From the NCBI GenBank assembly GCA_902633515.1, contig CACPGB010000001.1, positions 3,669-67,668 of the forward strand: a stretch of DNA of 64,000 bases. Direction: 5' to 3'. Both the position numbers and the translations under genes were made by a program. Below, piece by piece: positions 1 to 64,000 of the stretch; position 1 is the first letter of the stretch; each line of letters starts with the position of its first letter. The notes beneath the pieces were generated by a model. It was given only the letters and a program-made list of their open reading frames with translations, had not been told where the DNA came from and searched no databases. This DNA comes from an uncultured Pelagibacteraceae bacterium. Its GTDB lineage: Bacteria; Pseudomonadota; Alphaproteobacteria; Pelagibacterales; Pelagibacteraceae.

Positions 1-468
1 AAATTAATAATTAAATGCCCGAGTAATAAACAACAATTAATTAGAATTAAAAAGTCTTTAAAAGAAAAACATATTTCGGACTCAGTAATTTTTCACACAA
101 GTTTTGATAATAAAAAAGATCATCTTGACTTATATAAAAAAGTGGATGTTGCCCTAGATACGTTTCCTTACAATGGAGTAACTACATCATTTGAGGCTAT
201 ATGGATGGGAGTTCCCGTACTTACCATGTCTGGTTATAATTTTAATTCAAGATGTGGTGAGTCGATAAATAAAAATCTAAATATGAAGGAATTAATCGCA
301 AAAAATGACGAGGAATATATTTCTAAAGCAGTTGACTTATCAAATAACAAAGAAAAATATTTCAATTTAAGAAAATCTATATTTGAAAATGCAATAAAAA
401 GTCCTCTATTTAATGGAAAAAAATTTGCGGAAAATTTCTTTAGTTCACTAATAGAAATAATTAAATAA
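1..468 (+). CDS. SPINDLY/OGT-like glycosyltransferase (GT41), C-terminal part, 5'-truncated by the window edge
   Basis: Frame is open from base 1 (KLIIKCPS...); carries the GT41 motif DVALDTFPYNGVTTSFEAIWMGVPV; paralogous to the next ORF. Confidence 0.85.
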   Translation, partial: KLIIKCPSNKQQLIRIKKSLKEKHISDSVIFHTSFDNKKDHLDLYKKVDVALDTFPYNGVTTSFEAIWMGVPVLTMSGYNFNSRCGESINKNLNMKELIAKNDEEYISKAVDLSNNKEKYFNLRKSIFENAIKSPLFNGKKFAENFFSSLIEIIK

Positions 469-546
469 TTTAACTTATATTTAAATATTTAATTTTTTAT
501 ATAATATTAATTTTAATATAATGATAAAGCTTACCAAAACTTTTCA

Positions 547-2226
547 ATGCTCTCAATTCAAAAACTACAAATAGAAACAACAAAATTATTCAAACAAAAA
601 GAATATTCTAAAGTTGTATTTGAAATTACATCACAAACAAAGGAAGAAGAAAGATCAACTTTCTTATGTAATTTATTGGGTTTAAGCAGAATTACTAACA
701 ATGAAAAAAACAAAGATGCTCTTACTTTGGCTCTCAAAGATTTTAAAATTGGATATTTAAAAGAAAAAAATACAATCCATGCTATTGATTCTCTTGCTAA
801 TTTTATAACCACAAATGTTTTTTTGATAGATTTAGAAAATAATTATGAGTTTGATTTTAGTGAAATTTTTAATTTTTATAAATTATCTGAAAAAATTTGT
901 GTAAATCACAGACCAATGCACTTGGCAATGGCTATGGTTTATAGACGGTTAAACGATGCAAAAAAATTAATATTTCATTTTAAAAAGGTAATAGAGTCAG
1001 AAAAATTTAATGCTAATGATTTATGTAATTATGGTTACTGGCAATGTTTTAATAAAGAGTGGAGGCAATCTGATTTCTTTAATTATGGTAAGTTTTTGGA
1101 CGAGAATTTAAAAGTAATCCCTCAAAATCAATTAGTAGAAATTTCACAAGAGACTGGTTCAAAAATTAGAATAGGTTTTTTATCATCAGATATCATTGAA
1201 GGTCATTCAATCACTTATTTCTTAAAAACAGTTCTTTTAAATTACGATAAGAGTAGATTTGAAATTATTTTATTTTTAAACAACATAAAAGAAGATCGGT
1301 CTACAGAGAATTTCAAGAGTTTAGTTGAAAAAACGATTAATATTTCAAATTTAAATAATGTTGATGCTTTAAATCGAGTAAGAGGATTAAATTTGGATAT
1401 TATGATTGATTTGATGGGCTACACTTCAAGACAACGATTAGAGTTATTTAAGAATAGAATGGCTAAAAATCAAATTTTGTGGATGGGTTATTGTAACACT
1501 ACTGGATTGAAGAATATGGACTACATTATTTCTGATCCAAATTTAATTCATCCAAGTGAGGAAAATTTTTATAGCGAGGAAGTAATATATTTACCTAAAA
1601 TTTGGAATACTCATTGTGGATTTGATTTTAAAAGAACAGAAAATCCACCTCCATTCACTAAAAATAAATATTTTACTTTCGGGTCATTTAATAATTTTGA
1701 TAAAATAAACCCAAGTGTTGTCTTTACTTGGTCAAAAATTTTAAAAAAGATAAAAAATTCTAAGTTGATTTTAAAAACATCCTCAAAAAGGCTTGCAACA
1801 AAAAGGCTTAAAGAGTTATTTAAAAAAACTGATGTGTTAGACTCAGTTCAATTTATAGGTAAAGTATCGGAATTCAAGAAACACCTTAATAATTATAATA
1901 ATATTGACTTAGCGCTAGACACGTTTCCTTATAATGGAGTAACTACTTCATTTGAGGCTGTATGGATGGGTGTTCCTGTAATAACAATGGCTGGATATAA
2001 TTTTAATTCTAGATGTGGTGAGTCTATAAATAAAAATCTAAATATGGAGCAACTCATAGCCAAAGATGAAGATGATTATATTCAAAAAGTGTTAGATATA
2101 ACAAATAATTATGAGAATTATATCAATCTAAGAAAATCAATATTTTACGATGCAATTAAAAGTCCTTTATTTAATAATCAGGATTATGTTAAGAGCTTTT
2201 ATGAGGCATTAAAGAAAATTGTTTAA
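547..2226 (+). CDS. SPINDLY/OGT-like glycosyltransferase (GT41) with helical, TPR-like N-terminus
   Basis: Motifs RIGFLSSD..GHS, DIMIDLMGYT, WMGYCNTTG, FGSFNNFDKI, LDTFPYNGVTTSFEAVWMGVPV. Confidence 0.88.
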   Translation: MLSIQKLQIETTKLFKQKEYSKVVFEITSQTKEEERSTFLCNLLGLSRITNNEKNKDALTLALKDFKIGYLKEKNTIHAIDSLANFITTNVFLIDLENNYEFDFSEIFNFYKLSEKICVNHRPMHLAMAMVYRRLNDAKKLIFHFKKVIESEKFNANDLCNYGYWQCFNKEWRQSDFFNYGKFLDENLKVIPQNQLVEISQETGSKIRIGFLSSDIIEGHSITYFLKTVLLNYDKSRFEIILFLNNIKEDRSTENFKSLVEKTINISNLNNVDALNRVRGLNLDIMIDLMGYTSRQRLELFKNRMAKNQILWMGYCNTTGLKNMDYIISDPNLIHPSEENFYSEEVIYLPKIWNTHCGFDFKRTENPPPFTKNKYFTFGSFNNFDKINPSVVFTWSKILKKIKNSKLILKTSSKRLATKRLKELFKKTDVLDSVQFIGKVSEFKKHLNNYNNIDLALDTFPYNGVTTSFEAVWMGVPVITMAGYNFNSRCGESINKNLNMEQLIAKDEDDYIQKVLDITNNYENYINLRKSIFYDAIKSPLFNNQDYVKSFYEALKKIV

Positions 2227-2274
2227 TAGAAATATTTAATTTTAATATTTAGATTTAGTCATTATAATTTATAT

Positions 2275-3606
2275 ATGACAATCTATGCCCTTTCATCAGG
2301 ACCAGGTATATCTGGGGTGGCAATCATTAGAATCTCTGGGTCGGATGCATCTAAAGCAATAAAATTACTTACTGGAAAAGTTCCCCCTTCACCCAGAATA
2401 GCTTCGCTTCGAAAAATAAACAACATCAACACCTCTGAACAAATCGACGAAGGGTTAATAATCTGGTTTCCTAGCCCTCACAGCTATACAGGTGAGGATA
2501 TGGCAGAAATTCATGTTCATGGAGGTAAAGCAATAGTTATGGCAATCCAAAGCGAATTGTCCAAAATAGAAAATTTCAGATTAGCTGAACCTGGAGAATT
2601 TACAAAGATAGCTTTTCAAAATGGTAAGATCAATCTATTAAAGGCAGAAGGAATAGCTGACCTGATAGCTGCAGAAACTGAAATACAAAGATTACAAGCT
2701 GTAAAGATTATGAAAGGTAAATCAGCTGAGAAATTTGATAATTTAAGAGAAAAGTTACTAAAGATTTTATCTTTCGTTGAAGCCAAAATCGATTTTCCTG
2801 AGGAAGATTTACCCGATGAAAATATTAAACAAATTAAAAAAGATTCGATTGAAGTTTTAAACCAAATTAAAAAAATTCTAGATGATCAAAAAGTAGGTGA
2901 AATAATTCGTGAAGGTTTTAAAATTGCTATCGTTGGTCCAACCAATGCTGGGAAATCTTCTTTATTAAATAATTTATCGAATAGAGACGTGGCAATTGTT
3001 TCTGAAATAGCAGGAACAACTAGGGATGTAGTTGAAACACATTTAAATATTGATGGCTATCCAGTTATCATTTCAGATACAGCAGGTATTAGAAATTCTA
3101 AAGATGAAATAGAGAAAAAAGGTATAAGATTATCGTTAGATAGAGCAGAAAATGCTGATTTAAAATTAGTGGTAATAGATGCAAAAAGTACTGATTTGAA
3201 AGGATTTTTGAATGATTTATTAAAAAACAATGCGATTTTAGTTGTAAATAAGTCAGATCTTATTGAGAGTGAACTAGAACCAGAGGTAAAAAAGCTAGAT
3301 CATGTTTTAATTTCATTAAAGGAGAACCTAAATCTAGATAAATTAATTTCAAAAATTAAAGACAGATTAAAAACAAAATTTATTATAAATGAAGATATAT
3401 TAATTACTAGAGAAAGACACAGACAACATTTAGTTCAGTGTTTAAATAATTTGACAAATTTCTTAGAAAAAAATGATAAAAAAGATTTTGATAAAGCTGC
3501 TGAAGATTTGCGGTTAGCTACTAGACATTTAGGTATGATAGTTGGAAAGGTTGATGTAGAGGAAATATTAGGCAGCATTTTCAACGATTTTTGCATTGGT
3601 AAATAA
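2275..3606 (+). CDS. mnmE: tRNA modification GTPase MnmE
   Basis: SYTGED, GPTNAGKSS P-loop, GTTRD, DTAG, C-terminal FCIGK. Confidence 0.98.
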   Translation: MTIYALSSGPGISGVAIIRISGSDASKAIKLLTGKVPPSPRIASLRKINNINTSEQIDEGLIIWFPSPHSYTGEDMAEIHVHGGKAIVMAIQSELSKIENFRLAEPGEFTKIAFQNGKINLLKAEGIADLIAAETEIQRLQAVKIMKGKSAEKFDNLREKLLKILSFVEAKIDFPEEDLPDENIKQIKKDSIEVLNQIKKILDDQKVGEIIREGFKIAIVGPTNAGKSSLLNNLSNRDVAIVSEIAGTTRDVVETHLNIDGYPVIISDTAGIRNSKDEIEKKGIRLSLDRAENADLKLVVIDAKSTDLKGFLNDLLKNNAILVVNKSDLIESELEPEVKKLDHVLISLKENLNLDKLISKIKDRLKTKFIINEDILITRERHRQHLVQCLNNLTNFLEKNDKKDFDKAAEDLRLATRHLGMIVGKVDVEEILGSIFNDFCIGK

Positions 3607-3645
3607 GAACCTTGTAAAATTTTTTTTCAAATATAAATTTATATC

Positions 3646-5517
3646 ATGAAAAATGAATTTTCATTTGATGTTGTTGTAATTGGAGGAGGTCATGCTGGTT
3701 GTGAGGCAGCCGCTGCTTCAGCTCGTCTAGGTGTGAATACAGCTTTATTTACTCACGATAAAAGTACTATTGGTGAGATGTCGTGTAATCCTGCAATTGG
3801 TGGCTTGGGCAAAGGCCATCTAGTCAGAGAAATAGATGCATTAGATGGAATTATGGGAGAGATAGCAGATAAATCAGGAATACAATTTAGGTTGTTAAAT
3901 AGAAGCAGAGGACCAGCTGTTAGAGGCCCAAGAACTCAATCTGATAGATTACTATACAAGCAATTTATGCAAGAAAAACTTGTAAACTATTGTAATTTAA
4001 GCATTTTTTCAGATACTTTAATTAAGTTTATCTTTTTAAATAATACGATAAATGGATTTTTAACATTAAAAGGTAACAAGATTAATTGTAATAAAATAAT
4101 ACTTACAACAGGTACTTTTTTAAATGGATTGATACACATTGGTGATGAGCGTACTCCAGCGGGAAGATATAATGAAAAACCTAGTACAGGTTTAAGTGAA
4201 CAATTAGAAAAATATAAATTTAAAATAGGAAGATTGAAAACAGGCACTCCTCCTAGACTAGATGCCAGGACGATAAATTTTAAAAATTTGGAAAAACAAA
4301 CAGCTGATGAAACCCCATATTTTTTTTCTTTCTTAACGAAAAAAGCAATCAATAAACAAGTGTCTTGTTCAATGACCTACACTAATCAAAAGGTGCATAA
4401 TATAATTGAGAAAAATTTATCTAAGAGCGCAATGTACTCTGGTAGCATTAAAGGAGTTGGTCCAAGATATTGTCCATCAATAGAAGACAAAATAGTTAAG
4501 TTCGCTGAAAAAACGAGACATCAAATATTTTTAGAGCCTGAAGGGCTAAATGACTACACAATTTATCCAAATGGAATATCAAACTCATTACCCGAGGAAG
4601 TACAATCTGAAATACTTAACAATATCAATGGTTTAGAGAATGTTAAAATGATCAGGCCAGGATATGCTATAGAGTATGACTATGTAGACCCTAGGGAGCT
4701 CTTTCTAACTCTTGAGACTAAAAAAATTAAAAATTTGTATTTAGCCGGTCAGATAAACGGAACTACTGGATATGAAGAGGCTGCAGCCCAAGGTCTTATA
4801 GCTGGTGTGAACGCAGCTTTGTCATTTATGAATAAAGAGCCATTTATTCTAGATAGATCAGATGCCTACATTGGAGTGATGATAGATGATTTGGTTACAA
4901 AGGGTGTAGCGGAACCTTACAGGATGTTTACCTCAAGAGCCGAGTATAGGCTTAGTTTAAGAGCAGATAATGCAGATTTAAGACTTACTAATAAAGGTAT
5001 TAAAATTGGCTTAGTATCTAGGGATAGAAAGTTAAAATTTGAGGATAAATTTGCAAAAATGAGTGAAATATCTCTTCAAATGTCTAGTTTAAGTATATCT
5101 CCAACAAAAGCTGAAAAATATGGTATTAAAATTGCAAAGGATGGTATTTTACGATTAGCAGATGAAATTCTAGCTCAAAAAGATGCTAATATGGTTAAAA
5201 TGCGAGAGATTTGGCCTGAAATTAAGGACTTTGGGTCCGAAATTGACGAACAAATAGAAATTAATTCTCATTATAGAGGTTATTTAAAAAAGCAAAATGC
5301 AGATATCATAGCCTTCAAAAAAGATGAAAACCTTATTATCCCTGATAATATTGATTATGATCAATTTTCCGGTTTATCTAATGAGGTAAAATCCAAATTT
5401 AAGGAAATAAGACCAAAAACTATGGGGCAAGCGTTAAGAATTGATGGTATTACTCCAGCAGCTGTATATATTTTGTTGTCACATGTTAAAAGAAAGTCTA
5501 TTAAGCATATAGCTTAA
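3646..5517 (+). CDS. mnmG: tRNA uridine 5-carboxymethylaminomethyl modification enzyme MnmG (GidA)
   Basis: [46 protein letters not shown]. Confidence 0.98.
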
Positions 5518-6161
5518 TGGATTCGATAATTTCAAAAAATTACTCTCAAATTCCAGATTTTCATGTTTCACGTGAAACTTGTAATGATCTTGAATGCTTG
5601 ATAAGTATGATTCAAAAGAAAAATGAGGAAATAAATATAATTAGTAAAAAAAACTCTGAAAAAGAGGCAATAAGGCAAAGACATATTGTTGATTCTGCAC
5701 AAATAATTGATTTTGTTGATTTAAATAGTAATACAACCTCTGATTTAGGCTCTGGAGGTGGTATGCCCGGGTTAATCATCGCAATCTTGATGAAGAAATT
5801 AAAAAACAGTATGAAAATAAAACTTTACGAGAAAAGTTACAATAAATGTGTTTTTTTAAAAGATGCCTCGAAAAAATTAGAATTGAATACAGAGATAATA
5901 CAAAAAGATATTTTTAAAATTGAAAATATTGAAACTGGAACCATTATGTCCAGAGCTTTTAAACCAATGCCTATAATTCTTGATTTAGTTCAAAAAAATT
6001 TTGGAAAATATAAAAATATAATTTTATTCATGGGTAAAAGCGGTAGAAAAATTTTAAATGATACTCTCAAAATTTGGAATTTAGATTACGAGGAAAAAAA
6101 AAGTTTAACAAATAAAGATTCATTTTTGTTAAATATAAAAAATATGGAAAAAAAAATTTAA
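5517..6161 (+). CDS. rsmG: 16S rRNA m7G527 methyltransferase RsmG (GidB)
   Basis: RHIVDS, DLGSGGGMPG, SRAF; lies between mnmG and parA. Confidence 0.93.
   Translation: MDSIISKNYSQIPDFHVSRETCNDLECLISMIQKKNEEINIISKKNSEKEAIRQRHIVDSAQIIDFVDLNSNTTSDLGSGGGMPGLIIAILMKKLKNSMKIKLYEKSYNKCVFLKDASKKLELNTEIIQKDIFKIENIETGTIMSRAFKPMPIILDLVQKNFGKYKNIILFMGKSGRKILNDTLKIWNLDYEEKKSLTNKDSFLLNIKNMEKKI
5564..5579. promoter_or_regulatory. parS: parS centromere-like site inside rsmG
   Basis: TGTTTCACGTGAAACT is a 15/16 match to consensus TGTTTCACGTGAAACA, with a perfect 14-bp palindromic core, about 600 bp upstream of parA. Confidence 0.92.
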
Positions 6162-6955
6162 TGAAAATCATTTCAATAATAAATCAGAAGGGCGGAGTTG
6201 GTAAAACAACAACAGTTATTAATCTTGCTTCTGCATTAACACAACTAGGAAAAAAAATTTTAGTTATTGATTTAGATCCTCAAGGAAATGCAACAACCGG
6301 TCTTGGTTTATCTAATTTAGAAAGATCAGATGAAACTATTTATGGTATTTTAAATGGAACTAAGTCTATTTCAGAAGTAATTAAAAAAACTAAATTTAAT
6401 AATCTTGATTTAGTAACTTCAAATGTTGATTTATCTGGTCTGGAGCTTGAAACAGCTGGAGATAGTGATAGGGCATTTATTTTAAAGGTTAAATTAGCCG
6501 CGTATTTAAATAATTCTGGAGGGTTATACGATTATATACTGATAGATTGTCCACCATCTCTGAGTCTATTGACCGTGATGGCACTTGTGTGCTCAAACTC
6601 GCTTTTAGTCCCTCTTCAGACAGAATTTTTTGCGCTAGAGGGCTTAACTCAATTGATGAAAACAATTGATCGAATAAAAATCAACTTAAACCCTGGTTTG
6701 AAAATTCAAGGAATACTTTTGACGATGTATGATAGAAGAAATAAATTATCTTCTCAGGTTGAGCAAGAAGCAAGAAATTATTTTAAGGAAAAGGTATATC
6801 AAACAGTAATCCCACGTAACGTAAGATTATCCGAAGCACCTTCGCATGGTGTTCCAGTTCTAATCTATGATAAAAATTGTCCTGGAAGTAAATCATACTA
6901 TAATTTTACAGATGAGTTTATAAACCAAGAAAGTCATATAGGGAGTGCTGCTTAG
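6161..6955 (+). CDS. parA: Chromosome partitioning ATPase ParA/Soj
   Basis: NQKGGVGKTTT, DLDPQGNAT, DCPPSL, EAPSHG. Confidence 0.97.
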   Translation: MKIISIINQKGGVGKTTTVINLASALTQLGKKILVIDLDPQGNATTGLGLSNLERSDETIYGILNGTKSISEVIKKTKFNNLDLVTSNVDLSGLELETAGDSDRAFILKVKLAAYLNNSGGLYDYILIDCPPSLSLLTVMALVCSNSLLVPLQTEFFALEGLTQLMKTIDRIKINLNPGLKIQGILLTMYDRRNKLSSQVEQEARNYFKEKVYQTVIPRNVRLSEAPSHGVPVLIYDKNCPGSKSYYNFTDEFINQESHIGSAA

Positions 6956-7794
6956 TGAATAAGATTAAAAAGGGATTAGGTAGGGGATTATCATCATTAA
7001 TAGGTGAAACTAAGATAGAGCAAGCAACTAACAAATTATCTATTAGTGATCTTTATCCAAATAAGTTTCAACCTAGAAAAATTTTTGATGAAGATAGTTT
7101 AAATGATTTAGAAAAATCAATAAAGGAAAGGGGCATTATTCAACCAATTATAGTTAGAAAATCAGACGAAAATTCAAAGTATGAGATTATTGCTGGAGAG
7201 AGACGTTGGCTTGCAGCCCAAAAAGCTGGTCTTCATGAAGTGCCTGTTGTTGTTAGTGAAGCAGATGATTTGAAATCTCTAGAATTTGCGATAGTTGAAA
7301 ATGTTCAAAGAAATGATCTTAATTCTTTAGAGGAAGCCCAAGGTTATCAGAGATTAATAAATGATTTTTCTTATGATCAAGAAAAAGTCTCAAAATTTAT
7401 TGGAAAAAGCAGAAGTTATATTACCAATTGCTTAAGAATATTAACTTTACCAAATGATGTTTTAAATTTAATTGAAACAAAAAAGATATCCGCTGGTCAT
7501 GCAAAAATATTGGTTGGGCTAAATAATGCAAGTTTTGTTGCGCAAAAAATTATCGAAAAAAAACTTTCTGTACGTCAAACAGAAAATTTTGTTAAGATTT
7601 TTAAGAAGAAAAAAAGTTTTTATGTAAAATCTAATAATCCGAATATTCAAAATCTTGAAAGATCAATTTCTGATAAGATTGGCTTAAATGTTTCAATTAA
7701 GAATAGTAAAAAAAATAAAGGAACAATTACTTTTGTTTACCATGACATTGACCAACTTAATAAAATAATTGATATAATTAAATCAAACTATTAA
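6955..7794 (+). CDS. parB: Chromosome partitioning protein ParB
   Basis: GLGRGLSSLI, QPR, IIAGERRWLAA, ENVQRNDL. Confidence 0.97.
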   Translation: MNKIKKGLGRGLSSLIGETKIEQATNKLSISDLYPNKFQPRKIFDEDSLNDLEKSIKERGIIQPIIVRKSDENSKYEIIAGERRWLAAQKAGLHEVPVVVSEADDLKSLEFAIVENVQRNDLNSLEEAQGYQRLINDFSYDQEKVSKFIGKSRSYITNCLRILTLPNDVLNLIETKKISAGHAKILVGLNNASFVAQKIIEKKLSVRQTENFVKIFKKKKSFYVKSNNPNIQNLERSISDKIGLNVSIKNSKKNKGTITFVYHDIDQLNKIIDIIKSNY

Positions 7795-7801
7795 TTCATG
7801 A

Positions 7802-8776
7802 TCAACTTTTTTCTAAAATAAAGTTGGTAATTATAAGAATTGAATTATTATAATTTTTTTTAATTTCTAATTCAATATCATTAATATTTTTAATTAGTTC
7901 TTTAATTTCTTTAGGTTTCCATTTGTTTAGTTGAACTTTTATAATTTCTTTATCTTTCCAAAATATAGGTGGTTTAGCTGAGTTTATTGTTTCATTAATG
8001 TCTTGATTTCTCTCGAAATTTACAGCTAAGTTTAGAATTCTTTTTGCTTTAGATAAAAAAGCTCTTAGAATTATAATACAATCCTCAGAATTATAATTAT
8101 TTTCATTTAGAATATTAATTGTCTTATTTTTATTTTTTGCTAAACAGTTGTTTATTAGCTCTGATAATTCATAATTTTCTTTTGAATTTATTAATTTTAA
8201 AATTTCCTCAGGTGATATTATTTTCTTACTTTTTAAGAAATTTTTAATTTTTTCAATTTCATTCTTTAAATTACCTCTATCTCCATTACATTTTTCAACA
8301 ATTAAGTTAATATTTTGTTGTGATATTGAAATATTTTCTTTTTTAAAAAGAGTTGTGGCTAATCTTCTAAGTGTATCATTATTATCTGAATATGTAGGTA
8401 TGCAAATTAATTCTTTATTTTTCTCAAAAAGAGATCTTAATTTAGATCTAGTTTCCAGAATACCAGCGTTTATTATAATCTTGATATTAGTGATATTTCT
8501 CTCAATTAAATCTTGAATTACTGGATAAATTTTATCTGTCGATCTATTAATTATTATAATTTTATTATTCTCAAATAGTGAGCCAGATAATATATTTTCA
8601 TAAAAAGTCTCAACTTCGTCTTTAATTTGAATTTCATCATAATTAAAAACTTTTCCGTCATTTTTTTTTACAATTTCATTTATACACTCAGATTTTAAGC
8701 CCTCATTTTTACCATACAATAAGTGAAAAATTGTATTTTTGGAAATTTTATTAAGTTCAAAGAATTTTAAAATCAT
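7802..8776 (-). CDS. holA: DNA polymerase III delta subunit
   Basis: LLYGKNEG, SLF, PPIFWKDK; leuS-lptE-holA synteny. Confidence 0.88.
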   Translation of the reverse strand: MILKFFELNKISKNTIFHLLYGKNEGLKSECINEIVKKNDGKVFNYDEIQIKDEVETFYENILSGSLFENNKIIIINRSTDKIYPVIQDLIERNITNIKIIINAGILETRSKLRSLFEKNKELICIPTYSDNNDTLRRLATTLFKKENISISQQNINLIVEKCNGDRGNLKNEIEKIKNFLKSKKIISPEEILKLINSKENYELSELINNCLAKNKNKTINILNENNYNSEDCIIILRAFLSKAKRILNLAVNFERNQDINETINSAKPPIFWKDKEIIKVQLNKWKPKEIKELIKNINDIELEIKKNYNNSILIITNFILEKS

Positions 8777-9231
8777 TAATCTGCAGCCAATCTAAGTATA
8801 AGTTTTTGAGAGATAGATCTTGCAAGATTTTCTTTGATAGTTTTTTCATAATTTTTTTCTTCGTATTTATCAGTCATTTTTTGAAAATTAAATTTTTCAT
8901 TTACTGAAAAATTTTCAGAATTATTATTTTTTTCAATTACGAATTTTGTAATTACATTAACCTGGTAATCAGTTATCGTTCCAGCATTATTCCTAGCTAA
9001 AATATTTTTAGTGTATTCTGTACTAAAGCTAATATTTACGATTTCATCAGATCTCTCTTTACTTTTTTTTTTAATATTTGCGACAATTAAATTATTAATA
9101 TTTTTGTCACCAGTAAAACTAGTTATTATTATTTTGTTATTTACTTTATTTTGATCTGAATAAACTGGCTTATATTCACAATGATTTAATATATTTAATG
9201 ATATAATTATGAAAAGAATTTTTCTAAGCAT
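8776..9231 (-). CDS. lptE: LptE-like LPS-assembly lipoprotein
   Basis: Hydrophobic N-terminus followed by Cys (CEYKPVY); lies between leuS and holA. Confidence 0.7.
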   Translation of the reverse strand: MLRKILFIIISLNILNHCEYKPVYSDQNKVNNKIIITSFTGDKNINNLIVANIKKKSKERSDEIVNISFSTEYTKNILARNNAGTITDYQVNVITKFVIEKNNNSENFSVNEKFNFQKMTDKYEEKNYEKTIKENLARSISQKLILRLAAD

Positions 9232-11766
9232 TTATAAAATTATGTTTAATAGTTTATCTTTAATATAGATCTTTCTTTTTATTTCTTTTTGAGCAAAATA
9301 TTTCATTATTTTCTCATCATTCTTTATTATTTCAATGAGTTTTTCCTCATCAATGTCCGGTTTTGTTTGAACTAGGCCTCTTTTTTTTCCATTAATTTGT
9401 ATTACTACATTAACGATCTCCTTTTTTAAAATTGAGACATCGTACTTAGGCCATTTTAAATTTTTAGCTTTTGTTATGCTTAAACATTCATTTGCAAAAT
9501 GAGGAAGAATTGGTGTCATAGCAATTAAAATTTTTTGATAATTCTCAACTAATGTATGCTTTGTGTAATTTTTTTCTATTTGTTTATTTAGAAAAGAGTA
9601 CATTTCATAAAGGTTAGCAATAATTTTATTATAACTGAAACTTTCAAGATTATCGTGAACTTTTTTTAAATATTTGTTGGTATATTTTAATATTTCATCA
9701 TCAAAATCTGTTTTATGATCTTTATTAATTTCATTTACAACTTTTTGATTTAATTTCCAAAGTTTTTGAATGAATTTAAAAGAGGAGACAATACCTTCCT
9801 CAGACCATTGAACATCTTTTTCTGGGGGACTATCAGATAATATAAAGAGTCTTGCTGAGTCGGCACCATAATCAGCAATAATATTTTCTGGATCAATTGT
9901 ATTTTTTTTTGACTTTGACATTGACTCTGAGGGCCCAACTGAAATTAATTTTGATTTATCTTTTTTTAGATACTTCTTTCCATTTATACTTTCAATTTCA
10001 TCAGGACTTATCCAATTCTCGTCAGAATCTTTATAGGTTTCATGACAGACCATTCCTTGTGTAAAGAGACCATTAAATGGCTCTAAGATATCAAAATTGT
10101 TGTTATCATGAGACAATGCTTGCATAAAAAACCTTGAATAAAGTAAATGTAAAATTGCATGTTCAACACCACCAATGTATTGATCAACAGGCATCCAATA
10201 ATCTATATCTTTTTTCTTGAATCCATATTCGGTTTCAGTTGGAGAGCAGAATCTTAGATAATACCAAGATGAACAAACAAAAGTATCTAAAGTGTCTGTT
10301 TCTCTTAACAATTTTTTTCCATCAACATTGATTTTTCTCCAATCGTCTTGACTATCAAGTGGATTTCCCTTTACATTTAAGTCTATATTTTCAGGCAGTT
10401 CCACTGGCAACATCGATTTAGGAATTGGGTAAGCTTTTCCTTTCTCATCATACGCTATTGGAATAGGACACCCCCAATATCTTTGTCTAGATACACCCCA
10501 ATCTTTTAATCTAAAATTAATTTGTCTTTTTCCTAATTTTTTTTTTTCTAAAATTTCAATTGTTTCAAGAATAGAATTTTCTGGTGCTTTAAGACCATTT
10601 AAAAAATCTGAATTAATAAGTACACCTGGTCCTGGATATGCCTCATTAAGCACTTTAAAATTTTCATCTTTATCATTTGGACGAACGACTGTTTTAATTT
10701 CTAGGTTATATTTTTTTGCAAAGTCAAAGTCTCTTTGATCATGTGCTGGGCAACCAAAAACTGCACCAAATCCATAATCCATCAATACAAAGTTTGCAAA
10801 ATAAACTGGCACTTTTTGTTTTGGATTAAGAGGATTTACAGCCTCAAGATTAGTTTTAAAACCAATTTTTTCGCCAACTGCTATAGCTTCTTCAGTTGTG
10901 CCGGTTTTGGAGCATTCGTCTTTAAAACTCAGAAAATCCTTATTATTTCTATAAAATTTTGAAATTTCGTGATCTATAGATAATGCTAAAAAAGAAAATC
11001 CAAAAAGAGTGTCAGGTCTTGTTGTAAAACATTTTATATTTTCTATAGGTAGGTCTCCCACAATTTTAAAATTAATTTCACTTCCGAAGGATTTTCCAAT
11101 CCAATTTTTTTGCATTATTTTCACTTTGTTTGGCCAATCATTTAATTTTTCTAAACCATCTAGTAATTCTTGTGAGAATTTAGATATATTAAAAAACCAT
11201 TGACTTAGTTTTTTTCTCTCTACGGCAGCCCCAGAGCGCCAGCCTTTGCCATCAATGACTTGTTCATTTGCAAGGACAGTTTCATCTACTGGATCCCAAT
11301 TTACATAGTTTTCTTTTCTATAAACAAGTTTTTTTTCAAATAATTCTAAGAAAAAGGCTTGTTGATGTTTATAATAATCTTTGTTGCAAGTTGAAATTTC
11401 TCTATCCCAATCAATTGATAAGCCAAGTTTTTTCAATTGAGTTTTCATATTTAGTATGTTTGTCTGGGTCCATTTTTTTGGGTCCAAATTATTTTGTTTC
11501 GCTGCATTTTCAGCCGGCATACCAAATGAATCCCAACCCATTGGATGTAAAACATTATATCCTTGAAGCGATTTGTAACGAGCGAGAACATCGCCTATTG
11601 TATAATTTCTAACGTGACCCATATGAATCTTTCCAGATGGATATGGAAACATTTCAAGGCAATAAAATTTTTTTTTTGAGGGGTCTGTTTGTACTTTAAA
11701 ACTCTTATTTTTTTCCCAATAATTTTGCCATTTCGTTTCTACCGATTTGAAATTATATCTACTCAT
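9232..11766 (-). CDS. leuS: Leucine--tRNA ligase
   Basis: [31 protein letters not shown]. Confidence 0.98.
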
Positions 11767-11792
11767 ACCAATTAATGTTTAATCTTTAGAAA

Positions 11793-12377
11793 CTATTCTC
11801 TATTATCATTAGTCGACATACGATAAGGTTTGAAATTTTTATCCTTTGATTGTTTTTTATAAGTGGCTGCTCTTGAAAGTATTTTTTTTGTAATCTCTTT
11901 TTTAAGTTGTCCATCTTGTTTATTAATTTTACAATTATTTGCAGCAATACATTTTTTGTAAAAAATATCTACATCCAAAGCATCTGCTCTTACTTCGTTA
12001 CTTAAAAATCTAATTGTTATTTTTATAGACTCTTCAGCATTGCCTTGTTCCGAATACCAGTCAGTGATTATTACACCCCCACTATAATTTGCTGAAGTTA
12101 AGGGCATGAAATCTAAAATATCAAGAGATGCTCGCCATAACTCATTAGAACTTGCAAACTCAAAATTTGTTGCTCCACCTCCTCTGGCACCTCCAATAGT
12201 GTTGTTTATCCTAAACCCTTTACCCTCTTCTAAATTTTTCTTAACTCTTTCTCTAGGATCAGGTGGATTTTTTCTTGCATCTCCGGTTTTGAAGAAACCT
12301 TCTTTTGCACATGAATTGAGGGCAAAAATTATTAAAAAAAATATAATAAGCTTTTTGTATTCAAGTAATTTAGACAT
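11793..12377 (-). CDS. DUF3576-family lipoprotein
   Basis: Lipobox LNSC; LWRASLDILDFMPL and GGVIITDWY motifs; upstream of leuS as in other alphaproteobacteria. Confidence 0.8.
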   Translation of the reverse strand: MSKLLEYKKLIIFFLIIFALNSCAKEGFFKTGDARKNPPDPRERVKKNLEEGKGFRINNTIGGARGGGATNFEFASSNELWRASLDILDFMPLTSANYSGGVIITDWYSEQGNAEESIKITIRFLSNEVRADALDVDIFYKKCIAANNCKINKQDGQLKKEITKKILSRAATYKKQSKDKNFKPYRMSTNDNRE

Positions 12378-12436
12378 TTTGAGTTTTTAAAATGAAATTA
12401 AAATAAATATACATCTAATAACAAAATAATTGAAAA

Positions 12437-12480
12437 AATTCATATAAATAGTGTTGCATAAATGCAACAATATATGAATT
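12437..12480. promoter_or_regulatory. Nested inverted repeat upstream of the porin gene (candidate operator)
   Basis: TGTTGCAT-AA-ATGCAACA (12452-12469) flanked by AATTCATATA and TATATGAATT arms. Confidence 0.55.
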
Positions 12481-12580
12481 TATTGCAGTAAAGTGCTAAA
12501 TTAAGGGTTTTATTAGGGAAAAATGATAATTTGCCAGTGTTTATTATTAATAATTAAACAATTACAAAGGAGTAATTAAT

Positions 12581-13543
12581 ATGAACAACTTTAAAAAAAT
12601 TGGATTATCAGCATTAGCTGGTTCTCTAGTGTCTGTCTCTGCACACGCTGCTGAAGTATCAGTATCTGGTAGCGCGTCAATCACGATGGACAGACCTTCT
12701 AAAGAGATGGTCACAGGTAACGACTTCTCTATGGGAGATAGTCTTAACTTTAGCATGAGTGGTGAGACTGACGGCGGTGTAGGCGTAGCAGTAGCTTACG
12801 AAATAGACGGCGGTGCGTTAGATGACTACGACATGACTTTATCAGGTGATTGGGGATCATTAGTATTTAATGGTTCAGGTACATCATCTGCATTAGGTGC
12901 AATTGATGACGTAACTCCAAACGCTTATGAAGAAGCATGGGATATCGTTGACTACGACGGAACTCTAACAGTTGGAGCTCCAACAGTAATCGGCGGTGGC
13001 GGTGGAACTAATATGTTCATCTACACTTCACCTAGCTTTAGTGGAGCAACAATCAGTGCGTCTTACCAAAACGATGGTGGTGCTGCTGCAGTATCAGACT
13101 CATATCATGACCTTGCTCTTAAGTTTGCACCAGAAATGGTTGAAGGCTTAACAGTTGGTTATGGAACTGGTACTATTCAGACTGGAATCAATGTAGAGAA
13201 AACAAACTCTACTGGGTATATTAAATATGCTGTAGGTGGTTTCACTGTTGGTTATCAACAATCTGAATCAGATCATGACACTAAAAGCTCAAGTCAAGAT
13301 TCAACAGCTTATGGTATAACATATGCAGTAAACGATGATTTATCAATCGGTTACAGCTCACATACTGTAGAGTTTGATGCTGGAGCTACTAACAATACTG
13401 ACCAAGAGTCACACGGAGTTCAAGCTTCATACACAATGGGTGGAATGACACTTGCTGGTGCTATGAACGAAGTAGAATCTATGGATGGTGTTGCAACTGG
13501 TGACTATGAAGGTTACGAGTTCAATCTAAAATTTGCATTCTAA
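12581..13543 (+). CDS. Outer-membrane porin, probably the major one
   Basis: Signal peptide ending AHA, amphipathic beta-strand pattern, C-terminal Phe (LKFAF), SD AAGGAG at 12567-12572, codon usage unlike its neighbours. Confidence 0.9.
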   Translation: MNNFKKIGLSALAGSLVSVSAHAAEVSVSGSASITMDRPSKEMVTGNDFSMGDSLNFSMSGETDGGVGVAVAYEIDGGALDDYDMTLSGDWGSLVFNGSGTSSALGAIDDVTPNAYEEAWDIVDYDGTLTVGAPTVIGGGGGTNMFIYTSPSFSGATISASYQNDGGAAAVSDSYHDLALKFAPEMVEGLTVGYGTGTIQTGINVEKTNSTGYIKYAVGGFTVGYQQSESDHDTKSSSQDSTAYGITYAVNDDLSIGYSSHTVEFDAGATNNTDQESHGVQASYTMGGMTLAGAMNEVESMDGVATGDYEGYEFNLKFAF

Positions 13544-13565
13544 TTAATTTAGAAGAAAAAATGTT

Positions 13566-13596
13566 AAAAGGCCCCTTTTTAGGGGCCTTTTTTTTT
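13566..13596. terminator. Intrinsic terminator after the porin gene
   Basis: AAAAGGCCCCT-TTTT-AGGGGCCTTTT followed by a further T run; it overlaps the last codons of the convergent gene. Confidence 0.9.
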
Positions 13597-14124
13597 ATAA
13601 AAGAATGAAATTCCTGCGAAACCTGAGATATTTATTAGTTTTAATTTTCTGATATTGCTTTTGGATATTCCGCCTAATGCAACTACATTTTTCTTTGTAT
13701 ATTTTTTAAGGACCTTAAATTTATTTATCCCTAAATAATTTTTATTTTTTTTAAATAATGAGGATATAAAAATACTTTTTACTTTTTGTAATTCTTTAAT
13801 TTTGATCTCTTTTAAATTATGAGCTGAGCCCACAATAGTAAAATTATTATATAAAGAGTAGGACAAATGATCAAATTTGTTGTTAAATGAAGGTATATAA
13901 ACTCCATCAAGTTTTAATTTTAAAGCTAATTTGAAATTATTAGCTAAAAAAAATTTGTTACCCTTTTTATTCAAAAAATTTTTTAATTTTAAAAGTTTGA
14001 TTGTATTGATACTGGTTGAGCTATAATTTCTATAAATAATTATTGTTTCTTTATCATGTTTTTGTAGATTATTTGTATCAAGAGTATTTATAAAGTAATA
14101 TTTTGTTAATGATTTAAAATGCAT
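13579..14124 (-). CDS. Thiamine-phosphate synthase (ThiE/TenI)-like protein, divergent
   Basis: DGVYIP, GSAHN, VALGGI, GFAGIS motifs; start placed at the second Met (14124), the ORF track starts at 14136. Confidence 0.72.
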   Translation of the reverse strand: MHFKSLTKYYFINTLDTNNLQKHDKETIIIYRNYSSTSINTIKLLKLKNFLNKKGNKFFLANNFKLALKLKLDGVYIPSFNNKFDHLSYSLYNNFTIVGSAHNLKEIKIKELQKVKSIFISSLFKKNKNYLGINKFKVLKKYTKKNVVALGGISKSNIRKLKLINISGFAGISFFYKKKGP

Positions 14125-14778
14125 CAAGTAGTCCAAAATTTAATTAGTATTAAAGAAGAAATAAAACAAAACCTTTCTGATTCAAAAGATTATAAAGTAC
14201 CAAAAATTATTGCTGTTTCAAAGACTTTTGGAATGGATAAAATATTACCTTTAATAGAATATGGACATCAAGATTTTGGTGAAAATAAGGTCCAAGAAGC
14301 GATTGAAAAATGGAGTGTAATCAAATCTGATAAAAATAATATCAAATTACATTTGATAGGCGGTCTTCAAACAAATAAAGTCAAATTAGCTGTGCAATTA
14401 TTTGACTATATCCATTCTGTGGATAGTGAAAAACTTGCTAAAAAAATATCTAATGAACAACAAAAACAAAATAAAAAAGTAAGAGTTTTTATTCAAGTTA
14501 ATATTGGAAATGAAGAGCAGAAGTTTGGGGTAAATAAACTTTCTGTATCTAATCTGTATTCCTATTGTAAAACTCTTAATTTAGATGTAGCTGGATTAAT
14601 GTGCATTCCCCCGTTAAATAAACCATCAGAAACATTTTTTAAAGAAATGAATGAAATGAACAAAAAATTAAATTTTGAGGATTTGAGTATGGGGATGTCT
14701 TCAGACTATTTAGATGCAATAAAAAATTCTGCTACATATGTAAGAATTGGTTCTAATATCTTTGGTAAGAGAAATTAG
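14119..14778 (+). CDS. yggS: PLP homeostasis protein YggS
   Basis: IAVSKT, FGENKVQE, HLIGGLQTNK, LSMGMSSDY, VRIGSNIFG. Confidence 0.96.
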   Translation: MHQVVQNLISIKEEIKQNLSDSKDYKVPKIIAVSKTFGMDKILPLIEYGHQDFGENKVQEAIEKWSVIKSDKNNIKLHLIGGLQTNKVKLAVQLFDYIHSVDSEKLAKKISNEQQKQNKKVRVFIQVNIGNEEQKFGVNKLSVSNLYSYCKTLNLDVAGLMCIPPLNKPSETFFKEMNEMNKKLNFEDLSMGMSSDYLDAIKNSATYVRIGSNIFGKRN

Positions 14779-15269
14779 TTAATTTGAATTTTTGACTTTT
14801 TATCAATTAATTTTAGCATAATTAAAAAATCTTTCTTTTTAATAGCTATACAACCGATTGTAGGTTTATAATTATTTGTTAGATGAATAAAAATACAACT
14901 ACCTTTAAATTTGATTGGTTTAATAAAATTAAATTTAATCGGTATTAATAAATCATAATTATGATCTTTTCTATAAAGATTTTCACACTTTATTTTTTTA
15001 TTTATAGTTATTAATTTATTATAATTTTTTAAATTATGTGGATCATCACACCAACCCATATTCTTTTTAATTTTTATACACTTTAAATTTGTAATTGGTT
15101 TTTTAACCCTATCTGATCTATAATATAGATTTTCAATGGTATAATAACCAATTGGGGTTTTTTTATCACCCTCTTTTTTTTTTTTACTTTTACCATTTTT
15201 ACCAATAGAACACTTGAATTTAAAATCATCCACTTCAAGTGTATGTTTATTTTTTAAGTAAATTATCAT
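14775..15269 (-). CDS. L,D-transpeptidase (YkuD)-family protein
   Basis: EGDKKTPIG, GSCIFIH, PTIGCIA (catalytic His and Cys). Confidence 0.88.
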   Translation of the reverse strand: MIIYLKNKHTLEVDDFKFKCSIGKNGKSKKKKEGDKKTPIGYYTIENLYYRSDRVKKPITNLKCIKIKKNMGWCDDPHNLKNYNKLITINKKIKCENLYRKDHNYDLLIPIKFNFIKPIKFKGSCIFIHLTNNYKPTIGCIAIKKKDFLIMLKLIDKKSKIQIN

Positions 15270-15279
15270 ATTCTATAGT

Positions 15280-15849
15280 TTGATGAATAGTCATAATCTT
15301 ATTATTTATGAATTTGAAGAATTATATAAGATTTTAATTGAAATTAAAAAAGATATAAATTTTAAATTTGAAAAGATAAATAAAGAAAACTTACCTGAGT
15401 TAAATTCAAAATTGAATTATTTAATATTTACAAAAAAAAAAATACCTGGATTAGATAATCAAATAGTTTTTAATCATTTTCCAGTATCAATTTTTAAATT
15501 ATTGGAAAAAATAAATATTGAGTTTATTAAAAGAAGTTTTCATGAACAATCTGATATGGCAATTGGAAATTATAAACTTAACCTTAATGCACGCGAAATG
15601 TCTTTTGGAGATAAAAAGCTAAAACTTACGGAAAAAGAGATTGACTCAATAGTATATATTTTCAAAGTTGCTGGATCAGTGAAAATACAAGAATTACAAT
15701 CAAATGTATGGGGATATCAATCTAAATTAGAAACACATACTGTTGAAACACATATTTATCGATTAAGAAAAAAAATTTTAAAAACTTTTAATGATGAAAA
15801 TTTCATTATAAGTAAAAAAGATGGTTACGAAATTCAAAAAAAAAAATAG
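15280..15849 (+). CDS. OmpR-type winged-helix regulator, CenR-like, with degenerate receiver domain
   Basis: LTEKE, VWGY, ETHTVETHIYRLRKK, GY C-terminal motifs; divergent from the L,D-transpeptidase near yggS and leuS. Confidence 0.8.
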   Translation: MMNSHNLIIYEFEELYKILIEIKKDINFKFEKINKENLPELNSKLNYLIFTKKKIPGLDNQIVFNHFPVSIFKLLEKINIEFIKRSFHEQSDMAIGNYKLNLNAREMSFGDKKLKLTEKEIDSIVYIFKVAGSVKIQELQSNVWGYQSKLETHTVETHIYRLRKKILKTFNDENFIISKKDGYEIQKKK

Positions 15850-15940
15850 ATTTGCCAAAGATCTTTTTTCTAAAAAATATAAACCTAGAATTATAAAACC
15901 AAAAAAAGGTAAGGGAAGCTTTAAAAGAAGAAAAAGTTAA
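15821..15940 (+). CDS. ArfA-like alternative ribosome-rescue factor, 39 aa (not in ORF track)
   Basis: MVTKFKKKNRFAKDLFSKKYKPRIIKPKKGKGSFKRRKS*; matches the ArfA signature KKGKGS[YF]xR. Confidence 0.72.
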   Translation: MVTKFKKKNRFAKDLFSKKYKPRIIKPKKGKGSFKRRKS

Positions 15941-16866
15941 AGTCTTGCCCCAATTTGTTGAATGATTTTTGATGATAATTTAGTTCCATGCTCCAAACAT
16001 TTATTAGTAGATAGATTGTTTGTAAAACCATGCAAATAACCGGCTGCAAAAAGATCTCCCGCACCTGTCAAATCTTTGATAGTAATATTTTTATCTGCTT
16101 CTATCACATTAATTTCACTGCCATTAATTGAAATAGCACCTTTTTCTCCCCGAGTAATAACAATATGTTTTTCAATTTCTCTTGCAAAAGCTATTACTTC
16201 GTTGAAATTTTTAGCATTAATTAGCGCCATAATTTCACTTTCATTTGCGAACGTTAAGTCTAATTTTTCTTTAACTAAATCTAAAAAATTTTTTTTATGT
16301 CTTTCTACGCAAAACAGATCTGATAACGACATTGCAACTTTTTTGGCATTATTAATTGCTTTCTCAAATGCTTTTTTTGGTTCACCTTCGTCCCACAAAT
16401 AGCCTTCTAAAAAAATTAATTCACTTTTTTTTATAATTTCCACATTCACATCGTACGCATTAATTTTGCCAGCAATACCCAAAAATGTACACATAGTCCT
16501 TTCAGAGTCCGGTGTAACTAAAATTAGACATGTTCCAGTAGGAATAGTCTCTTTTTGCTTTGTGTAATAATACTTAACATTTTCTCTCATTAATCCTGCT
16601 TCATATTTAGCTCCAAATTCATCATCAGATATTTTTCCTATAAAACCAACCTCATTTTTAAGCTGAGATAAGCCAACTATTGAATTAGCAACTGAACCTC
16701 CAGAAATAGATTTTTCAATTTTAAGATTCCCTAAAAGATTTTTGAATTCAATTTCATTAAAAAATAATTTCATTGTGCCTTTTGTAAGATTATTTTCTGT
16801 AATAAAATTTTCTTCAACTTTGCAAATTATATCAACAATTGCATTACCAATACCGAGAACTTTCAT
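15937..16866 (-). CDS. PfkB-family carbohydrate/adenosine kinase
   Basis: GIGNAIVD, GGSVAN, ERTMCTFLG, DLTGAGDLFAAGYL. Confidence 0.93.
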   Translation of the reverse strand: MKVLGIGNAIVDIICKVEENFITENNLTKGTMKLFFNEIEFKNLLGNLKIEKSISGGSVANSIVGLSQLKNEVGFIGKISDDEFGAKYEAGLMRENVKYYYTKQKETIPTGTCLILVTPDSERTMCTFLGIAGKINAYDVNVEIIKKSELIFLEGYLWDEGEPKKAFEKAINNAKKVAMSLSDLFCVERHKKNFLDLVKEKLDLTFANESEIMALINAKNFNEVIAFAREIEKHIVITRGEKGAISINGSEINVIEADKNITIKDLTGAGDLFAAGYLHGFTNNLSTNKCLEHGTKLSSKIIQQIGARL

Positions 16867-16867
16867 A

Positions 16868-17521
16868 TTATGCTTTTTTTGTTTTAATTGGTTTTTTTCG
16901 GTTAGGATAACAAGTGGTACAAATTTTACAAGTCAGACCATAACACTCTCTAGCTTTACAATATTCTCTTCCATAATATATTATTTGAAGATGTAGTTTG
17001 TTCCAACTTTTTTTTGGAAAAAGTCTTTTTAAATCTTTCTCTGTTTGAATAACATTTTTTCCGTTTGTTAAACCCCATCTTTGAGCCAATCTATGTATAT
17101 GAGTATCTATTGGAAAAGCAGGATATCCAAAACCTTGAGACATCACTACACTAGCTGTTTTATGACCAACGCCAGGAAGGTTCTCTAATTCCTCAAAGGT
17201 TTTAGGGACTTTGCCGTTATGTTTTTCTATTATTATTTTTGACAGGTTGTAAATACTCTTTGCCTTAATTCTAAAAATACCGATTTTTTTTATTAATATT
17301 TCAATTTTTTTTCTTCCCAATTTAATAAAGTGCTTAGGCTTGTAAAATTTTGGATAGATATTTTTAGTTACATTATTTACATTTACGTCTGTGCATTGTG
17401 CCGAAAGTAGAACAGAAATTAAAAGAGTAAAAACATTTCTACTCTTCAATGGAACATAGATCGAAGGATAAGTTTTGTTTAAAATTTTAAAAACTATCTT
17501 AGCTCTTTGAATTTCATCCAT
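16868..17521 (-). CDS. nth: Endonuclease III
   Basis: LLSAQCTD, HhH motif LPGVGHKTA, DTHIHR, C-terminal Cys cluster. Confidence 0.96.
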   Translation of the reverse strand: MDEIQRAKIVFKILNKTYPSIYVPLKSRNVFTLLISVLLSAQCTDVNVNNVTKNIYPKFYKPKHFIKLGRKKIEILIKKIGIFRIKAKSIYNLSKIIIEKHNGKVPKTFEELENLPGVGHKTASVVMSQGFGYPAFPIDTHIHRLAQRWGLTNGKNVIQTEKDLKRLFPKKSWNKLHLQIIYYGREYCKARECYGLTCKICTTCYPNRKKPIKTKKA

Positions 17522-18297
17522 TATTTGAAATTCATTAAATCTCTCATTGAGTAAAGACCAGGTTTTTTATTTATAAGCCATTTTGCTGCTGTCAACGCGC
17601 CTTCAGAGTATAGAGCTCTATCAAAAGCTTCATGACTCAAAGTAATTATTTCTTTGCCACTTGAAAATTTTACCTCGTGTTTTCCAATTATTTCACCTTT
17701 TCTTAAAGAATTAAAATTTATTTTTTTGCTATATGGAAAAGTCTTTTTGTTTAAAAATTTCTTTCCCAATAAAGAATAAAATTTTTTTTTTTTACCAATC
17801 GCAATTCCTTTACCGAGCATTAATGCTGTTCCAGATGGGTAATCTTTTTTGTGTTTATGATGAATTTCAAAAACTTTACTTAAAAAGGCGCTCCCAAGAG
17901 AGATTGATGCAATCTCAGTAAGATACATTAAAAGATTTATACCTAAGCTCATATTGCCAGCTTTTAAAATTGATATTTTTTTTGAGTATTTCTTAATTAG
18001 GTTTTCTTGGCTTCTACTAAATCCAGTTGTACCTATAATAACTTTTTTTTTTAATTTAGTTACGATTTTTAACATTTCTAAAGTGCACTTTGGTATTGTG
18101 AAATCAATAATAACATCAACATTTTTAAAAGCTTTTTCTGAATTCTTTTGAATTTTTAATCCATTGATATTTTTATTTTCAATTCCAATTTCTGTAAGAG
18201 AGATTATGTTAAAATTCTTATTCTTTTTTGAGGATTTTATTAGCTGTTGACCCATTCTTCCTAAACAGCCAGTTATTCCTAGTTTAATTTTTTTCAT
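17521..18297 (-). CDS. dapB: 4-hydroxy-tetrahydrodipicolinate reductase
   Basis: GCLGRMG, DFT, GTTG, EIHHKHKKDYPSGTA. Confidence 0.96.
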   Translation of the reverse strand: MKKIKLGITGCLGRMGQQLIKSSKKNKNFNIISLTEIGIENKNINGLKIQKNSEKAFKNVDVIIDFTIPKCTLEMLKIVTKLKKKVIIGTTGFSRSQENLIKKYSKKISILKAGNMSLGINLLMYLTEIASISLGSAFLSKVFEIHHKHKKDYPSGTALMLGKGIAIGKKKKFYSLLGKKFLNKKTFPYSKKINFNSLRKGEIIGKHEVKFSSGKEIITLSHEAFDRALYSEGALTAAKWLINKKPGLYSMRDLMNFK

Positions 18298-18310
18298 ATA
18301 AATTCATTAT

Positions 18311-19465
18311 TTACTTTAATTTATTCTCAAATTCCTCTTTTAATTTACTTACAACTTTATCCCAAGAAAAATTTTTGATTACATAATTGGACCTTTCCAT
18401 TTTAGAAGTATCTGGTTTATTTATAACTCTTTCCTCTAAAATATTAACTAAAGAGTCTATATTTGGATTAAGAAAATATTTGTCATTTATTTTTTTTTCA
18501 CTACTTTCAATTTGAAATCCAAGACAAGAGTTATAATAATCGTCAGTACAGCCACCTTTTGTTACTACTATTTGCGATCCACATGCTGCTGCTTCTAGTG
18601 GTGTTAAGTTAAACCCTTCTGCACGATATGGAGAAACATAACAATCAGTGATAGAATATAAATTTTTTATCTCTTGAAAATTTAGATTTTTTGAAATTAT
18701 TTTAATATCACTCATCATTTTCTCATTTATGATGTTGTATTTTTTATTAAATTTGGACTTTTTCAATCTTTCAAAAAGATAATCTGTTTTAATTTCAAAT
18801 AAGTTACTTTGGTCTTTAAGAATTAATTTTAGATTGCTTATTTTTTTTTTAAGAATTCCATAAGCGGCAATAAGTATCTCAACTCCCTTATTTTCAGTCA
18901 TTGCCCCAATATTTGTTAAAATAAAAGCATCATTTTCAATTCCATATTCTTTTCTTATTTTAATTTTTTCTTCATCTGAAACTAAATGAAATGTTTTTTT
19001 ATTTATACCGTGAGGAATAACAATTATCTGCTCATCTTTGAACCCTGCCTTTAAGTAACCTTCTTTACACCAATTTGAAGGTGTATGAATAAAAAAATCT
19101 TTATTAGATTTTAGTTTTTCAGGAATACCATTGATATAATTGCTTTTAGGTAAAACTTTGTGTGCACAATTACCAAAAACAAATAAAGTTTTTGAATTAA
19201 ATTTATCTTTAAAATTAAAAGGAAAAGATATTCTATAAGTAATATCATGTATTTGGTTTTTTTTTGATTTTGGGATATTGTTAATAAAGTTTGATAAATT
19301 TTTTTCTAAACCACTAAAATTTTTTTTATTGTTCCATTTTTCTGAAGCAAACGGAATATCCTTAAAAAATATATCACAAGATTTTGAAAGTTCTAAAATT
19401 TGCCACTGATTTACTAATGAAAATGAGTGGTTAATTCCTCTCCAACCCTCAATAAGAATATTCAT
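18311..19465 (-). CDS. GT-B glycosyltransferase, family 4
   Basis: VIPHG, ENKG, EX7E motif PYRAEGFNLTPLEAAACG, FSW. Confidence 0.9.
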   Translation of the reverse strand: MNILIEGWRGINHSFSLVNQWQILELSKSCDIFFKDIPFASEKWNNKKNFSGLEKNLSNFINNIPKSKKNQIHDITYRISFPFNFKDKFNSKTLFVFGNCAHKVLPKSNYINGIPEKLKSNKDFFIHTPSNWCKEGYLKAGFKDEQIIVIPHGINKKTFHLVSDEEKIKIRKEYGIENDAFILTNIGAMTENKGVEILIAAYGILKKKISNLKLILKDQSNLFEIKTDYLFERLKKSKFNKKYNIINEKMMSDIKIISKNLNFQEIKNLYSITDCYVSPYRAEGFNLTPLEAAACGSQIVVTKGGCTDDYYNSCLGFQIESSEKKINDKYFLNPNIDSLVNILEERVINKPDTSKMERSNYVIKNFSWDKVVSKLKEEFENKLK

Positions 19466-19506
19466 TATGCCAACTTATATCACATATGATTTTGATTAAA
19501 ATTATA

Positions 19507-20307
19507 TTAGTAATAATTTTTTAAATTTTCCATTAATCTTACAAAATTAGCGTTACGATTTATTTTATCCTTATCTTCTTGTTTTATTAAAATTGGAGCA
19601 ACATCATTTTTAATCTGAATATTAGTTGAAGCTAGAGCTTTACCATCTCCTGTTAATTTTATTTTATTAAGTTTGTCACTAAAATTATCATTAAAATTAA
19701 TTTTTAAAATTTTACACATACGTTTGAGATTTTCATATGGATTACTACAAAAATCTTCATATTTAAAAATTTTACTTTTTAAAGCATCTAAAAAAAAATT
19801 TTCGTATCCTTTTACAAAAAAATCAAAATTATAATTTTTAATAAAAAAAGGAAGAGAATTAAAACAACTTATGTAAAGTTCTAGAGGGTGCCGTAATATA
19901 TATAGATTTAATATTTTGAATTTTTTATTTAGAATTTCTAAAACAGAATTTTTGTATGTTGGTTTTATAAATGGAATTCCAAAATAATCTAAAAAAGACC
20001 AGTCTCGAATTATCAATTTTTTGTTTTTTTTTTCAGTTTTTTCTATAATTAAACTAATTTTTTCCTCGAAATTATAATTTGTATTTTTAATCTTTTCATA
20101 TTCTTCTTTTTTAAATAAATCATTCCATTCTTGAGCTTGAAATATTGGATCAGCGAAATCACAATTTCTATTCATATTTTTTAAAACTTCTATTCCATTT
20201 GGATGAATTTCACTTAGCAGTACAACGTCTTCTTGAGCACCTAAACATTTTGAAATTATTGTGCCACCACTTCTTTGAAGATTGTGAATTAATCTTATTT
20301 CTATCAT
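19507..20307 (-). CDS. PAPS-dependent sulfotransferase-family protein
   Basis: 5'-PSB loop QRSGGT, 3'-PB motif LRHP....S, KYEDF. Confidence 0.8.
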   Translation of the reverse strand: MIEIRLIHNLQRSGGTIISKCLGAQEDVVLLSEIHPNGIEVLKNMNRNCDFADPIFQAQEWNDLFKKEEYEKIKNTNYNFEEKISLIIEKTEKKNKKLIIRDWSFLDYFGIPFIKPTYKNSVLEILNKKFKILNLYILRHPLELYISCFNSLPFFIKNYNFDFFVKGYENFFLDALKSKIFKYEDFCSNPYENLKRMCKILKINFNDNFSDKLNKIKLTGDGKALASTNIQIKNDVAPILIKQEDKDKINRNANFVRLMENLKNYY

Positions 20308-20319
20308 TTATGTAATTTT

Positions 20320-20344
20320 TTAATTATTCCAAAAATTCTTAGCT
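20320..20344 (-). repeat. Diverged copy of the dnaJ 3' end
   Basis: 20/25 nt identical to 20535-20559; reads AKNFWNN* against dnaJ AKGFWNN*. Confidence 0.65.
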
Positions 20345-20364
20345 TATTAATTTATAATTTATAT

Positions 20365-20532
20365 TTAAAAGATAAAATAAGAAATCGTCATAATGGATAT
20401 AACAATTAGTGACCAAATAGACAAATTCTTAAAGAATCTTTTGGATTTTGAGTTTGATCTTAAAAATTCAGGTAATACCAAAATTAAAACTGCTATCAAA
20501 AAAATTCCTGGAACTATCTCCTCCAATCCCAT
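20365..20532 (-). CDS. Small two-TM membrane protein, 55 aa (not in ORF track)
   Basis: MGLEEIVPGIFLIAVLILVLPEFLRSNSKSKRFFKNLSIWSLIVISIMTISYFIF*; ATG lies 2 nt after the dnaJ stop. Confidence 0.75.
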   Translation of the reverse strand: MGLEEIVPGIFLIAVLILVLPEFLRSNSKSKRFFKNLSIWSLIVISIMTISYFIF

Positions 20533-20534
20533 TT

Positions 20535-21671
20535 TTAATTGTTCCAGAAACCTTTAGCTTTTTGAAAGAATTTTTTTATACTTGGGTTAGATTTTTCATT
20601 CTCTATTTTTCTAAATCGTTCTAACAAATCTTTTTGCTCTTTATTTAAAAATACTGGGACTTCTGTTTTAACTTGTACATACAAGTCACCAAAATCACCT
20701 CTTCGCATGAATGGCATACCTTTACCTTTTAATCTAAATTGTTTACCATCTTGGGTTCCATCTGGTATTTTGATTTTTGCTTTTTTTCCATCAATTGTGG
20801 GTATTTCTATTGTTGTACCAAGAGCAGCATCAGCAATAGAAATTGGAAACTCAAAAAATAAATTTACATCAGATCTTTTAAATAACTCATGCGATTTAAC
20901 ATTAATAAATAAATATAAGTCTCCACTGGTACCTCCTCTGGTTCCAGCTTCACCTTTGCCGGCAAGTCTTATTCTTGTACCATCATCTACACCTTTGGGT
21001 ATTGTTACAGATACTTTTTTGTTTGTTTGTTTATTTCCTTGTCCGTTACAATCTCCACATGGATTGGTAATCTCTTCACCACTTCCCGCACACTGAGGAC
21101 AAGTTTGTTGAACTGTAAAGAAACCTTGATTTGATCTAACTCTTCCATTTCCTCCACAATAGGTACATCTATCTGGACTTGAGCCTGGTTTAGAGCCATT
21201 TCCTTTACAAGTATTACATTTTTCAGACGTAGAGAATTGAATGTTCTGTTTTTTTCCAGTGTACGCCTCCTCTAGTGTAATTGATAAATCATATCTTAGA
21301 TCTGAACCTCTATTATTTGAGTTTCTTCTTGAACTTCTTCTGCCCCCACCACCAAAGTCTCCGAAAAAATCCTCGAAAATATCAGAGAAATCTGCACCAC
21401 TAAAACCACCAAAACCACCAAAACCTCCTCTACCACCACCACCATTTTCAAATGCAGCATGTCCAAAGTTATCGTAGTTTTCTTTTTTTGATTTATCAGA
21501 GAGCACACCATAAGCCTCACTGGCCTCTTTAAATTTATCTTCTGCAGATTTATCCCCAGGATTTTTGTCAGGGTGATATTTAATAGCTAATTTTCTGTAG
21601 GCTGATTTTAGTTCATCGGGGCTTGCACTTTTACTAACTCCTAAGACATCATAATAATCTCTTTTAGCCAT
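20535..21671 (-). CDS. dnaJ: Chaperone DnaJ
   Basis: J domain with HPD, G/F-rich region, four CxxCxGxG repeats. Confidence 0.99.
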
Positions 21672-21699
21672 GTATATAACCTGGACAAATAGATGTCAG

Positions 21700-23625
21700 T
21701 TAAGCGCTTTTTTCTTTATTCTCGTCTTTTACTTCCTCAAAGTCCGCATCAACAACATTATCGTCTTTCTTTCCCTTATCATCTTTTCCATCATCTTTAC
21801 CAGAATCTGGTTTTGTGCTTTGTTGTGACTTGTAAATAGCTTCTCCTAGTTTCATCGAAGCTTGTACTAATGCCTCTGTCTTCTTCTTAATGTCCTCAAT
21901 ATCTTCACCTTTAAGAGATTCCTTTAATGCATTTGACCCATCTTCAATTGCTTTTTTCTCTGCATCTGAAACTTTTGATCCATGCTCTTTTAGATTTTTT
22001 TCAGTTGAGTGAATTAGAGTATCTGCCTGATTCCTTACATCAACAGACTCTCTTTTTTTCTTGTCTGCTTCTTTATTGGCTTCAGCATCTTTTACCATTT
22101 TTTCAATTTCCTCATCACTTAATCCACCAGAGGCTTGAATTTGAATCTTTTGCTCTTTACCTGTGCCTTTATCTTTAGCTGATACATTAACTATTCCATT
22201 AGCATCTATATCAAAAGTCACCTCAATTTGAGGAACTCCTCTTTGTGCCGGAGCAATACCAACTAGTTCAAAATTACCAAGTAATTTATTATCTGTTGCC
22301 ATCTCTCTTTCACCCTGAAGAACACGTATTGAGACGGCTGGCTGGTTATCTTCAGCAGTAGAAAATACCTGACTTTTTTTTGTAGGTATAGTTGTATTTT
22401 TTTCAATAAGTTTTGTAGATACACCGCCTAGAGTTTCAATTCCTAGGGATAATGGTGTTACATCTAACAAAAGAACATCTTTTACATCACCTTGTAAAAC
22501 ACCAGCCTGTATAGCTGCACCCATTGCAACTACTTCATCAGGATTAACACTTTTGTTTGGCTCTTTACCAAAGAAGTTTTTAACCTCAGAAATGACCTTA
22601 GGCATTCTGGTCATACCTCCAACCATTACTACTTCATCAACATCGCTAGCTGAAATTCCAGCATCTTTTAACGCAGTTTTACATGGTGGAATAGTTTTAG
22701 CGATTAAATCTTCAACTAAAGCCTCCAGTTTAGCTCTAGTCATTTTTAAATTAATGTGTTTAGGACCAGTTTTATCAGCAGTTATAAATGGTAAATTAAT
22801 ATCTGTTTGCTCTGCTGCTGAAAGTTCAATTTTTGCTTTTTCAGCTGCTTCTTTTAATCTTTGTAGTGCTAACTTATCAGTTTTTAAATCAATACCGCTA
22901 TCTTTTTTGAACTCAGAAATTAAATATTCCACAACAGCGTTGTCAAAATCTTCTCCACCTAAAAAAGTATCACCATTTGTAGATTTTACTTCAAAAACTC
23001 CATCACCTAATTCAAGAATAGACACATCAAAAGTTCCACCACCTAAATCGTAAACTGCAATTTTTTTATTTTGTTTCTTATCCAAACCATAAGCTAGTGA
23101 AGCTGCAGTTGGTTCATTGATAATTCTTAAAACTTCTAACCCAGCTATTTTTCCAGCATCCTTGGTAGCTTGTCTTTGTGCATCATTAAAATATGCAGGG
23201 ACAGTTATTACCGCTTTTGTAACAGCTTGACCTAAATATTTTTCAGCAGTCTCTTTCATTTTTTGGAGAATAAAAGCAGAAATTTGTGAAGGCGAGTATT
23301 TCTCTCCTTTCGCTTCAATCCATGCATCACCTTTTTCAGAATTTACAATCTTAAAAGGTGCAGCCTCGATATCTTTTTTAACAGTTGGGTCTTCAAAATT
23401 TCTACCAATTAATCTTTTGACTGCAAAAATTGTATTCTCTGGATTTGTTACTGCTTGTCTTTTAGCAGGTTGTCCTATTAGTTTTTCTTTGTCTTCAGTA
23501 AAAGCAACTACTGAAGGTGTAGTTCTTGCACCCTCTGCATTTTCCAAAACTTTTGCTTGGCTACCTTCCATAATAGCCACACAAGAGTTTGTTGTTCCTA
23601 AATCTATGCCAATTATTTTGCTCAT
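21700..23625 (-). CDS. dnaK: Chaperone DnaK
   Basis: [17 protein letters not shown], acidic tail DADFEEV. Confidence 0.99.
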
Positions 23626-23645
23626 ATCAGTTATTTGTTCTCCTC

Positions 23646-23673
23646 ATATAGGGTTGAAATTGAATTCTACAAG
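23646..23673 (-). promoter_or_regulatory. RpoH (sigma32) promoter of dnaK
   Basis: Minus strand CTTG-N17-CCTATAT matches the alphaproteobacterial heat-shock consensus CTTG-N17-CYTATNT. Confidence 0.75.
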
Positions 23674-23685
23674 TTCATTTAAATA

Positions 23686-24336
23686 TTATTTATCTCCTGA
23701 ATTTTCTTTATTTTCCTCATTTTTTTCCTCTTTTTTTTCACTTTTTTTTGCTACGCCCACTAGAGCCGGTCTCAACAATCTATCTTTAATTGTGAATCCT
23801 TTTTGTATTTCTTGAACAATTGTTCCGGGTTCTTTTTGATCATCTTCTATTTCAATCATTGCTTGGTGAAAGTTTGGATCTAATTTTTTATTGAGACATT
23901 CAATAGGCTCGATTTTATTTTTTGAAAAAATTGAAATTAAATCTTTATTGATAATGTCAAAATGTTCGAGTGTTTTTTTTAATGCCTTAGTATCCTTTAA
24001 AGTTTCATCGTTTAATAAAATTTGTTTTGATCTTTCAAGATTATCTATTAAATTTAAAGCTTCTCTTGCAAAGGAAAAACCTCCATATTCAAAAGCATCT
24101 TCTTTTTCTTTTTCAAACCTTCTTCTTTGGTTTTCCATTTCAGCAAATGATCTTGCAAGCTTATCTTCTAACTATAAAATTTTCTCTTCTGGGTTTTTTT
24201 CTTGTTCTTGATCCTGTTCTTGGTCTTGTTCTTTATTATTTGTTTCTAAATTTTCAGTTTTTTGATCTTGATTTAAACTTTTTTGATCTTTCTCTGATGC
24301 CTTGCCTATATTATTTTGGTTTTGATCTTTGTCCAT
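23686..24336 (-). pseudogene. grpE: Nucleotide exchange factor GrpE with an in-frame TAG at codon 55 (possible sequence error)
   Basis: One frame from ATG 24336 reads MDKDQNQ...EEKIL*LEDKLARSFAEMENQRRR...DPNFHQA...GFTIKDRLLRPALVGV; the TAG is at 24172-24174. Confidence 0.85.
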
Positions 24337-24372
24337 ATGAACATATATGGTAAGAAAAAATTAAATTTCCAG

Positions 24373-24975
24373 ATGCTAAAAAAAAAAATTAAACAACTCC
24401 TTATAGGCACAAATAACAAAGGAAAATTAGAGGAAATTAGAGATTTATTACCACCTAATATTAAAACATTTCCTACCTCAAAGTTTAATTTAAAGAGCCC
24501 AAGAGAAACAGGAAAGACTTTTAAAGAAAATTCTCTGATTAAATCTCAATACTTTTCAAAAAAAACAAATCTAATCTGCTTAGCTGATGACTCTGGTTTA
24601 GAAATTGATATTTTAAATAAAAAACCAGGAATTTTTTCAGCACGATGGGCTGGAAAAAAATTAAATTTCAATAAGGCAATTCAAAAAGTTTATAAGGCAT
24701 TAGATAAAAAAGATAAAAATTGGAGAAATAAAAAAATTAATGCCAGGTTTGTTTGTGCTTTATCCATAAGTGATTTAGATAAAAAAATAGCTTGTGTTGT
24801 TGGAAAAGTTGAGGGTTATATTTCCAAAAAACCTAAGGGTAAAAATGGGTTTGGATACGATCCAATATTTATTCCTAAAAATAAAATAAAAACTTTTGGC
24901 GAAATGAAGCCATTTCAAAAGTATAAATTAGACCACAGATCTGATGCTTTCAAAAAGCTTAGAAAATTTCTTTAA
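24373..24975 (+). CDS. rdgB: Non-canonical purine NTP pyrophosphatase RdgB (HAM1)
   Basis: TNNKGK, ADDSGL, PGIFSAR, GFGYDPIF, HR; start placed at ATG 24373 to avoid overlap with grpE. Confidence 0.93.
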   Translation: MLKKKIKQLLIGTNNKGKLEEIRDLLPPNIKTFPTSKFNLKSPRETGKTFKENSLIKSQYFSKKTNLICLADDSGLEIDILNKKPGIFSARWAGKKLNFNKAIQKVYKALDKKDKNWRNKKINARFVCALSISDLDKKIACVVGKVEGYISKKPKGKNGFGYDPIFIPKNKIKTFGEMKPFQKYKLDHRSDAFKKLRKFL

Positions 24976-26113
24976 TCTTTCCCTCATCAATTTTGTAAAA
25001 GTTTAATCTATGATTAATTTTGTTATTTTTTACATCAAAAATTCCTATTTTACCTTTGAATGAATTTTCTTTTTTAAAAATATTGTTTATGTCTGAAAAG
25101 TCAGATTTTAAAGATAAATAATAAATCAATCCTAAAAGATCATAACTTAATAAGCTTAAATGATTTGGTTTTGAATTGTAGATATCTACAAATTTTTTAT
25201 TAAATGTCTCTAGATTTTGTTTATTGATTGATGGATAATATAAAGGCTGGATATTTTCCTCTAAAAGTAAACTTTCATCAAACCATTGATTAAGAGTTAT
25301 AAATAGTTTATTTCTTGGCGATACATCAGTGTAAATAAGTGAAGTAATTACACTTTTAAGATTTTCATCAAAATCAGAAATAATAACTGAGTCAAAATTT
25401 ACATTTCCAATTGTATATCGTTTTTCCAAATTCTTAATTTGTTCCTCCTTATCCACTAAATCTGAGTTTTCAACTCTTAAAATTTCATCAGCCAGATTTT
25501 GTTTTCTCACATCATAATTTGTTATTTTTTCGATTTGCTTTGTAAGTTTAGTTGGTTCGGTTTCATAAGTGTATCGTTTAAAAATTTTGATTTTCGATTG
25601 TTTAATTGCCTTTTTAATTTCATTTTTATAATCAAGGTCAGGTGTTAAAAAAATTGTTTTTTTTACTTCGCTTAATTCCAAAAAATCTTTAATTGCATTT
25701 AACTGGGATAAAGAATTTACTCCGCTGCTTATCACGTTTTTCGGTAGATCATTTGTTTTATTTGTTAAAGATAGAAAAATAACATCTTGTATTTCATCCA
25801 AATACATTAAGCTTTTAAAAAAAATTGGACCGATAAAAATTTTTATTCCTTCATTCTTTAATTTAGTAGCTGATTGTAGAGTTTGATTAGGATCAATACC
25901 AGTATCCATTGGATAAATTTCAATATTGTCTGTTCCAATATCACTCAAAGCCATTCGGGTTGATTTAATTATTGATTGTCCTAATTCTTTATATTCACCA
26001 GATAAAGGTGCAAGTAGCCCAATTTTAATTTTTTCATTTTGTGAAAATGCAAATGAGTGATTTGTTAAATAGATAATTATTAATGTAAAAATAATTCTAA
26101 AAATTTTTTTCAT
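24959..26113 (-). CDS. LppC/LpoA-like periplasmic binding-fold protein
   Basis: Signal peptide, IGLLAPLSG, IFIGP, YD, FKGKIG; divergent from rsmI. Confidence 0.72.
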   Translation of the reverse strand: MKKIFRIIFTLIIIYLTNHSFAFSQNEKIKIGLLAPLSGEYKELGQSIIKSTRMALSDIGTDNIEIYPMDTGIDPNQTLQSATKLKNEGIKIFIGPIFFKSLMYLDEIQDVIFLSLTNKTNDLPKNVISSGVNSLSQLNAIKDFLELSEVKKTIFLTPDLDYKNEIKKAIKQSKIKIFKRYTYETEPTKLTKQIEKITNYDVRKQNLADEILRVENSDLVDKEEQIKNLEKRYTIGNVNFDSVIISDFDENLKSVITSLIYTDVSPRNKLFITLNQWFDESLLLEENIQPLYYPSINKQNLETFNKKFVDIYNSKPNHLSLLSYDLLGLIYYLSLKSDFSDINNIFKKENSFKGKIGIFDVKNNKINHRLNFYKIDEGKIKEIF

Positions 26114-26145
26114 TTTAATGATACTATAATATTTTAATTATAAAT

Positions 26146-27009
26146 ATGATTGAAAATTTAAAATCTGCTAATAGAGTGTTCAAAAAAAGTCTATATTTAG
26201 TCTCAACTCCAATTGGAAATTTAAACGATATAAGTCTTAGAGCCATAGAAACTCTTAAAAGGTCAGATTACATTTTGTGTGAAGATACTAGAATCTCTAA
26301 AAATTTATTAGAAAAATACCAAATCAAATCAAATTTAATTGCCAATCATAAATTCAATGAGAAAAGAAATGTTGTTAAAATTATAAAGTTAATTAATCAA
26401 GGATCACTTATTTCTTTAATTTCAGATGCCGGCACCCCAGGTATTTCTGATCCAGGTTCTATATTAGTTAATGAGTGCATAAAGAATAATATCAATATTA
26501 TTCCTATACCCGGTGCTTCAGCAGTAATATCAGCAGTATCAATATCAGGATTTTCAGAGAAGTTTTTCTTTTATGGATTTTTTCCTGAAAAGGATAAAAT
26601 TTTAAAAGAGGATTTGGAAAATTTATCAAAATTAAATAATTCAATCGTTTTTTTTATTTCGCCAAAGAAAATTAATAGGAATATTCCTCTAATTAAAAAA
26701 AATTTTATAGGAAGAAAAATCCTGATTTGTAGAGAAATGACAAAGTTTTATGAGGAGTATAAGAGATCTAAAGTTGAAGATTTAGAACCATTAAAGAGTA
26801 ATTTAAAAGGTGAATTGACTATTGTTATTTCGGAAAAAATTCATGACAAAAAAGCTTCACAAACTTTAGATGAATCGGATAAAAGATTGATTAAAGCGAT
26901 GATAAATAAACTAAGCATAAAAGAAATAACAGATTTAATAATTCGTAAAAATGATATTTCAAAAAAAATTATCTATGATTATTGTTTGAAAATTAAAGAT
27001 GAAAAATAA
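26146..27009 (+). CDS. rsmI: 16S rRNA C1402 2'-O-methyltransferase RsmI
   Basis: LVSTPIGNL, CEDTR, SDAGTPGISDPG, REMTK, KGE. Confidence 0.96.
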   Translation: MIENLKSANRVFKKSLYLVSTPIGNLNDISLRAIETLKRSDYILCEDTRISKNLLEKYQIKSNLIANHKFNEKRNVVKIIKLINQGSLISLISDAGTPGISDPGSILVNECIKNNINIIPIPGASAVISAVSISGFSEKFFFYGFFPEKDKILKEDLENLSKLNNSIVFFISPKKINRNIPLIKKNFIGRKILICREMTKFYEEYKRSKVEDLEPLKSNLKGELTIVISEKIHDKKASQTLDESDKRLIKAMINKLSIKEITDLIIRKNDISKKIIYDYCLKIKDEK

Positions 27010-27592
27010 AATACTCATTTTACTTTTTTTTAGTTTTATTTTAAGTGGATGCGCAGGTGTATCATCCTCAGGAATTTTTGGAACTGGAGTAAGTGTTGCT
27101 ATCGATCCAAGATCTTTAGGAACTCAGATAGATGACTCTTTGATGCAAAAAAACTTAACTGCTAGAATTTTACTCCTGAATAAAAATTATCTTTTATCAG
27201 TAAAATCAAAAGTTTTAGATGGTAAAATTTTTTTAACTGGAAAAGTTGATGAACCAGAGGAAAAATTGAAATTAACAAAAATTGCCTGGGAGACGAATGG
27301 TGTAAGATCTGTGAGAAACGATATTAAAATAAAAGAGGCTTTTAACTTTAAACAATCTGCCAAGGATCTATTAATCACTTCGCAACTAAGGACTGCACTA
27401 ATTTTGAACAAAGAAATTAAGGCAACAAATTACCAAATAGATACTTATAAAAAGAAAATCTATATTTATGGAATTTCACAAACTAAAGATGAAAAGGATC
27501 TGGTTATTACAGAGGCAAAAGAGATTTTAGATGTCGAAGATGTGATTGCTAGTATTTTACTAGTAAATAATTTAAGAATTAAAACTAACTAA
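26999..27592 (+). CDS. Dual BON-domain lipoprotein (DolP/YraP-like)
   Basis: Lipobox LSGC, DPRSLGTQIDD, two BON repeats. Confidence 0.87.
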   Translation: MKNKILILLFFSFILSGCAGVSSSGIFGTGVSVAIDPRSLGTQIDDSLMQKNLTARILLLNKNYLLSVKSKVLDGKIFLTGKVDEPEEKLKLTKIAWETNGVRSVRNDIKIKEAFNFKQSAKDLLITSQLRTALILNKEIKATNYQIDTYKKKIYIYGISQTKDEKDLVITEAKEILDVEDVIASILLVNNLRIKTN

Positions 27593-29874
27593 TTTTTTTT
27601 ATAATCAATTACATCAGCTGAGTAAGCTGCAATAGAGGCTAAATTTAAAATATCTGAAGTTGAAGATCTCAAAGGTGCTATTTCAATAGGCAAACCCAAA
27701 CCAATTAATAAAGGTCCAATTACCTTTGCTCTACTCATTGACTTAATCATTTTATAGGAAATAGCTGCACTATGTTGGCTGGGCATAATTAAAACATTTG
27801 AGTTACCAACTATTTCTGAAAATGGATAAAGTTCTTTGTACATCTCTTCTAAAGCAACATCTGGTTGCATCTCACCATCAAATTTAAAATCAACTTTATC
27901 ATTTTTTAAAATTTCAACAGCATCACTTAGTCTTTTTGTTCTATCTGTAGCTGGCTCCCCAAAAGTAGAGTGAGATAAAAAAGCAACTTTTGGATCAAAA
28001 CCAAATAATTTTGCAACCCTCGCTGCTGATTTTGCCATTTCGGCCAATTGTTTTGCGTCTGGATACTCTATGACCGATGTATCGCATATAAAGATTGTTT
28101 TACCTCTATTTACAACCAGGTTTAACCCGAACATAATTTCCCCAGGTCTTGGATCAACAACTTTAATAATTTTTTCTAGTGAAGATGAGTATCTCCTTGT
28201 GTTCCCAGTTATCATCGCATCTGCATCCTGACACGCAACCATGCATGAAGCCCAAATAACTCTATCGTTTCTAACAAGTCTATCACAATCCCATTCTAAC
28301 ATTCCCTTTTCTCTTTGAAGTTTTTTAAATAAATATTTTACATATTTTTCTCTTTTGGCAGTATCTTTTGAGTTTACAATTTCAATATCAAAATTTTCAT
28401 TATAACCAATTTTTTTTATTTGATTTTTAATCAGCTCCTCTTTTCCAACTAAGATGGGTATTCCTAAGTCAGAGTTTTTAAAAGCTATCGCAGCTTTAAG
28501 AGTATTTTCATCTTCGCCATCAGCAAAAACAACTTTCTTCTGTTTTTTCTTTATATAACTATTTACTCCTTGTAAAATTGTAACAGTTGGATCTAATCGT
28601 TGTTTAAGTTGGTCTTTATAAATATCAAAATTATCAATTTTTTTTCTTGCAACTCCAGTATCAATTGCAGCTTTAGCAACTGCAGCAGGTATAACACTTA
28701 TTAGTCTTGGATCGAATGTTGATGGAATTATATAGTCTTTTCCATAGTGAGGTCTTTCACCTCCCATCGCAGCAATTACCTCATCAGGTACATCTTCTTT
28801 AGCAAGTTTTGCAATCGCATGTGCAGCTGCTATTTTCATTTCTTCATTAATTGTTTTTGATCGCACATCTAACGCACCTCTAAAGATATAAGGAAACCCT
28901 ATTAAATTATTTACCTGGTTAGGATAATCTGATCTTCCAGTTGCTATAATTGCATCATCTCTTACTTCCTCAACTTCCTCAGGAGTAATTTCTGGGTCAG
29001 GATTAGCACATGCAAATATAATTGGTTTTTTTGCCATTTTTTTTACCATTTTTTTAGTTAATGCTCCTTTTGCAGATAAACCTAAAAAAACATCTGCATT
29101 AGTAATAGCATTATCTAAAGTTCTTTCATTTGTTTCAATTGCATGTCTTGATTTCCATTGGTTTAAATTATCTCGACCTTTGTAAATAACCCCTTTTCTA
29201 TCCACCATTGTAATATTTTTTTGAGGTACACCAATTTTTTTAAATAAGTTTGCACAAGCCATAGCTGATGCTCCGGCACCATTTACAACTATTTTAACTT
29301 TATTAATTTTTTTTTTATTTATGTTCAAAGCATTAATCAAAGCTGCGGTTGTTATAATTGCTGTTCCATGTTGATCATCATGAAACACAGGAATATCAAG
29401 TATTTCTTTAAGTTTTTCCTCAATAATAAAACAATCAGGCGCTGCAATATCTTCAAGGTTAATACCACCAAAACTTGGTGCAAAATTTTTTATGCTATTG
29501 ACAATTTCATCTGGCTTTTTTGAGTCTATCTCTAAATCAATAGAGTCAATATCTGCAAACCTTTTAAATAAAACAGCCTTTCCTTCCATCACTGGTTTAG
29601 ATGCTAGCGCACCTAAATTTCCCATTCCCAGAATTGCTGAGCCATTACTGATTACTGCAACAAGGTTTCCTTTACTTGTATAATCATAGGCTGCTTCTGG
29701 ATTGTCACTGATCGCCCTTACAGGAGCCGCTACTCCAGGAGAATACGCCAAAGCCAAGTCTCTTTTTGTAGTCATATTTTTCGAGGAAGATATTTCAATC
29801 TTGCCCGGCTTTTTATGTTTATGAAAATCTAAAGCTTCTTTATCTGTGTAATGATCAATTTTTGTTTTTTTCAT
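27589..29874 (-). CDS. maeB: NADP-dependent malic enzyme with PTA domain
   Basis: LALAYSPGVA, KPVMEGK, FHDDQHGTA, ATGRSDYPNQVNN, DGEMQPD. Confidence 0.96.
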   Translation of the reverse strand: MKKTKIDHYTDKEALDFHKHKKPGKIEISSSKNMTTKRDLALAYSPGVAAPVRAISDNPEAAYDYTSKGNLVAVISNGSAILGMGNLGALASKPVMEGKAVLFKRFADIDSIDLEIDSKKPDEIVNSIKNFAPSFGGINLEDIAAPDCFIIEEKLKEILDIPVFHDDQHGTAIITTAALINALNINKKKINKVKIVVNGAGASAMACANLFKKIGVPQKNITMVDRKGVIYKGRDNLNQWKSRHAIETNERTLDNAITNADVFLGLSAKGALTKKMVKKMAKKPIIFACANPDPEITPEEVEEVRDDAIIATGRSDYPNQVNNLIGFPYIFRGALDVRSKTINEEMKIAAAHAIAKLAKEDVPDEVIAAMGGERPHYGKDYIIPSTFDPRLISVIPAAVAKAAIDTGVARKKIDNFDIYKDQLKQRLDPTVTILQGVNSYIKKKQKKVVFADGEDENTLKAAIAFKNSDLGIPILVGKEELIKNQIKKIGYNENFDIEIVNSKDTAKREKYVKYLFKKLQREKGMLEWDCDRLVRNDRVIWASCMVACQDADAMITGNTRRYSSSLEKIIKVVDPRPGEIMFGLNLVVNRGKTIFICDTSVIEYPDAKQLAEMAKSAARVAKLFGFDPKVAFLSHSTFGEPATDRTKRLSDAVEILKNDKVDFKFDGEMQPDVALEEMYKELYPFSEIVGNSNVLIMPSQHSAAISYKMIKSMSRAKVIGPLLIGLGLPIEIAPLRSSTSDILNLASIAAYSADVIDYKKN

Positions 29875-29924
29875 TTATGTTAATTAGGTGTACAAATGGG
29901 GTAAAATTAAGACTAATATGATTT

Positions 29925-31454
29925 ATGAATTTAGTTAAGTCAACAGGGACTTTTGGTTTTTATACTATTATTAGTAGATTACTTGGTTATTTAAGAGATG
30001 TTTTGATTGCAATTTTTCTTGGAACAAGTTTTTTAGCAGATGTATTTTTTGTAGCATTTAGGATACCCAATACTTTTAGAAGATTATTTGCAGAAGGAAC
30101 CTTTAACGCAGCTTTTATACCCAGTTACACTTCAGAATTGGTAAAAAAAAAATCTAGATCACAAAAATTTGCTAACGACATTTTTAATTTATTATTTTTA
30201 GGTCTCTTGTTTTTAGTTTTAATTATAGAAATTTTCATGCCAGTTTTTGTGAGACTAATAGCGCCAGGTTTTGTTGATAACTCAGAAAAAATACAGTTGG
30301 CTGTCAATCTTACTAGATTAACTATGCCGTTTTTAATGTTTATAAGCTTATCTTCTTTTTTTGCAGCAATTTTAAATTCTCACAATAAGTTTGCTGCTGC
30401 CTCTGCAGCTCCAATAATCCTTAACTTAATTTTGATAGGAATTTTATTTTTTGGTAAATTTCTCGATGATCAACTAGTTTATTATTTATCATATGGAGTT
30501 TCTATCGCAGGATTATTACAATTCATTTTCTTGTATCAATTTGCAAAAAAATTTTATGTTATAAATCTAAACTTAAATTGTAATATTAGTAATAAAGTTA
30601 AATTTTTTTTTAAAAAACTTTTACCTAGTATTTTTTCATCCGGTGTCACACAAATAAATATTCTTGTTGGCACTATAATTGCATCTTTTCAAGCCAGTGC
30701 AGTATCTTATTTATACTATGCTGATCGGATTTATCAAATAAACTTAGCAATAGCAGGAATTGCAATAGGAGTAGTTGTTTTGCCACAACTCTCGAAACAC
30801 GTTTTTTTAAAAAAAAAAAATAAAATACTCAAACTACAAAATAAAGCACTTGAGCTTAGTATGTTTTTGAGTCTACCAGCCTCAGCCGCTTTAATTGTAG
30901 GATCAGAACAAATTATTTCAGCTTTATTCGGATATGGTTCTTTTGACGAGGTCTCAGTATCTAACTCGGCAAATGCACTTTACTATTTTGGATTAGGATT
31001 GCCTGCTTTTGCTTTAATTAAAGTATTTTCGACATTTTTTTTTGCAAATCAAGACACTAAAACACCATTTTATATTTCATTAATTTCGGTAATTTTGAAT
31101 ATTTTAATAAGTATTTATTTTTTTAGAGAAATTGGATTTATAATCATTCCTATAGCTACGACAATTTCATCATGGTCTAATGCAGCAATATTATTTGTTT
31201 ACTTGAAAAATAAAGATTTATTTAAGTTCAATGAATTATTTTTTTCAAAATTAATAAAAATACTTGGGGCATCTATACTAATGGGAATATTTTTTAATTA
31301 TTTAATTTTGTTTTTTGAAAATAAATTGACTCATGAATATAATTTTAAATCGTTTTATTTGATACTTTCAGCCTTTTTAAGTCTTATATTTTATTTGAGT
31401 TTTTCATTATTTATCAAAGCTTTCAAATATAGTGATATTAAACTAAAGTATTAA
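29925..31454 (+). CDS. murJ: Lipid II flippase MurJ
   Basis: [23 protein letters not shown]; many TM segments. Confidence 0.96.
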
Positions 31455-31456
31455 TT

Positions 31457-32458
31457 ATGCTAAAAAAAATTTTTTCAGGTGTTCAGCCTACTGGCAATCT
31501 TCATCTTGGGAATTATTTGGGAGCGATCAAAAATTTTGTAAAACTTAACAATGAAAATCAAAATGAGTGTATGTTCTGTGTTGTTGATCTTCATGCTATT
31601 ACAGTTGCTCAGGATTCAAAAAAATTAAAAGATAATATTTATGAAACTGTAGCAACTTTTATTGCGAGTGGCATAGATCCAGAAAAAAGCATTATCTTTA
31701 ATCAATCAAGAGTGAGCGCTCATTCGGAAACAGCATGGATATTAAGTTGTGTAGCTAGGATGGGATGGCTTAATAGAATGACTCAATTTAAAGAGAAAGC
31801 TGGAAAAGATAAAGAAAAAGCAAGTATCGGACTTTATTCTTATCCTGTTTTAATGGCTGCAGATATTTTGTTATATGACACAACCCACGTACCCGTTGGA
31901 GATGATCAAAAGCAACATTTAGAACTTTGCCGAGATATAGCTCAAAAGTTTAATAATGATTTTAATGCTGACGATTTTTTTAAAATTCCTGAGCCATTAA
32001 TTCAAAAAGAGTTTTCAAGGATTATGAGCTTGAAAGATGGTACAAAAAAAATGAGTAAATCTGAATTATCAGATCTGAGTAGGATAAATTTAACAGATGA
32101 CAAAGACCAAATGATAAATAAAATTAAAAAAGCAAAAACTGATACTCTGCAATTACCATCCACTAGTGCAAATTTAGAAAAAAGACCTGAAGCAAAGAAT
32201 TTGATTAGTATTTATTCTAGTTTAATGGATGTAAGTTTAGAGGATACAATAAATAAATTTTCTGGAAAAAATTTTTCTGAATTTAAAGAAGATTTATCAC
32301 AAGTTATGGTTGATAAAATTAGTCCAATATCGTTTGAAATAAAAAAGCTATTAAGTGAAAAAAAATATTTAGATAAAATATTATCTGAGGGGTCTCAAAA
32401 AGCAGATAAAATAGCCTCAGAAAAGGTAAAAAAAATCCAAGAACTCGTTGGTTTTTAG
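31457..32458 (+). CDS. trpS: Tryptophan--tRNA ligase
   Basis: [33 protein letters not shown]. Confidence 0.98.
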
Positions 32459-32510
32459 GATTTTTTTATTAACAAGTTTCATTTTTATAATTATTGATTA
32501 TATATAAACC

Positions 32511-33050
32511 ATGTTTGTTCAGACTGAAGTAACACCGAACCCAAATTCTTTAAAATTCTTACCTGGTAAGAGTGTTTCAAATAAAGGGTCATTTGAAATT
32601 ACACAAAAAGATCAAACTAATAACGAGTTAGTTAAAAATTTGTTATCCATAAATGGCGTTGAGGGCATTTTTCTGGGTAAAGATTTTATCTCAATAAATA
32701 AATATGACGATACATCATGGGATGAAATTAAACATATAGTAATTTCTTTGATTAATGATTTTTACTCAAGTGGAAAAAAATGTGTTGTTGAAAATACCCT
32801 AATTGAAAATAATGAAAATTTAAAAGATATAGAAAAAAAAATAGTTAAAATATTGGATGAAAAAATCAGACCTGCAGTTGCTAAAGATGGTGGTGATATT
32901 AAATTTAAGGAGTTTAAAGATGGTATAGTTAAAGTGCAGCTGCAAGGGAGTTGTTCGGGTTGCCCAAGTTCAACTATGACATTAAAACAAGGTGTTCAAA
33001 ATCTTCTTTGTCATTATTTACCAGAAGTTAAAAAAGTTGAGGCTCTTTAA
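32511..33050 (+). CDS. NifU/Nfu Fe-S cluster carrier
   Basis: TPNPNSLKF, IRPAVAKDGGD, GSCSGCPSS. Confidence 0.94.
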   Translation: MFVQTEVTPNPNSLKFLPGKSVSNKGSFEITQKDQTNNELVKNLLSINGVEGIFLGKDFISINKYDDTSWDEIKHIVISLINDFYSSGKKCVVENTLIENNENLKDIEKKIVKILDEKIRPAVAKDGGDIKFKEFKDGIVKVQLQGSCSGCPSSTMTLKQGVQNLLCHYLPEVKKVEAL

Positions 33051-34199
33051 ATGTTTAGTTTTAAATTTAAAAATTTAAAATTTTTAAATCGACTAATTTT
33101 TTTTAAGTCAAAATTTTATATTCTTAAAATGAAAAGAAAGAACTTAAAAATATTTAAGTTTTTTGATGATAGAAAAATTGGTGCAATCCCAAGAATATTT
33201 TTAACCTGTATTTTTGTTGTATTTTCTTTTTATTATATGCCTTCAATAATTAATTTTTTTAATAATCAACTTTTAGAAGACAAAGAATTTCAAAATAACT
33301 CTAAAGCTATATTAGCTTATACACTTAATAAAAAAGATAGCATTGAGTCAGATGAGGGAGATTTAAATGAAAAAGACTTATTAATTGATATTTTCAGTCT
33401 CAACGATCTTGAAACTGACACAGTAAGATTAAATGCATCTACAATTAAACAATTATTTCAAGACACTGATTACAAACTTGATGATGTAAGGGAAACAAAA
33501 TTAGTTAAACCTGTTGCATTAACTTTGCTCCCTGGTGAAATCAAAATGATTGAAAGCACTAAAAAAAGAAAAGAGTTTTTTATTCAAATTGTTTTACCTT
33601 TAGTTTTAAAAGAAAATAACAACATAAGATTGGATAGGAAAACCTTGTTTAAGATTATAAACAAAAATAGTAACACTAAATTAGAGAAAAAATGGCTTGA
33701 AAAAAAATATAAACAATATGGAGTAATATCAAAAGATTTATCAACACTTAAAATAAGGATGGACGAAATACCAGTTTCCTTAGCACTTGCTCAAGCTGCA
33801 AAAGAAACAGGATGGGGAACATCAAGATTTGCACAAGAGGGAAATGCACTCTTTGGGCAATGGACTTGGTCAGGTGAGGGTTTAAAGCCTAAAGAAGCTG
33901 ATGAGAACAAAGGTCACAAAGTGATGAAATTTAATGTATTACAAGCCTCAGTTAGAGCTTATCAAAGAAATTTAAATACACATGCATCATATAAAAACTT
34001 TAGACTTGCCAGAGCCCATTTAAGAGATAATGATCAAGCTTTAGATAGTTTAATTCTTTCGCAATTTTTAAAAAATTATGCAGAAACTGGAAATCAATAT
34101 ATCGAGGTTTTACAAAAAATAATTAAACAAAATAATTTAAAAGATTTTGATAACGCCAAGCTACTTCCTTCTAGCAAAGAACTTGAAAGTTTAATTTAA
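33051..34199 (+). CDS. Bax-like glucosaminidase-domain (GH73-type) protein
   Basis: AQAAKETGWGTSRFAQEGNALFGQWTW, NLNTH, YAE; the true start may be 33129. Confidence 0.85.
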   Translation: MFSFKFKNLKFLNRLIFFKSKFYILKMKRKNLKIFKFFDDRKIGAIPRIFLTCIFVVFSFYYMPSIINFFNNQLLEDKEFQNNSKAILAYTLNKKDSIESDEGDLNEKDLLIDIFSLNDLETDTVRLNASTIKQLFQDTDYKLDDVRETKLVKPVALTLLPGEIKMIESTKKRKEFFIQIVLPLVLKENNNIRLDRKTLFKIINKNSNTKLEKKWLEKKYKQYGVISKDLSTLKIRMDEIPVSLALAQAAKETGWGTSRFAQEGNALFGQWTWSGEGLKPKEADENKGHKVMKFNVLQASVRAYQRNLNTHASYKNFRLARAHLRDNDQALDSLILSQFLKNYAETGNQYIEVLQKIIKQNNLKDFDNAKLLPSSKELESLI

Positions 34200-35257
34200 T
34201 TTTCCATTATAACAAATTGAGTTCCAAACCAACGCCATTTGCCATTATCATTTAAGGAACAATTTATTCTTCCACGTCTTGGTAAAAATTTGGACTTAAA
34301 ATTTATATAAAGAACTTTTTTTTCAAATACTAAATTTGGTTTACCCCATGAACCACCATCATTCGAATAACAATTAATATTTTCAATATTTTTTTGATTA
34401 TCAAAAAATTCCACAATTAATTTAGGTGGATTATTTTTATTTTTTAATTTTTTTTCTATTGGTTTAAGAGATTTATATTCTAGCGGATTGTATTTTATTA
34501 AAGAGTTAAATCGTTTTAAATCTCCATACTTTTCATTTATAGGAAATCTTGGTAATTCAAATTTATCTTTATTGTTATCAATTATTCCCGAGTGTTGTCC
34601 AAAAGCAACTTCAAAATTTTTTGATATATAATTCTTCATAAAAAGAGAATATTCACCAAAAGGATATGAAAATATTGTTGGGACATACCCCAATTTATCT
34701 TTAAAAATTTTAGTTGCTGTTTCTATATCATTAATAAATTCTTTCTCTGTCATATTAATTAGATATTCATGTGTATGTGAATGGTGTCCAATATAGCCTA
34801 TATCTGAATCGTTGATCTCTTTTATTTCATTCCAAGTCATATACCCTTTTTTACCAACAGGCTCAGTAGATACAAATAAGATGAACGGAATTTTATTTTT
34901 TTTAAGATATGGCCAGGCTTCATTATAAAATGATTTAAATCCATCATCAATCGTAATTAAAATTTTCTTCTCTTTTTTTACTTTCTCAAATTCATATAAA
35001 AAATTATTAGGGTCATAAAATTTAAATCCCTGATTTTCAATAATTTTCATTTGTTCGTCAAATACATTCATTTTTATGTTTGTTGATGGATATTTATTTT
35101 CATTAAAGCGATGATACATTAATGATAATACACCACTATCTTTAGAATAAGATTTGATATTATTATCCTGTGAAATAGAATTAACTAAAAATAAAAATTG
35201 TAAAATGAATAAGCTTATTATAGATGCTGCTAAGGATAAAATTTTTTTAATGATCAT
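34196..35257 (-). CDS. Polysaccharide deacetylase (CE4), exported
   Basis: Signal peptide, MYHR, TIDDG, HSHTH, FSYPFGE, LPRF. Confidence 0.9.
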   Translation of the reverse strand: MIIKKILSLAASIISLFILQFLFLVNSISQDNNIKSYSKDSGVLSLMYHRFNENKYPSTNIKMNVFDEQMKIIENQGFKFYDPNNFLYEFEKVKKEKKILITIDDGFKSFYNEAWPYLKKNKIPFILFVSTEPVGKKGYMTWNEIKEINDSDIGYIGHHSHTHEYLINMTEKEFINDIETATKIFKDKLGYVPTIFSYPFGEYSLFMKNYISKNFEVAFGQHSGIIDNNKDKFELPRFPINEKYGDLKRFNSLIKYNPLEYKSLKPIEKKLKNKNNPPKLIVEFFDNQKNIENINCYSNDGGSWGKPNLVFEKKVLYINFKSKFLPRRGRINCSLNDNGKWRWFGTQFVIMEN

Positions 35258-35591
35258 CAATAATGATATTAATTACAGCATTACACATGAAAATTCCAAA
35301 ATAAATTTTGAAAAATTAACAATTTTAATTAATGATTTTCTAATTAAAAAAAAATTAAGTTTGAATATGATTTCACAAATTTATGTCAATCGGGGTCCAG
35401 GAAGTTTTGCTGGGATAAGAAATTCCTTGTCAGTCGTTAAAGCTTTTTATTTAACCAATAAAATTGACTATTATTGTTTTAGTTTTGAGGATTTTAGCGA
35501 AAAAAATGAGACTAAATACGAAAATATACCAAGACTTTGTGGTAAATTGAAAGTTGAAAAAAATTTGATTAATCCTATTTATTTAAGTTAA
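35205..35591 (+). CDS. tsaB: Short TsaB-like t6A biosynthesis protein, 128 aa
   Basis: LIIDAA start and VNRGPGSFAGIR motif; lies between nfu and fur-miaB. Confidence 0.7.
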   Translation: MNKLIIDAAKDKIFLMIINNDINYSITHENSKINFEKLTILINDFLIKKKLSLNMISQIYVNRGPGSFAGIRNSLSVVKAFYLTNKIDYYCFSFEDFSEKNETKYENIPRLCGKLKVEKNLINPIYLS

Positions 35592-35599
35592 AATCAGTT

Positions 35600-36037
35600 A
35601 TGTCAGATTCGATTGAACAGCAATGCATATCTAAAGGGGTAAAGCTAACAGAACAAAGGCGAATAATTGCCAAGGTAATTTCTGAGTCAAAATCTGCATA
35701 TGGTGAATCTGATCATCCAGATGTTGATGAATTATACAATCGTGTGTCTAAAATTGATCCAAAAATAAGCATAGCCACAATTTATAGAACAGTTAAACTT
35801 TTTGAAGAAGCTGGAATTTTAACTAAACATGATTTTAAAGGTGGTAAGGCTAGATATGAAGCAATGATAGAAAGTCATCATGATCATTTGATTGATATTA
35901 AATCTGGAGAAATAATAGAATTCGTTGACGAAGAAATTGAGGAATTACAAAAGAAAGTTGCTAAAAAATATGGCTATAAGCTAGTAGACCATAAACTTGA
36001 GTTATATGGTGTTAAAGTAAACCCAAAAGATGAATAA
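35600..36037 (+). CDS. fur: Fur/Mur-family transcriptional regulator
   Basis: LTEQRR, DHPDVDELY, ATIYRTVKLF, HHDHLID. Confidence 0.92.
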   Translation: MSDSIEQQCISKGVKLTEQRRIIAKVISESKSAYGESDHPDVDELYNRVSKIDPKISIATIYRTVKLFEEAGILTKHDFKGGKARYEAMIESHHDHLIDIKSGEIIEFVDEEIEELQKKVAKKYGYKLVDHKLELYGVKVNPKDE

Positions 36038-37358
36038 AAAAATATTTATTAAAACTTTTGGTTGTCAAATGAACGAATACGATACCAACAGAATATTCGA
36101 TACTGTAAGGGAAATAGGTTTTGTTAAAACTGAAAATTTAGATGAGTCCAATTGTTATTTGTTAAATACTTGTCACATCCGAGATAAAGCTAAAGAAAAG
36201 GTTTACCATGAGATTGGAAGAGTTAAAAAAAATTTTAGATCACGAAAAAAACCAATCGTAATAGTTGCTGGTTGTGTAGCACAAGCCGAGAATGAGGAAA
36301 TGATCAAAAGAGAGCCTTATATTGATATTGTAATTGGACCACAAGCTTATCATAAGATAAATGATAAAATTGAAGAATTTTTAGCTAAACAAAAAAAAAT
36401 AGATGAGACTGAATTTGATGCCATTACAAAATTTAATTATTTTGATAATATTAAAAATTCATCAAAAAAAATTTCATCGTTTTTAACTATTCAAGAAGGT
36501 TGTGATAAATTTTGTCATTTTTGTGTTGTACCGTTTACAAGAGGTCCGGAATATTCTAGACCATTTGAAAAAATAATAGAGGAGGCTGCGGATTTATCAG
36601 AAAATGGAGTTCGTGAAATAACACTACTAGGTCAAAATGTTAATGCTTATAATTATGAGAATTATAGGTTGTCAGATTTAATTTTAGAAATAGAAAAGAT
36701 AGATGGAATAAAAAGAATTAGATATACAACCTCTCACCCAAGAGATATGACAGAAGATCTTATCAATGTATATGGTGTTTCAAAGAAATTAATGCCCTTA
36801 GTTCACCTGCCTGTTCAGAGTGGATCAGATAAGATCCTCAATTCAATGAATAGAAAACATCAGATAAGTGATTATGTTAATACTTACGAAAAACTTCAAA
36901 AAATTAACCCAAAAATAAAGTTTTCGAGTGATTTTATAATTGCCTATCCAGGTGAGAATGAGAAGGACTTTAATGAAACTTGTGATTTAATTAAAAAAAT
37001 TAAATTTATAAATTCTTTTTCTTTCATATTTAGTCCAAGACCAGGAACAACCGCAGCAAATTTTGGTTTAATAGATAAAAAAATTTCTCTTACAAGATTA
37101 GAAAAAGTTCAAAAACAGTTATTTACCAATCAAATTAATATGAATAAATCACTTGAGGGTAAGGAAATAGATGTTTTAGTTGAAAATAAAATAGATGGTG
37201 GCACAAAGTTTTTTGGTCGTTCAGATTACATGACTTCAGTTATTTTTGATGGTAATGATTTAGATATGGGAAATGTTATAAAAGTAAAAATAAGTCGTAG
37301 TAATCAAAATACATTGTTTGGTAAAAGTTTAGATAACTTAGAACAAAGAGTGACTTAA
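36030..37358 (+). CDS. miaB: tRNA-2-methylthio-N6-dimethylallyladenosine synthase MiaB
   Basis: TFGCQMN, NTC, GCVAQ, radical-SAM motif CDKFCHFC, TRAM domain. Confidence 0.96.
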   Translation: MNKKIFIKTFGCQMNEYDTNRIFDTVREIGFVKTENLDESNCYLLNTCHIRDKAKEKVYHEIGRVKKNFRSRKKPIVIVAGCVAQAENEEMIKREPYIDIVIGPQAYHKINDKIEEFLAKQKKIDETEFDAITKFNYFDNIKNSSKKISSFLTIQEGCDKFCHFCVVPFTRGPEYSRPFEKIIEEAADLSENGVREITLLGQNVNAYNYENYRLSDLILEIEKIDGIKRIRYTTSHPRDMTEDLINVYGVSKKLMPLVHLPVQSGSDKILNSMNRKHQISDYVNTYEKLQKINPKIKFSSDFIIAYPGENEKDFNETCDLIKKIKFINSFSFIFSPRPGTTAANFGLIDKKISLTRLEKVQKQLFTNQINMNKSLEGKEIDVLVENKIDGGTKFFGRSDYMTSVIFDGNDLDMGNVIKVKISRSNQNTLFGKSLDNLEQRVT

Positions 37359-37360
37359 GT

Positions 37361-38362
37361 TTGAGTATTACTATTAAAAAAGATATCAATTCATCACTAA
37401 AATTTGTTTATTCAGAAAATAATTCAATTAGTGTAATTTTCAACGAGAATGACCTCCTGATGGGAGTAGTTGGTGAATTTAACCAAAACCTGAAAGAATT
37501 AGAAAAAATAACCAATTCAAGTATTTATTCCAGAGGAAATTCAATCTTAATTAAATCAACCTCAGAAAAAAATGAAATTTTGAAGAATGCAATTCAATTT
37601 CTTGCAAATCAATTTGAAAATAATGGTAGTATAGAACAAAAAGATATTTTATCCTCAGTTGATCAATTTATGATAAATGAAAAAGTAAAAAATACAAACG
37701 TTACTGACATAATCAAAACTCCAAAAAAATCTATAATTCCAAGGTCAGAAAAACAAAAAGAGTATGTTAGAGCATTGAGACAAAATGAAATAATAATATC
37801 TGCTGGACCTGCTGGTACAGGAAAAACCTTTCTTGCTGTTGCTGTAGGTTTAACAATGTTGTTAGAAAAAAAAATAGAGAGAATTATACTTTCTAGACCT
37901 GCGGTTGAGGCAGGTGAGAGACTAGGATTCCTACCAGGAGATATGAAAGAGAAAGTTGATCCATATCTACGTCCTTTGTATGATTCGTTGTATGACCTGT
38001 TTCATTTTGAAAAAATTCAGAGAATGATAGAAATTGGCGACATTGAAATTGCTCCTTTAGCTTTTATGAGAGGAAGAACTTTAAAAAATTCTTTTGCAAT
38101 TTTAGACGAAGCTCAAAATGCCACTGATACACAGATCAAAATGTTTCTTACTAGGATAGGCGAAAATTCAAAAATAGTTGTCAATGGTGATCCTACTCAA
38201 ATAGATTTAACTAATAAAAAAATGTCAGGTTTAGAAAGATCAAAAAAGATATTATCAAATTTAAGTGAGATTGCAGTTATAGACTTTGATCACTCAGATG
38301 TTGTGAGACATCCTTTAGTTTCAAAAATTGTGAAAGCGTACAACAATAATGATCAAAGTTAA
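37361..38362 (+). CDS. phoH: PhoH-family ATPase (YbeZ)
   Basis: GPAGTGKT, LGFLPG, MRGRT, DEAQN, VRHPLV. Confidence 0.95.
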   Translation: MSITIKKDINSSLKFVYSENNSISVIFNENDLLMGVVGEFNQNLKELEKITNSSIYSRGNSILIKSTSEKNEILKNAIQFLANQFENNGSIEQKDILSSVDQFMINEKVKNTNVTDIIKTPKKSIIPRSEKQKEYVRALRQNEIIISAGPAGTGKTFLAVAVGLTMLLEKKIERIILSRPAVEAGERLGFLPGDMKEKVDPYLRPLYDSLYDLFHFEKIQRMIEIGDIEIAPLAFMRGRTLKNSFAILDEAQNATDTQIKMFLTRIGENSKIVVNGDPTQIDLTNKKMSGLERSKKILSNLSEIAVIDFDHSDVVRHPLVSKIVKAYNNNDQS

Positions 38363-38816
38363 TGTGCTTTCAGAGGAAAATGCTTGGGCAAAAAAAATAA
38401 AAAAAAAAGAGTTATTTTTTAATAAAGTTTGTAACAAGTTTCCAAAAAAATATAGATTTATCAACAAAAAAATTTATTTAACGCTGCTACTATCAAATAA
38501 TAAAGAAATAAAAATTTTAAATAAAAAATTTCGAAAAAAGAATAAGCATACTGATGTGCTTTCTTTTCCATTTAATAAAAAACAAAAAAAATTAAAAGAA
38601 AATTATCTTGGTGATATAATTATAAGTTTTAATTATATGAATAAGCCAAAAAATTTAGATAATTATGAATTTAAAATTAAAACAATAAAAATTTTTATAC
38701 ATGGTTTTTTACATTTATTAGGTCATGATCATCAAAAAAATGAGGAGTATAAACAGATGTTAAATGAAGAAAAAAAAATTTTTAAATCTATAGAAAAAAC
38801 CTCCATTTTAAATTGA
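38349..38816 (+). CDS. ybeY: rRNA maturation endoribonuclease YbeY
   Basis: TDVLSF, LGDI, HGFLHLLGHDH. Confidence 0.95.
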   Translation: MIKVNVLSEENAWAKKIKKKELFFNKVCNKFPKKYRFINKKIYLTLLLSNNKEIKILNKKFRKKNKHTDVLSFPFNKKQKKLKENYLGDIIISFNYMNKPKNLDNYEFKIKTIKIFIHGFLHLLGHDHQKNEEYKQMLNEEKKIFKSIEKTSILN

Positions 38817-40351
38817 AAAAAAATTTTATATTTGAGACTTTATTGATAATTTTTTTAGGAAGCTTAACTTCCTTAAGTCTACCTCCTTATAATTTTTTTT
38901 TTTTAAATTTTTTTACATTTAGTTTTTTTTTTATTTTTTTATTTCAGAGACTAAAACAAGGAATAAAAAAATTCTTTTATTATGGATGGTTGTTTGGTTT
39001 TAATTATTTTTTGTTCAGTTTGTATTGGTTAACTATATCTTTAAGTTTTGATGAAAGTTTTAATTTTTTAATTCCCATATCTTTAATTGTCATTCCGGCA
39101 TTTTTAGGTTTATTTTATGCATTATGTATTGCTATTTTTTATCTATTCAAACCGAAAAATATATTAAGTGCTTTTTTTCTATTTTCTCTTTTGTTTGGTT
39201 TAATAGAGTTTATTAGAGGAACAATTTTAACTGGGTTCCCTTGGAACTTGGTAATTTATAGTTTCTCTGAAATTAATAGTTTCTTGAGTATTTTGTCAAT
39301 AATAGGAACTTATTCATTAAATCTTATAGTAGTAAGTTTTTTTACAGCTCCCGCCCTTTTCATATTTAGAAAATCTAAAAAAGAAGTGGTTGTATGTATC
39401 TTTTTATTATTATTGCCTATCACTTTTTATACATACGGGGAATTTTTAAAAAAAAATTTTTATAATAGTAAAGAGAAAGAACTTCCTTTTACAGTTAGAG
39501 CAATTGGAGCAAATATCAGTTTAGATAGGTACTATAAAAACATTAATGCAGAGAGTGTGATTAATGAGCTAATTTCAATTAGTTCACCTATTGAAGAAAA
39601 AAAAATATTTTTTGTATGGCCAGAGGGAATTATACCTAATACTTATGAAGATCAATTAGATTTATACAATGACATATTTGAAAAATATTTTAGTGAAAAT
39701 CATTTAATCGGTTTAGGAATAACAAGCAGAAAAACTGTTAACAATGATTACAATTATTACAATTCATTTTCAATATTTGATAGTAGAGTAAATTTAATTG
39801 AAAATTATAACAAAATTAAACTGGTACCTTTCGGTGAATTTGTTCCTATTGAAAATATTCTCAACAAACTCGGTTTAAAAACAATCACAAATAATATCGG
39901 ATCATTTGATAAAGGTGTCAACAGAAAAATTATTAAAATCCAAGATGATCTTAAACAAATAAATTTTTTACCATTAATTTGTTATGAAATTATATATAGT
40001 GGAAATTTGACTGAAGATTTTGATTTCGATTTTATATTGAATATTTCAGAAGATGGATGGTTTGGTAAATCCATTGGACCTAAACAACATTTTATTCATA
40101 GTAAATTTAGAGCAATCGAAAATGGAAAGTATATAATTAGATCATCTAATAACGGAATGGCAGCAATTATAAATCCATTAGGTTATATCGAGAATAAAAT
40201 AGATTATGGAGTTTCAGGTCACATTGATTTAGAAGGCATAAGAGATTTTAAACCAACATTGTTTTCTCAGTATGGAAATAAAATATTTTTCACATTAATT
40301 TTGTTGTATATTGTTTTAACTTTTTTATTTAATAGAATCAAAAATGAGTGA
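38813..40351 (+). CDS. lnt: Apolipoprotein N-acyltransferase
   Basis: TGFPW, WPE, KLVPFGE, ICYE. Confidence 0.95.
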
Positions 40352-41513
40352 TTTAAAAAATTTTCTTTTTACAAGTGAGTCTGTTTCAGAGGGACACCCA
40401 GATAAAGTGTCGGATAGGATATCTGACATGGTGGTAGACACTTATTTGTCTACCGATCCATATTCGAGAGTTGCATGTGAAACTCTCACAACTACCAATA
40501 AAGTTGTATTAGCTGGTGAGGTTAGAGGACCAGAAATTAAAAAAGATGATTTAATCAATAAGGTAAGAGAATGCATTAAAGACATTGGATATGATCAAGA
40601 TGGTTTTACTTGGAAAGAAGCTACAAAAATAGAAAGTCATCTTCATTCACAGTCAAGTGACATTGCGATGGGTGTAGATCCTTCAGGAAATAAAGATGAG
40701 GGTGCAGGAGATCAAGGTATTATGTTTGGTTATGCCTGTAATGAAACTGATGTTTTAATGCCAGCACCGATTCATTTTTCCCATAAAATTTTAAGGTTAA
40801 TGGCTGAAGATAGAAAATTAGGTAGATTAAAAAATATAGAACCAGACTCTAAAAGTCAGGTAACTTTTGAATACGAAAATGGTAAACCGTCAAAAGTTAG
40901 ATCAGTTGTAATATCTTCTCAGCATACTGCAAATGTTAATCAAGAACAGGTTAGAGAATTATTGAGACCATATTTGATAAATTCTATACCAAAAAATTTT
41001 TTGGAGGGTTTTAATGAGGATGAATTTTATGTAAATCCAACTGGAAATTTTGTAATAGGAGGTCCTGATGGAGATTGCGGCCTAACAGGTAGAAAAATTA
41101 TCGTAGATACTTATGGTGGTGCTGCTCCACATGGTGGAGGAGCTTTTTCTGGAAAAGATCCAACTAAAGTTGACAGGTCCGCAGCTTATGCAGCCAGATA
41201 TATTGCCAAAAATGTTGTTGCATCGAAAATTTCTGATAAATGTTTGATTCAATTAGCTTATGCAATTGGTGTTTCAAAACCTTTATCTATTTATGTAAAT
41301 CTTTTTGATAATGATTTAGATAAGAATAAATTTGTTGAAGATAAGATTAAAGAAAGTTTTGATCTTAGCCCAAGAGGAATAAGAGAGATGTTGGGGCTTA
41401 ATAAACCTATATATGAAAAAACATCTGCATATGGGCATTTTGGAAGAGAGCCAGATAAAGAAGGTGCTTTTTCTTGGGAAAATACCAACAAATCTGACAT
41501 TTTCTCAAAATAG
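40344..41513 (+). CDS. metK: S-adenosylmethionine synthetase
   Basis: [26 protein letters not shown]. Confidence 0.98.
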
Positions 41514-41570
41514 TTTTTATTGAAAAATAAAAAAAAACTTTTATATATTCATTTACATTGTTGAATTATT

Positions 41571-41597
41571 AAAATGGGCTGTAGCCCATTTTTTTTT
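41571..41597 (+). terminator. Terminator/attenuator hairpin in the nusA leader (rimP-leader-like)
   Basis: ATGGGC-TGTA-GCCCAT plus a T tract, ending right before SD GGAG (41598-41601) and ATG 41613. Confidence 0.75.
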
Positions 41598-41612
41598 GGA
41601 GTAAACAAAATT

Positions 41613-43166
41613 ATGTTAAATAAAAGAGCAGATAAACTTGAACTATTAAGAATTGCAGAGGCAGTAGCTTTAGAAAAATCTATCGATAAAGAACTTATAA
41701 TTAATTCAATGGAAACCGGAATTGCAAAAGCTGCAAAATCTAAATTTGGTCAAGATAACGAGATTAAAGTTATAATAAATCGAGATAACGGCGATATTGA
41801 GATTTTTAGAAAATTGATAGTCACAGAAAACCCAGAAAATACAAACACTGAAATTAAATTAGAGGATGCAATTATATTGAATGAAACTAACAAAGATAAA
41901 GTAATCGGAGATGAAGTCTTACAACCACTTCCCTCATTTGATTTTGGTAGAATAGCAGCTCAAACAGCTAAACAAGTAATAAATTTTAATGTAAGAGAGG
42001 CTGAGCGTGAAAGACAATTTAACGATTTTATTGATAAAAAAGATACAATATTAAGTGGAATTGTCAAAAGACTAGAATTTGGAAACGTAATCGTAGATCT
42101 TGGAAGAACAGAGGCAATTATCCAGAAAAATGAAATTATCCCAAGAGAAAATATTAAAGCTGGAGATAGAATTAAAGCGTATTGTTTTGATGTAAGAAGA
42201 GAGCCCCGTGGTCAACAAATATTTTTATCAAGAGCACATCCTAAATTTATGGAAAAACTTTTTGTTCAGGAAGTTCCTGAAATTTATGATGGTTTGATTG
42301 AAATAAAATCATCTTCTAGAGATCCAGGAAGTAGAGCAAAAATTTGTGTAAAAGCGGTTGATACATCACTGGACCCAGTTGGAGCATGTGTTGGTATGAG
42401 GGGATCCCGTGTTCAAGCAGTGGTAAATGAATTACAAGGAGAAAAAATTGATATAGTAAATTGGTCTGAAGATCCTGCAATTTTAGTTTCCAATGCTTTA
42501 TCTCCAGCTGAAGTTCAAAGAGTAAATGTAGATTTAGAAAGAAAAAAATTAGATGTGATTCTTACAGAGGAAAATTTGAGTAAAGCTATTGGAAGAAGGG
42601 GGCAAAATGTAAGGCTTGCCACTAAACTATTAAATTTTGAAATAAATATTATGACAGATGCAGAGGACTCAGAAAGAAGACAATTGGAGTTCAAAGAGAA
42701 AACAGAAAATTTTGTAAAGAATTTAGAATTAGATGAAACACTTGGACAACTTCTTGTGGCCGAAGGTTACTCCACTATTGACGATATAAAAGACAGTTCA
42801 GCAGAAAGTTTATTGAAAATTGAAGGTATAGAGGAAGAGACCGCAAAAGCCCTTATAGAAAGAGCAAAAGACTTTCATCAAAAAGACCAAGAGGATATTT
42901 CTGAGAGGATTAAAGAATTAGGCTTAGATGACAAACTAATTAATTTAAAGGGGTTAACTCCAGGAATGTTAGTAACTTTAGGTGATCAAAAAATTCTCAC
43001 ACTTCAAGATTTTGCGGATCTAGCATCAGATGAGCTAACAGGTGGATATGATGTTTTAAAAGGTGAAAGAGTGAAAATTCATGGTTATCTTGAGGATTTT
43101 GCCTTATCAAAAGAGGAAGCGGATGAATTGATTATGTCTGCAAGAAAAATTGTTTATGAAGATTGA
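41613..43166 (+). CDS. nusA: Transcription termination/antitermination factor NusA
   Basis: FGRIAAQTAKQ, RDPGSRAK, GACVGMRGSR, AIGRRGQN; start chosen downstream of the SD. Confidence 0.97.
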   Translation: MLNKRADKLELLRIAEAVALEKSIDKELIINSMETGIAKAAKSKFGQDNEIKVIINRDNGDIEIFRKLIVTENPENTNTEIKLEDAIILNETNKDKVIGDEVLQPLPSFDFGRIAAQTAKQVINFNVREAERERQFNDFIDKKDTILSGIVKRLEFGNVIVDLGRTEAIIQKNEIIPRENIKAGDRIKAYCFDVRREPRGQQIFLSRAHPKFMEKLFVQEVPEIYDGLIEIKSSSRDPGSRAKICVKAVDTSLDPVGACVGMRGSRVQAVVNELQGEKIDIVNWSEDPAILVSNALSPAEVQRVNVDLERKKLDVILTEENLSKAIGRRGQNVRLATKLLNFEINIMTDAEDSERRQLEFKEKTENFVKNLELDETLGQLLVAEGYSTIDDIKDSSAESLLKIEGIEEETAKALIERAKDFHQKDQEDISERIKELGLDDKLINLKGLTPGMLVTLGDQKILTLQDFADLASDELTGGYDVLKGERVKIHGYLEDFALSKEEADELIMSARKIVYED

Positions 43167-43176
43167 GAGATGAACT

Positions 43177-45399
43177 ATGGAAAAAAAAACAAAATTAACA
43201 ATATCAGGTGGTATAGCCAAAAAATCAATCAAAAATATAGATAAAGCAAAAAATCTTGGAAAAAATTCTGTAATAATAGAAAAACAAACTAGTAAATTTA
43301 CCAGCAGAGCAGATTCATTCAAGTCTAATACGTCAAAAATAAAAAATAATTTTACAAGTAACAAAGGAACCTTTAGCAGACCAAATTATGTTTCTAAATC
43401 GACGCCCTTAACAACTGATTTTGAGAGACGTAAATTAGCTGAACAAAGAGCTACCAAAAGACTTAAAGAAGAAAATGAAAATAAAAATAAAAAATCTTCT
43501 AAATCTGGTGCTAAAAAGAGAGAGTTAAAACTTACGGTTTCTCGAGCTTTGAGTGATCAAATTGAAGCAAGAGAAAGAAGTTTAGCTTCAGTAAAAAGGG
43601 CAAGACAAAAAGAAAATAGAAATCTGACTAAAGAGGAAGTTCAAGAAAATTTAAAGCCAATTAAAAGAGACATAAATATCCCTGAAGTTATTACAGTTAG
43701 AGAACTTGCAAACAGAATGGCTGAACAATCAAGTAATATTATAAAACATATGTTTGGAATGGGAGTAACAGTGACGATTAATCAAAATTTAGCTGCAGAT
43801 ACCGCAGAGTATTTAGTAAAAGAATTTGGTCACAATCCAATTCGAGAAGAAAAAGCCGAGGAGATAATTCAAAAAATCAAAGCATCAAGGACTGAGAATT
43901 TAAAAAATAGACCACCAATAATTACAGTTATGGGCCATGTTGATCATGGTAAAACTTCAGTTCTAGACGTTTTAAGAAGTGCAAATGTGGTTTCGGGTGA
44001 GTTTGGAGGAATAACCCAACACATAGGTGCTTACCAAATAGAAAATCAATCTAATAAGTTAACATTCATTGATACTCCTGGGCATGCAGCGTTTACTGAA
44101 ATGAGATCTAGAGGATCAAAACTGACAGACATTGTTGTTTTGGTAGTTGCAGCTGATGATGGAGTAAAACCCCAAACAATTGAGTCTATTAAACATGCTA
44201 AAGCTGCAAATGTCCCAATAGTTGTTGCTATTAATAAATGTGATTTACCAGAGGCTGATCCCAAAAAAATAAAAAATCAACTTCTTGAGCATGAGTTAAT
44301 AGCTGAAGATCTATCAGGTGAAACTTTAATGGTAGAAATATCTGCAAAAACTAAATCAAATTTGGATAAACTGATTGAAGCCATTATACTTCAAGCAGAA
44401 ATTTTAGATCTCAAAACTGATTTTGAATCAAAAGCAACAGGTATTGTTTTAGAATCCAAAATCGATATTGGAAGAGGCCCAGTTGCTACAATTATTGTAA
44501 CTACAGGTACTTTAAAAAAAGGGGATTTTTTTGTAAGTGGTCTAAAATGGGGAAAAATTCGAGCAATTATAAATGATAAAGGGAAAAATATTGATGAAGC
44601 CTTACCTTCTACACCTGTAGAAATATTAGGAATTAATGGTGCTGCAAAAGCCGGTGATGATTTTATAGTTCTAGATAACGAGCAAGAAGCCAAAAATTTA
44701 AGTGAAAATAGAGCTCAAGAGAGCAAAGATGGTAAAAACCCATTAACATTTGCGACTAAAGAGTCAGCTTTTTCCAATAAATCTTCCGAGGAATTAAATT
44801 TAATAATTAAGTCTGATGTTCATGGTTCCTCTGAGGCAATTAAAAACGCCATTAGTCAAATTGAGCACAGTGAAGTAAAAACAAAAATTATTTTAGCTGA
44901 TATTGGCATGGTAACAGAGACCGATGTGACTCTTGCAAAGGCCTCAAATGCAGTTTTGATAGCATTTAATGTTAAGCCGAGCAAAGAAGCTAAAAAACTT
45001 GCAGAAAATGAAAGGATAGATATTTCATCATACAACATAATCTACGAAGTTTTAGATTTCGTAAAAAAAAGAATGTCCGGATTATTAACACCAGATCTTA
45101 AGGAAAAAATCACAGGAACTGCTCATATTTTAGAAATTTTTAAAGTTTCAGGAGCGGGTAAAGTTGCTGGCTCAAAAGTGACAGATGGAGAAATTAATAG
45201 TAATTCAGATGTTAGATTGATTAGAGATGGTGCAATTGTTTTTACAGGAAAAGTTGGAAGTTTATTCAGAGAGAAAAATCAAGTAAAACAAGTAAACAAT
45301 GGTCAAGAATGTGGAATTGCACTTAAAGATTATATAGATTTTCAAAAAAATGATACAATCGAAGCTTTTAGTATTATATCTAAAGAGAGGACAATATAA
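43177..45399 (+). CDS. infB: Translation initiation factor IF-2
   Basis: [27 protein letters not shown]. Confidence 0.98.
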
Positions 45400-45767
45400 T
45401 GGCGGATAGAATAGGAAAACCAATTTCTCAGAGACAATTGCGGGTTGGTGAAATGATTAAGCAGTCTCTAAGTATGATTTTCATAAGAAATGAAGCTAAA
45501 GTGCCTAATTTAGAGACAAATACAATAACTGTTACTGAAGTAAGAATGAGCCAAGATTTAAAAATAGCCAAAGCATATGTTCTTCCACTCGGAGGGAAAA
45601 ATGCTGAGGAAAGTATTAATATTTTAAAGGAATATTCTTTTTTAATTAGAAAGATTTTATCACAAAAGGTAGTAATGAAATTTCTACCAAAATTAATTTT
45701 TAGAAAAGATGAATCTTTTGAGTATGCGGAAAAAATAGAAAACTTAATAAAACAAACAAATAAATAG
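45399..45767 (+). CDS. rbfA: Ribosome-binding factor A
   Basis: RQLRVGE, TVTEVRMSQDLKIAK, PKLIF; follows infB. Confidence 0.94.
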   Translation: MADRIGKPISQRQLRVGEMIKQSLSMIFIRNEAKVPNLETNTITVTEVRMSQDLKIAKAYVLPLGGKNAEESINILKEYSFLIRKILSQKVVMKFLPKLIFRKDESFEYAEKIENLIKQTNK

Positions 45768-45779
45768 GAAAAATGAAGC

Positions 45780-46028
45780 ATGAACAAAAAGGCACAAGAA
45801 TTAGCAATGCATGATAAAGATACTGGATCCTCTGAGATACAGATTGCTTTGTTAACAGAGAAAATTGAAACTCTCTCTAGACACATTAAGCAATTCAAAA
45901 AAGATAAACATTCGTCTGTTGGATTGTTGAGAGCAGTAAATAGAAGAAAGAAATTATTGGAATACTTAAAGAAAACAAAAATAGATTCTTATAAGAATGT
46001 ACTGTCGAAATTGAATTTAAGAAAATAG
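45780..46028 (+). CDS. rpsO: 30S ribosomal protein S15
   Basis: DTGSSEIQIALLT, KDKHS, RRKKLLEYL. Confidence 0.96.
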   Translation: MNKKAQELAMHDKDTGSSEIQIALLTEKIETLSRHIKQFKKDKHSSVGLLRAVNRRKKLLEYLKKTKIDSYKNVLSKLNLRK

Positions 46029-46035
46029 AAGTCAA

Positions 46036-46090
46036 GATAGATAGATAGAACGAAACGAACGAAATGAACGAAACGAAATGGAAATGAAAT
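46036..46090 (+). repeat. Purine-rich simple tandem repeat filling the rpsO-pnp spacer
   Basis: (GATA)x3 followed by nine GAA(A)Y units, the last running into the pnp ATG. Confidence 0.85.
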
Positions 46091-48161
46091 GTTTAAAGCA
46101 CATAAGAAGGAAATAGAACTAGCAGGAAAGAAAATAAGTTTAGAGACAGGTAAAGTAGCAAGACAAGCAGATGGAGCGATCATCGCAACGTGCGGTGAAA
46201 CAGTTGTTTTAGCAACAGTAGTTGGAGCAAAGAAAGTAAACCCGGATATGGATTATTTTCCTTTATCAGTTAATTACCAAGAGAAATATTATGCAGGTGG
46301 AAAAATCCCTGGTGGATATTTTAAAAGAGAAGCAAGACCAACTGAAAGTGAAACATTAATCTCTAGATTAATTGACAGACCAATCAGACCTTTGTTTCCT
46401 GATGAATTTAAAAATGAAGTACAGTTGTTACCAACAGTAATTTCTTACGACAAAGAAAACCAACCAGATATTTTAGCAATTACCGCTTCATCAGCGGCAT
46501 TAGCTATTTCAGGAATGCCATTTATGGGTCCTGTAGGAGCCTCTAGAGTGGGCTATATTGATGATAAGTATATTCTTAACCCATCAAAGGAAGAATTAGA
46601 AAATTCAAGTTTAGATTTAGTTGTAGCAGGTACTAAAGATGCAGTGCTTATGGTTGAATCTGAAACATCAGGTTTATCTGAAGAAGTAATGTTAGCAGCA
46701 GTTAAATTTGGTCACGAAGGATTTGTTCCAGTAATCGAAATGATCGAGGAACTTGCAAAAGAATGCAAAAAACCTGAGTGGACTGTTGAGAAAAAAGATT
46801 TATCCGAAGTTAAACAAAAACTTGAGGAGACTTTCACAGAAGATTTAATAAAAGCTTTTGCAACTAGAGATAAACAAGATAGATCAAATCAAATTTCAGA
46901 AATTACTGATAAAGCTAAAAAGCTTTTTGAAGAAAATGAAAATTACTCTGATCTTGATGTTAATTCTCAGCTTAAAAATTTAGAGAAGAAAATTGTTAGA
47001 ACTGATATTCTTAAAAATAAAAATAGAATTGATGGTAGAGGATTATCTGAAGTAAGACCCATCTCATGCGAAGTCGGAGTATTACCAAGAACACATGGTT
47101 CTGCTTTATTTACCAGAGGAGAAACACAAGCAATTGTTGTAACTACCTTAGGTACATCTGATGATGAACAAAGAATTGAAAGTCTAGACGGTCTTCAAAG
47201 AGAACGATTTATGCTCCACTATAATTTTCCTCCGTTTTCAGTTGGTGAAACTGGAAGAATTGGAACTGGTAGACGTGAAATTGGTCATGGTAAACTAGCT
47301 TGGAGAGCAATTAACTCTTCATTACCCTCGAAAGAGGTGTTTCCATATACTTTTAGAATAGTATCAGAGATTACAGAGTCTAATGGTTCCTCTTCTATGG
47401 CTACTGTTTGTGGAGCATCTTTAGCATTAATGGATGCTGGTGTTCCGATTAAAGAACCAGTTGCAGGTATTGCAATGGGTTTAATTAAAGAGGGTGACGA
47501 TTTTAGTGTCTTGTCAGATATTTTAGGTGATGAAGATCATTTAGGTGATATGGACTTTAAAGTTGCTGGAACAAAAGATGGAATTACTTCACTTCAAATG
47601 GATATCAAAATTACAGGTATCACTTTTGAGATCATGGAGCAGGCACTAAGTCAAGCTAAAGAAGGTAGGATTCATATTTTAGGTGAAATGAATAAAGCTT
47701 TAGGAGAATCTAGAACTAATGTTGGAAAGCATACTCCAAAAATGGAACAAGTAACTGTTGATAAAAAAGATATTGCTGCAGTTATTGGAAAAGGTGGAGC
47801 AACCATTAGAGAGATCGTTGAAAAATCAGGTGCAAAGGTAGATATAAATGATGAAGGAGTTGTAACAGTTGCTGCTCCTGACGAAGAGTCTAGAAAAATC
47901 GCTATGCAAATGATTAAAGATATTACTGCAAAAGCTGAAATCAATAAAATTTATTCAGGTAAAGTTATGAAGATTATGGAGTTTGGTGCATTTGTTAATT
48001 TTTTAGGAAAACAAGACGGACTTGTTCATATTTCAGAGCTTGCAGATAAAAGAGTCGCTAAAGTTACTGATGTAGTGAAAGAAGGTGACGAAGTAAAAGT
48101 AAAAGTGATTGGTTTTGATAGAGGAAAAGTTAAACTTTCTATGAAACAAGCGGCTAAATGA
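46089..48161 (+). CDS. pnp: Polyribonucleotide nucleotidyltransferase (PNPase)
   Basis: [37 protein letters not shown] and S1 domains. Confidence 0.98.
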
Positions 48162-48221
48162 CAAGTTAAATGGTTGGGATAATAGCAACTATCAATATGT
48201 CTGAAAATTTAATTAAATCTA

Positions 48222-48926
48222 ATGGAAATAAATTTCAAAGGTTTAAGTTTTATCGTTGATTATGATGATTACCAAGAATTTTGGGGTAATTTTCATGATT
48301 GGGAAAATAAAGATTTAGATTTTGTAATTGAAAAAGCTGAAAAAGATAAAATTTTTATAGATATTGGAGCATGGATTGGCCCTTACACCTTAGTTGCAGC
48401 TAAACTAGGTATGAGAGTATTTGCATTTGAACCTGATAAAATAGCATTTGAAATATTAAAAAAAAATATACAACTAAATGAGTTTAAATATAAGCCAGAA
48501 ATATATAATTTTGGATTGTCAAAAAAAGAGACAATTGCCTATCTTTATTCCAATACAAACGAATTTGGAAAATCTGAGAGTAGTATAATCAATTATAAGA
48601 ATAAACAAAATTCTAAAAGATGTGAAATAAAACTAAAAAAATTTTTACAGGAAATAAACAAAATTCAGATTAATAATTCAAGCTCTAAAATTAAAATTTT
48701 AAAAGTAGATATTGAAGGAGGTGAATTTCTTTTTGAAAAAGATATTTATGATTTTGTAAAATTAAATAAATTATATTGTATCCTCTCATATCATCATATG
48801 GTTTTTAATAGTAATAAAATCAAAAAAAATCTTTTAAAAATAAGAACTTTGTTCTACCAATTTATGGTTCAAAAAATTTATCCAACAAAAAATAAATTCA
48901 AAATAGCTTCTATTTTTAAGGGTTAG
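48222..48926 (+). CDS. FkbM-family SAM-dependent methyltransferase
   Basis: DIGAWIG, VFAFEP, KVDIEGGE. Confidence 0.88.
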   Translation: MEINFKGLSFIVDYDDYQEFWGNFHDWENKDLDFVIEKAEKDKIFIDIGAWIGPYTLVAAKLGMRVFAFEPDKIAFEILKKNIQLNEFKYKPEIYNFGLSKKETIAYLYSNTNEFGKSESSIINYKNKQNSKRCEIKLKKFLQEINKIQINNSSSKIKILKVDIEGGEFLFEKDIYDFVKLNKLYCILSYHHMVFNSNKIKKNLLKIRTLFYQFMVQKIYPTKNKFKIASIFKG

Positions 48927-48930
48927 ATTT

Positions 48931-49716
48931 TTAAGAAATATTTTTTGGGTCTGGCATCCCGACTTTGTTATATCCAGCGTCAACATAGTGAATTTCACCA
49001 GTAACACCATTTGCAAGATCGCTCAGTAGATATAATGCTGAATTTCCAACATCATGAATATCTACATTTCGTTTAAGTAAAGAATGGTCTTCATTCCATT
49101 TATATAGAAATTTTGCATCACCTATTGCAGAAGCTGCTAGTGTTTTAATAGGTCCTGCGCTAATGGCATTTACTCTCATACCTTTTGCACCTAAATCCCT
49201 GGCTAAATACTTAACACTAGACTCGAGTGCAGCTTTGCAAACACCCATTACATTATAATTGGGAATAGCCTTGTTTGCTTCGTAGCTTAGGGTAATTAAA
49301 CTTCCACCATCTTTCATTACTTTAGATGCTTCTTTTGCAACCTCAGTAAATGAAAAACATGAAATTATCATACTTCTTAAAAAATTTTCCCTAGTAGTAT
49401 TTAAATATTCTCCAGATAATTCTGATTTATCAGAAAATGCAATTGCATGAACTACAAAATCAATTTCACCCCATCGTGATTTAACATCTTCAAATAATTT
49501 TGTTACATCTTCTTTTTTTTCAACGTCACAGCTAAATGTAACTTTTGAATTCAGTTTTTCTGCTAAAGGAATTACTCTTTTCTTTAAAGCATCACCTAGA
49601 TAAGTAAATGCAAGTTCAGCTCCAGCTTCTGAAAGTTTTTGTGAAATACCCCAAGCAATAGATCTTTCATTTGCAACACCCATTATCAATCCTTTTTTAC
49701 CCCTCATCAAACTCAT
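48931..49716 (-). CDS. fabI: Enoyl-ACP reductase
   Basis: GVANERSIAWGI, YNVMGVCKAALE, SAGPIKTLA. Confidence 0.97.
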   Translation of the reverse strand: MSLMRGKKGLIMGVANERSIAWGISQKLSEAGAELAFTYLGDALKKRVIPLAEKLNSKVTFSCDVEKKEDVTKLFEDVKSRWGEIDFVVHAIAFSDKSELSGEYLNTTRENFLRSMIISCFSFTEVAKEASKVMKDGGSLITLSYEANKAIPNYNVMGVCKAALESSVKYLARDLGAKGMRVNAISAGPIKTLAASAIGDAKFLYKWNEDHSLLKRNVDIHDVGNSALYLLSDLANGVTGEIHYVDAGYNKVGMPDPKNIS

Positions 49717-49718
49717 AA

Positions 49719-50930
49719 CTATATTTTTTCAAAAATTAAAGCAGCATTAGTACCACCAAAACCAAAACTATTAGACATTATAGTATTTAATGTAACGTTA
49801 TTTTCAGTTTTAGAAATTATTGGGAATTTTTTAGCTTCTTCGTCCATTTCAGTAATATTAGCCGACCCAGCAATGAAATTATTTTTCATCATAATCAAGC
49901 AATAGATCGCTTCATGAACGGAAGCGGCTCCCAAAGGATGTCCTGATAAAGATTTAGTTGAACTAATTTTTGGAATATCATCCCCAAAGGTATTTTTAAT
50001 TGCATTTAGCTCTGTGATGTCCCCAACTGGAGTTGAAGTTCCATGAGTATTTATATAATCAATTTTATTTTTAGATGTTGCCATAGCCATCTTCATACAA
50101 CGTACCGCCCCCTCACCTGATGGAGCCACCATATCATATCCATCTGAAGTTGCTCCATAACCAGTTAATTCCGCGTATATTTTAGCTCCTCTTGCTTTGG
50201 CATGTTCATATTCCTCAAGCACTAACACTCCACCACCACCCGCTATTACAAAACCATCTCTAGTTTTGTCGTATGCTCTTGATGCAGTCTCTGGGGTATC
50301 ATTATATTTTGATGATAAAGCAGTCATGGCATCAAACATCGCTGTCATTGCCCAGTGAACTTCTTCACTGCCACCTGCAAAAATAATATCCTGCTTACCT
50401 ATTTGAATTAATTCCATCGCATTTCCAATACAATGTCCACTTGTTGAACAAGCTGAACTCATTGTGTAGTTAGTGCCTTTAATTTTAAACGGAACAGCAA
50501 GTGTAGCTGAGGCTGTACTGGCCATCGTTCTCGGAACAATAAATGGGCCCATTAATTTTGGAGTTTTGGCTCTAGTCTTATCGGCTGCTAAGATAACATT
50601 TTCAATTGAGGGTCCACCCGAACCCATCACAATCCCAGTTTTAAAATTACTTACTTCCTTTTCCTCTAAACCCGAATCTTTAATTGCCTCTTTCATTGCT
50701 ATATAGTTATAAGCAGAGCCCGAGCCCATAAACCTTATTGTTTTTCGATCAATATGATCTTCAAGTTTAATATTTGGTTTTCCATGAACATGGCATCTAA
50801 GATTATGTTCTTTGTATTCTTCGGCGTGTGAGATTCCTGATTTTGAATTTATCAAAGAGTGATGTACTTCTTCTTGATTATTACCTAAACAAGAAACAAC
50901 TCCTAAACCTGAAACTACCACTCTTCTCAT
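49719..50930 (-). CDS. fabB: Beta-ketoacyl-ACP synthase I
   Basis: SSACSTS, HGTST, SKSLSGH, NSFGFGG; follows fabA. Confidence 0.95.
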
Positions 50931-51430
50931 TATTTAAATAATCCTACTTTTAAATTGTCTGCTGAGTAAATCTTTTTTTCATCAGCTAGCAATATCCCAT
51001 TAGCTAGGCCAACAGTTGTTCCTCCAGGAGACATGATTTTTTTCATATCAATTTCATATTTAACTAATTTAACATTTTGTAAAACTTCACCTATAAATTT
51101 TACTGTACCAACGCCTAATGCCCTGCCTTTTCCCGGATTTCCAATCCATCCTAAATAAAACCCGACTAACTGCCACATAGCATCAAGACCAAGGCATCCA
51201 GGCATAACAGGGTCCTCTTTAAAGTGACAGCCAAAAAACCAAAGGTTTTTTTTAATATCTAATTCTGCTTTTAATGAGCCTTTACTAAAAGCACCTTTAT
51301 TGTCGTTAATTTCAGTAATTCTATCAAACATAAGCATTGGTGGAAGAGGTAATTTAGCGTTACCAGGACCAAATAGTCTGCCTTCACCACAATCTATAAG
51401 CTCATTATATGAGTAGGAGTTTTTTTTCAT
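50930..51430 (-). CDS. fabA: 3-hydroxydecanoyl-ACP dehydratase/isomerase
   Basis: [33 protein letters not shown]. Confidence 0.97.
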
Positions 51431-51488
51431 AAATTGAGTATCCTTATTTACTTGATTTTAGCATTATATAATATAATTATAATAGTAG

Positions 51489-51505
51489 TTTAGAATAATT
51501 ATAAC
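51489..51505. promoter_or_regulatory. ICE (Irr box)-like site upstream of irr
   Basis: TTTAGAA-TAA-TTATAAC against ICE consensus TTTAGAA-N3-TTCTAAA (2 mismatches). Confidence 0.6.
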
Positions 51506-51523
51506 TAACAATATATATAAATA

Positions 51524-51922
51524 GTGCAATATTTAGATAAATTACGAAATTCTGGATTACGCCCAACCAAACAAAGACTTCAAATATGCGAGGTGTTATT
51601 TAACACTGAGAAAACATTTCATTTTACAGTTAATGAGTTGGATAAAAAAATTAAGAACAATACGGGAAATAAAATATCTTTAGCAACAATTTACAATACA
51701 ATTCATGCTTTTGAAAAAAAAGGATATTTAAAACAAATTCCTATAAATTCAAATCAGACTTATTTTGACACCAACGTTACAGACCATCATCATTTTTATG
51801 ACCTTAAAGATGAAAAACTGATCGACTTAGAAAATTGTGATGTAGGACCCATAAATATTAAAAAAAAAATCAATGGTAAGAAAATCAAGTCCATCGAAGT
51901 TCTTGTTAAACTCGAAGACTAA
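51524..51922 (+). CDS. irr: Iron response regulator Irr (Fur family)
   Basis: GLRPTKQR, SLATIYNT, YFDTNVTDHHHFY; divergent from fabA as in other alphaproteobacteria. Confidence 0.88.
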   Translation: MQYLDKLRNSGLRPTKQRLQICEVLFNTEKTFHFTVNELDKKIKNNTGNKISLATIYNTIHAFEKKGYLKQIPINSNQTYFDTNVTDHHHFYDLKDEKLIDLENCDVGPINIKKKINGKKIKSIEVLVKLED

Positions 51923-51955
51923 GAACTCAATCAATTTAGCGTCATTATTAACCAA

Positions 51956-51984
51956 TTGACACCTATTTAGAATCATTATAAACT
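51956..51984 (+). promoter_or_regulatory. sigma70 promoter of katG overlapped by an ICE (Irr box) at 51966-51982
   Basis: TTGACA-N17-TAAACT; TTTAGAA-TCA-TTATAAA has 1 mismatch to the ICE consensus. Confidence 0.75.
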
Positions 51985-52014
51985 AGGACTATCAATTAAA
52001 ACATAGGTAAATAA

Positions 52015-54252
52015 ATGAGTACTGAAAATTTTAAAAACAAATCTTTTAAAGTTAATGAGTTAAGTAAGTGTCCTTTTACTGGGGTAGGAACACCAGCAAA
52101 GTTTTCTGCAGGAAGAGGTCAAACAGTAAGAGACTTTTGGCCAAATAGTTTAAATCTTAAGATTCTTAGTCAGCACTCAAGTTTATCTAACCCTATGGAC
52201 AAAAAATTTAGTTACGCAAAAGAATTTAAAAAACTAAATTACAAGGCATTAAAAAAAGATTTACAAAAATTAATGACAGACTCCCAAGAGTGGTGGCCAG
52301 CTGATTATGGTCATTATGGCCCTTTATTTATTAGATTAGCTTGGCATGCCGCAGGTACTTACAGAACTGGTGATGGTAGAGGTGGTGCAGGAACAGGTAA
52401 TCAACGATTTGCGCCACTAAATTCTTGGCCAGATAACGTAAACTTAGATAAAGCAAGATTACTTTTATGGCCCATTAAAAAGAAGTATGGAAGAAAAATT
52501 TCGTGGGCAGATTTGTTCATACTTGTTGGAAATGTTGCTTTAGATTCAATGGGTTTTAAAACTTTTGGTTTTGGAGCTGGCAGAACTGATATTTGGGAAC
52601 CAGAGGATGATATTTATTGGGGCTCGGAAAAAGAAATGCTGGGCGTAGAAAGGTATAGTGGAAAGAGAGATTTGGAGCAGCCGTTAGGAGCTTCACATAT
52701 GGGTTTAATTTATGTAAATCCACAAGGTCCTGATGCTAATCCAGATCCAAAATTAGCAGCACATGATATTAGAGAGACATTTGGGAGAATGGCTATGAAC
52801 GACTATGAGACAGCAGCATTAGTTGCTGGAGGACATACCTTTGGAAAATCTCATGGTGCAGCATCTGAGTCATTCAAAGGACCAGACCCTGAGGCTTCGA
52901 GACTACAAGACCAATCCACTGGATGGAATAGTGGATACAAATCTGGAAAAGGTGTCGATGCAATAAGTAGTGGAATAGAGGGTGCTTGGACACAAAATCC
53001 AATTAAATGGGATATGGGTTATTTAGATTGTTTATACGGACATGAGTGGGAGCTTACAAAAAGCCCAGCTGGTGCTCATCAATGGACTCCAAAGGAAAAT
53101 GGTCAAGAGATTAAAATGGTCCCTGATGCTCATCAAAAAGGTGTAATGCATCCCCCAATGATGCAAACGACGGATATATCAATGAAAGTTGATCCAAGTT
53201 ACGGACCTATCACAAAACATTTTCATCAAAATCCAAAAGAGTTTCATGATGCGTTTGCAAGAGCATGGTTTAAATTAACACATAGAGATATGGGGCCAAG
53301 AGTTTGTTATCTTGGTAGTGATGTTCCAAAAGAACAACTAATTTGGCAAGATCCAATTAATAAACCTAAATATAGACTTAAATCAAAGGATATAAAAGAT
53401 TTAAAAAACAAAATCGTTAAATCAAAAATATCAATTTCAGATTTAGTTTCTACAGCATGGGCTTCAGCATCTACTTTCAGAGGCTCTGATAAAAGAGGTG
53501 GTGCTAATGGTGCAAGAATAATATTGGAACCACAAAAAAATTGGAAAGTAAATAATCCAAAGAAATTATCGATCGTAATTCAAGCCTTAAAAAAAATTAA
53601 AAGTAAATTCGATAGCAAAAAGAAAATTGTTACAATGGCAGACTTAATTGTCCTAGCTGGTGGTGTTGGTGTCGAAATGGCTGCAAAAAAAGCTGGCTAT
53701 AAGATACAAGTTCCATTTTCAGGAGGAAGGGGAGACGCAAGACAAGATCAGACTGATATTAACTCATTCGGTCTTCTAGAACCTCAAGCAGATGGTTTTA
53801 GAAATTACCTGAATGGCGGAGCCTCAAATGTTTCTGCAGAGGAAAAACTGGTTGATAAGGCTCAATTAATGGGTTTAACAGCACCAGAAATGACTGCACT
53901 TGTGGGTGGGATGAGAGTATTAAACACGAACTTTGATGGTTCAAAACATGGTGTTTTTACAAATAAACCTGGTTCTCTTACTAACGATTATTTCATAAAT
54001 CTTTTAGATATGAATACCACTTGGAAAGAAGAGGATAAATCTGAACAAACATTTGTAGGGAAAGATAGAAAAACTCAAAAAACTAAATGGAAGGCAACAA
54101 GAGTTGATTTAATTTTTGGTTCAAACTCTCAATTAAGAGCCCTAGCAGAAGTTTATGCATGTGAAGATTCAGGTGATAAATTTGTTAAAGATTTTATCGC
54201 AGCATGGGTAAAAGTTATGAATTCTGATCGATTTGATTTGAAATTAAACTAA
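52015..54252 (+). CDS. katG: Catalase-peroxidase
   Basis: [54 protein letters not shown]. Confidence 0.98.
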
Positions 54253-54275
54253 TTTTATAAAGCGGAACAAAAAAT

Positions 54276-54872
54276 ATGGTAACAGCAAATTTTGATGACT
54301 TCTATGAAGTTCCTAATATCAATTTTGATATATCAAAGTTAAGAAATGATTTGGATAAAGTTTTAAAAGCTAAAAAATTCAACTCTCCTGGAGTTACTCA
54401 CTTTGGCGCAATAGCATTAAACCAAATCCCAAACGATAGAAGTTCCATTGAGGGAAATAATATAAGAGGGAAATATTGGACAATTGCTGACGAAACTGGA
54501 AAAGAAGTTTCTAGAGATGTTGATATTGATGAGTCGAAATATACTCAATTAGTTCCTGAATTTGAAAATACATATTTTAAAGAAGTCTATGACACTTTAA
54601 ATAAGAGGTTTAAACTAGGTAGAGTAAGATTATTATTAAAAGAGCCAAGATCGACATTGAGCTGGCATAAAGATCCTGAATGCAGACTTCATGTGCCCAT
54701 TATAACTAATAAAGGCTGTTCAATGGTAATTGAAAATGTAGCAAAACATCTTCCAGCTGATGGTAAAGTATGGATAACAAATAATACAAAATATCATAAC
54801 TTTTTTAATGGTGGAGAACAGGCCAGAGTGCACCTAGTTGCTTGTGTACTTGATAGTCCTTTTAAAAAATAA
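54276..54872 (+). CDS. Aspartyl/asparaginyl beta-hydroxylase-like Fe(II)/2OG oxygenase
   Basis: HxD (WHKD), RLHVPIITN, distal His (YHNFFNGG), RVHLV. Confidence 0.75.
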   Translation: MVTANFDDFYEVPNINFDISKLRNDLDKVLKAKKFNSPGVTHFGAIALNQIPNDRSSIEGNNIRGKYWTIADETGKEVSRDVDIDESKYTQLVPEFENTYFKEVYDTLNKRFKLGRVRLLLKEPRSTLSWHKDPECRLHVPIITNKGCSMVIENVAKHLPADGKVWITNNTKYHNFFNGGEQARVHLVACVLDSPFKK

Positions 54873-55114
54873 TGGAATTAACAACTGGCATATTTAAAGC
54901 TGCTGGAGAGATTTACACAAATAATAAAGGTTCAATTTTAAGAACTGTTATTTATACAATTGGCCATTTTGCAATTGCCATAACTGTTTTAATGTTAGTT
55001 GCTGATGTCACTTTTATGATAGCACTTACAGATGCAATTGTAGAACCAATAGCTAATTCTATATGGTATTTTATTTTAGATAAGTGGTGGGCGAGTAAAT
55101 CAAAAAGTTCTTAA
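54872..55114 (+). CDS. Small membrane protein, DUF2061-like
   Basis: Two hydrophobic segments, YTIGH...EP...WYFILDKWW; TAATG coupling to the upstream gene. Confidence 0.6.
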   Translation: MELTTGIFKAAGEIYTNNKGSILRTVIYTIGHFAIAITVLMLVADVTFMIALTDAIVEPIANSIWYFILDKWWASKSKSS

Positions 55115-55569
55115 TCTAATACCCCCCAAATATTATCTGTCTTTATCCAGCCAACAAAATCCTCGGTATTTATTTTGCACCAAATACCATTGCACTTTTG
55201 AACTATTAGAACTCTTCCTTTTTTAATCTTAGCCAATGGTTTAGAAAAATTTGTTGAATTTTCAAATAATATTTTATCTTTTATTGGAATGATTGAATTT
55301 ATTTTTTTTAGTTGAGACCAATGTATCCATCCACTGTTATTTTTAAAATCAATCACCCTTCGCCAGTTCTCTTTTTTATCAATTTGTTTGAGAGGTAAAT
55401 TCACTTTTTTATAAATAAATTTTATAGGAGACTCAAAACTCGGCCCATACCTTACATTCACTTTACTTTTCTTTAAAGACAAGAAAGTTTCTTGAGCAAA
55501 ACTGAATGAAGAAAAAGATAATAAAAATAAAATTATAAGAAAAAGTTTAAATCGTTTTTTTTTTAACAT
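55111..55569 (-). CDS. Exported tandem SH3-domain protein
   Basis: Signal peptide, VNVRYGP, WRRVIDF..NSGWIH, WCKI....GWI. Confidence 0.88.
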   Translation of the reverse strand: MLKKKRFKLFLIILFLLSFSSFSFAQETFLSLKKSKVNVRYGPSFESPIKFIYKKVNLPLKQIDKKENWRRVIDFKNNSGWIHWSQLKKINSIIPIKDKILFENSTNFSKPLAKIKKGRVLIVQKCNGIWCKINTEDFVGWIKTDNIWGVLD

Positions 55570-56308
55570 TTTTTAACTTTTTAAAGTTGATTTTCCTGAA
55601 ATTTAGATTTAATAGATCTAAAACTAGAACTTGACCATTCAAATTTTTGCCAATAGATAAAATTTTTTTTAAAATTTCATTCGCCTGCATTATTCCTATT
55701 ATACCAGCTACAGTACCCAAAATACCTTCATATTCACAACTTAATATATCATCTGAAATCTGATTTTCTTGAAAAAAAGATCTTATACAAGGTGTTTTTT
55801 CATTTTTAAAATCAAAACTAAAAACATGACCATCAAATTTACTTATTGCTCCAGTGACAAGAAATTTTCTATATTTTCTTGAAACATCATTTATTAAAAA
55901 CTTTGTCTCAAAATTATCCGATCCATCAATTATGTAGTTATAATTTTTTATAATTTTTTGATAGTTGCTATTGTTTAATCTTATTTTGTAAGAATTTACT
56001 TTTATTTTTGAATTTATCTTTTTTAATTTTTTTTTAGCAGACAAAATTTTAGATTTTTTTAAATCTTCTGTGCTGTAAAGGCTTTGTCTGTGAATATTTG
56101 ATAAATTAACTATATCTGGGTCAACAATACCCAAAACACCTACCCCTGCTCTTGCTAAAAATTCAGCTGCAGGACAACCTAAACCTCCCATTCCAATAAT
56201 CAAAACTTTTGCTTTAATAATTTTTTTTTGTCCTAAGCTTCCAATATTTTTTAAAACTATTTGTCTTGAAAATCTCTCTATTTGATTCTTATTTAAATTG
56301 ATATTCAT
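55547..56308 (-). CDS. MoeB/ThiF-family adenylyltransferase
   Basis: RFSRQI, GMGGLG, SNIHRQ, DGSDNF. Confidence 0.9.
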   Translation of the reverse strand: MNINLNKNQIERFSRQIVLKNIGSLGQKKIIKAKVLIIGMGGLGCPAAEFLARAGVGVLGIVDPDIVNLSNIHRQSLYSTEDLKKSKILSAKKKLKKINSKIKVNSYKIRLNNSNYQKIIKNYNYIIDGSDNFETKFLINDVSRKYRKFLVTGAISKFDGHVFSFDFKNEKTPCIRSFFQENQISDDILSCEYEGILGTVAGIIGIMQANEILKKILSIGKNLNGQVLVLDLLNLNFRKINFKKLKNVKKKTI

Positions 56309-56742
56309 TTACCTGTTGAACCAAATCCACCCTTTGCTCTGAAAGATTCAGGTAAATCATTTTTTTCCTCTAATTCCATTTTGACCACAGGTGCTAATAT
56401 CATTTGAGCAACTCTATCACCATTGTTAATTGAAAAATTTTTATTTCCATGATTGTAAATGATAACCTTTATTTCTCCTCTGTAATCACTATCAATTGTT
56501 CCAGGAGTATTTAACACACTAATATTATTTTTGGCTGCTAAACCTGATCTTGGTCTTATTTGGATCTCGTAATCCTCAGAGAACGCAACAGATAATCCTG
56601 TAGGAATTAAAACTGATGTTTTGGGTTCTAGATCAATTGGTTTTTTAATAAACGCAATCAAGTCTACACCTGATGCCCCACTAGTTTTATATTCGGGTAA
56701 TTTTACAGCTGGGTCGAGTTTTTTGATTAGAACTTTAACCAT
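56305..56742 (-). CDS. dut: dUTP diphosphatase
   Basis: RPRSGLA, GTIDSDYRGE, GDRVAQ, GGFGSTG. Confidence 0.98.
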   Translation of the reverse strand: MVKVLIKKLDPAVKLPEYKTSGASGVDLIAFIKKPIDLEPKTSVLIPTGLSVAFSEDYEIQIRPRSGLAAKNNISVLNTPGTIDSDYRGEIKVIIYNHGNKNFSINNGDRVAQMILAPVVKMELEEKNDLPESFRAKGGFGSTGK

Positions 56743-57947
56743 TAATTTATCTGAGCAACTATTCTATCCACAATTTCCTCTGATATCTCTGACTTTTTTT
56801 TTAATGAAAGTTTCTCTTTCTTCATTTTTTCATTTCTATAGAAAATTGTAACTTCATTATTTTCATTATCAAAACCACTTTCATTCTTTGAGACGTCGTT
56901 GGCTATAATCCAGTCACAATTTTTATTTTCTAATTTTAGAATGGCATTTTTCTCTAAACTTGTTGTTTCAGCGGCAAAACCTATAACTATTTTTGGTCTC
57001 AAGGAATTATGATTGGACACATAGTTCAAAATATCAATATTCTTCTCTAAATTTAATGTAAAAGTTTCATCTTTTTTAATCTTTTCTTTTTGTTTATGAT
57101 TTACTTTGAAATCAGCAACAGCAGCAGCAAATACAGCTATATCAGTCGGAAGATTTTTTTGAGTAGCTTTAAACATTTCTTCAGCCGTTTCAACTTTAAT
57201 TAAATTAATATTTTCATCTGTTTTTAGGTTGGTAGGTCCTGATATTAAAGTTGTATGAAAACCTCTTTTACAAAGAGATTTTGCTATTTCGTAACCTTGT
57301 TTGCCGCTAGATTTATTTGTAATAAATCTCACGGGATCTATGTATTCATTAGTAGGGCCTGCTGTTACTAGAGCTTTGAGTTTATTATTTTTGATTTTAT
57401 TAAATATAAAACTTTGAATTTCTTTATAGATAACTAAAGGTCCAGACATTTTACCCTCACCATATTCACCACAAGCCATGTCACCTATTTCAGGTCCAAT
57501 GATTTTGTAGCCAAAACCTCTCAATGTTTCTAGATTATTACGTGTAGACTGATGTTCCCACATTCTAACATTCATTGCTGGAGCTAAAAAAACTTGCTTA
57601 TTAGAAGCCAATATTACTGTTGATGCTAAGTCGTCTGAGTTGCCCTGACTTAATTTGGAAATAGTGTTGGCAGTTGCTGGGGCGACTATGATCACATCAG
57701 CCCATCTAGATAAAGAAATATGGTCCATCTCTGTCTCATTTTCTAGGCTAAATAAATCATCATAAACTTTACCTTGTGATAAAGAGGCGACAGATAATGG
57801 GGTTACAAACTCCTTTGCATTTTTAGTTAGTATTGTTTTTATTTCAGCATTATTTTTTCTAAACATTCTTATTGTTTCAAGACTTTTGTAGGCAGAAATT
57901 CCACCACATATTATAAAAAGAATTTTTTTGTTTGATAAATTTTTCAT
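56742..57947 (-). CDS. coaBC: Phosphopantothenoylcysteine decarboxylase/ligase
   Basis: GGISAYK, APATAN, PAMN, ACGEYGEG, TAGPT, DPVRFITNKSSGKQG. Confidence 0.97.
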   Translation of the reverse strand: MKNLSNKKILFIICGGISAYKSLETIRMFRKNNAEIKTILTKNAKEFVTPLSVASLSQGKVYDDLFSLENETEMDHISLSRWADVIIVAPATANTISKLSQGNSDDLASTVILASNKQVFLAPAMNVRMWEHQSTRNNLETLRGFGYKIIGPEIGDMACGEYGEGKMSGPLVIYKEIQSFIFNKIKNNKLKALVTAGPTNEYIDPVRFITNKSSGKQGYEIAKSLCKRGFHTTLISGPTNLKTDENINLIKVETAEEMFKATQKNLPTDIAVFAAAVADFKVNHKQKEKIKKDETFTLNLEKNIDILNYVSNHNSLRPKIVIGFAAETTSLEKNAILKLENKNCDWIIANDVSKNESGFDNENNEVTIFYRNEKMKKEKLSLKKKSEISEEIVDRIVAQIN

Positions 57948-57955
57948 CGTCAGAA

Positions 57956-59524
57956 TTAAAATATTAAAAGGCTTAAAATTACAAGGATTAATAAACCAAT
58001 AATAGATTGGTTTCTAAAAGCAGTCATTTCTGATTTTTGAGTATTTAAAGCCGTATAGGAATTGGAGTTTTGTGGGATTTGTCCACTAGCAAGAAAAGTA
58101 AGAGCTTGATTAGCTTTATCCATTATTTCAGGAAACTCTGGTAATCTTTTGATTACTTCTGCTGAATTTTGAATTGTCTCATTTATTTTTGTCATTGGAT
58201 CTTTTGTTTCTCTAAGCCAATTTTCAAGAACAGGTTTTGAAGTGGTCCAAATATTTGTGTTGGGGTTTAATTTTCTTGCAACTCCTTCTACAACAACCAT
58301 TGTTTTTTGAAGCATTAAAAGTTGTGGTTGAGTTTGCATGTTAAATTTTTCTGTGACATCAAATAATTGTTTTAATAATTTGCCTCCAGAAATGTCTTTA
58401 ACTGCTTGACCAAAAATTGGCTCGCCAATGGATCTTAGAGCTTGAGCCAAGTCATCTATTGGAACTTCTTTTGGCACAAGACCTGCAATTAGATGTACTT
58501 CAGCAACTTTACGATAATCTCTTTGAATAAAACCAAATAAGATTTCGGCTAAAAATCTTTTACTCATTTTGTCTAATCTACCCATAATTCCAAAATCGAT
58601 CGGAACAATTTGGCCATCATTATCTATAAATATGTTACCTTGGTGCATATCCGCATGAAAAAAACCGTCTCTCACAGCATGTCTTAAAAAATTTTGAATA
58701 ATATCTTCTGCAATTTTTTCAGTATTAAATTCTTTATTTTTAAGCTCCTCCGTTTCTCTAATAGAAATTCCATCCACCCAATCTAGAGTCATTACATTTT
58801 CACTAGTATAAATCCAATAAATTTGAGGAACTCTAAATCCAACATCATTCTTTGTGTTTTCAGCATATTCATTTGCAGCAGCTGCTTCAAATCTTAAATC
58901 CATCTCTAGATTTGTGATTTCTTTTAATAAAAATACTACTTCTACCAATTTTAGTCTTTTTGTTTTTTTTATAAATGACTCAATTAAAAAAGCAAAAAGC
59001 ATAATTGCATCAATCTCTTCATTAAATATTTTTTTTATGTTTGGTCTTAAAATTTTAATTGCAACATCTTTTAAAACACCATCATCATTTATCTGAGCCC
59101 TATGAACTTGAGCTATTGAAGCTGCGGCAACTGGTTCACTTAAATTGATTATGCAGTCATAACCTTCATTACCTAAATCATTTTTAATAATTTCTTTTGC
59201 TTGTAAAAGTGAAAAGGGTGGTAACTTATCTTGAAGGTTCTCAAGTTTTCTTGAAAGTTCCTCACCAATTATATCAGGTCTAGTAGCTAAAAATTGACCA
59301 AGTTTAATAAACGTTGTTCCCATTGATTCTAAAGACTCAGATAATCTCTCTCCTTCGTCTTTTTTTAAATCTATTTGTTTTTTTGGTGAAAAGGAAAATG
59401 ATAATATTTTGAATAAAATTTTTATGGCTAAAGGTGGTTTTTTAAATTTTGATACAATATTTAAAATATCAGAGCTAGCTACTTTCCTTCCAAGTTTAAA
59501 GAGAATAATTAATTTTTTTATCAT
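57956..59524 (-). CDS. ubiB: Ubiquinone biosynthesis kinase-like protein UbiB
   Basis: IKLGQFLATRPD, AASIAQVH, FFHADMHQGN, DFGIMG. Confidence 0.96.
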   Translation of the reverse strand: MIKKLIILFKLGRKVASSDILNIVSKFKKPPLAIKILFKILSFSFSPKKQIDLKKDEGERLSESLESMGTTFIKLGQFLATRPDIIGEELSRKLENLQDKLPPFSLLQAKEIIKNDLGNEGYDCIINLSEPVAAASIAQVHRAQINDDGVLKDVAIKILRPNIKKIFNEEIDAIMLFAFLIESFIKKTKRLKLVEVVFLLKEITNLEMDLRFEAAAANEYAENTKNDVGFRVPQIYWIYTSENVMTLDWVDGISIRETEELKNKEFNTEKIAEDIIQNFLRHAVRDGFFHADMHQGNIFIDNDGQIVPIDFGIMGRLDKMSKRFLAEILFGFIQRDYRKVAEVHLIAGLVPKEVPIDDLAQALRSIGEPIFGQAVKDISGGKLLKQLFDVTEKFNMQTQPQLLMLQKTMVVVEGVARKLNPNTNIWTTSKPVLENWLRETKDPMTKINETIQNSAEVIKRLPEFPEIMDKANQALTFLASGQIPQNSNSYTALNTQKSEMTAFRNQSIIGLLILVILSLLIF

Positions 59525-60228
59525 TAAAGTTTCCATCCACTATGAATAGAGACTATTCCACCAGATAAATTTCTATAAGCACATTTCTTAAAATTGCCTT
59601 TAACCATAGCATCAATTAATTCTTCCTGGTTTAGAAAATTTTCGATACTTTTAATCAGGTATTCATAGGGCTCTTTTTCACCAACAACAAACTTACCAAT
59701 AGAAGGTATAAGTTTAGAATAATTTTTGTAAAGAGTTTCTAAATTTGTATTCTGAATTTTTGAAAATTCTAAGCATAAAAAACGACCTCCGGGTTTTAAA
59801 ACTCTGTGAGCTTCGGAAAGAGCCTTATGTATTTTGGCAGTATTTCTTAAACCAAAACTTATAGTATAAAAATCGAATAAATTGTCTGACAAAGGAATTT
59901 TCTCAGCTGGTGAAATAATCCAATTTATATTTTTAAACTTAGATAACTTTTCCTTTCCCTTACTAATCATACCTTTGTTTGGATCTACACATGTAATTTG
60001 TGATAATTTGTTTACATGTTTTACAAATAGTTTGGCTATGTCTCCAGTGCCGCAAGCAACATCAATTAAATTTTGATTAGCTGATGGATTCATCATATTT
60101 AATAAATTTTTTTTCCATAATCGATGAATCCCCAATGACATAAAATCATTCATCAGATCATAACGATCGTATACTTGATTAAACACGTTTTGGACTAATC
60201 CTTTTTTATTTTGTAGATATTGTTGCAT
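59524..60228 (-). CDS. ubiE: Ubiquinone/menaquinone C-methyltransferase
   Basis: YDLMNDFMSLGIHRLWK, DVACGTGD, SFGLRN, RVLKPGG. Confidence 0.96.
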   Translation of the reverse strand: MQQYLQNKKGLVQNVFNQVYDRYDLMNDFMSLGIHRLWKKNLLNMMNPSANQNLIDVACGTGDIAKLFVKHVNKLSQITCVDPNKGMISKGKEKLSKFKNINWIISPAEKIPLSDNLFDFYTISFGLRNTAKIHKALSEAHRVLKPGGRFLCLEFSKIQNTNLETLYKNYSKLIPSIGKFVVGEKEPYEYLIKSIENFLNQEELIDAMVKGNFKKCAYRNLSGGIVSIHSGWKL

Positions 60229-60261
60229 TATTTAAAAAATATATAGTTAATATAGTATCAA

Positions 60262-61125
60262 ATGCCAGAATTACCAGAAGTAGAAATTGTACGTCGATCT
60301 TTAGACAAAAAGACTAAAAATAAAAAGGTAAAAAAAGTATTAATTAGAAATAGAAATTTAAGAACTAAAATTCCACTTCATTTTTCAAAATTTCTCAAAG
60401 GAAAAAAGATAATCAAAGTGAAAAGATTTTCAAAATATCTAATTATTTGTCTATCAAATAAGAGTTATTGTCTTTTACATCTAGGTATGTCTGGAACTAT
60501 TCATCTAATTTATAATCAAAAAAAAAGTTTGGTAACTAACGCAAGCTTTTATAGCTCACCTTTATTACCAAAAAAACATAATCATGTAGAAATATTTTTT
60601 GACGAATTTAAAATTGTGTATAACGACCCTAGAAGATTTGGTTTTTTTGAATTAGTGGCTAATGAATATTTTTTAGTCAAAAAATTCGCTAAACTTGGAC
60701 CAGAGCCATTTCAGCCAGAATTCAACTTAAATTATATTTATTCTTTTTTAAAAAGAAAAAAAAAAAACATAAAAAATTTACTATTAGATCAAAATTTTGT
60801 ATCAGGGATTGGAAATATTTATGCAAGTGAGATTTTATTTTTAAGCAAGATAAACCCAGAGAAAAAAGTATTTTTTCTAACTAAAAAAGATTGTGAAAAA
60901 ATTATATTAAATTCAAGGAAAGTTTTGATAAATGCAATAAAAAAGGGTGGATCAAGTATACGAGATTTTAAAAATACAGCCGGTAAACAAGGTAATTTTC
61001 AAAAAAATTTTAAAGTTTATGAAAGAAAAGGATTAAATTGTAAGCGGTCTAATTGTAAAGGAATTATAAGAAAAAAAATAATTTCTAATAGATCTTCTTT
61101 TTTTTGTAGTATGTGTCAAAAATAA
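60262..61125 (+). CDS. mutM: Formamidopyrimidine-DNA glycosylase
   Basis: MPELPEVE, HLGMSG, DPRRFG, GIGNIYASE, C-terminal zinc finger. Confidence 0.97.
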   Translation: MPELPEVEIVRRSLDKKTKNKKVKKVLIRNRNLRTKIPLHFSKFLKGKKIIKVKRFSKYLIICLSNKSYCLLHLGMSGTIHLIYNQKKSLVTNASFYSSPLLPKKHNHVEIFFDEFKIVYNDPRRFGFFELVANEYFLVKKFAKLGPEPFQPEFNLNYIYSFLKRKKKNIKNLLLDQNFVSGIGNIYASEILFLSKINPEKKVFFLTKKDCEKIILNSRKVLINAIKKGGSSIRDFKNTAGKQGNFQKNFKVYERKGLNCKRSNCKGIIRKKIISNRSSFFCSMCQK

Positions 61126-61174
61126 AAATTTTTTGATTGACCAAAATTAATTCTCAAGCTATACCCCTGCGCAT

Positions 61175-61435
61175 ATGGCAAACACAAAATCGGCAATTAA
61201 AAGAATTAGAAAAATATCAAAACAAACTGCTGTTAATAAATTGAGAAAAAGTCGATATAAAAACGCATTAAAAAAAATGAACGTTCTAATTGAAGCCAAA
61301 AAGAAATTAGAAGCTATTAAATTCTTACCCAAGTTGAATTCAGAGCTAATGAAAATTGCTAAGACTGGAATAATAAAGAAACAAAACGCCTCCAGAAATG
61401 TTTCAAGACTTACAAAAAAAATAGCTTCAATTTAA
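61175..61435 (+). CDS. rpsT: 30S ribosomal protein S20
   Basis: MANTKSAIKR, NASRNVSRL; upstream of dnaA. Confidence 0.96.
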   Translation: MANTKSAIKRIRKISKQTAVNKLRKSRYKNALKKMNVLIEAKKKLEAIKFLPKLNSELMKIAKTGIIKKQNASRNVSRLTKKIASI

Positions 61436-61605
61436 ATAAATAATACTTCAGGTTGTTTGATTAAATACAACTTTAAATTCTACAAAATCTGTCATCTTGG
61501 AAATTTTTTCTACAATATTTAGATTTAGTAAATAAACAAACATATTTAATTCAATTATAAATTTTATAAATATCTTAATCATTAAATACTTTTTATAAAA
61601 AATAT

Positions 61606-61614
61606 TTTTACACA
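61606..61614 (+). promoter_or_regulatory. Candidate DnaA box upstream of dnaA
   Basis: TTTTACACA fits TTWTNCACA; it is a single copy in AT-rich DNA. Confidence 0.4.
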
Positions 61615-61700
61615 ATCCTAGATTTTATTTTTTTTTGATTTTCTAAAATTATTTGTTGCAATAATTTTATTATGGTTCTAAGTGAAGTTTCCTCAAATTT

Positions 61701-63119
61701 ATGAACAATTCTATAAATAATAAAAATTTAAAAAATTTTAAATCTGAAACTCTTGACTGGAATTTGATTCAAGCTGAAATGAGGAATAAACTAGGTTTAG
61801 ATATTTATGAAAGTTGGCTTAAAAAGATAAAATTTGTTGAAGAGATAAATAATTATATTCTATTATCTGTACCAACAAGGTTTATACGGGACTGGATTAC
61901 ATCAAGGTATTTAGACCAAATTCTTAAAATCATTAAAAATTATAAAAAAGATATCATTCGAGTTGAGTTTAAAATCACTGAAAATAAAATAAGTTCGAGT
62001 CAGGATCAAGATGATAATAATGTTTATAATAACAAAGAAAATGTTTCTTTTATAAAAGACACTTATTTACAATATAACCGAATAGATCCTAACAAAAATT
62101 TTGATAATTTTATAACCGGCCCAAGTAATAAATTAGCATATGAAGCATCTGTAAAAGTTTCAGAGAATATTTCACATTATAATCCACTTTACTTGTATGG
62201 AGGTGTTGGGATGGGCAAAACCCACCTTTTAAATGCAATTGGTTATCATTTAAAAAAAGATAATAAAGTAATGTTTATATCTGCTGAACGATTCATGTAT
62301 CAATTTGTTAAATCAATAAAATCAAATGATATGGTAAAATTTAAAGAGTATTTTCGTAATACGGATATCTTGTTAATTGACGATATACAATTTATGAACG
62401 GCAAAGAAGCAATGCAAGAGGAATTTTTCCACACATTTAATGCTCTTCTTGATAAAGGTTCTCAAATAATTATATCAGCTGACAGGTCGCCCAATAAGTT
62501 ATCTAGAATTCAAGAGAGAATAAAATCAAGATTTGCAGGAGGTTTAGTAGTTGATATTCAAAAAACTGATTTGGCGCTTAGAAAAAAAATTATAGAAAGT
62601 AAAATAAGTGATTTAAATAATCTATATCCTGAAAAATTTAACTTATCGGAAGAAATAAAAAACTTTATCAGTATTAAAATTACAACAAGTGTGAGAGAGT
62701 TAGTAGGAGCAATTAATAGAATTATATCATTTTCAAGAATTTATAATAAAATACCTAATTTACCCGAAACAAAGGTTATATTAAAAGATTTACTTAATCT
62801 AAATGAAAACAATGTAACTATAGATTTAATTCAAACTATTGTGTGTAAATATTTTAAAATAAGTAAAAATGAAATGCTTTCATCTAGAAGATCAAGATAT
62901 TTGGTGAGACCACGACAAACAGCCATTTATTTGACAAAAATTTTGACTTCGAAATCACTGCCAGAAATTGGTAGAGAATTTTCAAATAGGGACCACACAA
63001 CTATAATTCACTCAGTAAAAACTATAGAAAAATTAAAAGAATTAGATCCAGATATGATTGCAAATATAGATAAACTTAAAAATCAAATATTATATAGCAA
63101 TAAAGAAAATGAAATTTAA
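61701..63119 (+). CDS. dnaA: Chromosomal replication initiator DnaA
   Basis: YNPLYLYGGVGMGKTHL, DDIQF, QEEFFHTFN, RDHTTIIH. Confidence 0.98.
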   Translation: MNNSINNKNLKNFKSETLDWNLIQAEMRNKLGLDIYESWLKKIKFVEEINNYILLSVPTRFIRDWITSRYLDQILKIIKNYKKDIIRVEFKITENKISSSQDQDDNNVYNNKENVSFIKDTYLQYNRIDPNKNFDNFITGPSNKLAYEASVKVSENISHYNPLYLYGGVGMGKTHLLNAIGYHLKKDNKVMFISAERFMYQFVKSIKSNDMVKFKEYFRNTDILLIDDIQFMNGKEAMQEEFFHTFNALLDKGSQIIISADRSPNKLSRIQERIKSRFAGGLVVDIQKTDLALRKKIIESKISDLNNLYPEKFNLSEEIKNFISIKITTSVRELVGAINRIISFSRIYNKIPNLPETKVILKDLLNLNENNVTIDLIQTIVCKYFKISKNEMLSSRRSRYLVRPRQTAIYLTKILTSKSLPEIGREFSNRDHTTIIHSVKTIEKLKELDPDMIANIDKLKNQILYSNKENEI

Positions 63120-64000
63120 TGTAAACCAACAAGACCTCCAACAAGCATTAAATTATTGTCAAGGTGTGATTGAAAAACGAAGCACACTTCCGATATTATC
63201 AAACATATTACTTGAGGCACAAAATTCAAAACTTACCATTACTGCAACCGATTTAGACTTAATTTTTATAAACCAAATAAAAAATGTTGAAATCATAGAA
63301 CATGGAAAAACAACCACAACATCATCTACTATGTATGATATTGTTAGAAAACTTTCATCTGGAAAAAAAATTAATTTAACTTTAAAAGATAATAGTAAAC
63401 TTCATTTAGAGTCAGAAAAATCTATTTTTAATTTAAACTGTATGCCTGCAAATGAGTTTCCTTTGACAGATGAAAATTTTAATGACAATGAATTTAGTTT
63501 AAAATCAAAAGATCTTTTGAAGTTACTTAATAAATGTAAATTTTCTGTATCAAGTGATGAGACAAGACATTACTTAAGTGGAATATATTTTCATCAAACT
63601 GAAGTTGAGGACAAAAATTATTTGACTGCAGTATCAACCGATAGCCATCGTATGTCTGTTTCTAAACTTAGATTAAATGAAAAAAAAAATTTTGAATCAA
63701 TAATATTACCTAAAAAAACTATTTTTCAGTTATGTTCATTATTAGAAAATTACGATGGTGATGTAAAAATTTCAAATATGAAATCTAAAATAAAATTTGA
63801 ATTAGATAATAGTATTTTAATTTCTAAATTAATAGATGGTAAATTTCCAAATTACATACAAGTGATTCCAAAAAATAATCAAAAAAAATTAGAAATTGAT
63901 TTAAAAATTTTTCAAAGTTCAGTAGATAGAGTTGCCTCAGTATCACTTGATAAAAAAGATGGTGTAAAATTTAATTTAAGTAAAGATAAACTAGATTTAT
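63109..64000 (+). CDS. dnaN: DNA polymerase III beta clamp, 3'-truncated by the window edge
   Basis: MKFNVNQQDL..EKRSTLPILSN, ATDLD, DETRHYLSG, TDSHR, SKLIDGKFPNY; open to the window end. Confidence 0.96.
   Translation, partial: MKFNVNQQDLQQALNYCQGVIEKRSTLPILSNILLEAQNSKLTITATDLDLIFINQIKNVEIIEHGKTTTTSSTMYDIVRKLSSGKKINLTLKDNSKLHLESEKSIFNLNCMPANEFPLTDENFNDNEFSLKSKDLLKLLNKCKFSVSSDETRHYLSGIYFHQTEVEDKNYLTAVSTDSHRMSVSKLRLNEKKNFESIILPKKTIFQLCSLLENYDGDVKISNMKSKIKFELDNSILISKLIDGKFPNYIQVIPKNNQKKLEIDLKIFQSSVDRVASVSLDKKDGVKFNLSKDKLDL

What the first reader, a model, noticed from the sequence alone, without database searches (positions are those of the whole stretch)
15821..15940. Hidden 39-aa ArfA-like ribosome-rescue ORF with its own stop and no regulatory tail
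Seen: an ATG inside the last 29 nt of the CenR-like gene opens MVTKFKKKNRFAKDLFSKKYKPRIIKPKKGKGSFKRRKS*, ending on the stop of the convergent pfkB gene; it is below the ORF-track size cut-off. Known: E. coli ArfA carries N-A-x-L...F-R-Q-R-V...KKGKGSYxRK, recruits RF2 to non-stop ribosomes, and is made from a truncated non-stop mRNA, so it accumulates only when tmRNA is limiting. Inference: this is a minimal ArfA already cut to about its active core, with no hydrophobic tail or internal hairpin. It could be a constitutive, tmRNA-independent rescue route in a streamlined marine alphaproteobacterium, coupled to an envelope regulator.
Basis: partly seen in the sequence, partly recalled or inferred. 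Interest (0 to 1): 0.78.

Follow-up and report, generated by a model that had tools for sequence, protein, structure and literature searches.

The report
Short stop-ended ArfA gene in SAR11
A real, conserved 39-codon gene in this likely SAR11 ocean bacterium encodes a cut-down member of the ArfA family that ends at an ordinary stop codon and shows no self-limiting hairpin, so it likely frees ribosomes stuck on broken messages without waiting for the main rescue system to fail, although that activity is untested.

Summary
The ORF is real. It runs 15821-15940 (+), starts 29 nt inside a degenerate OmpR-type regulator gene and shares its stop with convergent pfkB. It is an ArfA-family gene: a profile of its relatives finds E. 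coli ArfA at E=1e-9, though its own Pfam score is under the cut-off. It is under purifying selection (dN/dS about 0.1) and occurs in 175 of 251 genomes of the order. Close relatives sit in marine phages. All 58 chromosomal copies examined stop 6-11 residues after KKGKGS, with no conserved hairpin. Five of five kin keep tmRNA and SmpB and lack ArfB. Against the simple reading: it ends three residues short of the shortest active E. coli form, lacks Ala18, Leu19, Leu24 and the KH motif, and about 30 genomes have no detectable copy. 'Constitutive' and 'coupled to an envelope regulator' are unshown. Added here: other alphaproteobacteria carry terminator-gated ArfA of the same branch, and a GKGS-less subtype occurs in 41 of 76 genomes lacking this gene and 0 of 175 with it. 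The scan found this short ArfA before on other DNA, IMG labels it, and one paper names a pelagiphage copy. New variant, untested.

The parts
15821..15940 (+). Short ArfA-family ORF, 39 aa, own TAA stop
   Evidence: the exact protein is in the public collection in a cluster of 16
15845..15928 (+). Conserved core, Asn9 to Arg36 (E. coli Asn14 to Arg41): N, L, Y/F, KKGKGS, aromatic, R
   Evidence: column counts over 58 loci; ungapped alignment to E. coli ArfA
15902..15919 (+). KKGKGS motif (E. coli 33-38), start of the basic segment that fills the mRNA channel in E. coli
   Evidence: PMC5378476 section 5
15280..15849 (+). Upstream OmpR-type regulator with winged-helix domain and a shortened, degenerate receiver; its last 29 nt overlap the ArfA start
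   Evidence: Pfam Trans_reg_C E=3.6e-10, no receiver match; alignment to full-length alphaproteobacterial homologues; upstream in 29 of 29 motif-bearing loci
15937..16866 (-). Convergent pfkB-family kinase; its stop overlaps the ArfA stop, so any 3' extension of its transcript is antisense to the ArfA coding end
   Evidence: a convergent gene ends within 15 nt of the ArfA stop in 56 of 58 loci
14775..15269 (-). YkuD L,D-transpeptidase-family gene, divergent from the regulator; conserved neighbour, not shown to be part of the function

Best explanation
This is a genuine, selected ArfA-family gene whose product is born short and likely works as a release-factor adaptor that would free ribosomes stalled on non-stop mRNA without being gated by tmRNA. 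Shown: family membership, selection, fixed position, a real stop 6 residues after KKGKGS, and no terminator or hairpin before that stop. Inferred from E. coli ArfA: the basic C-terminal half (KKGKGS-F-K-R-R-K) enters the empty mRNA channel, the Tyr20-Ile25 segment adds a strand to RF2, and RF2's GGQ releases the nascent chain untagged. Inferred from anatomy: it is co-transcribed and translationally coupled with the upstream regulator, and because the message carries a stop it would be made whenever that message is, in parallel with tmRNA-SmpB. It is accessory, since near-complete kin exist without it, and it belongs to an alphaproteobacterial and phage branch that likely moves between hosts and phages.
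For: A profile of 40 SAR11, phage and alphaproteobacterial relatives finds the six E. coli ArfA chains at E=1.3-2.6e-9; the next hit is at E=0.62. Positions 14, 20, 25, 33-38 and 41 (E. coli numbering) are kept in 57-58 of 58 loci. dN/dS is 0.10-0.12, with third codon positions most variable. The tail after GS is 6-11 aa in 58 of 58 SAR11 loci against 16-49 aa in 44 of 44 canonical rows. No fold signal in the window (z 0.58 and 0.08), no terminator, mean z 0.23 over 58 loci. The start lies inside or within 1 nt of the regulator's stop in 53 of 56 loci. RF2 of five kin keeps the Trp of the switch loop and the Phe217 equivalent, with Ile for Val198 (numbered from SPF; contacts from PMC5378476). 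The odd residues are a branch trait and not decay: six non-SAR11 alphaproteobacterial copies also have A17 (6 of 6), mostly Arg at 19 and 24, and Val/Ile at 30, and two of them carry a GC stem plus T-run before their stop, the classic non-stop design (L058, L059). No third RF-1-domain gene (ArfB) in 23 of 23 genomes of the order tested.
Against: No activity data exist. The peptide ends at E. coli position 44; E. coli ArfA works when cut at 47 and further shortening is reported to inactivate it (PMC5378476). Ala18 is Lys in 56 of 58; Leu19 and Leu24, two of the three residues that grip RF2 Trp319, are Asp/Glu/Asn in 57 of 58 and Lys/Arg in 58 of 58, against hydrophobic in 40 and 41 of 43 canonical rows. 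The N-terminal minidomain that switches RF2 on (residues 2-16) is mostly missing. KH is in 0 of 58 loci and 23 of 44 canonical rows. Thirty of 31 genomes without either subtype give no match to a merged profile and the one match is stop-broken, and 5 of 5 inspected show a clean gap at the locus. The own score is under the Pfam cut-off.
Confidence: 0.6

Rival explanations
1. The peptide binds the empty mRNA channel like ArfA but does not switch on RF2, as the E. coli A18T mutant behaves. It would then plug or protect idle 30S/70S ribosomes, compete with tmRNA-SmpB, or work with another partner such as RF1.
For: The channel-binding basic half is near-invariant while the RF2-activating parts (Ile11, Ala18, Leu19, Leu24, N-terminal minidomain) are absent. 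The same form is common in phages (125 confirmed relatives among 601 pattern matches), sometimes fused to other small basic modules. A subtype even lacks GKGS.
Against: Terminator-gated alphaproteobacterial copies share most of the same substitutions, and such gating makes sense for a rescue factor. Tyr/Phe25 and the strand segment are kept in 58 of 58.
Confidence: 0.2
2. It is a rescue factor but is still held down, by a route other than its own hairpin: pairing with the convergent pfkB transcript and RNase III cleavage, Rho-dependent termination, or fast proteolysis.
For: A convergent gene ends within 15 nt of the stop in 56 of 58 loci. E. coli arfA and mscL show antisense control in the same tail-to-tail layout (bioRxiv 10.1101/2022.11.21.517365, passages; layout).
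Against: Tight tail-to-tail packing is also seen where the gene is absent, so it is ordinary genome streamlining. Any uncut message still yields the whole peptide. Some copies of the GKGS-less subtype sit mid-operon with overlapping stop and start codons.
Confidence: 0.13
3. Phage-derived cargo or a generic basic nucleic-acid-binding peptide with no role in translation.
For: SAR11 cores are closer to viral cores (mean best-hit identity 0.80) than to other alphaproteobacterial (0.53) or canonical (0.54) cores; the window's core is 86% identical to viral contigs L064 and L065. Presence is patchy.
Against: One fixed chromosomal position, dN/dS about 0.1, and specific similarity to ArfA beyond composition.
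Confidence: 0.06
4. A chance ORF in lysine-rich, AT-rich overlap DNA.
For: Low complexity, under the Pfam cut-off, ATG supplied by the neighbour's codons.
Against: 0 of 5000 shuffles reach its score. The frame is open in all 58 loci, while the two other forward frames are stop-broken in 25 and 29 of 29.
Confidence: 0.01

Closest known systems
E. coli ArfA (YhdL, b4550; Pfam PF03889; PDB 5MGP, 5MDV, 5U4I, 5H5U, 7OJ0)
   Same: Ungapped alignment over residues 12-44, 42% identity, hhalign E=1.9e-6; N14, L20, F/Y25, KKGKGS, R41; tail-to-tail with a convergent gene with overlapping stops.
   Different: 39 aa against 72; own stop at position 44; no hairpin, hydrophobic tail, KH, A18, L19, L24 or E30; short N-terminus; activity untested.
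Pelagiphage HTVC027P gp30, called ArfA in PMC12753301, and related marine phage ArfA-like genes
   Same: 58 aa, same branch with N-P-x-A-K and KKGRGSF-K-R, own stop shortly after the motif; 79 of 80 viral loci carry the motif, tails 4-25 aa in 65 of them.
   Different: Phage-borne, often with an extra N- or C-terminal basic module; named from a Pfam hit only, with no functional test in the passages read.
   Same: Same branch residues at positions 17, 19, 24 and 30.
   Different: They keep KH and a 22-62 aa tail; L058 and L059 have a GC stem and T-run before the stop.
Bacillus subtilis BrfA
   Same: Small RF2-recruiting rescue factor; shows that RF2 can be activated through a different N-terminus (PMC8012679 section 7).
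   Different: No sequence match; BrfA is gated by a terminator before its stop and has KH.
Pfam DUF7230 (PF23876)
   Same: Matches 5 of 10 members of the GKGS-less subtype (best E=4.8e-6); that subtype's profile finds E. coli ArfA first (E about 1e-3).
   Different: The window's peptide has GKGS and matches PF03889, not DUF7230; no function is described (0 papers).

Membership tests
ArfA (PF03889) | Sequence homology to ArfA | tested here: met
   Profile to E. coli ArfA E=1.3e-9; hhalign E=1.9e-6; 0 of 5000 shuffles
ArfA (PF03889) | Score above the Pfam curated cut-off (25.5 bits) | tested here: inconclusive
   The window's peptide scores 22.8; syntenic orthologues pass in 19 of 61 genomes searched
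ArfA (PF03889) | Basic C-terminal KKGKGS-Y/F-x-R segment for the mRNA channel | tested here: met
   57-58 of 58 loci per column
ArfA (PF03889) | Reaches the shortest length known to be active (Asn47), with the KH motif | tested here: not met
   Ends at position 44; KH in 0 of 58. KH is also missing in 21 of 44 canonical rows. Limits from PMC5378476
ArfA (PF03889) | Hydrophobic patch Leu19/Leu24/Phe25 and Ala18 minidomain that activate RF2 | tested here: not met
   Only position 25 kept (Y/F 58 of 58); K18, D/E/N19, K/R24 (roles)
ArfA (PF03889) | Made from a non-stop mRNA (hairpin or terminator before the stop; hydrophobic tail) | tested here: not met
   No terminator; fold z near 0; 2 of 58 loci with z below -2; tail 6-11 aa. 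Real transcript ends were not observed
ArfA (PF03889) | Host RF2 with the ArfA-contact residues | tested here: met
   Switch-loop Trp and Phe217 equivalent invariant in 5 of 5 kin RF2, Ile at 198; the own genome holds only the C-terminal 63 aa, with the Trp
ArfA (PF03889) | RF2-dependent peptidyl-tRNA hydrolysis on non-stop ribosomes; synthetic lethality with ssrA | not testable with these tools
   Needs bench work
ArfB (YaeJ) | Own GGQ catalytic domain | tested here: not met
   39 aa, no GGQ, no RF-1 match
CenR (upstream gene) | Intact receiver with phospho-Asp and a cognate CenK | tested here: not met
   No Pfam receiver match; receiver about 40 aa shorter than in five homologues; CenK not searched; PMC9275681 found no CenK or CenR in Pelagibacterales

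The most novel reading that the evidence does not exclude
SAR11 and its phages run an ungated, tag-free ribosome rescue with a 35-40 residue peptide that activates the release factor by a new route, without ArfA's N-terminal minidomain or Leu19/Leu24 patch. It comes in two interchangeable forms, with and without GKGS (the second being DUF7230-like), that exclude each other across the order. It would spare nascent chains from tmRNA-directed proteolysis in the ocean's most abundant cells, and phages would carry it to keep host ribosomes working.
Probability: 0.25. Interest if true: 0.75.

Novelty: new variant of a known kind. Interest (0 to 1): 0.5.

Why it matters
Two papers state that ArfA is absent from Alphaproteobacteria (0 of 2,376 genomes in PMC11633108; bioRxiv 10.1101/2022.11.21.517365), and the factors described in the review read (ArfA, BrfA) are backups made from non-stop mRNA (PMC8012679). 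A stop-ended, minimal ArfA in most SAR11 genomes and many of their phages would extend the family to very abundant marine cells, break the rule that it is tmRNA-gated, and give a natural minimal peptide for asking which ArfA parts really switch on RF2. It can be tested with a synthetic 39-mer. The interest is tempered because annotation pipelines already label these genes ArfA, a pelagiphage copy is named in print, this scan has reported the short form at least nine times, and the gene is dispensable.

Tried and rejected
Co-folding of the peptide (alignment A3) with RF2 domains of the close relative G008 (alignment A2) gave 'no answer', score 0.05 against a mark of 0.32; it is no evidence either way. 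RNA: no RNA holder was listed; laying three same-study metatranscriptome contig sets gave only scattered pieces, mostly under 90% alike, including one 188-nt contig across 15754-15941, which cannot show strand, ends or level. tblastn against named phages found nothing with two queries, although HTVC027P gp30 is in that collection, so the low-complexity filter is the likely cause. PHROGs gave only phrog_37108, unknown function, E=0.01. The promoter scan found no + strand site. A regulator-ArfA frameshift fusion through the 11-A run at 15836-15846 was considered: two metagenomic proteins look fused (P0196, P0235), but the offset between start and regulator stop varies over loci, so it was set aside as likely sequencing error, untested. 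The weak tmRNA match in the own genome (31.9 bits) is a 35-39 nt piece that ARAGORN does not call; SmpB was not found in the own assembly, which is only 59% complete, so neither is evidence of loss. The weak A1 matches in genus g311 and family f2 (11 genomes) were first suspected to be noise; the five inspected are the GKGS-less subtype. The two PF03889 matches inside 366-aa frames in f2 were not counted. DUF7230 itself found 1 of 35 genomes. No tree was built: a 28-residue basic core cannot carry a donor claim. Schaub 2012 (PMC3436202) and Kurita 2020 (PMC7504928) were not held and not seen; the first surveys proteobacterial arfA genes and could mention short forms.

Full report
Observation. 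It starts 29 nt inside an upstream 189-aa ORF (15280-15849) and shares TTAA with the stop of a convergent pfkB-family gene (15937-16866). The window lies in a 59%-complete assembly. I call the organism SAR11 (Pelagibacter-like) by inference: kin genomes are 1.0-1.5 Mb when near complete, carry the permuted alphaproteobacterial tmRNA, and the nearest named phages of three viral loci are pelagiphages. No tool named it.

Family. Pfam ArfA (PF03889) is the only Pfam match, E=6.3e-5, 22.8 bits, under the 25.5 cut-off. NCBIfam gives none. The six best PDB sequence matches are all E. coli ArfA, weak for the single peptide (E 0.2-0.5) and strong for a profile of 40 relatives (E 1.3-2.6e-9, next hit 0.62). 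The alignment to E. coli residues 12-44 is ungapped. Composition does not explain it: 21.8 bits against a profile of 31 canonical cores, reached by 0 of 5000 shuffles. IMG already names some members ArfA (5 of the 120 rows listed).

It is a gene. PF03889 matched 30 of 36 same-genus genomes. In the 29 motif-bearing loci fetched, the regulator is upstream in 29 and pfkB lies within the fetched flank in 27 (the 30th locus had no motif and was dropped). Over 58 loci (the best-scoring 29, 3 and 26, the own locus included and three duplicates removed, so biased towards typical copies) pN/pS is 0.21-0.26 and corrected dN/dS 0.10-0.12, with pS near saturation; among 415 pairs at 80% identity or more pN/pS is 0.14. 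Third positions vary most, and the other two forward frames are stop-broken in 25 and 29 of 29 loci.

Spread. My profile matched 186 of 251 genomes of the order. Eleven of these were weak matches in genus g311 and family f2; the remaining 175, own genome included, are this gene. One of them, G512, is flagged unpublished and enters only as one count. Five complete same-genus genomes without a match have the regulator's stop running straight into the convergent gene, a clean absence. Outside the family, 8 of 397 genomes of the class matched and 13 with a wider profile. In viral contigs 125 of 601 pattern matches were confirmed; none of the 80 loci kept carries the chromosomal neighbours, and three tested resemble T4-like pelagiphages at three different genome positions. 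SAR11 cores are much closer to viral cores (mean best hit 0.80) than to other alphaproteobacterial (0.53) or canonical ones (0.54). That suggests host-phage exchange but gives no direction.

No non-stop control is visible. All 58 copies end 6-11 residues after KKGKGS (42 at exactly 6), whereas 44 of 44 canonical rows run on for 16-49 (one of 45 loci gave no motif). The window has no terminator and no unusual fold; across 58 loci the mean fold z is 0.23, with 2 below -2. The same test does see the signal where it exists: 4 of 7 non-SAR11 alphaproteobacterial loci score below -2, and L058 and L059 show a GC stem followed by a T-run before the stop (in L056 the hairpin lies after the stop). So the gated design occurs in this class and the SAR11 form lacks it. 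Real transcript ends were not observed, and antisense overlap with the convergent gene remains a possible control.

What is kept and lost. Kept in 57-58 of 58: N14, L20, F/Y25, KKGKGS, R41 (E. coli numbers). Lost: Ala18 (Lys in 56), Leu19 (Asp/Glu/Asn in 57), Leu24 (Lys/Arg in 58), Glu30, KH and most of residues 1-13. In E. coli, Leu19, Leu24 and Phe25 grip RF2 Trp319, Ala18 packs the activating minidomain, truncation at Asn47 is active and truncation after Met40 is dead (PMC5378476 sections 5 and 7; PMC8012679 section 7). The peptide ends at 44, in the untested gap, though with four basic residues in positions 40-43. This is the main evidence against the simple reading. In its favour, six other alphaproteobacterial copies, including the terminator-gated ones, share most of these substitutions, KH is missing from 21 of 44 canonical rows, and SAR11 RF2 keeps the contact Trp and Phe.

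Rescue context. Five of five near-complete kin have SmpB and tmRNA. All 23 genomes of the order tested have exactly two RF-1-domain genes, so no ArfB; that includes 14 complete genomes with no ArfA-like gene. The peptide is thus the only recognisable second route where it exists, and it is not essential for the lineage.

A second subtype. The weak matches led to short, stop-ended peptides with the same N-terminal half but without GKGS, at other loci. Their profile finds E. coli ArfA first (E about 1e-3), and 5 of 10 members match DUF7230. In the same 251-genome draw they occur in 41 of the 76 genomes lacking the window's gene (17 in g1, 6 in g311, 18 in f2), and none of the 175 shows a second match; where the profile hits those genomes and the places could be compared, it hits the known gene. 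Thirty-five genomes have neither; 31 of them were searched again with a merged profile, giving one stop-broken match. Kin are not independent and this may be three or four events, so it is a lead for interchangeability, not proof.

The upstream gene. It has a winged-helix domain and no Pfam receiver. Its best matches in five other alphaproteobacteria are 230-aa OmpR regulators that I recall as CenR-like; the window's copy lacks about 40 receiver residues. PMC9275681 (section 14) found no CenK or CenR in Pelagibacterales. The ArfA start lies inside or within 1 nt of its stop in 53 of 56 loci, so coupling of translation is plausible, but a link to envelope signalling has no support.

What is in print. 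PMC11633108 reports arfA in 0 of 2,376 Alphaproteobacteria by nucleotide HMM (passages and Table 1). bioRxiv 10.1101/2022.11.21.517365 says it is not present in Alphaproteobacteria (passages; its supplements were not seen). PMC12753301 names pelagiphage HTVC027P gp30 as ArfA from a Pfam hit (passages and supplement search); that protein is of this branch. PMC4235212 and PMC13159725 were read as passages. Searches for ArfA with Pelagibacter, SAR11, pelagiphage, alphaproteobacteria and phage, and for DUF7230 listed no paper on a chromosomal SAR11 ArfA; subscription papers are not covered. This scan has reported the short form before in another SAR11 genome and in eight phages.

Verdict. A real, selected, stop-ended ArfA-family gene. 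It most likely works like ArfA, ungated (0.6). It is a new variant and not a canonical member, because the non-stop regulation and part of the RF2-activating surface were tested and not met. Function is untested. Interest 0.5.

Noticed in passing
L262 (G461:C1:28668-28790), L252-L281: GKGS-less ArfA-like peptides (34-48 aa, own stop, DUF7230-like) in 41 of 76 genomes of the order that lack the window's gene and 0 of 175 that have it; some sit mid-operon with overlapping stop and start codons.
   Followed up: partly
L058:1569-1640, L059:1569-1640, L055, L057, L226: Tailed ArfA with KH in other Alphaproteobacteria, two with a GC stem and T-run before the stop, against published statements that the class has no ArfA.
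   Followed up: partly
L203, L205, L206, L212, L214, L216, L217, L219, L220, L223-L225: Several canonical ArfA ORFs end in AA, LAA or FLAA, like the end of a tmRNA tag, as if the full-length product carried its own degron.
   Followed up: no
L066, L069, L073, L090, L099, L116, L133 (viral contigs): Phage ArfA-like peptides fused to other small basic modules, an N-terminal W-D-G module (also in HTVC027P gp30) or a C-terminal module of about 60 aa.
   Followed up: no
window 15280-15849: OmpR-type regulator with a shortened receiver lacking a recognisable phospho-Asp, conserved beside the ykuD gene across the order; possibly a kinase-independent remnant.
   Followed up: partly
window 15836-15846: Run of 11 A in the overlap of the regulator and the ArfA ORF, a potential slippage site; two metagenomic proteins look like regulator-ArfA fusions (P0196, P0235).
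   Followed up: no
L033 (G000:C5:25137-25174): A 35-39 nt piece matching kin tmRNA genes at 89-94% without a full tmRNA call; may be a tRNA-like end or an integration-site remnant.
   Followed up: partly
window 18311-20307: A glycosyltransferase-like ORF (384 aa) and a sulfotransferase-like ORF (266 aa) between dapB and dnaJ, judged by eye; labels recalled, not scanned.
   Followed up: no
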